DNA of 61,123 nucleotides, counting the filler, from Asterionella formosa (Eukaryota): NCBI GenBank assembly GCA_002256025.1. It is 11 parts of 11 records of this genome, joined end to end, with 100 filler letters (N's around TTAATTAATTAA, not from the genome) between each part and the next. Parts side by side here need not be neighbours in the genome. Positions count along the whole stretch, not along the records: positions 55,675 to 61,123 come from NKIB01013061.1; 10 more parts are not named here. One strand, written 5' to 3'. The notes under the pieces are model-generated. The model was given only the letters and a program-made list of their open reading frames with translations. It ran no database searches and had not been told where the DNA came from. Both the position numbers and the translations under genes were made by a program. Below, one piece after another: positions 1 through 61,123 of this stretch; the first letter of the stretch is position 1; every line of letters starts with the position of its first letter.

Positions 1-830
1 ATTTTACCGACTCGTTTGCACCTGTGGCTACGGATACAAGTATCAGAGTTGTCTTTGCAATCACCATGCACAAGAAGACATGGACTTTGGAGGTCATTGA
101 CGTCGAAGCATCCTTTCTTGAAGGAGACTTAGAGGAAGACATCTACCTTGAATGGCCTGAAGGCGTTGTTGAGTTTGGCTTTGAAGACAACAAGGTTGTC
201 TCAGAAAATTGTATTCTTCTAAGTAAAGCCATGTATGGAACGGTGCAGGCTGCGCAACAGTGGTACAAGAAACTTGTGGAGCGTCTGATTCTCATTGGAA
301 TGAAACAGAGCAAAGTGGATCCATGCATTTTCTTCTTGAAACGTGATTTGAAATTGGTTCTAATTTTTTGTATCTTTGTTGATGAACTGCATTGTTGCAG
401 GAGAACAAGCCGATGTTGACTGGCTTAAGGCTGAAGCCAAGAAGCATTTCACCATAAAGGAACTCGGACCAATCAAGAAACATTTAGGAGTTTGGTATGA
501 CTGGGGAGAGGATGCTGATGGAAGATTTCTTGAATCTACTATGGAGGTTTTCGTTGAAGGAATGTTTGAAGACTATAAGAATCTCTTTGGATGTTATCCC
601 GCAATTGCACCAACTCCCGAATTGCCAGGTACAAGTTTGTCCAAGAATGATGCCCACACTGTTCTACATGGTGAATACAGATCCATGGTTGGAAAAATCT
701 TATACTTCGTAAAGAAGATATCTCCAATTTGTGCCAATGCATGTCGAGAATTGTCTCAGCATCTGGAGAATCCAGGAGAGGCTCATTGGAAGGCAGTTCA
801 ACGTCTGTTAAGTAAATCAAATGGCGACGA
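1..830 (+). mobile_element. Ty1/Copia reverse transcriptase fragment (frameshifted, truncated)
   Basis: ORFs 24-419 and 376-858 carry Copia RT motifs IDVEASFL..DLEEDIY, LSKAMYGTVQAAQQW, SKVDPCIF, IFVD(D), YRSMVGKILY and HWKAVQRLL. Frameshift near 380. Confidence 0.9.
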
Positions 831-1149
831 CATGATTCATGCAAATGTGTGTTTATAATATCATATTTAGTTTCCCGGTAATTATATTTTGTTGTTGCTT
901 GATATCAAGACCATCATTATATTCCGGAGGGATATACACATGATCTTCGCCAGCCATTTGCCGTTGAAGATCCATGTTACTCCATGATACAATGTGATCA
1001 CAAATTAGTGATACAGTGACACTTTTGGAATGAATGAAATTCAGTTCAAATTGAGTTACCGTTGCTGATACATTTTCAAAAAAATTCAAAATCCGTGATA
1101 CACGAAAAAAAATGATAAGAACGACCCTCAGGTGGATGTTATGAATCAC

Positions 1150-1288
1150 TGTCCTATCATGACAACACGTAGATTCATGTGTCTGTCTGTTTGTCTGTGA
1201 ACGCCTGTCTCGTGTTCTCGCTCTACTCTCTATCTTTACAAAGTCTACTTTAGTTATACTCTAATTACTAATTTAACATACCCCTTCC
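1150..1288 (-). repeat. Possible short 3' LTR with polypurine tract (minus strand)
   Basis: The minus strand reads GGAAGGGGTA (PPT-like, 1288-1279) followed by TGTTAA...GGACA (1278-1150). No partner LTR in the contig. Confidence 0.3.
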
Positions 1289-1911
1289 AAACTCCTATTG
1301 ACCTTTTCGATGTGTTAATTGACTCACCTAACACCCTCCTTCGTCCTCGTCATTGTTCGCTACCGTTCCCTCTTTCACTACCTCTTGTTGAAGGCCATGA
1401 TATGATGATTTATATGCATAGTATGATTTAGTATACATATACCTTAAATACACTATATAAATCGACTTTGTATCTTTATGCGAGCATATTGTTTCTTCAT
1501 CTCAATAGTACTGGCAACCGCATCTTTGCTTTTCCATTTCTCTTATCTTTGAGCGACACTTTATCGTCAGCTCCTTGCCCTTCTTTACTACATTTGTTCT
1601 ACTATACCTCCTAAGTGAGCTTCAGAATTTGCAGCCTTTCGTTCCAGTTGTTATAAAAAGCAGCAACACCAGAAGTAGTCTATCATAACGCCTTTGGTGT
1701 TGCTAAAGTGTCCACGCCAAATATTATAACAAACGTAAATTCACCAGTTACTACTGAGACTACAACCTTTCGTTATCATCATTTCTGCTAGTAGCCATTC
1801 CGCAGGGATATCGGATGTCACTGCTGATGAGTTTGCTAACCGCTGTATTTACCGGTTATTTCAACTATAAACGCAAATAGTCAAAGAAGCAGAGAGCGAT
1901 CTTGCACTTAT

Positions 1912-2029
1912 AAATTACATATGGAATCGATGTGATGGACAAATTCAGGATCATAATAGAGTGGAATGAAATAAAAAAATTTCAAATTACATATGGAACC
2001 GATGTGATGCACAAATTCAAGATAATAAT
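1912..2029. repeat. Direct duplication, period 72 bp
   Basis: AAATTACATATGGAAYCGATGTGATGSACAAATTCA starts at both 1912 and 1984. Confidence 0.8.
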
Positions 2030-2649
2030 GAAATAAATCAACTCTTCATTTGGAGGTATTTGCATTAATAAAATGCAAGAACAGCAAAATAAATTCAACC
2101 ATCTGTTTAATCGATTTCATGCATGTAAATTGTGTGCTAGTTATGCAGATAAAACATTTATTTCTTCTACTTCTATGTTCCTGACCCGAAATTTTTACAG
2201 GTAGAAAGAATAGAATTTTTGCAATTAAGTGTCTCAAAATGCATATACCGTCAGTCAGGGGAACTACTGTTTGTTCACGCGATGCGAATATCTAGTTGCC
2301 AATAGAACATGCAGTGTTGTGCATGTCTATATGTATGTCCTTTATAGTATATTCAAAATGACCTCATTTCAAATCAACCACGCACATCAGCGGACGCTGG
2401 ACCTCAGAATTATTGAGATGCGAATGATGGCCATCACTAAAAAAGATTCATGAATACTAATATAATTTCATAGCTCTACCTTATTGTTCGTGTAGCACCT
2501 CGAGGGCTACTCTGGCATAGCCAGTGCTTGCATGCGCCTCAATAGGATATATAGTTGTAAACTTAGGATTCTAAAAGTAATTTTTCTAATCTCAGGTCAA
2601 AAAGTGTATACTACATGGAAGATCTCCATTTCCTTTTAATTCAGAATGA

Positions 2650-2900
2650 GGTTTCTGCATTTCAACCCTACGGCAAAAAATAAAATAATGCTTAGGGTTG
2701 CCGAAATTCGCTGGAACAATGATTTTCTTTGGAGTAATTATGATTTTTTTAAATTTTTAAATCAATGGAAATTCGCTCGTTAGAAGGTGGTTCCTTTTGC
2801 AATCGCTAACAATATTTATTCTGGCTACATTCTTAAATGTTTATAAGCACATAAATACGATCATATTTGTATCATATGAGCTGTCAACATGACAAAAAAA
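2650..2900 (+). mobile_element. Diverged copy of the recurrent GGTTCCTGCATTT DNA-transposon terminus
   Basis: GGTTTCTGCATTTCAACCCTACGGCAAAAAATAAAAT..GCTTAGGGTTGCCGAAATT aligns by eye to the copies at 9772, 16507 and 17265. Confidence 0.75.
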
Positions 2901-3003
2901 ATTTGATGGCTAACGTGAGGCCCTATCTTACGATCCCCGCTACCTACTGTGGATATTGTACTGGCCAACACCCAAGAATATTTGACATGAGCATATCAAA
3001 TTA

Positions 3004-3511
3004 CGGTTAGTAGGACAACAGGATCAATACCACGATGGTAGGGTCGATTTCGATGAAGATTCGCTCATTGACCTTGCCCTGAACAAATTTAAGATGTTGG
3101 TGGAATCTTAGAGGTGGAATCTGCCCTCGGTCAAGGATGCCAAATTGGAGGCGCAGATTGTCGCACTCACTGCCAAGCTAGAATATGTGAAGAACAAAAT
3201 TGGCAAAGAAATGGGCATGGAAATTGGTGCCACCTAAGGACAATGAACCAAGGACTTAACTTTTCGATGGGAAGGTTTACCATTGGTGCACTAATCATCA
3301 TGCCTCCTTGACAGTGCACTCCGCCAAGGAGTGCAACATGGTGCCATCCGGTAATGCAACCCCAAAGCATATCAAAAAGCCCAAGGATAATTCGGCAGAG
3401 GCTATTGCTGTCATTCTCTCTACTGCCCTTGCCAGTATAATGGAAGGAAAGGATGAGGATGACGACAATGACTCCAATAGTGGTGAAGATGATGGATCGA
3501 TTACCGGCTAG
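3004..3511 (+). pseudogene. Retroelement Gag-like remnant with C-x2-H..H..C knuckle
   Basis: Manual translation gives QDQYHDG..LIDLALNKFKML..W..PS..EAQIVALTAKLE, then GKVYHWCTNHHASLTVHSAKEC. Contains stops and frameshifts. Confidence 0.5.
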
Positions 3512-3898
3512 GAAGGTGGCTGGGGGATGATGACCAGAATAACTACATTACTTACTAGTTATTGGTTATATCAATTTCTTCTCTGTTGGCCGCTTTTATC
3601 TGCATTTCAGATGCTCATCCCATTTGTGTTTCTTGTTTCTACCGGAGGTCACGTGTCCATCATTTACTACGTATTCTTGGTATTGCAGCTGTTTCCTGTT
3701 CTTCTTTTCTGGTGTCCAAAAGATGCCTAAGTACAATATGTACCCAAACGCCATTGTCCAGTGACTCGTTGGTGTTAAGCCCCTTTTTTGGGCGGGAGTT
3801 CTTCATGTGTACCGGTACATCATATGACAATAACATTTTATCATATATATATATACAGAGTACCAGTAGCAGGTAGGAAGTGATATACTGGGGGTAGT

Positions 3899-4165
3899 CA
3901 GAGTAGTAAGCGAGCAACAGAACACCACATGTTCAGGACTGTTGCTACTGCAGTGGGACAGTAAATCATCATAGATTCAGGATTGTATGATAGTAAAACT
4001 GAAAAAATATATTGAGAGTAGTAAGCGAGCAACAGAATAGTAAAACTGAAAAAATATATTGAGAGTAGTAAGCGAGCAACAGAACACCATATGTTCAGGA
4101 CTGTTGCTACTACCATGGGACAGTAAAGTATCATAGTTTCAGTATTGTATAATTGTATAATTGAA
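3899..4165. repeat. Nested tandem duplications
   Basis: GAGAGTAGTAAGCGAGCAACAGAA occurs three times, and a longer flanking block (CACCAYATGTTCAGGACTGTTGCTACT...) occurs twice. Confidence 0.8.
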
Positions 4166-4339
4166 AACAAGATATGCTATTACTCAAACTCAGTTCTGAT
4201 TTTGTATATGATAATGTAAATAGCACTGTTGGTCTTGTGGTATGATAGAATGTGGGAGCTTGATGATAGACCAGGTTTCACCTAAAGTTTCATCTGGGTT
4301 CCTATCTTGCTGGAGGGTAAGATGTGGACCCTTCTCGAC

Positions 4340-5480
4340 CTACTTGTGATCCTTGCTGTTGACCCCAAGCAACTTCATATTCGATTTTTCAACAGACTTG
4401 AGAAATTCCAAAGAAGGACCAGCATCTGAGACATCCTCTGAGGCGATGGAAATATCTTCTTCGTCTTTGCCTTGTCGATTAGCCTTGGTGGTGTGCTTTG
4501 TTAAGGGCACAGGTTTGAGGGCAGGGTCTAATACTGGAGGTGGTCGATGAACAAAAACCACAGTGGCATTGCCACTGTTTTCCTTACGCGCATTTTTCTC
4601 TGATTGAGCTGCTGATTCAAGAACTGAATCATGAGTATTTGAATCATAATTCTTGGTGCTCCGGTAAAATCTCAAGTGGACAGGATTTTTGACTGGACTA
4701 GAAATATTGTTAAGCAAAGCTGGTGGAGTTAGGACCACAGCTTCTTTGGCCTTTACAATGTTCTTTTCCTTGGAAGAAATCAAGGTGTCTTGCTCGATGT
4801 TTTTACGCCCCTCATTGTTAATGTTGGTCAAAGGTGGTGAAGGTAGGACCTGAACATCAACAAAATTCTCTTGGAGTCAAACCTGTTGGAAACGCCAAAA
4901 GTAGGGTCTTGAAAACTGTGCATCAACTTTGCACTCTTTCCACACCCTTGTTCCCAGTGAGAGGCGACTTGCTATTATTTTTCGTCAAATCTTCATTTGA
5001 CGATGGGGACAACACTCATTCCGCATACTGCAAGCACTCCTGACGAAATTGGTGGTAGGCTGCATCAGCCTGATAGAGCAAGCTTGATCCTGTCCATCCA
5101 AGGAATAGGATTGCAGTGTACAAATCCCAAGGATTTATACCACTCAACCGCATTGCCCAGCACCTGCGCAAAAACTGGTTGATGTTGGGAAGGACATCCT
5201 GGGTATGCACAGTTCCAGGCCTCCTCATCGATACAAAGACGAGTAGCAGCTTGGATCAGCAATTGACCCATTCCACGTTCTTTGTACTTGTGCAAATCAT
5301 GGGTTGAGTTATGATTACTTGTCACCAGATAGTGAATACAAGCAATAGGAGTTGGAAACTCTTTTTGCTCCACAACAACCATAGCTACGGGCTTGAACTT
5401 CTTCTCCAAGTTCTCCCTCTCTTCAATGGTAATGACGAAGTTGCCATGAAGCTTCTTCTGGAGCTGATTTGCGTATAGAG
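4340..5480 (-). pseudogene. GNAT acetyltransferase-like domain plus low-complexity C-terminal region; 5' end beyond contig edge, disrupted
   Basis: The 5065-5409 frame stays open up to the contig edge at 5480. Motifs IHYLVT...YKERGMGQLLIQ (acetyl-CoA motif A-like) and NAVEWYKSLGF (motif B-like). Downstream 4340-4831 is a separate ORF. Confidence 0.55.
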
Positions 5481-5580
5481 NNNNNNNNNNNNNNNNNNNN
5501 NNNNNNNNNNNNNNNNNNNNNNNNTTAATTAATTAANNNNNNNNNNNNNNNNNNNNNNNNNNNNNNNNNNNNNNNNNNNN
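5481..5580. other. Artificial contig linker N44-TTAATTAATTAA-N44 (also 11058-11157, 16630-16729, 22201-22300, 27769-27868, 33340-33439, 38904-39003, 44464-44563, 50020-50119, 55575-55674)
   Basis: An identical 100-nt spacer with six-frame stops recurs about every 5.57 kb, and the intervening contigs roughly decrease in size. Confidence 0.99.
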
Positions 5581-6830
5581 ATGGATTATGGTTGTGAAGG
5601 ATCACTTCACTGGCTTATGCTACTATTTAAGAGCTATTTCAAACAAAAATGCAAAGTATGTCTGCTTTGAATTATACTCTCTCTTTGGATTGATTAGATA
5701 TCAGCATATCTTCATTCACACAGATAATGGTTCTGAGTTCACAGCTGAACAAGTTGTGGGTATCAACAGACTTGTGAAACGTGTAATGAACAGTGTACTT
5801 GCAACTGAAGTTCAAAAGGGGAAACTCCGTCCAAACTGGACCAAATACATTGGAGAAGTTAATTCAATTCTGAACCGACAATGTGGTCAGGCCAAAAATG
5901 ATGTTTCTGCATATGAAACCGTTTTTGGGATTAACTTTGATCCCATTATGCCAGATACCAGCGACAGCATCTGCAGATGCACAATTATCCAAGAGCGCAT
6001 GGATGTGGCAGCTAGCAGTAGATTCCGTGCTGTTGTGGAATCCATGTATGACTTGTCGCTTAATCCCCCCAGTGACACCAATGACTCTGTCTCCATGGAG
6101 TTGACATTGCCACAGGTTGGCAATGTCTGTGACACCACTTTCAGTGGCTGTGACTTTTCACAACGTTTTGCTGAAATTTTGGAAGGACCTGAAGTTAGAA
6201 ACAGTGTTCAAGCTCAATCAACAAATGATTATGAGGAAACCAGTGGCTATGATATCAGCAGCAGCGATGATGAAAAACCTGAGAGAAAAGAGCAGTCTTT
6301 CCACGTCTACTGCCACAGTAAAGATGAAATTCTGCATCACAACGATAATCAGGGTAATCAGTTGTTTCAACAGCTACAGCTAGATTTTGGCACAGACAAC
6401 TTGCTACCGTCTTCTTCCACAGGCAACTCAGTCAAAGGCATTGACAATGTGCTGCAATCTTCTGCCAATTGCAAAACAGAAGAAAAGGAGCCGGATGGGG
6501 ATTGTATAAGTTATGAAATCATTGCAGCTCCTCCACAAACAAAAAAGGAAAATGAAAACAAGAAGAAGAAATGCCTTATCAGTTCAAGAAGCATTGGAAT
6601 AAGATGAGGGGTCAATTCATACTTGGGGAGGAAAAAAATTCAAAAGGTTATATCCCACACTCAATTGCATTTCATGCTGCTTTTCAGGATACCATTTAAT
6701 CACAGTTTGCAATGAAGCATGCCACTCTAAATGTGAAAATACCAATGCCTGGTATGCAACTGATTTTATATTGAGTTTTGAAGCACTGATTGCTCACAAG
6801 AACCATGTTGGTTCCATTCAATTTGTTCAT
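5581..6830 (+). mobile_element. Ginger-like (KRBA2/SCAND3-type) DDE integrase/transposase remnant
   Basis: KDHFTG..YLRAI..K.A..V..EL..LFG..IHTDNGSEF is an rve core with an internal deletion, followed by an acidic linker. No RT or RNase H nearby. Confidence 0.7.
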
Positions 6831-7864
6831 GGCAGGATGGAAAAGTTAATGGGATCTACCCCTAGCAATTTTTTCAGAAGAGGAAGCACTATCATCTGAC
6901 AAACTATCTCCTGAACTCTGCAAGATGCTATCATCCTCCTCAGAGGAGGAATTGTGAGATGAGTTGGAAGAACTAGACATTTCGTATTTGTGGACTTTTG
7001 CCGAAAAGTAATGCATGAATACATATGATGACAATTCCAAGTAGAATGCCGATAGTATATATGATGTGGACTTGCTTTGATTGTCAAGTAGTAATGACAG
7101 ACCTACACGGTTACATGTGAATTCCAGCTGCTGGTACAACACATATATATAGTGATGTTATCACTATATACATGTTATACTACATACTACTGGGTACTAC
7201 CAGTACTTGCATGTGTGTTTGTACAGGTGCCTGTGCGTGGTATGGGGTCGATGAGACAGCAACTCCATCTTGACCATGACGAAATTATGGATTTGAATAT
7301 CTTCAAGAATATTAACAATGAACAATTTCAATTTCGCACGTTTATGTAGACTAACATAGACGAGATTATCGTTCAATAATGAAAATATTTGCACTATTAT
7401 TGACAACAAAAAGTTGAAATCGGTGCTGGAATTTGTTTTTGGTCGTCATTTGCTCAGTTTTGAAGATATGACCAAAAACGAGACAGTGTTGAGTCCGTGG
7501 TGATTAGCTTGATAACTTTGACTAGATAAGGTTTTCTATATTTATATTTTGTAGAAATAGATGAGAAAACCTGGGCGACAGTATTCTCGGAGAGGGTACA
7601 ACATTTGAAGATGCATCAAATTCCTCTACGTCAATTTTGTAGTGAGTTTCATGTAAGCAATAATTGTCGTGGTTCATAGTTCTATGGAATCTTGATAAGG
7701 TCATTTAACAGTTTAATATAGACATACTTTCAGCCATTAAACAATACACTGCTTGTCCTTTACATGAATAAAAACTTCGCATTGCGGAAATGATCACGAA
7801 CACCACTGACTGACGGTTTATGCATTTTCGGACACTTTTATGCAAAAATTGTATTCTTTCCAGT

Positions 7865-9771
7865 ATTTATCATTTAACTCGAATACAAACTAGTCTCACT
7901 CAACGTGCTGAATATGGATTTTTCACCAAATTTGATGTGTCTATGCAATATTATTCATTTGCATTAGATGTGGAGAGTCAAAATTTGTGTGCTATTTCCA
8001 CTCTGTTTGGTTTATATAAATATTTACGTCTCTCTATGGGGGTAAAACAATCATCTGACATTGCCCAAGGAACCACCATGGAACAGGTTTTTGGTGATTT
8101 AGATGACATGGACATTTATATTTATGATGCGGCTTGTATTTCTATGAATTTTAAAGATCACCTACATTCGTTGGATACTATTTTACATCGCTTGCAGGCA
8201 AATGGTTTCACAATTAATCCATCCAAGAGTAAATGGGAAGTCCAATAGACAGATTGGTTAGGCTCTTGGCTAAATCCTAAAGGACTGAAACCTTGGTCTA
8301 AAAAGGTCCGAGCATTGAAAAATATGTCTTCACCTACCAATCTCAAACAAATCAGATCTTTTCTAGGTGCGGTTACCTACTATCGAGACATGTTTCTTCG
8401 ACGTTCTGATGTTCTCGGAAAATTCACGGATTTAATTGGAACTGTTCCATTTGTCTGATAACCTATACATAAACAAGCTTTTGCAGAAATGAAAACATTA
8501 TGACTTGCAGATACGCTCATGCGCTATCCTGATCATAATTTTTCTTTCCATCTTTTTACTGATGCTTCTGATTATCAATTAGGGTCGGTCATGATGTGAA
8601 ATGATCTCTCGGTTGCTTATTATTCTCGAAAATTATCTGCAGCTCAGAAAAATTATTCCCACTATTGAAAAAGAATTACTTTCTGTCGTAGAAAATTTCA
8701 AAGAATTTCGCTCTATGTTATTGGGTGCAGCTCTACATGTTCACAATCTTATTTATAATACCTATCACACTCAACGTGTTCTACGGTGGTGACTTCATAT
8801 TGAAGAATATCATACTACTATTCACTATGTGAAAGGGACTGACAATCCTATTGCAGATTCCATCTCTGGCCTCCTCCCGAGGCTTGAGTTTTTGGTGGGG
8901 GATGATATTGGGCCGACATCTTCAGCATCAACATCCACTTCTACTTTCTCATTTTAATTAGATGATGAACCTACCTCTGCTTACCGGTATCCTCAATCAT
9001 CCAATCTTGGCAGACAATATTGAATATCCTCTGGATTATAATTCAATACATGATAGACAATTTCTGGATATACAATTGATTCTCAATCAACAAACAAATC
9101 CGATAACATTTCCTTCAATCAATTTTCATGATTTACATTTAATATGTTTTGTGAAGAATCCAGGGGATACTTGGCGTATTGCTGTTCCTACATCATTATT
9201 GGATCCTATTTTTAATTGGTATCATCAGATGTTAGCTCATGTGGGTATGACAAGATCAAATGCTACAATTTCTACACATTTTTATCATCCCACATTAAAA
9301 GGAAGAGAGGAACTTATTGTAAGCATATGTGAAGCACATCAACGTACAAAATTTTTACCTGGTGCTGTTTATGGTGAACTTCCACCTCCTAGGAATGCAT
9401 TGTCATAACCATGGTAAGAAGTCGCAGTGGATTTAATTGGTTCATGGAAGATAACAGTGGCTGCACAAGCGATTGAATTTCGTGCTTTAACTTGTGTTGA
9501 CATAGTCACCAATTTACCAGAATTTCACGTATCAATAATAAAAAATCAGAATATATTGCAATTAAATTTGAAAATGATTGGTTAGTCAGATATTCCCGTC
9601 CAGAACTTTGCATACATGACAATGGAGTTGAATTTACTGATATTCCTTTTCTACACATGTTAGTGTTGAAAGGAGTTAAAGATGTTACTACCGCAGTCAA
9701 GAATCCACAAGCTGATGCTATCTGTGAACGTTTACATCAATCTATCAGTAAAAGTCTACGAGTTATGTTAA
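7865..9771 (+). mobile_element. Degraded Ty3/Gypsy pol (RT-RNaseH-integrase), older paralog of the 11433-16506 element
   Basis: Colinear nucleotide similarity to about 14025-15955 with many stops. Cut off at TTAA 9768-9771 by a DNA-transposon end. Confidence 0.92.
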
Positions 9772-10040
9772 GGTTCCTGCATTTGAACCCCTAGGCAAAA
9801 ATTAAAATATTGCATAGGGTTGCCGAAATTCCCTGGAACTAAGAACTTTTATGTGCTAATTTTGAATATCAATGATTCCGATTGAAATATTCAAATGAGT
9901 GGAAATTTGCGCGTATGTGTATAGATTCCATTTCAAATGCATTAAATATGTATGAATAGATTCTACATCGCTGGATGTATATATAGCTACTCTACCGAAT
10001 GTATACCTACTGGGATCAACAAATATGTGTCATATGCACG
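9772..10040 (+). mobile_element. TTAA-inserting DNA transposon terminus (5'-GG; Kolobok-like)
   Basis: TTAA|GGTTCCTGCATTTGAACCCCTAGGCAAAAATT interrupts the Gypsy integrase. The intact paralog reads ...GTTATGTTAAAAGCT near 15946. Confidence 0.75.
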
Positions 10041-10295
10041 ACCCGGTGGCTCCGAAAAGTATTTGAATGTGCATCCTGTGCTTGTAAGCGTACACTTCCT
10101 GGTATCCTGGTACCAGGTACCAGCAAGTTGCGGTAAAATTGCCGAAATGACGAATAGGACATCTCGGATTCACACGCCTGTAGATCCAATACTAAAATAC
10201 ATAATCTGGCTATCTCGGAAAACGGTTATCATTCATTCGTGGCATGATCGTTTTGAATTCTATTATGCTAGAATTTGATTTGGCAGGAACTATTT

Positions 10296-10395
10296 TAGGG
10301 TCAAACTCATTTCCCAATCGAAAACCCCCCAATCAAAAAAACTTGGGTTTTTTTACCGGAGAGCTAGATTCCGTCGGGGTCAGATGCGGGCACAT
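10296..10395 (+). repeat. Dispersed repeat shared with about 50848-50925
   Basis: TAGGGTSAAACTCATT..CCCAATC...TACCRGAGAGSTAGATTCCRTCRGGGTCA is present in two different contigs. Confidence 0.6.
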
Positions 10396-11432
10396 GAGAG
10401 GGATCAAAGAACATGATAGCCGACCCCCGCCAATGAGTGCACCTGTCCGGGAATACATATAGCGGTAAGATAGCGTTAGATACATACGGTTGTATGTATA
10501 AATTGGATGCTCTCTGCCTACATAACGGGTATAAGAATTGTACAATCGCTCATGAATCGAACATGAGAAATTTCCCATTACCATGATTACAAACCATGAT
10601 TAAATGATTATTAATTTTCGATTTTGTACAATTGCTTAACGTTTTTATTAGTTGCTTAGATAGAATACATGTGTCGCTAGCAAGTGGTGAAATAAACGAA
10701 CACGTAGCTTTGATATTCATTGCAAAAGAGCTAAAATAGAAAATCGGCGGAAGCAACATGGCGTTCGACCGCAACGACAATATCTCCATGATTTCTTGCC
10801 GAATCAAAACCCGAGTAGTTCGTACATAACCGTCGTACATCAAGTTGACATATTCTATAATATCAGAAGCTGAAAACAACAATTGGTTTATAATTCGTGA
10901 TTTATCTGTTTACAATAGGCGTGTCATCTTTGTTACCATGATACTACTACCAAACCGGCAATCATCATGTTCCAAGAACATACCGGTACATGCTTGTAGC
11001 TATTTGCTAAAAACCATATACTGACATGAAGTCAATTGTACCAGGGTGGTACATGGTNNNNNNNNNNNNNNNNNNNNNNNNNNNNNNNNNNNNNNNNNNN
11101 NTTAATTAATTAANNNNNNNNNNNNNNNNNNNNNNNNNNNNNNNNNNNNNNNNNNNNTCACATGAAACCGTTAAAAGTAATCTTTTTTACGTGAAGAGTG
11201 GCATTAATGCATGTGAAGTACCACATAATTAACACTCATACGTAGACGAAATTTCGAAAAGTGGCGTATTTCGCGTCTTAGATGCAATGATACTCCGAGT
11301 ACAGAGTATGGTACCGGTAGCTCGTGGGAACACCAACACTGGTTTGAAATTGTAGTGGAATATACCATGTACACAACATAGCAGGGACTATGGTCCAAGG
11401 TCCCAGTACCTGGAGTATATACCGGTACCGGG

Positions 11433-11627
11433 TGAGCAATCCTGCACATTGATACAGATGTACATAGGGTTAGGGTTATATCAAATATATCGGAATTCAA
11501 TAATAAGAGAACTCGACTAACACCCATTCAATACTTTGATGTCAGTTCAGGAAATGAGTTGTACATAAGGATTAATTAATAAGCTCATATATTCAATAAA
11601 TACTACTTCTTCTAGTTAGCTACTTCA
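11433..11627 (+). repeat. 5' LTR (TG...CA; right end inferred)
   Basis: The first 147 nt match 16360-16506 with 2 mismatches. AATAAA at 11595-11600. Ends ...TACTTCA. Confidence 0.8.
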
Positions 11628-11629
11628 CT

Positions 11630-12720
11630 TTGAATTCAAAAAGAGTCGAATTAGAAGACAACGAACATGGCAATGTATTCAAGGGTTCTGTGATTCCTTT
11701 GATCAAAGACTACAATGTATTGACTATCAAGACTAAAACATTCAGAGTTGCTTTAACCGGTGGAAGGTTTGAATCGTTTGATCAAGATATGATTGATGGA
11801 AGCTCTGTGGAAGCATTGTTGATTGGAGTGAGTCAATTTCATGACATGGCTAACACAGCATGTGACTTTAGCCCTGCAGATACCTTTTCCTACTTTAAAT
11901 GGTGTTATCAGATTGGTTGAATGTGGAAGTACATCCAGAAGATCAATCTTACGATAGTTTCGATGAAGCGATTGTTTTATGGTTAGACGATCGTTTACCA
12001 AACGAGAGTTTTCAACGTCAACGACAATGGATGCTACGTTATTTATCTAAACCCTTTTCTATGTTGGTAATGGATTTCGGAGCTCGTATTAAAACTTTGA
12101 ACAGGCTACTTCAACTAATGCCTCATCCAGAAGATCAAAACGGATTGTCAAAAGAAGATATGCGGATTATCATTATCCGTTCTATGCCCAATGAGTGGCA
12201 ACAAGAGTTTGAATTAAATCATGCGAAGACTTCAGACCAATCGATTCGCTCGGTTCTCGCTTACTTCGAGAGTCAACAATCGTTTTAAGACCGAAACAAG
12301 CATCTTCCGAAGAACAGTTTTCAAACAATCACACAAAATCGTCTTCGTATTGCTGCGAGCGTGTCAGTCGTCAATTCTACAACAATAATTTTACTCCAAG
12401 TGGTCGTGGAAGAGCGCGTGCTATTGTCAATGCAGCCGGACGCGCATGGGATCGTCAGGCGACTGTTCGTCATCAAGCTCTACTAGACAGTCGTACGTAC
12501 CATGATTATCGTGGTCCTTGCCCGGTACATCCTGAGGGTGCACATACTTGGGGCAATTGTTTTCAGAATCCTCGTACTCAAGGTGGTCGAGCAGGTCGCA
12601 TGACTGGTCGGCATAATGGACGTGGCCGTTCCAGTTTCGGTAGACGAGGACATTTTGGTGGTCGTGGAGGCGGTTCACACAGCAATCCTATGGAAAGCTA
12701 CCATACTGACACTGCTAACC
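11630..12720 (+). pseudogene. Gypsy gag, frameshifted
   Basis: QRQWMLRYLSKPFSM...FGARIKTLNRLLQLMP, MPNEWQQEF, a CPVHPEGAHTWGNC knuckle (about 12519-12560) and RGG-rich stretches. Confidence 0.75.
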
Positions 12721-13187
12721 CTGTGCCTGTTCCACATGCTCGTATGTTAAATGCATGGGGTTAATACTCATCCATCCGGTTGGGGTACCGTGCCACGTGC
12801 CGATCCTACAGAGAATACATCAGCCCAGGAAATTTCAGTGGTCACGAACCCTCCTGCTGGTCAGATAGTGACTTTTGTCAATACTACACAACAGCAGATT
12901 GCTGATCGCCATCACAGAGGTATGTGCGATAATAGCGATGCTATTTATAATGACTCGTTGAGTATATCTCACGTTAGTCATCACCTGAATAACATTGTTT
13001 ACTTACAGGTTGAATACACTATGGATACCGCTGTTGCTGTAACGGGGGACATATATAATTGTATTAATGGACATGACGTTCCACATACATATCAGGGCCC
13101 AATTCCGGTTTCCTGTTTTACTTCTAAGGATATATTAACATCAATTGATTTGATTCCGATGTCCCTTTTAGCGCCACGATTGGTGGA

Positions 13188-16100
13188 TGATATACCAATG
13201 CATAAAATACTACGAGTATTATTTGATTGTGGAAGATCGTTATCCTTAATACATGAAAGGGTTATGCCTCAAGGTATTTCTTTGTCTAACGAGACTTGAC
13301 AGTTAATACATGATACCATAGCTGGTACTTATTCATCTCATGCCAGTGTCATGCTATATGACCTGATTTTACCAGAATTTAATCGATCCGCTCATATTTT
13401 ACAACAAAAGTGTCAAGTCTTTAATGGTCTATGCACATTTGATGTTATTTTTGGACGTGATTTCCTCCGTCAAGTTGGTTTAACCATTGATTTCGTAAAT
13501 AACACCATGTCCTGTATGGATATGATTGTTCCTATGCATCCTCTCACATTCTTTGATGATATAGAACGTTTACGAGATGTATTATTATATTTTGATGCAC
13601 CTATGATTGTGGAATCCTCATATGCACTGGAAATTAAGAAAGCTGCTGAATATAATTACGTAAATATTGATACAGTGGTGGATAAACAGATACATTTGAC
13701 AACAATACAACGATCATGTTTACGAACTATATTGGTTAAATATCAAACATTATTTGATGGCAAATTAAAAGTCCATCCTCATAAACAGGTACATTTGGAA
13801 TTATTATCAAATGCTTTTCCTCGTCATCAACAAGCATATCCGGTCGCTCATATTCATTTAGAAATTTTCAAAACTGAATTACAACGATTATGTGATATTG
13901 GAGTCCTACAAAAATGTGGTGCTTCTAAATGTGCATCTCCCACCTTTATTATTCCAAAAAAGGATGGAAGTGTCCGATGGGCATCAGATTTTCGTGAACT
14001 CAATAAAGTCATCAATCGCAATATATACCCTTTGCCTCGAATACAAACTATTCTCACTAAACGTGCTGGATATGTATTTTTCACCAAATTGGATGTTTCC
14101 ATGCAATACTATACTTTTGCGTTAGATGTGGAGAGTCAAAACTTGTGCGTTATTTCAACTCGATTTGGTTTATATAAATATTTACGTCTCCCTATGGGAA
14201 TGAAACAATCATCTGATATTGCACAAGAAACTATGGAACAGATCCTTAGTGATTTAGATGATGTGGAAATTTATATTGATGATGTGGTTTGTTTTTCAAT
14301 GAATTTTTCGGATCACCTTCATTTATTGAACACTATTTTACATCGTTTACAGGCAAATGGTTTTACAATTAATCCATTTAAGTGTGAATGGGCCGTCCAA
14401 GAGACAGATTGGTTAGGCTATTGGTTAACTCCTAATGGACTGAAACCTTGGTCTAAAAAGGTCCGAGCATTGATTAATATGTCTTCACCTAGTACCAATC
14501 TTAAACAAGTCCGATCATTTCTCGGTGCTGTTACTTACTATCGAGACATGTTTCCTAGACGATTTCATGTTCTTGGACCACTTACGGATTTAATTGGAAC
14601 TAGTCCATTTGTCTGGTTACCTATCCATCAACAAGCTTTTGAAGAAATGAAGGCATTGTTAGTTGCAGATACACTCATGCGTTATCCTGACCATAATCTT
14701 CCTTTTCATATCTTTACTGATGCCTCTGATTATCAATTAGGGTCGGTCATGATGCAAAATGATCTCCCAGTTGCTTATTATTCTCGCAAATTATTTGCTG
14801 CTCAAAAAAATTATACTAATATTGAAAAAGAATTACTTTCTGTGGTAGAAACTTTCAAAGAATTTCGCTCCATGTTATTGGGCGCAGTTCTACATGTTCA
14901 CACTGATCATCGAAATCTTATTTATAATACTTTACATACTCAACGTGTTCTACGATGGAGACTTTACATTGAAGAATATCATCCTACTTTTCACTACTAT
15001 GTGAAAGGGATTGACAATTCTATTGCAGATTCCATCTCTCACCTCCCGAGGCTTGAGTCTTTGGTGGGGGATGATATTGATATTGGACCGAACTATCCAA
15101 CATGCATCAACTTCTACTTCTACTTTTTCAATTGAATTAGATGATGAACCTTTGCTTACATGTTTCCTTAATCATCCAAGCCATCTTGACAGACAATATT
15201 CAATATCCTCTGGATTATAATTTAATACATGATCGACAATTGCTGGATATACAATTGATTCTCAATCAACAAACACATCCATTACAATTTCCTTCTATCA
15301 ATTTTCATGATATATTTTTAATATATTTTGTGAAGAATCCAGGAGATACTTGGCGTATTGCTATTCCTACATCATTATTGGATCCTATTATTAATTGGTA
15401 TCATCAGATGTTAGCTCATGTGGGTATGACAAGATTAAATGCCACAATTGCTACACATTTTAATCACCCTACGTTAAAGCAAAGGTGGAACATATTGTAA
15501 GCATATGTGAAGCATGTCAACGTACATAATTACCTGGTAATTACCTGGTACTGGTTATGGTGAACTTCCACCCAGGAATGCATTGTTATTACCATGGGCA
15601 GAAGTTGCAGTAGATCTAATTGGTCCATGGAAGATAACAGTGGCTGCTCAAGCGATTGAATTTCGTGCTCTAACTTGTATTGACACAGTCACCAATTTAG
15701 CAGAAATTTCACGTATCACTAACAAAACATCAGAATATATTGCGATGAAATTTGAAAATGATTGGTTAGCCAGATATCCCCGTCCAGAACGTTGTATACA
15801 TGACAATGGAGGTGAATTTACTGGTATTCCTTTCTTACACATGTTAGTATTGAATGGAATCAAAGATGTGACTACTACTGTAAAGAATCCCCAAGCAAAT
15901 GCTATCTGTGAACGTTTACATCAATCCATCAGTGATAGTCTACGAGTTATGTTAAAAGCTCATCCTCCAATGAATGACTTTCAAGCCCAAAATATTGTGG
16001 ATACATGTTTTGCAGCTGCGTCATATGCAGCTCGAGCTACTATTCATAGTATATTACGTATTTCACCATGAGCATGGGTTTTTCAATGTGATATGATATT

Positions 16101-16317
16101 AAATATTCCTTTGATTACAGATTTACAATTAATATATCAACGTCGACAAGTGATAATTGACGAACATTTCCGTCGTCGATCTTATGATTACAAAGTGGGT
16201 GACGAGATTTTAAAATATTATTGGATAATCCTACTACTTTGGATGATCATGGATGAGGTCCTTATTCTATTATTCAAATACATGCCAATGGTACAGTTAC
16301 CTTTCAACGCACTATGA
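13188..16317 (+). pseudogene. Gypsy pol (protease-RT-RNaseH-integrase), several stops/frameshifts
   Basis: LRVLFDCG (PR); IPKKDG..DFRELNK, LPMG, YIDD (RT); [21 protein letters not shown] (RH); AVDLIGP, HDNGGEF, ANAICER (INT). Confidence 0.95.
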
Positions 16318-16359
16318 ACCTTTTCATAGGTAAAAGGTTTTCCCTCAAGTGTGGGAGAG

Positions 16360-16506
16360 TGAGCAATCCTGCACATTGATACAGATGTACATAGGGTTAG
16401 GGTTATATCAAATGTATCGGAATTCAATAATAAGAGAACTCGACTAACACCCATTCTATACTTTGATGTCAGTTCAGGAAATGAGTTGTACATAAGGATT
16501 AATTAA
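16360..16506 (+). repeat. 3' LTR, interrupted at TTAA
   Basis: Follows the PPT. Matches the 5' LTR up to TTAA 16503-16506. Confidence 0.9.
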
Positions 16507-16629
16507 GGTTCCTGCATTTGAACCCCTAGGCAAAAATTAAAATATTGCTTAGGGTTGCCGAAATTCCCTGGAACTAAGAACTTTTATGTGCTAATTTGAA
16601 TATCAATGATTCCGTTTGAAAAATTCAAA
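16507..16629 (+). mobile_element. TTAA-inserting DNA transposon terminus inserted in the 3' LTR
   Basis: Near-identical to the copy starting at 9772 and preceded by TTAA. Runs to the contig edge. Confidence 0.8.
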
Positions 16630-17138
16630 NNNNNNNNNNNNNNNNNNNNNNNNNNNNNNNNNNNNNNNNNNNNTTAATTAATTAANNNNNNNNNNNNNNN
16701 NNNNNNNNNNNNNNNNNNNNNNNNNNNNNTCTCATGATATGATCATTATTCATTGTCAGCACTGATACTATCATCATTGGCACTGTTGATGTATCTTCTT
16801 TCATCGAAGGAAAACTTCATTCGCAATTTCTTTATCCATGTTATTATGACTTCAGATTATCATCTGTTCGGTTAGATGAGGAAAATAGGTGTTCATGGAA
16901 CTCATTCCATCACATCCGACAAATTTTCTACAAGTATTACTTGTAAACAGAATGCCAAAGTCATGTACAGACCTATGCCATTTGTTGCTGAAGGGAAACA
17001 TTCAATTTTACCAAATATACAAACCCGCAGACCTCAAATATATGAAACTAATCATAATACGCACATGGCTATATTTCAGTGATTAATTGCATTGCAGGTG
17101 TTCTTGCATATAGATTGGAATTTGATAATTGTGATTTT

Positions 17139-17255
17139 GGGGGGATCGCTTAGTTGGTTAGCATGCCTTCATAGGTGGCGGGTTCGATTCCTTCATTCTC
17201 AATCTGTCGATTTTTTTCATGTAGTCGTAGTCCCTAGTAGGGTTCCGTTGTGTGT
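17139..17255 (+). repeat. tRNA-derived (SINE-like) repeat, copy 1
   Basis: A-box-like TCGCTTAGTTGG, B-box GGTTCGATTCC, collapsed anticodon arm. The 3' tail (..ATGTAGTC..GTTCCG) is shared with 53816-53915. Confidence 0.6.
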
Positions 17256-17264
17256 GTGAATTAA

Positions 17265-17510
17265 GGTTGCTGCATTTGAAACCCTAGGCAAAAATTGAAA
17301 TATTGCTTAGGGTTGCCAGAATTCCCTGGAATTAAGAATTTTATTAGCTATTTTTGAATGACATGATTCCATTTGAAATAATTAAATCAGTGGAAATTTG
17401 CGCGTACGTATATAGATTCCTTTTCGAATTCGCTAAATATATATATAAACATTCTCATCGTCACTGAATGTATATATACCCTATAATACGATCAACATAT
17501 GTGTGTCAGA
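17265..17510 (+). mobile_element. TTAA-inserting DNA transposon terminus, third TTAA-flanked copy
   Basis: TTAA (17261-17264) followed by GGTTGCTGCATTTGAAACCCTAGGCAAAAATTG. About 250 bp of similarity to the 9772 copy. Confidence 0.75.
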
Positions 17511-20500
17511 GAATCAAGCTGGCAGCATGGCAAATATCGTTGATGACTATATACTGTGCCAGTATTGACAATTAATTCTACCCCCAATACTACCATTTTT
17601 TGTCGTAGTGAAAGTTAGTGCACTAGTTAACTAACATGATGCACGTACAAAGCATGCACTGTGTGTGAGTGGGCGGTGCCACCGTGCTGGTGCCAGCTAC
17701 CAGGGGCGATGCTGTTACAATGCATGAAGTACCCTGGTACTGGTGCCTGGTACTACGGTATGTACCAGCAGGTGCCAGCTCCTGGTGTTGCCGGATTTTG
17801 CTAGCTTCGTTGTGTGTAATGCTGATTCAACTGGTCTGGTATTTATACTGGGTAAGAAGCAGGCAATGAAATAACAAGGTACAGTACATTGAAAATAAAA
17901 TTTGAATTTAATATAGTAAGTATTTATGTTATTATTTAGTAGTATACACATTTATCTAGCTTAACATGGCTTTAGTTGTGGATGCCCACCACCACTGCAA
18001 CCTTTCAACATTTGGTTGACGAGAATTTGAGTAACAAATCTTATCCTGACCATATGTCTCATAGATTTAATACAGAGCTACATGTGCCATATACCCACTC
18101 AAACTAGCTAGAGTCGCCACTGCATCCCAGACAACCTTGCGCTGCCAATAGTAGATGCATATTTCCTCATCCTGCTCCCTGCCCGGCCCTGCTGCTTGTA
18201 AATAGTAGCCTTTCTGGTTTTTGGTTCAGTGATTCCAACTTCCCATTCTTACAAAAGAACAAATATAGTTTTGGTGTCTTGGAAGGTTTCTTTCATTATC
18301 AGGATCCACATCCATGTTTGCTTGTTTGTCCGCAATACCTGCTTGATTGTTGGTTTGTTGGTTCCTAGAGCAAGCTGTGTGACATGGACCTAGTATGGTA
18401 CATTGCTTGGCTGGGTAGCGTACACATAAGGCTATTTAAATAGTTACAACAAACATAGCAAATGTTGACTATTCCACAAGCTCTACTAAAGTAGAACTTT
18501 AGCTAGCTCAAGAATGGATCTGACCTATAGGGATAGTGTGGCTATGTAAACCAACCCCAGATATATGATTCATCAGCTATAGACATGTTCTACTAACATT
18601 TAGCCTAGTAAAAAGCATAACCACACATTTCAGAACACTTATTACAATGTTTGATTTCGGAGTAGGATATCATAATACAGTTATTTCCTTATGGTTAAAC
18701 GGTCACCTCTGCAAAGAAAGTAGAACTTTTACTCTAGTAACCAGGAATTCATGAGTAATCTATACTTAGTCAGTCTCAAAGTCAGCATTGAACTTGAAAT
18801 AAATAAACTAAGAATGGTTTATAATCCCCGATGTCTTGCACATCATGGGTACTCTGGCTAGGTGACTAGAAAGGTTCACAATGACATACAGGGCTCACAT
18901 CATCATTTTTTCAAGCCCAGCTCAACCAAGCGATCAAAAATAGATTAAAAAACTTTTTAGCTCACTCGTTTTAATCGTTCAACTCTGTTTGTTACCTCTG
19001 AAATTGTTTAGGATTGATCGCCTTGATAGCATATGGCTGATATTTCCATTTTGGGTTGCTGTTGGCATTTGTTGCAGCAAAAGCAACTTTATCAGGAACA
19101 CTGCCCAACGCTGACCACCACGATATGTGCGACCCTCATTCAAACAATATCATCTCAGGAGCATTCATTTCAACTTGTATGTGTTAATGATTACTTAGAG
19201 ATCCTGTTTTGACAATTTACCATTGTTCAATTGTCAATTCTCATGATTTTCCTGCATACACATCATCTTGCAGAATTGTCTAAGTCTTTCTTTAGCATTT
19301 GCTGGATTGTCAGTTCTTAGCAGAGAACCCACTGTTTTTTGGGTTAGTGCATTGGTCCATACACTCCGTCTCAGGATAATGGCCAAGGAAACAAGAAAAC
19401 AACTGCCTTTTGACAGGGATGCAATCAATGAGAACCTGGCTTGGCGCATTCCTCTCGTCCTTAGAATTTGCGTTCAACACAGATGCAGCTTGGCCATCAG
19501 AGCGACAAGGAACCGAATATTTGAAGTTGGTTTTCTTGTTAGTTGGAAGCAATTGTCAATTTGGCTGACCACTTGGAACTGACAGACACAACACGCACGC
19601 AGGCAGCTATACCATTGATGAATTGGATATTTTATACTTGAATGAGAAAAGGATGACCATCATGATTGAAATCTTGCTAAATGTGAGACTCTAGAGGCTG
19701 CCTTGCTTGTAATGTATCCCCTGTCTTGTCTACATACATGTTCTGTTTTATGGGCTTTTTGATGACAAGGTCATTGACAAGCACAGCCATACCTTGTTGG
19801 ATTTCCACTGTGGGTAATTACATTCCAAGTGAAAAGACAATGTGGCATAAAGTACTACAATGCCTTTTTGCAGTGATAGTTAATGGAATAATACTGGCCA
19901 AGTGTTTGGTTATCATCCTTGTTTTCCCCAGGCTCCTCTACACTAAACTCACAACTTGTAGTACTATCATTGGCTATTTGCCATAACCTCTGTACAAAAT
20001 CATGGAAATAAGTACATTTTTGTAAGCATGGGAATGTGTCAGTTCATTTACTCTCCTGGTCAAGCAACATTGCTTGTTGCCATGCTGATGTTTAATTGTA
20101 CTGATGTTTAAGTTTATTTTAATTTATGATGTTTTACCAGTAGTATAATCCCTCAACATAACACAACACAGCCAGTGCACCAGGTACACAGGTACAGGTA
20201 CGAGTCGTGCCCAAAAGTGCTCACCAGCGACACATGCCTGGTACCAGGTACCAGGTACCAGTAGCAGTACTCTAGGAACCCTGGTACCTGGTACTGGTGC
20301 AACTACCGGTACTCCAGTACGAGGTACCAGGTACCCCTGGTAGAATTTCTTGGACAATACCATGGCATACTGCAGGGTTCCATCGGTCCGTTGGAGGAAT
20401 ATTCTACCAAAATGTGAAATAAAATTCTACCCCCAGTACTACTGGGTAGAAATTTTGCCTTTCTCTATACCATATTTTCACCACGGTCAAGCAAGGGAGG

Positions 20501-20626
20501 GGTACCGGACAGTATTGACCTGCTGTCCAGAGTGGAACACAACCGGAGCCCTACAGAAAAATACTACTTTGGTAGAATTTGGTCAAAAATGTACTGGTAA
20601 GAAACAAAAAAACGCAATAATCAACC

Positions 20627-21079
20627 ATGAGCGAAGTTACACATCATCATGACAACAAGGGGGATGACCCATTCAACTACAGTCATGATAACTGACCAAC
20701 ATGTCAAGACCAGTTGATTGTAGAGTTGGATGTGGAGGAATGTGAGCGTCGCATCTTCTGCAAATGCTGAGTTTTTGGTTGCCCTGAATGTCAGTGCCAA
20801 TGGGATGAAGTCGAAGAGATGGTAGAAAATTTCTTGGAAGATGATAACATTCTCAGCAAACTGAAGGATGAAGAGGCAGATTGCGGCGTCAAGAGCCCGC
20901 AACCTTCCCTACAAGTTTTAATCAGAGTTTACTGTGGACCATTGGGAAACGGTGTTCGCATGGAACTTCCTGACTGTTTTTTGAAGGTGGTTCAATCCCT
21001 ATTGAAAAGCAAGGACCGAAACAAAGAGTACACTGGCTTCAAAACTGTTTCTAAACGTTCTAAATCTAGTTGTGATTAG
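20627..21079 (+). pseudogene. Small Cys-rich protein with P2X7-ballast/KolX-like C-terminus
   Basis: Upstream C..C..W segment, then YCGPLGNGVRMELPDC...EYTGFK. Stops in the 5' part. Confidence 0.5.
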
Positions 21080-21346
21080 TTTTTTTTAATATTTTCATTC
21101 ACTTCAATAGAATATTTTACATCAATGCACCTATTACATAGTTTATTTTAATATTTTCATTCACTTCAATAGAATATTTTACATCAATGCACCCCAGTAC
21201 ATATGTTGTTTCAAACTCATCATCTAGAAGTGAGGTGGCATGTACTCTTCTTGTTTTCTATATTATTTTGTTAAGAACGTTGTTCTATAATTTTTAAATT
21301 TAACACATCAGTAATAACAACAAACAACATAGACAACTAAAGCAAC

Positions 21347-21961
21347 ATGCCACGCTCCAGTGCTGGCCGTCTTTTAGCAAAAATTGGAGTTGGTGGTCAT
21401 GGACATCAGAATATAGTCAATGACGAAAATCAGATTTGTTGGTGTCCTACAATCAAACAACCTCCTCCTGCAACAATCACATCTACCATTCAACCAGCTT
21501 TTCAGCAAAGCAGGAATCAAGTCATCGATTATCCTTCATTGTCGACATTGATGCAGGAAAATTTGTTTTGCAGAACATGTGTTAGTACATTTGTTGACAA
21601 ATATAGTAAACAAACTGTTTGTGCCTTTGTAACTTACCTTCAAAACAATAGTGCCTACCACATAACAATGGCAGAGAAATGTGATTCTTTCTTCGAGTAA
21701 GCCTTGTTAAAAAAATCAGTAATGCAACCGTTGATTGTCATGTCATCGGAGACCTACTAGTAGGGGTTGGCAAGTGCCGTCAAAATATCATGTTTGACCT
21801 GCCAAAAACAGGTTCTTGCTAAGCTCGAATCGGCAAGAAGCTGCAACTACGAAGATGAAGACCATGGTGAGATAAAGAACAAAGAAGCAAAACAGTTTGC
21901 AATAACATCTACAACGCCGATTATTGGTACAGCCACCACAAAAAAAGCTAGTCAAATATGA
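21347..21961 (+). mobile_element. Kolobok-type (Mutator-like) transposase N-terminal zinc-ribbon remnant
   Basis: NQVIDYPSL..LFCRTC ... (G)LASAVKISCLTC pattern across two broken ORFs. Confidence 0.5.
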
Positions 21962-23041
21962 TCACCCAAATTAAAATTTTGGGTGGCCCACTATGACAAA
22001 TTGGGCTATATACATAATTTAAGGGTATGATATAAAATATAAAATGAGATGCATCATAGAATATATATGATGGGAGTGAACTAAGATATTTTCGACAACT
22101 TCCTAAATTTTTTATAAACCCACATAAATTTTGGGGCAAACTAACAATATTTTTTTATGGCCGATCATATAATTTCTGTATCGACAACCGCAATTATTGT
22201 NNNNNNNNNNNNNNNNNNNNNNNNNNNNNNNNNNNNNNNNNNNNTTAATTAATTAANNNNNNNNNNNNNNNNNNNNNNNNNNNNNNNNNNNNNNNNNNNN
22301 CAAGAAGCATTTATTCCAACCGAAGGATCTTGATGATATCGAAAATAGCTTCGGCAAAGAAGTTGAGCAACCAAAGGATCCTCAAGATATCGAAAATGGT
22401 TGCAACATTGACAACTCTGAGAAACAACAAAATCTTGATATCGAGAATGGTTCCAGCAATGATAAGCATCTAGAAAATGAGGAGCGGAGTAATTGTGAGG
22501 AACCGAGGAAACCCTAATTTTAAAGATTGGCATAATAAATAGACATATATATCCGAAGCAGAAAAGCTTAGTAGGCAGTTTGCTTGCTTATACATTACTT
22601 ATTGTAATTTGTGAGCATCAGAAGGATTTTTCTGACTTCGTGACTTGGGATGTGATTTACTCTCGATCTCGGGGGCATGTCTAACTTCCCTTTTCCCCAT
22701 CGATTCTGGTAGTAATTGGCCAAGATCATTTCCCTAGAGTAACTATAGGTAGATGTTAATGAAGAATTCTGGATTGCTTATTGTCGATGTATAAATAATT
22801 GGGCACCCTCCTCTGTTGGTGTACGTATGTCCTTCATTAGGTAATCATCCGCTCTCCAAGCAAGTAACGACGGCGACATGACGATACTACATGCCAGTAA
22901 CAGTACCGGTACCAGGACCAGGTATCATTACTGGAACCATGATGCTGTGTGTATTGTAACAAAAACCGGGGTAGCCATGTGTATAAGTATATACGAATAT
23001 GGTTTGCACCAGGATTGTAAGATAGTTGCTTCCGGTACTAA

Positions 23042-23575
23042 CGTATGACGGCTAAAATAATCGAGCGGTCATTTTCGTAAAACATTAAACACTAGATAAT
23101 CGCTGCCTCACAATTCATGCAATTTCAAACTGAAACGGAAACTGTCCAGGGTTTATATCTAATGAATGTTTCTCTAAGATTGGCAGGCCCACCCAGTAGG
23201 GGTGAGGTCGGGGGTTCGATACTGTCGAATGCCCCGAACTGTATCAGGACTCATAGGTAGGGATTAGGGCTGCAAAGGCACGATTTCCTTCTCTGCACCA
23301 AGCACGGGAGATAGGGACAAATAATGTCCCCCACCACCTGATGACAATCCGGCATGATGACAACCAGGTAGAACAGGGACCGTCAGTAGAAACGGTGTAC
23401 TCCTTTGAGCGGTACAAGAAGCAAAAGCTCCTGCTAGCAAGTGAAGATACGGGAAGCGAGCAAAACTTCCCCCCCCCCTACTTAGGATTGCTCATGTTAA
23501 AATTTCTTTTGTTACGTGATACTGGTATTGTATATACTATTGTAATTCTTCTTTTTATCATTCTGCTTTTTTACA
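23042..23575 (+). repeat. LTR-like direct repeat, copy 1
   Basis: About 535 bp, near-identical to 25758-26310. Ends ..TTTACA. Confidence 0.9.
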
Positions 23576-25757
23576 CTCATTTTTATTGCTTCCACGGATT
23601 TACGATTGTTCAACAACAATGGACACAACACAATCTTTGATTGCGATGGCGATTCTGTTTGCTGACATAGACAGCAAAGCAAACATAATGGCTCAAGCAA
23701 AACGATAATGATGATTCGCCTTCGCTTTAGTTTTGGAGTCTCTGTAAAACGCTTACTTTGATTTGCTTATTTTTGTTCTTTTCCTCTCCCATCTTTCGGT
23801 CTCAGCGTCATCATAGGGGTTCTTGACCGGAACCATGGCTTACCAATTTCCGTCTTGCTTCTACCTTTGCTCCTCTCCTCTCGTCTCGTCTCGCCTCGTC
23901 TCTTTTTATCACATCGGGCTTCAGGAGACGTGTCAGCTGTACGCATGCCTGCAAGTCGGTAGTGATTGTGTTGTTGCCGGAAGCAAGAAGATTGTCCAGT
24001 TGTTCAGTCATTTGTACTACTGTACCAGCTGGTGGTAAGGTAGTATCTCAGCAACGTTTTCAGGAAGCAGATCAATTTATCATTGCGAATTGCTTGCTCA
24101 TTCGTTCTGTTTTCAGTCAGCTTTAACACAAGTAATCTCAAATGACATTCAAACTCTTCAATTCGTTTACAAGTAACCGCAAAAATTGATCATCCTTCTT
24201 TCCATCTCCCTGAGACTTATTGTTCATGCATCGATGAGATCATTGCGGCTTTCTGTTTCTTTATTTGACTTATTATTCTTGCATCAACATGAAAAGGAAT
24301 CAATCCAATTACGTTCCTCTATGAGGGAGCGACAAAAGCTTGATGATTATATTTATTTCGACTCGAAATTGCTTCCTCTGATGGATTAAAAAGACTTTCA
24401 TTTCAAAATGTCTTTTTGCGGAAGTGGAACAGCAAAATTACCATGATCACCACAACATTTCAATATTTCTAAAGTCGCGTTCCTTTCATTGTCATCGTTT
24501 CTCTGAAAGCAAAGCCGAGCAATCGCATCTGTGAATAAACACGTAAATTCCCATCTGCGCATCCAATCATTAATCAGGACTGTGTCAGGGGTAAGGCATT
24601 GGGCGTCGGCATACTTTTCAGTGATTGTTCACTCATGGACATGACAAATGGACGAAAGGTCGGGAATCGTGCCACAGTCGGGACAATTATTGTTGTTGTA
24701 CTGGGACAGGGGCTCCTGCAGAATGTTCAGTAAGTACTACCACACAAAAAGGAAGTTGCACTAACAAATATTGCCACCGTGTAGCCCATTGGTTCCGTGC
24801 TGATACACCATGGATGTGGCATGCAGTGTCGCCAAATCCCACAAGGATATCCATTGGAATCCATTTGATACTCCCCAAGAATTGGAGAGCTAAGGTTTGT
24901 TTGGTGGTCTTATTTGATGAAGCCAAACTATAATCAAATATCATACCCACCAAATCACTTAAAACTCGGTTTGAATAGTTTATTGTCGTGTCATGGTAAA
25001 TTTTGTACCATCAATTGTCGTGGGGTTATGATGGTTTGTTTGGTTCTGACTGATGTGGCGATTGTGGGTCAAGTTATTAAATGACATGAGGGAGGGACGG
25101 GTGAATGCACAAGTGTTTCATGAGAGTAATGGTACTGCTAATACCACTACTAATAGTAGTTGTTGTTGTTGCTGCTGCATCAGCAGAGGATGCAATGGAT
25201 AGAAAGGGGGATTGTTGAAGCGCTTGTGTGACGAAGGTGTTCAGAGTGAAGGGCGATGCAGTTGCCGGTTGCTCCAGAGTGGGCGGAGGCCCCATAATGC
25301 CTCGAATGCTCGACTTGAGCATAGTGAAGTCTTCGTTTGATTATTTTACTGTGAAGTAAAAGATATCTATGATTGAATATATAGAGTACGATATGCCAGG
25401 AAGCGTTTTCGGAGCGAGGTTCGAGAGCACGATAGAAACAATGAGATGATAATACTGATGAGCTGCTGAAGGTAAGACACGACCGGCGCAGCATCCATGA
25501 TGTGGGAGAATGTTCAGGAGAACAACAAGCCCAATGACAGCAATCCTCAACGAATTGGCAGAACACTGGGTGCTTCATTGATATCTGTACCGGTATGTAT
25601 TGTAAAGCATTTTCTGCCACCATCTAAAATTGTTCATAAACCATCATGTAGTGTGAGGTGGTAATTGCATATAATATGCATACATACCGGTATGGATGTG
25701 GACTGTGGTATATTTGCTTCTCCCTTGACACAAAGACAGATATTATTGAACCACAGG

Positions 25758-26310
25758 TGTATAATGGCTAAAATAATCGAGCGGTCATTTTCGTAAATCA
25801 TGAAACACTAGATAATCGCTGCCTCACAATTCATGCCATTTCAAACTGAAACGGAAACGGAAACTGAAACGGAAACTGTCCAGGGTTTATATGTAATGAA
25901 TGATCCTCTAAGATTGGCAGGCCCACCCAGTAGGGGTGAGGTCGGGGGTTCGATACTGTCGAATGCCCCGAACTGTATCAGGACTCATAGGTAGGGATTA
26001 GGGCTGCAAAGGCACGATTTCCTTCTCTGCACCAAGCACGGGACATAGGGACATATAATGTCCCCCACCACCTGATGACAATCCGGCATGATGACAACCA
26101 GGTAGAATAGGGACCGTCAGTAGAAACGGTGTACTCCTTTGAGCGGTACAAGAAGCAAAAGCTCCTGCTAGCAAGTGAAGATACGGGAAGCGAGCAAAAC
26201 TTCCCCCCCTACTTAGGATTGCTCATGTTAAAATTTCTTTTGTTACGTGATACTGGTACTCTATATACTATTGTAATTCTTCTTTTGGTCATTCTGCTTC
26301 TTTAACTACA
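25758..26310 (+). repeat. LTR-like direct repeat, copy 2
   Basis: Begins TGTA and ends TACA. Carries a short internal GAAAC duplication near 25850-25875. Confidence 0.9.
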
Positions 26311-27868
26311 ATAGCAATAGCGGTTTCAATGGCGCTTTATTTTTGTGGGAAACCATTTTCGCGAGCAAAGGCGGACGTGAATAAAGAATGCTCACATCAT
26401 GAACTCTTCTCAACATCAAACTATACAATCATCTCATCAAGATTCGAAGTGTCTCATATCTGGAATCTGATGGTAGAAGCGAGGACTCTGTCAAAGATAC
26501 AATGGATTGTACAAAACAACGTGAAACAAGTTATAGATTTGGTGCCATGAGGGATAATGAAGCTTTGATTCAACCATGACAACACACTTTTTTGTGACAC
26601 TTCTTGTACAACTCTGCTAGTACACCTAGCTTGTTTTTCTCTTGGCTTATGATGGTTGCGTGATTAATTAAAAAACCGGAGATGACGAGACATTCATGTG
26701 ATCACAACATAATAGTTAAATTCCTTTGTTCTGTTGTGTTCCACAAGACCAGTAAATTAATATGTATGTAAAAGAAATCCACCCACCACCTCGAGACGGA
26801 ATGCCCTGCCTACTCTTCATTTAATGTCAGGTCTATCAATATCTCAAAGCCACCACCACTACTAGCTGTACCATTTCTTCTGTAGGACCTGCGGGAGGTG
26901 CTATTGCAAATAATACGCATGGCCTCCTCCTTGCTCCTTCGATCCACTTGCAAGGAATCCTTGGTATGTTCCGTAATGAGGAGAGCTGCTACCGCTTCTG
27001 CTTCTTCATCTTGATGAAACAAGAATGCATCCTGTGATATCAATGGTGGATCTGGTATTGTTACAAACTCCTTACTAAGTGTGCGTGAAATGCTGATGGA
27101 TCAAACGCGTCATTGAAAAACGTTGGGAGATGTAGCTTCCTCAGTCAGCCCCTTCAGAAAACGAGGAAAGAAACGAGCTTTTTGTGGATTTGATTTTCAT
27201 TGCTGGTATTCTATTGACTGCGTTCCCACTTGTGCTTGACTTTCCAATGTTCCACCATTTTTGTTTGACAACTTGTCTTCGCGAATTGAGTTACTGGGCC
27301 TAGCCACGTCACTATTGTTCATTATTGGATGTGTCATTCTGACTACCGGTATCATCGATTGGATCCTTGAGTTGCACTTGTTCGCTCAATTCATTGTCGT
27401 GGTCGTTGGGTGGACTTTTTGAACCGTTGGTCAATTCTTACTTCTATACATATACTAATATATTTATATCTACCAGTTAACCTACCGGTATTGTGTCCTG
27501 GTACCTGTTATGGTCCCAGTATTGCAACGCACTATGTATTTGTATCCATACATATCCTGTTATGTGTGTATGATCAAAACCGGCGGTGGTCCTTGACTAT
27601 TCGGTACCGAAATGTTTACTATATGCCACTGCTAAAATATCCCGCATGGCTGATTCTTTACAGTCATACATTCGAACGAATCGATATATCCATGCATATC
27701 TTCGACTCATACGCACCGACTTTTGCACCTGCAGGTATTGTACCCCCTGGTACTCCGATGCTTAGCTGNNNNNNNNNNNNNNNNNNNNNNNNNNNNNNNN
27801 NNNNNNNNNNNNTTAATTAATTAANNNNNNNNNNNNNNNNNNNNNNNNNNNNNNNNNNNNNNNNNNNN

Positions 27869-29354
27869 ATTGAATTATTATCGAGATGAAGTTCAGTCAA
27901 GACAGTATTGACCTTGAGAGCCTCTGCAATGGCCTTGGCTCCGTCATCACCAATAGAATTATTGCAGAGATGAAGTGTAGTCAAGACAGTATTGACCTTA
28001 AGGGCCTCTGCAATGGCCTTGGCAACATTATCACCAATTGAATTTCGTCTGAGACGAAGTGTAGTCAAACTTGGATCATATTCTTTCAATAGGTCGACAT
28101 ATCTTTCAAAATCTGCATTCCCACTATGAAGCTCATTGATAATAATATTCTTCTTCAAAATCTCGTAATTTTTAAAGATAAGAGCCTTAATCACAGACCG
28201 GTTCGTTTCGTTGTTGGAAACAATTTTTTTCAAACATCAAAATATTCAGAAGTGGTATCCGATGCCACATCAACGGAGTCCAAAGCATTTATCAACCACG
28301 GCAGGGCATGCTTGGCAAGCAACGGAATAGAAAGAACGAAATCATGTGTTTTCATCCTAATCTTCGACGTCGTGCTCATTGCAGAGCTGGATCGAGCACT
28401 CTCCGGACCACCTTCCCACAGCACAAGCGTTATAACAAAATTTTCAGCCATTCGATTAGGCAAAACTATGAACGTTTTAGACGTTTTTGTTGACCAAAAT
28501 AAGAAACGGAGAAACTTCAAGAAGTCTGAAATTGTTGAAGTCGAAATTCCCTCGTCAAAAACAACCATGGCAGTAAGATTGCGCAAAAGACCTTCAGCAC
28601 TAGATAGTGATTCTAAAAGTTTGACACCCACCTCATCTAAATCAAAATCACTTGTCTTCTCAAGAGGAAGTGAAGTCGACCCTATGTTTCCAAAAAGATA
28701 ACATATTAGAATCCGAAGGGCCGCTGCGTTGGCCATTCGACAACGCGTTTGGTCTGCGGTGGAGGATCAATGCCGGCATTTCGGCATGTTACCCAACCAC
28801 GCGAGGGGGAGGTTGCAACTCCTCATCTTCCTTCGACTTGTACTGGTAATAATCAATGTCTCTATCCGTTCCCAGTTGCTCTTCGTCTGCCTCAGATAGA
28901 AACCACCATTTTCGCTGTGAGCGCATTGTACAAAAAACAGTGTCAGGTCCTTTCTGGGAACACCGGGCATACCAGTCAGCTGTAATCAGTCCTGCGAATT
29001 CGAACATTCCGTTGACAAATTGGACACCTCCTGCTTGAGACACCTCGAACATCTTTGGTGGTGGACGATGATTTTTGCATGCCTCGATACAATCCTTGAG
29101 CTGTTCCCAACCAGTTAGTCTCAAGGGAAGTGATCGAGACGTGATCACATCAAAATCAAACCGCGCCAAACCGAATAAAACTTATATATCTGCTTTCGAC
29201 GACGAGAGACAACGAGACGATCAAAGATTTTCTGCAAATACTCGCGACGACAGGTGATGATCAGCTCCGGTGGTTGTTTCTTGAGGGATTCATTGGTGAA
29301 GCTGTTCATGTAATCCATCACAGCTTGTGACACCATGATTGCATGATCTTCCAT
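27869..29354 (-). pseudogene. Broken multi-frame gene ending in ribonuclease-inhibitor-type (NLRC3-like) 28-aa leucine-rich repeats
   Basis: LTTLHLCNNSIGDDGAKAIAEALKVNTV repeats (84-bp period) run off the contig edge. Upstream ORFs 28230-28736, 28789-29169 and 29145-29354 abut or overlap in different frames. Confidence 0.7.
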
Positions 29355-30323
29355 CTCCTTTGCAGACGACTTGTCATCGTTTACAATTTGTTGACTGGGA
29401 ACGGCATCAAACGAGTGCGTTCAGAATCTGATGCAAAAACTCCAACAAAGTGAAAAGCGGTGTATTGATCCTGACTGACAAATAGTCAGCAAGCATTGAG
29501 AAACCGCCTTTGGCATGGAACCATTGAATCATGCATCGCGACCCGAATTTCAAAAAGCCCATTCAAGTGATTTTTTCACATTCCAATTCCCTTTGTAGTA
29601 AAGCTTTCTTTCGATTGAAAATAAGAGTTCTAGAACTGGAAGCAAGGAACACTTGCCTTTGCGTTTTTGTTGGATCTTAATGTCATTCGCAATGATCACG
29701 GTCGTAAACTACAAACTTACTTCCACACAACTACTACATTCCTGTTGTCAGATCGTTAAAGGCTGTTTGCTCTATACGAGAATTCCAAAAACTTGGTGCA
29801 TGTATCCCTCAACAAAACGCCGTGCGAGTTCCGATACCTTGGTACCAGAAACCGATTCGATGCATCCAGTGATTCAACTGCATTTTTCCATACAACTGCG
29901 CATCGAGCCGGAGAATGATCGAAGAGTTAGCATTATACCCGGTAGTCATTCAGCTCTGGAATTTCCTTGTCCGAAATTGCTCGTCAGAAATAAAAGATAT
30001 TTGATCCGGCATACCGTAGGCCTCGGTAGTCTTCTACTGAGGACAGAAAACACCTCCAAGGTATTGGCAAATTTTTACGTGGTCAGTATGAGGTATGTAA
30101 CAGCTCAAAATTCTACCGTGTAGAATTTTTGGTAGAATTTTTTCACTCGTTTGGGTAGCATCTTCTACCTCATCATAATAACTAGGTTAGGGTTAACAGT
30201 GATATTTTCCAGGGCGAAAATTCTACCCATTGTATTGTTATCAACAAAAAAAACATGCCTTGTGAATCAAGAATACCTCCTGTAGCAGATAAGGGCGTAC
30301 AATAATATAATAATAAAATCATC

Positions 30324-31648
30324 ATGACAAGGACAAGAGGAATGAACGAGCCTCAACAATGGGCTCAATATAAGAGGATACTAGCTGCTATGATGTCCTA
30401 TAGAGATGGAATGGACTATGATTTCAACTTTGAATTTAGTCAAGAGCAGCTAGGTGAATTGCAGCCTGAGGACATCTACAAATGGATGGCATTCAAAGTG
30501 TATGGTCGTCCAGACCCAAATGGCGATGACAATCCAACATTAGGCCGATCAACTTCCCTGCAGTACTATAAAAAAGCACTGTCATACTTTATGCCAAACA
30601 AACTTGCCAGTTGGAATAGTCTCATCAGGTGTGGCAACCCAACCAGGTCAATTCCTGTCAATGAACTGATCAAGGCAGTGAAAAAGCCTCTGGAGTTGGA
30701 TGAGTTCACCAACACTATTACTTGCCTTCGATCATGCTCTGATGGCGTCCGGCGCTACCAGATGCCTGCACTTTGCACATTCCAGTTTCAAATGGTTGGC
30801 CGCATTGATGATTGTTGTCAATTAAAAAAAGAAAATGTACTGCCCTGTGTGCGCTCTGATCTACCAGCTATGCTGGAATAAGAATGTGAAAGAGGAGAGA
30901 GAGGCACCCAAACAAATTCTCCTTGGAGCCATATCGCCGCTCTATTGTGCGTGTTCTTCTTTCCATGTCGATTCATCTTGAGACGGAATCAATGGACAGA
31001 GGCGCATCCCCTGAAAATCCCTGGGTCTTCCCTCTTGAAACCAACAATCCAATAGTTGCGAAAAAGAGGGCATATGAGATCCTGAAGGAGGAATGGAACA
31101 ATGGTGAGTTCCAGAGATTAAATAGTGGTCCGATTGGAACACACAGTCTACGAAAGTATCCATCGACATATTCACAACAATGCGGCTGCTCGCGAGACAA
31201 TATTGACTTCAGAGGGCGCTGGAAACGAACAAAGAAACAAATTGATACTTACATTGATGTTGAGCTTCCTTATCCTGATGCAAAGATTGCTTGCAGCTTC
31301 TCTTTGCATTAGAGGACCATGTAAGTATGTCCTTGTTGAGAATTGCGGACTCTTGGATGTGTGGCTTCTGGAATATGTTGTTCCAAATATTGACGTTGGC
31401 CCACCCACTTTTGTGGGCTTCTTTTGAGTCAACCCTACAAGAGTGTCAAGAATGTTAGCCCGAGTCACAAGGATTGTGAACTCGATTGTAATCGAACGAG
31501 TCAAATAATGCATTGCCACATCAATCAGCTGTCTAACGAGATCAAAGATTTGAAGATTTCTATGGAAATGTTAAGTGGAAACTTGAAGAGAGTCTTAGAA
31601 CGACTTTGCAGGAAGCAAAGATGCATGGAAAGGAAACATTTAGTTTAG
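30324..31648 (+). mobile_element. Crypton (CryptonS-like) tyrosine recombinase, frameshifted
   Basis: YKKALSYFMP..W..GNPTRS..VN.LIK.VKK; catalytic GRIDD (R), GTHSLRK (HxxR), RGRW and DTYID (Y); LPYPDAKIA..LC..GPCKY. Confidence 0.85.
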
Positions 31649-31694
31649 CTTATAATTTAATTTGAGTTTTAGATTATCAACCAAGGAAACAGTG

Positions 31695-33339
31695 TGTTAA
31701 TTGACAGGAATCTCAATTAGTCTATCTAGCAGGAAGGCTAGAAGCAGAGACAAGAGATAAAGTAAGTGGTACTAGGTAGTACTACAATCATGTAAGAGTC
31801 TACGTGAAGAGAGACCCAGCCTGTGGGAAGGAGTACGGACCATTTCAACACCACGCTTTAAAGTGGATAGGTTTGAAAGGGTACTCAAGTTGGGAATTGA
31901 CGACGAATCGTCAGGAGTGCGGTCGCCAACATTTGACGGTACCAATGCCAAGTGGCATGTTTGGAAAGCGAAGTTTGTGGCCTATGCCTGCTACAAAGGT
32001 TTTGAAGGAATCCTAAATGGAGATGAAGTATCACCAGGTGAGAGAGATTCAGCTGGAATGAAGATTGTTCCGAGCAACAACAATGAGAAGCGTGCGAAAC
32101 GAAATAAGACGGTTGCCTATGCAAGTTTGATTATGGCATGTCAGAGTGAACCATTTGGATACGTAAATGGTGCCAGAAGTGAAGAGTTCCCCAATGGAAA
32201 TGCGAAGGAAGCATGGGACAAGTTAGTGTCTATGTACGAGTCAAGTAATATGGCAAATGTGATTGCCTTCTTGTCAGGTCAGTGGACAAAATGCACGATT
32301 AACGAGAATGAGAACCCCAACATTTGGTTTGTGGAGTCGGATAGAATTCGAGAACGATTTAGCCATACGAGCTCCGCAATTTCGGATGGTGCCTATGTGG
32401 CCCACGTTGTCAACAACCTACCGGAAGTCTACAAGAGTTTGGTGGTTGGAAAATTTGGTCTCGCGAGCTCCGAGCTCACGATCCAAGAGGTCAAGAAGAA
32501 TGTACGCGACTATTACGATTTGTATGTGCGTGACGAAACCAAGACGAGTAAGAATGGCGAGCAGGCCTTCTTTTCAAAATGCAAGTTTGAGGGAGACTGT
32601 AGGAGGAAGTGTGGCAAGTATGGCCACAAGGCAGCAGTTGATTGCCGACGCAAGGGCAATACTACAGAAAAGAGAGAATTAACTCCCGAGCAACGGAATA
32701 AGACAAAGAATGTGAAGTGTTGTAATTGCCAGAAGATGGGGCACTATGCCAGTGAGTGCGACAATCAACAAAATGCACCAATCAAACAGAAGGGCGAAGA
32801 CACCAACACCACAACGCAAGGAATGTTCGTGGTGACGAGTATTGAAGCAAGGTACAACGAAGAGGTAAATCATACGTGCGTGCATAAGGACCGTTGGCTA
32901 CTAGATAGTGGTGCTATGGTACATATATGCAATGATGAGCGCATCATGGAGGACAAGTGGGCAGTGCGTGAAACTGTTCTTGTGGGAAAGGGGCGGTGCA
33001 GCAATTGTTGCGACCGTATCAGGCACGGTGACCCTTACAACGACAGACAAAGGAAAAGTGTTGAAACTCACCAATGTGCTCTATGCACCGGAGTTCAAGC
33101 AGAACATCATCAGCATTTCGAGAATTATTGACAAGGGAAATAATGTTATGTTTGACGATGATAAGATGACCATCAGAAACAACAACGGATTTTTGATCTG
33201 CAAACGTGATGAAACGAGGACAATTGGTGCAATGTACCATGTGCAAGGAACGCCTATTCTAAAGGAAACGGTGTTGGAGGTTGAACAAGAAAGCGAGAAG
33301 CCAACACAACAATCTATCGACTATGATACTAAAGAAGAC
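31695..33339 (+). mobile_element. Ty1/Copia element 5' part: LTR (31695-31850), gag, protease
   Basis: TGTT...AACA candidate LTR. PTFDG..W..WK.KF gag start, GNAKEAWDKL, two CCHC knuckles and WLLDSGA protease. Frameshift near 32990. Confidence 0.9.
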
Positions 33340-34187
33340 NNNNNNNNNNNNNNNNNNNNNNNNNNNNNNNNNNNNNNNNNNNNTTAATTAATTAANNNNN
33401 NNNNNNNNNNNNNNNNNNNNNNNNNNNNNNNNNNNNNNNTATTTCAATGTTTTAGACATACTAACTGATCAAATGTAGCGAAATAGAGGTTCAACGCAGT
33501 TTTTAGGTGGTGGGCGGTACCAGGTACCAGCAGGTTGGACTTGTACCTGGTAGTATCTCCACGCTTACATATCCATACGTATGTTTGGACTACGACAAGT
33601 ACAGTATAATGGTTCGTTTCGTCCAGTTAGTTACCTGTATATAAGTTTGGCATATATACCAGTACTTGGTACCAGGTACGGTACCAGGTACACACAAGTG
33701 GACCACTGGGCATACCTGGTACGGTAAGTTGCCACGTAACCTATTCACTATACAACATACATTAACCATGTGTCGTATGTAGGCCGAATTAGTACACTCA
33801 CATACTACATGCCGGTACCAGGTAGTACCGGTAGACGAGTTCGGCAAGCAAGGCCGTTTCTAGAATCCTCACCTCCAATTAATTGCCACCACTCCAGCAC
33901 CTCGCCGTGGATTGATGCGCAACAAGTAGAAACGAGAAACTCGGGAAGCAAGGGAAATCTTCTGCATGCGCGCTCCTTGCGTTTTGCTGCCCCCTCTCGA
34001 AAACGCTTCAGTCTGACGATTTGAAACTATAAAAGCAAGCAGGCAGATACCGACCTAAAATAAAAATAAGAACTCACTCCCAATTTGCAACTCGCTCTTG
34101 AAGTTTCTACTACTCCATTACACTTGTTGGAATTGCTGTTGAACACACAGCTCTACATTCTAGGTTGCAAAGAGTACGCGAACAAAC

Positions 34188-36172
34188 ATGTCCACTGAGG
34201 AACAAGCGGAGGGAGAGGAGACTCGCGACGAGGCGACCACAAACGGACTGTCCGAAGATATCGACGATGAACAGTTTACTGCGACTGAGCCCGTCGAACC
34301 GAGTGTTGCGGACCCTGTTACTACCGAAGATATCGCTCCCGAAGCAGATTTAGCAGTCACGGGAGGACTGGATGAAAAGACCCAAGAAGCTCCTGAGGCA
34401 CCAAACGCAGAGGATATGTTGAATGCCTTCCCATACAGGGAGCAGGCGCTGGGAGAAACCACTCCGGAACGAACACATTCTCTCCCCCCCTCTCCATCGT
34501 TTTCTCCTCCTAGGTATGAAAGTATTGGAGAGTCAGATCGCAGGGCCATTCACTCCAAGCTCCGCGCTTACGAGAATCGCCGCCGCATGGCCTATACCAC
34601 CAAACTGGAGTCGTCGTCCCTTTATTGGCGGTCCTTTCGGGAGTTGCTGAGTGCTTCGGTCCACGAAACGGCAAGAGCCGAACGAATGGTGTTGGGAACT
34701 GCCATGGCCAATAAGGCATACGCGGAATCGATGCAAGCGTCGTACGACGATGTCTTTCTGGACGATCGAGGTGCCATCGTGAATGATCTGAAGAAGCAAA
34801 AGAAGTTGTTGGATATTCGGTCCATTCAAGCATACGATGTCGCCCCTATCGGAAAGACGGAAGAAGGGAAAAGATTTACCGTGAAGGTCCCAGAGGAGCG
34901 CAAGTCAAATATGCTTCACACCTTAATTGAGTCGCAGCTGGAAATATCTTCTAAATTTGGCGAAAATGCGGAAACCTTGGGAGCTGAAATTGCGACGGAA
35001 ATCAGTGACTTGCGAAAGGCATTGGCTGCTAAGGTGACAGAGATTAATCTAATTGGTGATACAATCATTGGCGAATTAGAAAAGACCGAAACGGAAGTAT
35101 CTGATGCATGGGGTAAGGTCATTCATTGTCCACGTTCTCGATTACAAATTGTTTTCACTCGTTCTTCTAACTTTATGCTACGTCCGCAGAGGCTTATTTT
35201 GCTACGGCAACCAAATCTATGGGTGGATCTAGCTTTTCGACCAGTATGCAACGTCGTGCAGGTGCTAGCGACCACCTGCCCAAGAATGAAGAGAAGGAAT
35301 TTGTTGACGACTGTTTGGATGTCTGGGTCGTTGAGATGCACTACAGAGTGGCCGTTGCCTACCAATCATCTGCTTGGGAAAAGGGATCTGCCGAACTATC
35401 CAAACTTTTTGCTTCGATGAAGGAAACGGAATGCAGCCGAAGATCTGACCTTCGCGAATTTTTGGTGGCATTTTGTCAACGTCAAGAACGCCTCTTCACC
35501 AGTCTTCCTGAAATTCATTCGCCAGTCTTGCAAGATTTGGTAGGTCGTCCTATGGATAGCGACACAGTAGAATTTGCAGTCCAGGCTGCGATTAAGAAAA
35601 AGGCGCAGCAATTGCAGAAGGAAGATTCCAAGAAACCAGGCAGGCAAACGCCACCGAGTTTGCAAGGAGCTGAAAGCACTGATGATTCCTTTTCATTGGA
35701 TTCTCCTCTGATGAGTGAGTTGATTTGCAAAAGCAAAGTTGTTGAAGTTCGAACATCAGGTCTAATGGGAAATTTTAAGTTTGTGCTGGCAATTGTTACT
35801 GCCGATTCATTCCTTCACTTATTTGATGTACCACCTGGTCGTCTCAGTTCTGGCTCTGCTCCGGAAGTTGCCTTTCAAGCGTTGGTCCCGAAGGCCCAAA
35901 TTCCTACAAAGGAAACTGTCAAGAGTGGTAAAACCAATTTTTTGAAGGGATGGTGCGATCACTTAGCACCGACCGATTCATTCATTCTTACAAATTGTAC
36001 TTTATTGTATTCCACAAAAAAGGACTCGACTGCTTTTCAGATTGAAGAAACACTCCATTCCCAGGGTGCCGCTAAAATGTTTGGCAAGACCACATCCCGT
36101 AAAGTTACGCTACGAACGGTGAGCAAGCGAGAGACAGACGACCTGGTTGCCGCTTTGAAGGCTCAAAAATAA
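34188..36172 (+). CDS. Two-exon protein (~635 aa): acidic N-terminus, BAR-like coiled coil, C-terminal PH-like domain; exons 34188-35112 and 35190-36172
   Basis: A 77-nt intron GTAAGG...TTCTAAC...GCAG (35113-35189) joins the two ORFs in frame. PH-like VLAIVTADSFLHLFD. Domain calls are inference. Confidence 0.85.
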
Positions 36173-36711
36173 ACATTGCTCAAGAGCAGTCTGTAGTTCA
36201 TTGGTATTAAACAACTAAGTAGTGTCTAGGTCATTGGTATGAGATAGTGATAGCTAGAACCCTCTGTTCATTGGAAGAAACAATTGTTATCAGAAAGAAT
36301 TCATAAAATGAAGGAGGACCCACATGACAAGGAAATTGTACCACACTCTAATACTTCAAAACCACTTCAGCATGAATGAGATAAGTTGGCTTGCTAGCTA
36401 GACTGCACCCCCAAACTGAAATGTTGATGTAGGAAAAGAATGGAGTGATCTATAATACTATCTTCAGGTTGTGCCACGCTCTAATGCCTTAATACCACTT
36501 CACCATGAATGACATAAGTTGGCTTGCTAGCTAGACTGCAACTACAAACTGAAATGTTGGTGTAAGAAAAGAATGGAGCGATCTATAGTACTATCTTCAG
36601 GTCCATGTTTACAAGAATCTTTTTCGATGAGCAAGCAGGATTTATTTTTTTATCTAGCTACCTTGAGGAGAGTTGCTACTTATCAAGCCGCTGTCCGCAA
36701 GTGACATATTG

Positions 36712-36892
36712 GCAAGGTGATGTTCCTGTGCCACTGCTGCCTGTCAGGCCTATATTTAATGCTGATGGAACCTGTTTCTTCGACAGAAAAATTGGAATCT
36801 GGCCATTAGTAAAGCAATTGATGGCACTGAAAAACACTACCAATAAAGAAATGGGAACATTGGTAGCTGAGACAGTGGTGAATGTGGATTGA
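36712..36892 (+). mobile_element. Mariner (DD39D-type) transposase fragment
   Basis: KVMFLC..RP.F..DG.C.FD.KIGIWP.V...A..N..N...GT motif, with a frameshift. Confidence 0.7.
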
Positions 36893-37094
36893 AATATCTA
36901 TGTCAAAATACATTAAAAAAGTTGTGGATCTTGGCTTCATCATGATCCTCCAATCATGCATATGCAAGATCCTCTATAGTGGGCTAATGGTCATGAAAAT
37001 ATGTTCAACCCCCCCCCCCCCCAACCAACCACCACCACTATATGCATGGGGAAAGGGTCAATGCTCTGACATCTGACATATTCAATTTCCAGCA

Positions 37095-37290
37095 ACTGAA
37101 TTAGAAGCACAAAATGTGATGGATACTTGCTTTGTTGCTCCTCCTTACTGACTACCGGTATGCAGGTACGCAGCTAGAGCAACAATTCATTGTACAATAC
37201 CAACATCCCCCGGTGCTCTAGCTAGTGTTCAAAGAGATATGATTTTGAATATTAATTTGATCATAGATTTGCGATCATTACATCAATGAC
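37095..37290 (+). mobile_element. Gypsy integrase C-terminal fragment
   Basis: AQNVMDTCF..YAARATIH..SPGAL..RDMILNI, homologous to about 15985-16140. Confidence 0.65.
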
Positions 37291-39003
37291 ATAGTATTGG
37301 TATTTAAGTGTATGTCCTGTTCCCATGATGCATATGTAATACCGGCATGCGAGGTCTTGAGATTTCGTGACGGAACGCAAGCCCGTTGCTAAGTCGCACA
37401 AGAAACAACTGGCCAGCCGACAGGCCGTTTTACTTTAGAACTCACATGCTTGCTGGTACCAGCTACCACCCAGGTACCGGTACCTGGTACCGTACCGATG
37501 TTCTTGTTTGTTCATATCCTTGTTATGTCAATGTCATTACCGGTATACTATGGTACCAGGTACCAGGTACCCTGGTACCAGGTACAGTCAAACTCCTGGT
37601 CGACGACCGGTAACCTGATACTGGTACCTGGTACCCCAGGTACCAGGTACTCCCATCACATGAAATGTCGTGGTGGTTCCCGATGTGCTTTTGGCCTTGA
37701 TTCTATTTACCGGTACCTGGTATCTGAATTCAACAGGCAGTACATCATAGTGTACAAATGATGTGCTGGTTCTTGCCGTGACTGGTTTGCTCATATGATG
37801 TACAGGTACGTATGTACCTAGTTTTTACTACGGAGTTCCAGGTACCAGGTACTACCTGGCACAATTAGCAAGTTGCGGCAATTGTGCTGGAACTAAAACT
37901 TTAGCTTGCTTTATACTATATTAAATTGTTATTTAAGCCGAATGACCGCGACTTGCATGCAGGTACCAGTAGAGTTGCTGTATATCATACCTATACTTTT
38001 GGTGGTCCAAACTGTCATTTCAGCCCGAATCTCACTTCAGCTCATTTTATCTCGCAAGAAAGGCAGGAGCAGATTCATTTCCGCTCGCTGGGGCGGGCGG
38101 ATGCTGCAGAGGGCGGATGCTGCTGCTGACGACATGGACCAGTGCAAAGAAATCGATTTGTTTAGCCATGCATCTGTACTGTGCATACCAGTATGTAGGA
38201 GAGGGTCTATATGACATGTTCAAACTCAGCAGAACAAGGAGCTATATAAAATAGTCCTGTCGTCTAGTCTATACATATGCCTAATTATTAACGCGTTCTC
38301 ATTCTTTGGGGATTGAAATCACCATCCTTCAAACTTCCCGCTCTTCCTCGCATATTAGTTAATGAAAATAACTCTAGAGGTCTGTTTAAGAAGTACCGGT
38401 AACTGGAGTACCAGGTACGAGGTACCAGGTACTCAACATATCATAACATAGCTTGCATGGCATCATCAGGATAAAGCTACGGTAAATAGTACATGCAGTA
38501 CTCTCTATATAAATGACCAAGGAGGGAGGAGTACCAAGTTCTACCTGGTTTTTAATATTTATATAATTTAACTACCTGGTACCGGTAATGGAACATCAGT
38601 TGCCTATTTTTTCACAGCACTGTGCGTATCATTTCGATTCATTGCTCGTTGCCTCTTATAGTATTCAGTGCCCAGCCACGTACGACCACAATCCATACTC
38701 TCAACGTTCAACGTCCCTTCACCCCTACCCGCTAATTCCTATGCATCAGCAATGTCGACTTCCATTCCGTCCAACGAATGCGACTCGAAGGAATCTGCGT
38801 CGGGGGCTTCGGAAGGCTGTGAGAGCCTGTTTCTCGCTCAGGGGACTGGATCAAACGGAAGCAGAACGACGGGATCTCGAGGTCCAGATCCCAACCACGA
38901 TGCNNNNNNNNNNNNNNNNNNNNNNNNNNNNNNNNNNNNNNNNNNNNTTAATTAATTAANNNNNNNNNNNNNNNNNNNNNNNNNNNNNNNNNNNNNNNNN
39001 NNN

Positions 39004-42000
39004 CACATACACACGACGACGTGGGATGGCTCAAGACTGTGGATCAGTACTACTACGGCCTTAATCAAACGATTCAACATGCGCACGTCCAAAGCATCTT
39101 GACCACGGTCGTTCAAGCTCTCCTTGCCAATCCGAATCGGACCTTCACGTACGTGGAAACAAAGTACTTCAGTATGTGGTGGGCAGAGCAATGCGAGCAT
39201 GTCAAGGATTCTGTCAAATCACTCATTCAAAACGGTCAATTCCTCTTTGTCAATGGTGGCTGGTGCATGCACGATGAAGGGGCGACACACTTTATGGGCA
39301 TGATTGATCAAACGACTCTAGGCCATGATTTTCTCAGCAAGGAACTGGGCGTCATTCCTACGATTGGATGGCAGTTGGATCCCTTTGGGCATTCAGCGAC
39401 GCAAGCAAGCTATATGACACACGAAATGGGCTTTGATGCCTTGTATTTTGGGAGAATTGACTACCAAGATTTGAAGAAGCGACACGACGAACAAGAATGT
39501 GAGGGTCTATGGGCTTCATCAGAAAATTTGCCGGATGTGTCCACGTTCTGGGGACTAACGGGAGAGTACGGAGGCCAATATGGACCTCCAAGTGGATTTT
39601 GTTTTGATATCCATTGTGACGATGAGCCGCTTATGGCCATGGATGAAAAACAGTTATTGGATCAGGTAGCCAAGTGGGCAAACGGCCTTCAAATACAAGC
39701 AAGTCGAACAAAAGGCAATCATATCATGCAAACCATGGGAGAAGACTTTAAATACGAGCAAGCGGCTATAGATTTCGCCAACTATGATTTATTGATAAGC
39801 AAACTATTGGAATATCAAGACTCCACGCAAATCGACGTTGCTTCCATCTTTGGTCCGCGATTCAATCGATTGAATATATTTTACTCAAACCCTGCCTACT
39901 ACACGGAAATGAAATACAAAGAGGCATCCACAAATAGTGGTGACATTCATTGGACGACTAAGAATGACGACTTCATGCCATATGCCATACGCGAACATGG
40001 ATACTTGACAGGATACTTTACTTCGCGCTCCGGATTTAAGCGTTTGGAGCGAGTCGGATCATCCTTTTTACTTGCTGCCCGACAGATTGAGAGTTTGAAT
40101 CGAGATGGCTTTGACATAGGAATGAGTGATTGCACAGATACGAATCCACTGCATGAGTTAGAAGATGCTCTTGGTGTGTCACAACACCACGACGCTGTGT
40201 CCGGAACTGCCAAACAGCATGTTGCCAATGATTATGCCAAGCGACTGCAATCTGGTATTGATAACGTCGCGTCGTTTGTGATCAAAAAAATTAAAAAATT
40301 GATTTTGGACGAAAGCAATGCAGATACATACCTCAATGATATGATGTTTTGTCAACTCTTGAACGAAACAAAATGTGACACTGTCGAGGATGCATCAAGG
40401 TCGGGCGATAGGGACATTTATATCTTAGTCTACAACCCTCTTGCAGTTGCCCAACAGACCGTGATCGGTATTCCTGTGGCTATTCCAATTCCGAAAAGAA
40501 AATTGTTGGTCAATAGAGTGGGTGATAGCAACTTCCTTCGTTCGACAATTGTCCTGCCCACCGACGAGGATGGCAAGCATATTTATCGTTTTGAAACTGG
40601 AACACTGCCACCGACAGGAACGATGATTTATAAACTTTCGTGGGGTGAGGAGATCAAAGGGGATGATTTAAAGAGCAGGTTAATCATCAGCGACGATGCG
40701 GTGGAAGGCGATGCCAGCACTACTACTACTTTCTCAAATGGAGTTCTCACAGTAGACTTTGACAGCGCCACTGGTAGGATTCAAAATGTAAAAACAAGGG
40801 AAGGAATTTCCGTAGACTTAACACAAGAGTGGGGCTACTACACTTCCTATGATTCTCGTTTCCATAAAGATGGATACTATCAAAATTCTGGAGCCTATAT
40901 TTTTCGTCCTTCGGAACCCCAAGGGAATATCACCCGAATCAAGCCGAGGAACGCCACTTTTCACATGAGCGAATTGGTGTCTGAAGTCCATGTACAGTTT
41001 GAGCAGCCATGGATCCAACAAACGATGCGCCTCAACGATAAAACGAACTATATCGAGGTGGAGTACACTGTGGGTCCGATTCCCATTGACGATGATATTG
41101 GAAAGGAGGTAATCACGAAGTATTCTTCTAGTATCGAGAGTGATCACGTCTTTTTCACAGATTCCAATGGTAGAGAGTTTCAGAAGCGCGTCCGGCATTG
41201 TCGTTCTACGTGGCACTTGAATGAAACGGAACCTATAGCTGGTAATTATTATCCAGTGAATGCTGCAATTTATGTTGAAGACAAGGTTCGGTCAATGTCG
41301 CTTGTCACTGATCGTTCCGTGGGTGGCTCCTCGCTTGTCGACGGATCTATTGAAGTAATGGTTCACCGACGAATCTTGCGAGACGACTCATTAGGTATCT
41401 TTGAGGCGCTTAATGAAACCACAAAAGGAGTCACCCCCTATCCACCATATGGTGATGCGACGAGACGAGGTGACGGAATCATAATTAAAGGTATACATCG
41501 ACTGTTGATTGGGGGTGGCGGTGATGGGGCGAAATTGGCTCGATCTCAGATGGATGCGATGTTCGCGAGTCCTCTGGTCTTTGCGGCGAGTGCTCTGTCC
41601 ACCACTTCTGTCCCATTAATAAATGATACTTTTGCGCTGCTCCAAGAGGCATTACCGCCCAATGTAATGCTGATAACCTACAAGCTACTTTCAGAATCTC
41701 CAGTAACAACTTTTTTGGTTCGATTAGGGCATCAATATGGAAAAGGTGAAGACCCGCAGCTTTCCGAGCCAGTCCAGATTTGCTTAGGAAAGGTTGTTTC
41801 GCCATATTCGATTGTTTCCATTTCGGAAAAGACGTTATCTGGGAACCAAGGCCTTGATAAGTGGTTGAGAAAGAAAATGAATTGGACTAACGGAGTTGTA
41901 CAAAGTCGACAGCCTGTGGTGTGCCTTGGAGATAACTGTATAATTGAGTTGAACCCGATGGAAATACGTACATTTCAGATTCATGTACGGACAGGAGGAG

Positions 42001-42014
42001 TCGATTCAGAATAA
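39004..42014 (+). CDS. Class II alpha-mannosidase (GH38, lysosomal/vacuolar type), 5' end beyond contig edge
   Basis: HTHDDVGWLKT, GWQLDPFGHS, DALYFGRIDYQD, TGYFTSR, QHHDAVSGT, SGAYIFRP, TDSNGRE and AGNYYP in one uninterrupted ORF of about 1000 aa. Confidence 0.96.
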
Positions 42015-43281
42015 TTGTTCAAGTCTAGGAATGTTGCATGCGAAACATTTCGCATCAAAAGTTAATATTTGACTCAATAGGAATCATTTCTAGCCCACAA
42101 TGCAGTGAAGCACGAGTGGGGATATCAAGGAAGAAATATATTTTGATGCCTAATATATTTATTTTCACCTAATATGCATGGGACCTCATATTGTGGCGTC
42201 CCGGCCACTCAACAAGAACAAATAGTTTTATTCTAATAAGTATTCACTGAATTGCTCTGGAAAGGCGTACAGTCAGGACAAATTTCGAAAAGTTCGAGGT
42301 TCAGTCGATTGGTACTATGGTATTCGACACTGTTAAGGTTGTACCTATTCGCCACAGATTGAAAGCAGTAATTGAAAAAAGTAATTGGAATCTTTCCCGC
42401 AAATCCATCTTCGAGCCATCCATTTTTCTCACAGTAATGGGAACGACAATACCTTTCTATGTCGACAGTATATTTAAGCCTTGGAAACGGTATATAATGC
42501 AAGCGACGAATTCGTGAAAGCAAAACAATTTTTCGGAGAATTATCCAAAAGACCTCCCAAGCCGGCTCAAGTTTGACACAACCTACAAAGGGAACAAAAC
42601 GAAGTATATCTTTGGCCATGCGAGTCACACATGTTTCTCTGGAATTTTTTCGGCACTTAACTTATATTACGGGTCCACTAGTACCCGTAGTCCCATTTCT
42701 TGTTCTAAGCGGTTCATTGTTTGAGCATTTATGAATTACTCGAAATGGTGGGACCAAAACGACAACAAAAAGAGTGGTGGCTCTGTGTGTGAATGAAGAA
42801 GAGGTGAGACCAAATCAGATTCAAAAGTTGTGAGAAACCTGAATTATATAGGTATTTCAAACTTTCCCTGGGTGTCACCGTGCGAGATTATCGGTAGAAA
42901 TTTGTAAATCAAGTATTTTTTTTTATTACCACAATACTGGACCAGAACAATCGGACACAAGAAAAGTACGAGCAGGATAACAATGTGACCTGGAGGTAGT
43001 TATGTACATGTTTAGCTAGTTTCCGAAAGAACTCGTTGAACAAACGGGTTTGACACTGTGGATGGGTGGGCGAGGATGATATCGCCTGTGGTTCTACTGT
43101 TGGAGAATATCTTGTGTTTTGTTATGGAGGTTTTGAGACTACCGGCATGTTATCCAAAAGCAAAAAATCTCTTGACAATCATGCAGGTAACGACGAAAAT
43201 GGTAAAGGTTGCGACTAAAATATTTAGGTCCCAGATTCTACGAGGCATACAATGTGTACATTACATCACTGATAAATAATT

Positions 43282-44284
43282 CTATCTTGTTATTACAGTA
43301 TTCCAGTCCACATCTCTCAACTGGCATTGCTCATTTTTGCTGTCGCGAGCGATATCGCTTATAAGGCCGAGTCGGCGTCGATTTAATCCAGAACATATCA
43401 AGAACTGTGCTGGACCACACATTCTTTCGTCACATTGGAGGCAATCATTCAATGAACCGTCGGCTTTGTTGGTGCTGTTGGTGCCACCAGTAATTTCATT
43501 TAGAAGACTTAGAAGACAAGTAAACTTGCAATGCGTTTTGGTGCATTTAATATTTTCGACCCAACAATCCTCACATGGTTTTGTAAAGCCAACGTTCTTC
43601 TCCAAACACTTATGTACCGCCTTGAGGCCCCCGGTGAGGGACATTAAGGCGCATTTTTTGGAGGTTGTGGTTAGTGTCTTGACGGTTTTGGCTTGAATTC
43701 CAATGTCGATGGGGTTCGAGCAGTGGCCGCATTGACCACAGTGAGCCACTTTGTAGTCATCGTCATGAGCATCTTGTGATGATGGAAAGGTGCTAAAATC
43801 GATGTTTGGGACTGACATGTTGTTCCTTATTGCACAAACATCAGATGTGTTGTATAATGACATGGTTGAAGGTGCCCTTAGGAAGGCTCTCTTTTCGAGG
43901 CTCGATCCAACTTTGGCCACAACAATAAAGACAATCAATGCAGCTGTTATGAACTTTGAAATGATGTATAATTCGTAAAGAATGATGATTAGCCATCGTT
44001 TGACACTGCAAGAACTGGCTGGGACCCGTAGTACTACTTTTCTTGGCCAAGTCAATACTATCATCCGTATCAGGGACAGCGATTGAATTATCTTCGTCAC
44101 TTCCTGTTGTAGAAATTGTATCTGAAATTGACTCTGAGAACTCGGAATTGAGTAGTTCCTTTTTCTGGTGTACTTGGTTGTTACCTCCCAGGGATAGTAC
44201 GTCTAACGCCATCTCCACATCGTCGGGAATATTGACTGACGTTGAATCAATGACTTGGTCTTCTTCATAGATTGTAATTACCAT
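43282..44284 (-). CDS. Membrane-anchored Cys-rich protein of unknown function; apparent frameshift between 44100 and about 43990
   Basis: Acidic N-terminus from ATG 44284 in one frame. TM helix and HCGQCGHCSN...CEDCWVENIKC...CLQCDERMCGP..NRRRLG..SDIAR in another frame. Confidence 0.65.
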
Positions 44285-44563
44285 GATTGAGTCGTTGATG
44301 GCAAGTATTCTTCTGGAGCAATTTTAGTATTAATTGCTGATTTTAGATTGGCAAAAATGTGACCACCATATAAAAATGTTGTGTACCTGGTACCATGAGG
44401 TAGCATACATGACTCAACCCCATTGGACGAGCATGACTGCGACAAGATAAATAATGTGCGATTNNNNNNNNNNNNNNNNNNNNNNNNNNNNNNNNNNNNN
44501 NNNNNNNTTAATTAATTAANNNNNNNNNNNNNNNNNNNNNNNNNNNNNNNNNNNNNNNNNNNN

Positions 44564-45990
44564 GACCAGAAGGGTGTAATATGAAGAAGTGATTGGGAAA
44601 TGTGCTTGTGGTGGCTGGTATCACTGCACGCAATTGTTGAACAGTAGCAACAATTAATTGGCTGGTATGTGCCGGAGGCACATTGCGTACATGATGCATA
44701 TGCCACCAGGATTTAAAAGCACTCTACCATCAGGATTGTCAAGTCACCGCAATGACCACAAAGCTCATCAGACAGGCGGGGGGACTGGCTGTTTCTAGCG
44801 TTTGGACAGCAATACTGAAAATATATTGCAGAAGACACTGGGGGAGCGAGGTTAGACCCAGATGATCATATCAAAATGGGAGCCATGCTTGCAACCCTTT
44901 AGGGATAACTGAAAAGAAAATGGACACAAGCTTTTTGCTCCCTGCCCCTTCTGGAGAAACCTCACCAACCACATGATAACAGGACAGTAAATGCGCCAGA
45001 ACAGCAATTGAAGGTTACACACAGTGTCTGGATAGCTAGGAATCAGGAACTTCACCAAGAAAAACACAAAAGATTGGCGCAGACTTGGAAAGGGCGGAAT
45101 TCATTATCACTGCATCTAGAAATTTTGCGGCTATACTAGGTCAAACAAGATTAAGAACATTCTTCCCCTCCTAGAACGCTCAGAGCGAGATAAGCCAAAG
45201 TCTACACCCACCAAACACAGACAAAGAAATAAGTACACAAACCACAGAGCATATCCAGGATACAGACTCGCACACCATAGAATTGGCACTATCTCAACAA
45301 AGGGAACAGATCATCAAAATACAATTTAAAAAATAGTCCTATGCGAGGGAGTGACTACCAAACCAAACAAACCAACTTCCCCAATCCTTCTGGGCCTTGG
45401 AGTGCAATCAATACAATCCTGTAGCTAGGCTGGTACTAATGCGCTATAAAACTTTTTAAATATAATAGGAGATCTGAGATTGTTCCATTGCTAGGCTACA
45501 CAATGGGCTCCAACAAGCAAGGATGAGATGATGTTTCTATGGTTTCTATGTTTTTATCTGGGATGGCTCCTCACTGAGGTTGTGGGACATGCTTCGTTTG
45601 TTGCTGGGGTACGTAAATGGCCCACCACTACCCTCAATATATTAAGGGCTGTAACTGGGTTCCACGGAAGTGCTTGGCCCTTCACTGGGAACATGCGATG
45701 GTTCACCACTGGGCTGGTAGGACTTGATTGGTTTGATAGTGGGATAAATAGATGGTACACAAATACAGCCATCTGGGTTCACCACTTGGTAAATGGATAG
45801 GTTCATTAACAGGATTGTTGGATATGTTTGGTATGTCGCTGGGAGAACTAAATGGTACACCACTTCCCTTCTTATAGGATGGGTTTTGACTGGGTTCTGG
45901 GGAAGTGCTTGGCTCTCTTGAACTAGTATGACTACTGCCTTACCAGGAAAGTGGGATCTGTTGGTGTAGATGTGGGATTGATAGCAACAT
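44564..45990 (-). pseudogene. Decayed cell-surface protein with PS/PT-rich repeats and a CxxCxxGTY motif
   Basis: PSIYPTIKP..PSGEPSHVPSEGPS (45642-45863) and CTQCASGTYQP (about 44650-44700). Fragmented. Confidence 0.35.
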
Positions 45991-47090
45991 AAATTATTTC
46001 ATGAGCTCTACTAAGTAGATACCAAAAAACTTGATAGATCTGAAATCTTTGGTAGTGAAAAACATTACTATTACCTCTTCAGAACACTAAAAATTGGAAC
46101 TCACTTGTTATAATGCATTTTTTAAGACCAGGGGGTGACATGATGAACTTCATAGCACAGCCTGCCAACATGTCTGTGTGTTTCCCTAGTTTTGTTAGCA
46201 TATGTGAGTCCCCAAACATCATTTACGAAAGGAGATAATTTNNNNNNNNNNNNNNNNNNNNNNNNNNNNNNNNNNNNNNNNNNNNNNNNNNNNNNNNNNN
46301 NNNNNNNNNNNNNNNNNNNNNNNNNNNNNNNNNNNNNNNNNNNNNNNNNNNNNNNNNNNNNNNNNNNNNNNNNNNNNNNNNNNNNNNNNNNNNNNNNNNN
46401 NNNNNNNNNNNNNNNNNNNNNNNNNNNNNNNNNNNNNNNNNNNNNNNNNNNNNNNNNNNNNNNNNNNNNNNNNNNNNNNNNNNNNNNNNNNNNNNNNNNN
46501 NNNNNNNNNNNNNNNNNNNNNNNNNNNNNNNNNNNNNNNNNNNNNNNNNNNNNNNNNNNNNNNNNNNNNNNNNNNNNNNNNNNNNNNNNNNNNNNNNNNN
46601 NNNNNNNNNNNNNNNNNNNNNNNNNNNNNNNNNNNNNNNNNNNNNNNNNNNNNNNNNNNNNNNNNNNNNNNNNNNNNNNNNNNNNNNNNNNNNNNNNNNN
46701 NNNNNNNNNNNNTTATGCTCTAGTAAATGGTTTTACTTACTTTTTTCGAGCTAGGATTAAACCATGCAAATATTAATGAATAAACTACATTAACCTTTCC
46801 AAGATGAGATCAACCCGCAGTCAGCAAATATAGCTTAATAACATTTAGCTCACTCTATTTACATTTCAATAATTTTTATAGCGCATTAGTACTAGCCTAT
46901 TTACATGATTGTATTCATTGCGCTCCATGGCCCAGAAAACATGCATGGTGGGGCAGTGCAGAGGTTTGTGCGGTCACTCCCTCATGCAGGAGTCTTGTAG
47001 AAAAGTTTTGCCATCAGTGTTTATAGCCAGGCACACAAAAGAACACTTGTCTTACAGCCAGGTCGGTTGAGAAGCTGGTTTCCTGAACTG

Positions 47091-47560
47091 AATGATGCTA
47101 TTGGATGGATTTTGGTCGTTTTGGTCTACCTTCATGACTTTCTTGTCAATTCTTTTGGTCTTTCATCTGCTTCTTTTTCAGTATGTACTATGTACTAGGT
47201 ATGGTGGGATGGAAATGGCCTGTTTGGATCTGATTTGGATTTCTGGTCATCTTCAAAAAAGCCTTCTTCAATTCAATGATGCTGTTAGATGGATTGCGGT
47301 CGTTGTGGTCAATCTGCCTGAGTTTCTTGTTCAATCTGCATGAGTTTCTTGTTAATTCTTGTGGCTCTTTCATCTGTTTTTTTGTATGTACTGTGTACTA
47401 GCTATGGTGGGACGGAAATGATCTGTTGGGATCTGATTTGGATTTGTGGACATCTTCAAAAGCCTTACTCAGTTTAATGATGCCGTTGAATGGATTGCTT
47501 TCATTTTTGTCCATGAGTTCCTTGTCAATTCTTGTGGCTCTTTCATCTGCTTGTACCATC
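47091..47560. repeat. Diverged tandem repeat, about 185-200 bp unit x2.4
   Basis: AATGATGC..TGGATT...TTCTTGTYAATTCTT..TCTTTCATCTG recurs at about 47091, 47275 and 47476. Confidence 0.8.
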
Positions 47561-48242
47561 TTGCTTGTATATTGTGTAGCTGCAGTGGCGCTGAAACCGA
47601 CTCATTGATGGTGTAGCTGTAAATATACATTGCCCTCCCTGGTGAGAGAGGGTGCTTATCAGCGCTTTTAGGATTGCTGTGGCTCACTTTTTGGACTTGA
47701 TCACCCAAACAGTGCAGGGCAATTGGTCCCTCTAGTATAAATTGATAATCATTTCCTAAAGCAAGTTTTGCATTTTCCAACAAAAAGCAGTAAAATGATC
47801 ATATATGCATGCCTTTGAATGTGACATGGCCACCATGCTACTCTAATGATCCTAGACAAGAATTAAATGCAACTCACATTTTATGATCCTCAATGCCTGG
47901 AAAGCCCAAACAACCTAAATGAATAGTACTTTGAACCATTCATTTTCATGACAACCCCATCCACCAGCTCACACACCAGTAGATTGAAAGTGAATTTCTA
48001 CCCTTCAGAACATCTACAAAACATTTTTTGTTTTTGCTTGTGCCTGGTACTCCTGGGGGTATACTGATATTACTAGTACTCAATACCAGCAAGTATTTAA
48101 ATGAATTAATTCAAATGTGAAAGGGACATTTCAATGGAGATTCAGGCATTGTGAAAGAATTTAATACTATTCAACAGAAGCACAGTATAGCTATATATTT
48201 TCTTTTGTGACCCAAATGGCCTGCAGCAAGTGCAAGGAAAAC

Positions 48243-50019
48243 TTATGCCAAATTGATGATACATTCCTTGGCAATCTTGGGACCTACATGATGCAAAAAT
48301 TCTTCTAGATGTGGTTGAACGATGGCTTGTCCTTGAGGTTGTAACATGGAGAGTGTGAGCAGAGAGGGAACAGACAAGCGAATTTTGTTGATGACCTCCT
48401 CTTCCTCCTCATCTGTTTCTTGACTGATTGGTGATGGACCCATGTACAAGGTTCCATAATGATTTGGCATTTGACGCAAAATGCTTTGTCCTGCCTTTCC
48501 ATCAACCCATTGATAATGTGTTGGACATAGTAATTCTGATGGATGATACTCCATTTTGTATCTCATTTTCGGGCAACTTTCAATATAATACCCAAGATAG
48601 TAGTATGGTTTGTTCAATGCCAGTGTGAAGTCAATTTCTTTCAAAATGGCATATTTGCCCATGGCTACTATGGTATGTGAAAACTGTGCATCATAGAATG
48701 CATACACGGAAGATACACCGTTGGGTAATACATCCACAACACCAACAGCAACCAATTGATCGGCAATTCGATAATGTTGATGAAATGTTCCTTCCTTGGC
48801 TAATGATGTGGATATTAATGGTGATTCCACCAAAAATCTATAAAATCCTATATACATGGATTTGATCCATCTCCATCGATCTGCTGGATATTGTTGTTGT
48901 TTCAACATTTCCAATGCTTTGTTTTGAAACTCTATCGTTGCATCACCCCAATCTTCCATGTCATTTTCATCCTCATGCACATGTTGTTCTTCTGTCAACT
49001 GACATTTCAATGGATGTACATCACCATGAATGTCATGTTGATAGTCAAAATACAAACGATGAACATCAGGACATAAAGCAGAATCTGTAGCCGACATTGT
49101 TGTAATTTGCATTTGATATGGTGGCTGTGGTGGTGGTTGCGTGTGAAACCACATTTGAAGATTTGTTGAGAGTCCATGTCGTGTTTCTTCGTCTGTTTCC
49201 ATGGACTGTTGTATATCCAAAAAGTTGACAGGATTTGTTTGTTTCCTGGTAGTGATCAAAATTTGTCCAGATGATTCATGAACCATCATATTGATAATTC
49301 TCCCATCGTCACAGTGATGTTCCTTCAAGAAATTTACCACTTGTTCTGCCAATACATCTTTTTGAATCTTTCCCTTGGATGGACCAGCAATCGCCGCACA
49401 TACTTTAGTTACAAACGTGATTGTCGTCGCATTCGTCGTCATTTTGGACGATTGTATTTTGTACGTAACCTTTCCATCAAATGAAATCGTTGTAGATGAA
49501 AGCGTTTTTGCTAATGCTTGAGTTGTCCATTGTTCCAATTGCTGTATCATTGTGTTGTTGTTACTAGTTGTGGTTGTTGTTGGTTTCCGCTTTGGTGAGT
49601 TGTTGGATGTACGTGTGTGTTGTGTTTGTCCCACTGCCATTAATCGTTCCATTCGATGCAATACCCGACGTTGTGATTTAGTAGGCGCAAATGATTCTAC
49701 TGGCAATCGTATGGCCAACGCCGGACAACATGACAATTCATTCTTTGGTAGATAGACATGCAATCCACTTCGTCTCCAGCCACGACAGATCAAGCGTTCG
49801 TAGGTCCATGGCGTCAAGTCTTGAAACAGCAATCCATACGATGTACTACTCTCCGTACCAATGCCTGCATTAGCAGCAGTACTAGTGCGAGTGGTGCTAG
49901 CAAGACGACGAGATCCATGACAATATCCACAAGAGGAGCATGTGATACCACATATTCGTAACAAATTTCGTTGGGGAGTGACTGAACTTGTCCTGTTGTT
50001 GTTGTTGTTGTTGTTGTTG
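48243..50019 (-). CDS. ATE1: Arginyl-tRNA--protein transferase; N-terminus (poly-Asn) beyond contig edge
   Basis: CGYC, RGWRRSG, SCCP..IRL (ATE_N); GTFHQHYR..LVAVGVVDVLP..VSSVY.FYD, YYYLGYYI..CPKMRYK..Y.PSELLCP (ATE_C). The frame is open to 50019. Confidence 0.95.
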
Positions 50020-50119
50020 NNNNNNNNNNNNNNNNNNNNNNNNNNNNNNNNNNNNNNNNNNNNTTAATTAATTAANNNNNNNNNNNNNNNNNNNNNNNNN
50101 NNNNNNNNNNNNNNNNNNN

Positions 50120-50805
50120 TCGCAACGAATCTACTGGGCGAAATAACCACTATCGTGATGCCTAGTCTAATGGGTGAGGACAATACCGGTGCGATTTATT
50201 TAACGAAAAACCATCAGGTCGGGGCACGTACAAAACACATCGACGTTAGATACCACTATGTACGAGAACAAGTCGAAAACGGAACGATTAAGGTTGACTA
50301 CGTCAATACGGAAAAGAATCCAGCAGATGTTCTAACTAAAAATGTCACGGACAAGATTATGAACATGCACGGATATGCGATCCAAAACGGGATGATGGAT
50401 TGTTGGAACAAGGAGAGTGTTAAAGTGAGCTCATCTACGTAGTTAGGACTCGGAGTCAAACGAGTCAAACGATTCGAATGAGTCCACTTTGATGTACCAA
50501 GCTCTCATCAACCACACATTATACTTTGCTACTCCGACTATAATGAGCCGGACAACATAAGCTATTTCGGAAGACCGATAGTTTGAAATGAATGATCATG
50601 GTTAAATACCTATGATCAGTAAGTGTGAGATAGACATGGGTCTATCTATGATTGTATGTTCCTAGAAATGCAAACAGCATTTGGAGAATAGTTCGTTTGT
50701 TTTGTTCAAACAGAACAACCTAAACTAGATTAGTAAACTCACAATAAGAATATAGAAACGGAAAGAGAAACGAACGTCTCTATCTATAGTCTTCTTTGTC
50801 TAACG
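50120..50805 (+). mobile_element. Ty1/Copia 3' end: RNase H, PPT and 3' LTR (about 50418-50805)
   Basis: EDNTGAI...RTKHIDVRYHYVRE..NPADVLTK, then AAGGAGAG followed by TGTTAAAG. The LTR right end (..CTAACG) is inferred. Confidence 0.85.
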
Positions 50806-50988
50806 ATATAGATCTATACAAAAAAGGTAATACTTTAACACTATGATAGGGTGAAACTCATTCTCCCAATCCAAGAAATTGGGGGGTTCTACCAGAGAGG
50901 TAGATTCCATCAGGGTCAAAGGCACAGAGTGAACGTAGAATAGGTTTACCAGTACCAACCACCCAATGAGTGTACATATTAAGCAATG

Positions 50989-51784
50989 ACTAAAAATGTG
51001 CGGTACCACTTAGAAACCATAAGCCACCACTATGAGGACTTTTGAACTGTAAGCCACTGCTAAACAGCAGAGTAAAAGCACAGTTTGAACTTAGTTTGGA
51101 AGATACGTTAATTATTGTCACGAAGGAGTTGCTCAGATTTATATACTGAGTAAATATGTACGGACTTGTATTGTTGCATTGTGTAAGTTGTTAACTACTT
51201 ATTGTGACCCAAAGGTTGCTGTCGACACGAAATTGCGAAAAATGGAAATTTTCATGTTTACTCCATGTATTGAGCTGACATCATCATTTCTACACGTGCA
51301 CATGTATATGAACAAAAATAATGATATTCTTCTCAAATAATTAATTTACTATAATTTAATGTATGTACGACGTCATTCTGCGTTCGAATACACCATGCGT
51401 CAGAAGAATGCAGTGATGATGCAAGCGCAAAAAGCATACTGCATCATAAGCAAAGTGATACGAAAAGAATTTCTGTAATATGAACGGAGTAAAAATAATC
51501 ACGGTTTGGGGGGAAAATATACTCATATATGGATAGAAAAATATGCACTGTAAGCCACCGCTATGCAACAATCGTAATGACTTTGAAAAAATTAGGTCTG
51601 CATGGCTTTATACACTGAATCAAAACTGATTACTTATTCGTAGAATAGAGTGCATTGTGTAACATACACTTCGTACTTGCATCAGGTTTCGATTGTAATA
51701 TTACTTGAATATTATTAGTCAGAAGATGGAGTAAAATAATGGTGGCTTACAGTTTTTAAGTGAGAATATGTACCAGCATTTAGA
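50989..51784. mobile_element. Possible MITE with imperfect inverted ends and repeated ACTGTAAGCCAC motif
   Basis: TAAGCCAC motifs at about 51020, 51050 and 51551, and inverted at about 51743. The GTAC..CACTTA flank is mirrored. Confidence 0.4.
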
Positions 51785-51859
51785 TGTAGAATATATAAAG
51801 TCTCTGCATAAATGAATGCATAATATTTACTATGTATTATACTGAACTGATACAATATT

Positions 51860-52137
51860 TATACATACATACATACATACATACATACATACATACATAC
51901 ATACATACATACATACATACATACATACATACATACATACATACATAGATACATAGATACATAGATACATAGATACATAGATACATAGATACATAGATAC
52001 ATAGATACATAGATACATAGATACATACACACATACATACATACATACATACATACATACATACATACATACATACATACATACATACATAGATACATAG
52101 ATACATAGATACATAGATACATAGATATATACATACA
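51860..52137. repeat. Compound microsatellite (TACA)n/(TACATAGA)n
   Basis: Directly visible alternating blocks. Confidence 0.98.
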
Positions 52138-53815
52138 TTCATTGTTAATTGATCTACATGTATGCATTTTCTTCGAGTATGATGTTTGCTAGTACTGGTA
52201 CTGGTAGTAGTAGTGGCGACCTCATGACAATGATGATAATAACTACGTCTATTGTAAACAGATAAATCACAAATTACTAATCAATTGTTGTTTTCGGGTA
52301 ATGATGTTGTAGTTTATGGCTACTTGATGTATGACGGTTATGTATAACAATTCGCGTTTTGATCCAGCAATAAACCACGGAGATATTGTCGCAGCGGCCA
52401 AGCGCCATTTTCTTCCACTGATTTTCTATTTTAGCTATTTTCCAATGAATATCAAAGCTACATGAACATTTCTTTCACTACTTCCTAGCGATACTAGTAT
52501 TCTATCTAGGATCTTAATAAAAGTGTTAAGCAGTTGTACAAAAGTAAAAATTGAAAATCATTTTTATCATCATTTGTTTAATGATAATGGGAAATCTCTC
52601 ATGTTCAATTCACTGTATAAATACGTAAAGAACATGCATTTTTTTATTACATGTTCATATGACATGTACCACAGCCGTTTGCACTTCTGTATATAGTATG
52701 AAATGCATGTAAACAAGAAGATTTCTGGAATAAGGAATCTTGGCACTGCTCGGGAAACTGGATTTTTCATAAATCAGTTTTTAAAATTTGATATTTTAAC
52801 AAATTTTGAAATGAATGGGCCAGCGTGAAACCATTAGAAATTACCATAGGAGTCGAATTTGAGTGCCTGTTGCTGGTGCCTCGTTTTGGTTTCAGTAAAA
52901 TGGCTGCAGCTTGCAGGCACACACTCCACTGATGCCGGGACGCTGTTACTTACATGATCCATAGACTACTGTGCATACACTGTAATACGAGTGCATCAAT
53001 ATGTAGATATTATAGAGGCAAACTACCAGGGGTACATAGTACATCATACTCCGACCACCAATCATTCCAGTATTTACCTACAGGAATTTCATCACAGTTA
53101 CTTATAAATCATGGTAGCAGTACAAGGTGGAAAAGTACTCCCTCTGTTCTCCGGTATAATTGCAACACGCTCAGCGAGGACTAACCCGGCTCAATCCATG
53201 TCCTTCAAAGGAGCCCTCTGTACAAGCAATATGCATTATCTACACGAGACGATGCAGGCTATGGGTATGCCAGTTAGATCTGTGTATTTAGGCGTGTATT
53301 ACACTAAATACTAGCAATATATTTTCATCGTTTAGGGCTATTGATTATTGTTGGTCAGCGTAATGACCTGTACCTGTATGTGTAATATTGGCTATTACTA
53401 CCAAAGAGATATAGCTAAATTTAAAAAACTAATAGTAGTAAATATATAGTAGTACCTGGTGGGAAATGAGGTTGTGTGCTTAGATTCCCACAATTTTTAG
53501 AAGCGATTGTTGGGTTCAACTTCCACACTCCTCACCATCCCGCACGGTCTTGCCTGATGTGCAAGGAAAGGTGGGTTGCCCTGGCCCTACAAGTAGCTTT
53601 TGTTGCATTCCTAGGCAGTCGGAGTTTCCCCTAATGCTGCGGCTTAGAAAATCATATTTCGCAAAAGTTGGCTGGGGACTCACCTACGTTAAAAAAACTA
53701 GGGAAGAGCAGGACTTGTTGGCAGGCTGTGCTATGATAAAACAACATGTAACCATGATGTCTCAGCCAGAAAGCGTGTTATAAGTGATTACCCTTAATAT
53801 ATACCTGGTTTTTTT

Positions 53816-53915
53816 GGGGAATAGCTTACTTGGTTAGCTCACCTTCCAAGATGGTGGGTTCGATTCCTGCATTCTCAACCTGCTTTGTTTATGTAGTCCC
53901 TTGTGTTCCGGTGGT
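53816..53915 (+). repeat. tRNA-derived (SINE-like) repeat, copy 2
   Basis: GGGGAATAGCTTACTTGGTTAG...GGTTCGATTCC..ATTCTCA plus the tail shared with the 17139 copy. Confidence 0.6.
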
Positions 53916-55948
53916 GAGGCAGACAACAAGCAGGTCTTAGGCCCTCTGGGGGGTCAAGTGCGACTTCATAATCTCCACAATTGTTGAGTTCTTAAACAAT
54001 AGTGCACTTTAAAATTTACTTTATTATTTTTATATACCAGGTATATGCATAGTACAGAATCCTGAATGCAGCCTGTAACTTTATTGAAATGATCTGCCCA
54101 CCTCTCCATTTTTAAGATGGCCTCTCCATTATTAAGATGGTTTCATGTTTTCTTCAAACCACAATATCGCCATTATGCTCATTTCAACCCAAAAACTAAT
54201 CTGTAGCAGACATTACAGTTGGAACCATAAATGCATCAGGTCATATTGTGGCAGTAATTTTTAGTGGCATGATCCTGACATCCAAATTTACATGAAATCC
54301 ATTTTGTTATTGCTAATTCCAACCAGATTGTGCTGCTCCAACACAAATGGAGCAAACCTGACTCCTTTGAAGCCTTTCCAGTGAATATCAGTATATTTAC
54401 CAAAGTTAAACAAGATGCCTCATATTGTTTCTTATTTATGAGAATATTTCAGAGCAAATGCATCAGAGTGACTGGCTGATGATGAGCAAGACTTGTTGTC
54501 ACAGGTGCAACTAACCAAGCAAGGAGTAGTTATCATATGACATCTACTGGTACATCCGGAAGTCACCACTGGACAGCTTGGGAGGGGGTTAAGATGGAGT
54601 ACCTGTGGAAATTACAATACTAAAATATGGTTTTAACTTTTTTCATGCTTCACTAGTACCTTGTGAAAAGTACCACCTAAAAACTGAGAGTCATATAAAG
54701 TTTACCCCATGTTTCGACTCAAACTATTTTAGTCAAAGTTCATGGTGACAACAAATCAAGTACGTAGCTAAATGTAGAACAGGCTCTCCGCTTTCAATAG
54801 GTCTGTTTAATTAGTAATGAAGCTTCATAATTCAAGAGATATGAAGTTTTTAAAGTTGATGATTATGGTCGTTTTGTATGACTATCAATACATATTTTTA
54901 CTACGTACCTGAAGAAAATTTTATATTCAAATTCTGGTTTTGATTACCCTATTGTTCACTCTAAAGCTTTTTCCTGCCACAATATTATTTGTCCGTTGCA
55001 TCATCTACCCATTTATTATTAATTGTTTTCATTTTTTAAACCTTAAATAATAATGCGTTTGTTTGCCTTTTAACTCAAATATTATTTCAGTTTTTGTGTC
55101 AATAATCTTACTTACATTCGTTTTGATGATGGTTTGATATAGATTTATATAGGGATTATTTATGTTTGTCACTAATTAGTGTTCTGCTTACATCAGGCTA
55201 CTGGTTTGGAATTACTACTATGACAGATGTCAGCCAAGCGAGAATTTTTTGTTTGATTGCTTGTTTGCTTCTCCACCTTGCTCCGCTTCCGCCTCCTTGT
55301 TTCGTCGCTTCCTTCATATTCCTCCTCTCAGCCAGCTACCCTTCATATTCTTCCTTGCCCGAATCATGCAAGGCAGTGCAGCTGGAATTTCAATTGCCCC
55401 CTTATGTGCCAGCACAATTGTAAACTCCAGGCCAAGGGGGGAGAATAGGGGGATTGGACTCGCAGCAAGAACCACAGCAGTTTTGATCTCTTCTGCTGGC
55501 GCCTGCTGGTCTCCTCGGTGTGAGGTCTCTCCCAAGCGGGTAAGTATGGCTTGTCTTGTTTGTGGTACCGGGAANNNNNNNNNNNNNNNNNNNNNNNNNN
55601 NNNNNNNNNNNNNNNNNNTTAATTAATTAANNNNNNNNNNNNNNNNNNNNNNNNNNNNNNNNNNNNNNNNNNNNTGTATCAATGATACAAAATTGATACC
55701 ATCAAGTTACCGTTGCTGATACCGTGTTTTGATACCAACCGTCATTTTTTGCCCACAACCCGGAAATGATACAGCAAATTCGGAATGATAAGAACGACCC
55801 TTAGTGGTAATTTTTTGTTTTTAACTTCAACTTTCTCGTCTTTATTCGCGCACTGTCTTCAAAACTCCAGACAGATTCTCTTTGCGAAGCTGAATGTATG
55901 GATGATAAGGACAGAGTCCATTCCTTGCGTGCTCCGCTTGTATGCCTG

Positions 55949-55984
55949 TTAGGGTTAGGGTTAGGGTTAGGTTAGGGGTGAGGG
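55949..55984 (+). repeat. Telomeric repeat tract (TTAGGG)3 plus degenerate units at the PLE 3' end
   Basis: TTAGGGTTAGGGTTAGGGTTAGGTTAGGGGTGAGGG. Confidence 0.9.
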
Positions 55985-56027
55985 CTACAATGACTATTAT
56001 CCAGCAACAATAAGGTGACTACTTAAG

Positions 56028-56090
56028 TTGCTGAAAAGTAATGAGACTAATGTTACTTTTCGCCTGAAGGGGCTTCATCAGTTGGCTTGG
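56028..56090 (-). ncRNA. Candidate type I hammerhead ribozyme in the PLE 3' UTR
   Basis: The minus strand reads CUGAUGA-A-GCC-ccuuca-GGC-GAAA-AGUAA-loop-UUACU-U-U. Core and stems II and III are present; stem I is poor. Confidence 0.55.
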
Positions 56091-56247
56091 ATCTGTAGTA
56101 ATGTTTTGTTGTGGTCCTGGTGCTTGCGGGGGGGCGGTATTGATAGTGGAGGTGGAGGAAGCATGGACCTGGTTAGGGTTGATGTTTTCCGTTCGCTATC
56201 AATTTGCGTTGTAAGTAGGTGAGTACTGACTGAAGTGGTTTCCGATC

Positions 56248-58202
56248 TCAGTTTCCGTGGTGATGTTTAGGGCGATTATAAGCGATTATCAACCTTTGGA
56301 TAGTACATTGATTTCCGGAGAAATTCCGTAGTGAAGTAAGAGTTGGTTCTTTCTTCAGGGAAAATATAGTGTGTTGGAAGATGCGTTGTATGTGAGATGA
56401 TGGAGGGTTGTTCGGATGAAATGGCATGTGGAGGAACACACATTGTTCTGTGTTTGTGTCCGTTCTTTGAGTGGCCGTGTTGGTGGTGTCCGATTTGTTA
56501 ATACATAATTGTTTTATGTATGTATTAAAGATGGGTATAAGGATTTTAGCAACCTTGGACATGTAAGCGGTTGTAAAAAGAATGGATTGCAGTTTTAAAA
56601 TGTGTCTCGACCATTGTTAAATGGTAGATTCAGTGGATCATGCCTGCAATGATACCGTGAAGGACACCGGGAGCGAGGGCGTGCGCTATGTTGTGGTATG
56701 TAGAGATAGGGATTCATAGATTTCTCAAATAGTGTTGTATCAATAGAACGGGTGTGTTGATTGATAGAAATAGTGAGATCAAGGAAAGTTGTTGATAATC
56801 TCCGTGGTTCTGCATTCCATTTTTGTGTGCCAAAATTATTCATCAAGCTGATAGACGAGTTGTGTGATTTTTGATCCTCGATATGGGTAGTTGATGTAGG
56901 GACCCAGATAATAAAGCAATCATCAGTATACCTTCTGTAGAAAGATATTTGTGGAAAGGTTGGGATGGTTTGTATTTCGTGAATTGCAAAATAGAGGGTG
57001 GCATATGTTGCTGCCGGAGGTGTCCCCATAGCTGTTCCAGATGTTTGGATCCAGTATGTATTTCCGAATTTAAAAATGTTATGTCGCATGATAATTTCGA
57101 GTGCATTTATGAGTGCATCAATATTAATATCTTCATTGAGGCAGATGTCTGGTCTGTCAATTTGTAGGAATTTATTAATGACGGAAAGTGCGTGGGTTGT
57201 GTCTATGTTAGTGTACATAGAGATTGCGTCCATGGTGAATAAGGTTGCGGTTGTTGAGAGGTTATTAATGGAGCAAATATCATGGACAAGCTCGAAGGAG
57301 CTTGAAAGGGTAAATGGGAGATGTTGAGTGATTTTTTGAAGACTGACATCAGTCCATTTGCCTAGACCATGGCAGATACCTCCACTGACACTGATGATGG
57401 GCCGGGTTGTTAGCGGTGTCTTATGTATTTTCGCCAGTAAGTAGAAGTATGCTAATGGGTCTTTTGTTTGTAGGGAACGGTTAAGGAATGTTGATGTTGT
57501 TTCCTTAGCTTTGAAGTGCTTTAGACTAAAGTTCGTAATCAGTTTGGTGATTGCCTTTATCCTTCCTTCAGCTTGTTGTTCAGAAAGTTGTCAATAAATA
57601 TTTTTGTTTAGGAGATGGTCGTTGAGAGCCATGTTGATGTATCGAGATCGTTCGATAATGGCTGGACCAAGGTTTTTATCGCAACGGGAAACAATGAGTT
57701 TTTCATTGTTTGTTAGTGACTCAAGTGCTCTTTATTGTGAAGGTAAGAGGTTGTGTCGACGGTGTTTGTGTTGAAAGAGTCTTAGGAGTGTGTGTTTGAA
57801 TGCGTTGATTCTTACACGAAATTCGGCTGTGATTTCATTATGAGGAGGTATCCAGTTGGAGCGAATAAAAAGTTTTGTTGGAGGTAATGGTTCCGAACCT
57901 GCAAAGTAAAACTATGTTAACATGTCCCGGTTGAATCTTGTGAAATCAACATCTTCACTTTTTGGTGAATATCTCGGCGTTATGCAGAAATTTAGACCAA
58001 GTCCAAGGAGTGATTTGATGCCGAATAGGGCTTTTTCTGAGGATGTGGAGAGGTTGTGATATGCAACGTTTTGCGGTCTTGATAAATATAACCAAGGTGG
58101 TAGATTTTGAAGAAGTTTGTTTGTGTTGTAAGATATTGATTTTTCTGGGTTGCTGATATCTCCAAAGTTATAATGCATGCTTTTTTCATTGAAATTATGC
58201 AT
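56248..58202 (-). pseudogene. PLE reverse transcriptase (ORF2) with in-frame stops and frameshifts
   Basis: LLGLGLNFC, CDKNLGP, LAKIHKTPLTTRPII, MDAISMYTNI, GTAMGTPPA, YRRYTDD, TFLDLTI, LYIPQHSA, and C-terminal VFLHMPFHP...RLIIAYNRP. Stops near 57912, 57732 and 57593. Confidence 0.9.
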
Positions 58203-59137
58203 TGATGATGTTTCTTAGCTTTTTCGTCTTCTTCTTTTTTGTCAGTTTTTTGGAGAGTTTTTTGTTCTCTGCCCCTGTTGAGGTATCTGAGTCTATAACG
58301 TCGGCTTCGTTTTTGAAGTCGATGGTTATGTTGTTGTGACCGGTTGTTTTTTCTTTTTTTGTGAGGCGCTTTGGTCTGTTTTCTTTCTGGAAGTTGTCTT
58401 GGTTGCTTTGTTTGTTGATTTCTTTCCAGGTTTGACTGTTGTGTCGGTTGCATCGGTTGCCCCTCTTGAGGTGTTCTTTGATGTTGATGTTTCCTTAAGT
58501 TTAGCAAGCTCTTTTCTCATTGATAGTGTGGCTTTGTTTACTTTATCATTGATTAATTTGGAGAGTTAGTTGGGCTCTACGCTGTATTCTTTGTTGAATT
58601 CCATAGTCGATAATGTAGTGTCATTTTGGCAAAGGATTCCATACGGAGTTTCTGCTTGTTGATTATGTTTGTTTGATCAAATGCGTTGCTTGAATTGATG
58701 TACATATGTAGAATCGATTGTTTGAACGTTGGGATGACTGTTTGAACAATTGTTGACTTTAGGTTGATTTGTAAGTCGGATTGTGACAAAAGTTGTAGTT
58801 GGTCTTGAGTATAAACTGTTGGAGGAAGGAGATCATAGAGATAAGTCGCGGCATTAATTGTATCCGCATTGACTAGTTCTTGAATCGCTGGTTTGCACAT
58901 GACGGTTTTGATCACATCTAGTATCATTTCATTGGAGATGGTACTTTCTGTGGTGATTGTTAAGATGCTGCCTTTAGCTAAGATAGTTAGACTTTCAAGA
59001 ATATGAGTTGCAATGGCGATCTTCGTGGTTTTGAGTTCGAGTGCTGCAGTAAGCTTGATTTTTTCTTTAATAGCTTGGGAGAAGGAAGTAACAAGGGCAT
59101 CGGTTTCTGAGGAAAGGTCCTTGAATGTTTTAGTGGC
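58200..59137 (-). pseudogene. PLE ORF1 (helical, basic C-terminus), 5'-truncated
   Basis: The frame of ORF 58577-58927 stays open up to 59137 (ATKTFKDLSSETDALV...). A K/R-rich tail lies just upstream of the RT. Confidence 0.6.
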
Positions 59138-59160
59138 TAGGGTTAGGGTTAGGGTTAGGG
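59138..59160 (+). repeat. Telomeric repeat tract at the PLE 5' truncation point
   Basis: TAGGGTTAGGGTTAGGGTTAGGG joined directly to ORF1 coding sequence. Confidence 0.92.
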
Positions 59161-59450
59161 ACCACTAGAGTGTATGGTAGGGGTTGTGAGCAGCTGGAGA
59201 ATCCTGCATAATTTCATGCGTCTTTGCTTTGACAATGACGAAAATACCAATTTGGAAAGGGTTGTTCTCATGCTACTAGTGCCAACAAGAGCTACATCGG
59301 GTAATTCGTACTCCGTACCAGGTACCTGGTACCCTGAGCATAATTCCTGCCATTCCGGTAAATACATAGACCTACCTTACTATCATAGAAATATAATTCG
59401 TTTTATTTTCTGTAAATGTAAAATATTTGGGTGTGCAGCACCAAATGTAC

Positions 59451-60805
59451 TATCATAGTGAACTTCATTTATTAAGCGCCTTAAGACTACTCAAGAAGTG
59501 TTAGTAGGGTAGCCCGCATGGCGCTTCCTGGCATTGACAGCCTAGGTTGTATAAAAATCTTAACCTACCCAGTATCAACCCAACAAATGTGGTGACTTTG
59601 GGCGCTGCAAGGCGGGGAAAGAGTGGATACACTCTCTCGAATGAGAGTAGGTGGAAGTATGTGTGTTGTAAATTTCATATTCTGGCTGGCACTGGTGAGT
59701 TAATCTGTCACCACATTTTGATGACTGAGGAGAAGGCAGATAGCTTGGTTTGATCTTTTAATGAGGCATATATTTGCCTCCCATGTGTTTGCCTTGCCTT
59801 TGTGGTATTTATGGCAGACTCTGATAATATTGTGCAGCTTTAGCTCGTATCAACTGATTGGATCAAAGTGAAATGTGGTGACATGATCATCACGACTTTT
59901 CTTGAATTCTTGTTGTTTCTGTTGATTATTTCATGTGTTTGTAGCTCATTGCATACTCTGTAGTTATTGTGTAGCTCAAAGCGCCAATGGAGCCTCGCTT
60001 CTGATGCCAGTACATCGACAAATGCGCTCATCAATTGAATGATGCATGTTGTTGCATTCCATTCATTTTCGTCAAGCTCCTTGAGTTTCTTGTTGTTTCT
60101 GTTGATTCTTTCATGTGCTTGTAGCTCATTGCATACGCTGTACATAGTACATCTAGCTACATTATAATTGAGATCCGTTCTATGTCATGGTACCAGGTAG
60201 TGTACATTGTTAGTAAGAATGGATGTTCTATTTTTTCGCTAAGTATCAAGGTGAAAATAATAGGAACTAATCTAGAACAAATACAGACCAACAAGGAATC
60301 TGCCACTGCACTGGTATAGTCAGCCAAGCTACAAAGTTTTCCGGCTTCGCTGTTGAGAATCATCAGAAAAGAGGCGTCAATGAATGGTACAATTGAAACT
60401 CAAGGTCCAAGTCTATTTAAAAATTACAAAGAAAATGGAAGAAAATGAAATAGATTGGCTGGGCAACAATCCCTCGACAAATTTTATCCCAGTGTCCTTG
60501 ACGAGCAAGTGGAATCTCGCCAAACATCTGTGTGGTCCAAACAGCCACAACAAGTACAACCAAAGGTATTGAATTTCCTCCCTAATCCCTGATGAGGTGA
60601 AAGAATTAAATTCAGCACATTTGGCACCATTTTGATCCCAACTCTCATTTGAGAGAGTGTACCTCACCAGAAAATTCCCCATATGCGAGCACCAGAAGTC
60701 ACCACATTTGTTAGGCTGATATTTGGAGGGCGCAGTCATTTCGATGCCCATGCTGGACCTGCCAGGAAGCGCCATGCAGGCTCTTAATAAATGAAGCTAA
60801 TGATA
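59451..60805. mobile_element. Non-autonomous element with long (about 170-200 bp) imperfect terminal inverted repeats
   Basis: Four colinear inverted blocks: 59463-76/60783-96, 59516-33/60760-77, 59582-98/60696-712 and 59628-48/60641-61. Confidence 0.7.
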
Positions 60806-61123
60806 CCATGGTAGTATACATACTTATACAAAGATTGACCTGGTGCTGTCACTTCAAATTATCAAATTTGTCCATAATTCTAGGCAAAGCAAAAAATGAA
60901 TACTATTACATGAGGCGCCATCAACATTGGATAGCAAATAATAATAATTTCATGTTCTTGGGTGTAAACCTCTGAACTTAGTTAATGAATCTGCCATTAC
61001 CTTCACTAGATTCTGTGGTCTCATCACTGTTCGATTCTTCATGCTTCCATTCTGAGAAATCCATTTCTGGCTGATCGAAATGCAATGCATCAGGGTTTAA
61101 GGTGGGCCTTTGCGTTTGTCCTG

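What the first reader, a model, noticed from the sequence alone, without database searches (positions are those of the whole stretch)
55949..59160. Endonuclease-less Penelope-like retroelement bracketed by TTAGGG on both sides, now apparently internal
Seen: a minus-strand PLE-type RT (DKNLG, KIHK..RPII, DAISMYTNI, GTAMG, YTDD) with an upstream ORF1 and no GIY-YIG motif at either end. ORF1 is open right up to 59137, where it is replaced by about 4 TTAGGG units. A second tract marks the 3' end. Both tracts read CCCTAA on the element's sense strand. Established: EN-minus PLEs (Athena, Coprina and relatives, including in stramenopiles) prime on G-rich telomeric 3' ends, point their 5' end outward and are capped by telomerase when truncated. 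The polarity here matches. Inference: the cap is only 23 nt and is followed by about 2 kb of unrelated non-telomeric DNA. This may record a break that was telomerase-seeded, extended by the PLE RT, re-capped and then re-joined or overgrown. The family itself is probably uncatalogued.
Basis: partly seen in the sequence, partly recalled or inferred. Interest (0 to 1): 0.8.

Follow-up and report, generated by a model that had tools for sequence, protein, structure and literature searches.

The report
Telomere-type retroelement patching an internal break
This is a dead copy of a known kind of nuclease-less, telomere-attaching jumping gene in a diatom; it sits between short telomere repeats where a broken gene was joined to unrelated DNA, and similar patches elsewhere in the genome point to a candidate telomerase RNA.

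Summary
55949-59160 is a decayed, 5'-truncated Penelope-like element without GIY-YIG, carrying a hammerhead motif and a CCCUAA tail. Sister copies sit under telomere tracts at contig ends, and intact relatives exist in public metagenomes. The 59160/59161 join is real: an independent metagenome contig spans it, and a 92% twin has 26 kb of gene-bearing DNA beyond the cap. The left flank is a multicopy gene cut in its 5' part; the right flank is the interior of another repeat. So this is a break-and-join scar, not an old subtelomere. The scan found this family before on other DNA of this genome. Added here: new TTAGGG tracts are preceded by a graded (A)AAACTG signature, and a non-coding element (44 exact heads) starts right after two TTAGGG units, is 5'-truncated and is often re-capped. 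This implies an RNA with hairpin - U linker - two-repeat template - CAGUUUUG, which is how a telomerase RNA is built; I found none described for diatoms. No source gene or pseudoknot was found, so that identity is a hypothesis (about 0.35). Clade (Coprina or Athena) could not be tested.

The parts
55846..55946 (-). Left target: 5' part of a multicopy host gene, cut where the repeats begin
   Evidence: 40 matches of 40 scored; 7 of 7 fetched paralogues continue past the point where the window switches to repeats
55947..55948 (+). Two non-target bases (TG; GG in the twin) between target and first TTAGGG; with the target's last C they read CTG
   Evidence: signature statistics
55949..55984 (+). 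Proximal telomeric tract: element-encoded CCCUAA-like tail plus 1-3 added units
56029..56087 (-). Type I hammerhead ribozyme motif in the 3' repeat (pLTR); stem I is mutated in this copy and intact in sister copies
   Evidence: all laid contigs differ from the window at 56032-56033; no Rfam match at E<=1
56162..58214 (-). Penelope-like RT with thumb, no GIY-YIG; 3 in-frame stops, frameshifts near 56675 and further down; YTDD where relatives have YIDD
   Evidence: 85% identical to intact metagenome protein P0139 over residues 1-416
58200..59137 (-). ORF1, decayed and 5'-truncated; about 270-290 nt with the start codon are missing; lower boundary approximate
   Evidence: full-length 5' ends in L002 and L010; ORF1 and RT overlap in the -1 frame in 30 of 33 relatives with both ORFs
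59137..59160 (+).
59161..59252 (+). Right partner of the join: interior of a different multicopy repeat; no target-site duplication
   Evidence: 147 candidates, 40 scored; 7 of 7 fetched paralogues have other sequence upstream; join spanned by run X2

Best explanation
A dead copy of an endonuclease-less Penelope-like retroelement that was written into a DNA break and then sealed inside a chromosome. Steps: (1) a break arose in the 5' part of a multicopy gene (shown by paralogues); (2) a template RNA, most simply telomerase, added a few TTAGGG (inferred); (3) the element's RNA, whose 3' part carries a hammerhead and a short CCCUAA tail, paired with these repeats and its RT copied 3.15 kb of the 3.5-kb unit, stopping about 280 nt short of the ORF1 start (truncation shown, enzyme inferred); (4) three or four TTAGGG were added again (shown, enzyme inferred); (5) before a long telomere formed, the end was joined to another broken end lying inside an unrelated repeat (join shown, timing inferred). 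The same seed-extend-cap-join pattern recurs in this genome, with pieces of this element and with a second, non-coding RNA.
For: Family anatomy: 0 of 120 closest proteins with a GIY-YIG motif or a listed GIY-YIG domain; none in six frames; the model's best structural matches are TERTs. Hammerhead core on the sense strand in 26 of 80 related loci against 1 antisense; 37 of 46 distinct cores fold fully against 0.8 in shuffles. Same polarity at ends: of 21 loci with long tracts, 7 have the element directly under the tract. 23 of 23 visible 3' ends carry telomeric units. Internal position: twin contig C1040 has 26 kb with long ORFs beyond the cap. Break inside a gene and join to another family. 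Join real. TERT present. CTG before new tracts in 11 of 55, 0.8 expected. One filled/empty pair shows CTG plus two repeats replacing about 17 nt.
Against: No empty allele of this site was seen: no joint skipping the element among 15 of 69 joints shown, and the two flanks share no contig other than the two filled ones among the 40 matches scored for each. The CTG signature at this junction is ambiguous because the twin reads GG. 21 of 37 loci show no capped 5' end, though many are old fragments. Capped cases include duplicates (about 8 events). Which RT made the tracts is untested. The fold match to TERT is only slightly better than to retron and group II intron RTs.
Confidence: 0.7

Rival explanations
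1. The copy was a stable healed chromosome end for many generations; its telomere later eroded to four units and the end fused to other DNA.
For: Sister copies do sit under long terminal tracts on non-telomeric DNA, so healed ends exist. A short tract is what an eroded, fusion-prone end would leave.
Against: Stand-alone two-unit inserts exist, one with an empty paralogue. A common short length fits one-step repair better than many separate erosions.
Confidence: 0.14
2. No telomerase is involved: the element's own RT makes both tracts, by slipping on its CCCUAA tail and jumping to the tail of another RNA (its own or the non-coding partner), then stopping.
For: The tail is element-encoded. Element and partner are often joined directly through 1-4 units. 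A Penelope RT can start inside its RNA at a site without homology to the target (PMC11167929, passages).
Against: The element's own tail is not followed by CAGUUUU in tandem units, yet that signature precedes new tracts genome-wide and one terminal tract with no element (L318). TERT is present. The signature RNA could still be a substrate of the PLE RT.
Confidence: 0.13
3. Assembly artefact: a terminal copy was mis-joined to unrelated DNA through the short repeat.
For: Fragmented assembly (15,436 contigs); the read-laying tool notes that records seem cut at both tracts in X1. One terminal piece appears on three contigs with two different left flanks.
Against: A second contig at 92% identity has the same join. 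A contig from a different study spans 58536-59212 with no difference, 52 nt past the join.
Confidence: 0.02

Closest known systems
Coprina-type EN-minus Penelope-like elements (fungi, clubmoss, the diatom Phaeodactylum; Coprina-1_Alen in PMC13159263)
   Same: No GIY-YIG; DKN, RT and thumb; two ORFs as in Coprina-1_Alen; direct terminal repeat; telomeric repeats on both sides; ORFs read towards the centromere; type I hammerhead with a large helix III as described for protist and fungal EN-minus PLEs (PMC4209133, section 7).
   Different: All 13 Coprina-1_Alen copies are at chromosome ends, whereas this copy and several others are sealed internally with 2-6 unit caps. Clade membership was not testable: no named reference sequence was available.
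Athena and Terminon elements of bdelloid rotifers
   Same: EN-minus; reverse-complement telomeric repeats next to hammerheads; attach to G-rich overhangs (PMC8557442, passages); two ORFs (PMC13159263). The -1 overlap of ORF1 and RT resembles what I recall for Athena (recalled, no call).
   Different: Unit is about 3.5 kb with no giant multi-gene array; diatom host; TTAGGG repeat.
TERC-ITS loci of vertebrates (PMC8537989; PMC2246262)
   Same: Short telomeric tracts put into breaks; in 4 of 41 loci the RNA next to the template is copied in the same orientation after the last repeat. This is the layout of the partner element.
   Different: 41 loci in 30 genomes there, against at least 44 heads in one genome here, with read-through up to 1.5 kb and direct joins to PLE pieces. 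The RNA here is not shown to be the telomerase RNA.
Telomerase RNAs of Diaphoretickes (PMC8287931)
   Same: Template with a hairpin immediately 5' of it.
   Different: Among stramenopiles that paper proposes a candidate only for Blastocystis; 'diatom' does not occur in its main text. The 5' part here is far longer than in the plant example of 268 nt, and no pseudoknot or source gene was found.

Membership tests
EN-minus Penelope-like elements | PLE-type RT (DKN motif, RT core, thumb) related to TERT | tested here: met
   Motifs; model pLDDT 87.5 with TERTs at ranks 1-5; relatives carry PF28514 and PF26215
EN-minus Penelope-like elements | No GIY-YIG endonuclease at either end | tested here: met
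   0 in six frames with a scoring control; 0 of 120 near relatives; 0 of 80 loci by motif; 1 of 23 longer relatives has one, at 27% identity and outside the family's branch
EN-minus Penelope-like elements | Reverse-complement telomeric repeats with an adjacent hammerhead in the terminal repeat | tested here: met
   the motif is broken in this copy. In the 80 distant loci only 5 have two perfect units
EN-minus Penelope-like elements | Attachment to G-rich ends with the 5' end outward, capped when truncated | tested here: met
   7 of 21 tract-bearing loci (3 events), all in this polarity
EN-minus Penelope-like elements | Generally confined to chromosome termini | tested here: not met
   Twin copy has 26 kb with genes beyond the cap; other capped pieces run into non-telomeric DNA. 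The literature says 'generally restricted' (PMC8557442), so this marks a variant
Coprina clade | RT groups with Cc1, Pc1, Pt1, Sm1 in a tree | not testable with these tools
   No named reference could be fetched; the tree shows only that the family is one branch (100/100) apart from the EN-bearing and amphibian rows
Coprina clade | Single ORF (typical; exception reported) | tested here: not met
   Two overlapping ORFs in 30 of 33; Coprina-1_Alen also has two
Athena clade | RT groups with rotifer Athena | not testable with these tools
   No named reference; Atlas clusters list Rotifera as commonest taxon on 3-7 recorded members, which is weak
Telomerase RNA (for the partner element) | Internal template of at least 1.5 repeats used for new repeat addition | tested here: inconclusive
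   Signature plus two units at 19 sites, control 0; graded signature; one empty/filled pair. That template and partner body lie on one RNA is inferred
Telomerase RNA (for the partner element) | Boundary hairpin immediately 5' of the template | tested here: met
   11-bp hairpin 4 nt from the template; 201-nt region folds at z -3.55; prediction only
Telomerase RNA (for the partner element) | Pseudoknot 3' of the template in a source gene | tested here: inconclusive
   No source locus identified; the best candidate group was no better than shuffles (138 of 500 as good) and gave no convincing pseudoknot
Telomerase RNA (for the partner element) | Expressed and bound by TERT | not testable with these tools
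   The single read-laying run was used on the window contig; binding needs an experiment

The most novel reading that the evidence does not exclude
The non-coding partner is the 5' part of this diatom's telomerase RNA (hairpin - UUUU - CCCUAACCCUAAC - AGUUUUGUG). At internal breaks telomerase pairs through the bases 3' of its template, adds repeats and sometimes runs past the boundary hairpin, or hands over to the Penelope-like RT, which copies up to 1.5 kb. The RNA has thereby become a dispersed retroposon, and telomerase and the nuclease-less element together act as a routine break-patching route that truncates genes and joins unrelated loci. The window copy is one scar of that route.
Probability: 0.35. 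Interest if true: 0.85.

Novelty: new variant of a known kind. Interest (0 to 1): 0.55.

Why it matters
EN-minus Penelope-like elements are treated as telomere residents and as models for the ancestor of telomerase. Here the same priming route works at internal breaks and leaves rearrangement scars in genes, so such elements can reshape chromosome interiors without a nuclease. The junctions also give a sequence handle on the template RNA. If it is the telomerase RNA, it fills a gap (I found none described for diatoms) and makes a direct test possible of whether TERT and a PLE RT share primers and templates. An intact family member, known from metagenomes, is available for biochemistry. Taken alone, the window copy is an ordinary relic.

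Tried and rejected
Pfam finds no RT family for these proteins in the local copy, and sequence search of solved structures gave nothing. Rfam found no hammerhead at E<=1 and nothing credible for the partner; the hammerhead rests on my own motif and stem counts. The idea that the 5' tract is a fixed part of the element was rejected: full copies continue 268-291 nt further without it. The idea that 59161 onward is the element's 5' region or another telomere-primed unit was rejected: it is the interior of another repeat. Empty allele: none among 15 of 69 joints shown in four runs; a screen of 85 inserts against about 0.8 Mb of held DNA gave 4 hits, of which 3 were false and 1 real (the first version was swamped by self-matches). 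A source gene for the template RNA was sought among the 19 signature sites; the group around L289 looked promising in one fold but failed the duplex control. A second YNRPK at 49456 is chance. No tree with named Athena, Coprina, Penelope, Neptune, Naiad or TERT rows could be built; three rows were dropped from the tree for lack of the YxDD anchor. GIY-YIG was scanned on this contig and one full copy, not genome-wide. The two founding papers (Gladyshev and Arkhipova 2007; Arkhipova 2017) are not held and may describe internal capped copies.

Full report
Setting. The window is a chain of about 5.5-kb contigs joined by N linkers; the element lies on G000:C13061 = window 55675-61123. The genome has 68.4 Mb in 15,436 contigs. 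The host is a diatom: a gene on the twin contig matches clusters whose commonest phylum is Bacillariophyta, and runs holding the flank are freshwater and algal metagenomes.

Observation. The copy is dead: against an intact family member from public metagenomes (P0139, 624 aa) it is 85% identical over residues 1-416 with 3 stops, then frameshifted. ORF1 is open only from 58577 to the cap. Six-frame Pfam scans of the contig and three sense frames of a full copy found no GIY-YIG, while a control protein in the same call did.

The family. A search with a natural 519-aa frame found 570 relatives; none of the 120 listed has a GIY-YIG domain or motif. Among 23 longer relatives one has it, at 27% identity, and falls outside the family's branch (100/100; 42 rows, no named references). 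The predicted structure (pLDDT 87.5) matches TERTs best, by a small margin over other RTs. In 80 metagenome loci, ORF1 and RT overlap in the -1 frame in 30 of the 33 where both were called, which suggests a frameshift (inference). A hammerhead core lies on the sense strand in 26 of 80 against 1 antisense. 37 of 46 distinct cores form a full type I fold, against 0.8 in shuffles, with 15 different stem I sequences; the window copy fails because stem I is mutated. The full unit is about 3.48 kb and ORF1 starts 268-291 nt beyond the window's truncation point, just after the tail of the unit in front.

Copies in this genome. 55 matches were returned (40 of 54 candidates scored). All 23 visible 3' ends carry telomeric units, 20 of them two or more; this count includes duplicates of single events. 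Head-to-tail units carry only 1-2 units, so part of the tract is element-encoded and the rest is added. Reading by eye, 16 of 37 loci have a 5' end followed by repeats, about 8 events: 2 run to the contig end, 3 run into another element or partner copy, 3 run into other DNA (this one and its twin, C11692, and an amplified 90-nt piece). The other 21 show no cap. Of 21 loci with long tracts (taken from the first 100 of 186 pattern hits and), 7 have the element directly beneath in the expected polarity and 2 have the partner head. A TERT gene is present.

This site. A twin on C1040 is 91-92% identical across element and flanks and has 26 kb beyond the cap with many long ORFs; names such as ARF1, EBP2, acyl-ACP desaturase and PPR are my recall from the sequences, only the peroxidase comes from a call. 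A contig from a different study spans 58536-59212 without a difference (run X2), so the join is real. The left flank is the 5' part of a multicopy gene: 7 of 7 fetched paralogues (of 38 others listed) continue where the window switches to two non-target bases and TTAGGG. The right flank is the interior of another repeat: 7 of 7 fetched paralogues have other sequence upstream. There is no target-site duplication. So the element links two loci that do not belong together, or spans a large deletion. No empty allele was seen (15 of 69 joints shown).

A second element and a template signature. Several PLE pieces are joined through TTAGGG to a non-coding, AT-rich element. Its head matches 44 places exactly, control 0. 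Of 49 heads with a left flank, 47 follow 1-7 telomeric units, most often 2. The other end is free: from 7 nt to more than 1.5 kb. 15 of 34 ends scored as truncated are followed by repeats (background 0.5%); that set includes duplicates and subfamily breakpoints. On the CCCUAA strand an 11-bp hairpin lies 4 nt 5' of the tract. In 55 tracts from loci not chosen for the motif, the bases before the first TTAGGG are TG in 21 (4.3 expected), CTG in 11 (0.8) and AAAACTG in 2 (0.01). AAAACTG plus the repeat occurs at 19 sites, control 0; of 11 fetched, 7 (6 events) have no partner body. One has an empty paralogue: the target's A run is kept, CTG plus two repeats is added and about 17 nt are lost. This is what an RNA would leave that pairs through UUUU, copies CAG and two repeats, and stops at a hairpin. 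One locus has repeats interleaved with CA-rich units and an array of CCACACAAAA, which may be slippage on the same flank (unexplained). Two models fit: the partner is the 5' part of that RNA, read through; or the partner is a separate parasite primed on seeded ends. My data do not separate them, since very short products occur with PLE pieces too. No source gene was found, and expression was not tested.

Mechanism. Shown: break inside a gene, non-target bases, truncation, cap, real join to unrelated DNA, internal position of the twin. Inferred: seeding and capping by telomerase, extension by the PLE RT through tail pairing, joining before a long telomere formed. Established background: EN-minus PLEs attach to G-rich overhangs helped by reverse-complement repeats and hammerheads.

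Literature, and what I saw of it. PMC8557442: passages. PMC13159263: passages and section 17; Coprina is reported from Phaeodactylum, and Coprina-1_Alen has two ORFs and repeats on both sides, all 13 copies terminal. PMC4209133: passages and section 7. PMC8537989: passages. PMC2246262: outline only. PMC8287931, PMC12133305, PMC7658794, PMC11167929, PMC4700185 and bioRxiv 2020.09.15.297952: passages. No supplements were read; those of the telomerase RNA papers could hold diatom candidates. Ten searches listed no paper whose title or abstract start describes a diatom telomerase RNA or internal capped EN-minus copies, but the two founding papers are not held. Earlier notes of this scan describe the same family on other pieces of this genome as an ordinary relic, read the partner's head as a DNA-transposon tip, and rejected another telomerase RNA candidate that I could not compare.

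Verdict. The element is a new family of a known kind, with an internal break-joining behaviour that makes it a variant. The window copy alone merits about 0.35. The genome-wide signature and the candidate template RNA raise the score to 0.55.

Noticed in passing
whole window; linkers at 5481, 11058, 16630, 22201, 27769, 33340, 38904, 44464, 50020, 55575: The window is a size-sorted chain of about 5.45-5.48 kb contigs joined by N44-TTAATTAATTAA-N44 linkers, so neighbours across linkers are not real neighbours.
   Followed up: yes
window 59452-60142, partial inverted copy at 60638-60782: Dispersed repeat with an internal duplication of about 180 nt; 372 candidates in the genome.
   Followed up: partly
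window 55675-55805: Young high-copy repeat, 96-100% identical across 40 scored copies of 228 candidates.
   Followed up: no
window 11464-11478 and 16391-16405: The same short TAGGGTTAGGGTTA tract inside two near-identical copies of another repeat, on two different contigs.
   Followed up: no
L346:1420-1680 (G000:C8679): Internal TTAGGG tracts interleaved with (CA)n and followed by an array of CCACACAAAA, matching the inferred 3' flank of the template RNA.
   Followed up: partly
L330 about 1190 nt into the partner body; L004/L005: Partner copies that meet a telomeric tract or a PLE piece in the opposite orientation, as if both sides of a break had been extended.
   Followed up: partly
L011, L012, L015 (C2710, C15319, C3952): The same truncated terminal piece and cap appears on contigs with two different left flanks: spread between ends or assembly collapse.
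   Followed up: no
L341 and L342/L274/L276/L281: One partner copy carries about 350 nt shared only with a group sitting behind LRR-type genes, which suggests that inserted copies can themselves be transcribed and re-copied.
   Followed up: partly
G000:C10287:6121-6489 (-): TERT gene, RNA-binding domain at 117 bits in a 1058-aa open frame.
   Followed up: partly
window 55846-55946 (-) and L361-L367: The broken gene belongs to a multicopy family whose N-terminus has a C-x2-H ... C-x2-C pattern; family not identified.
   Followed up: no
window 51861-52142: 35 copies of an 8-bp tandem repeat.
   Followed up: no
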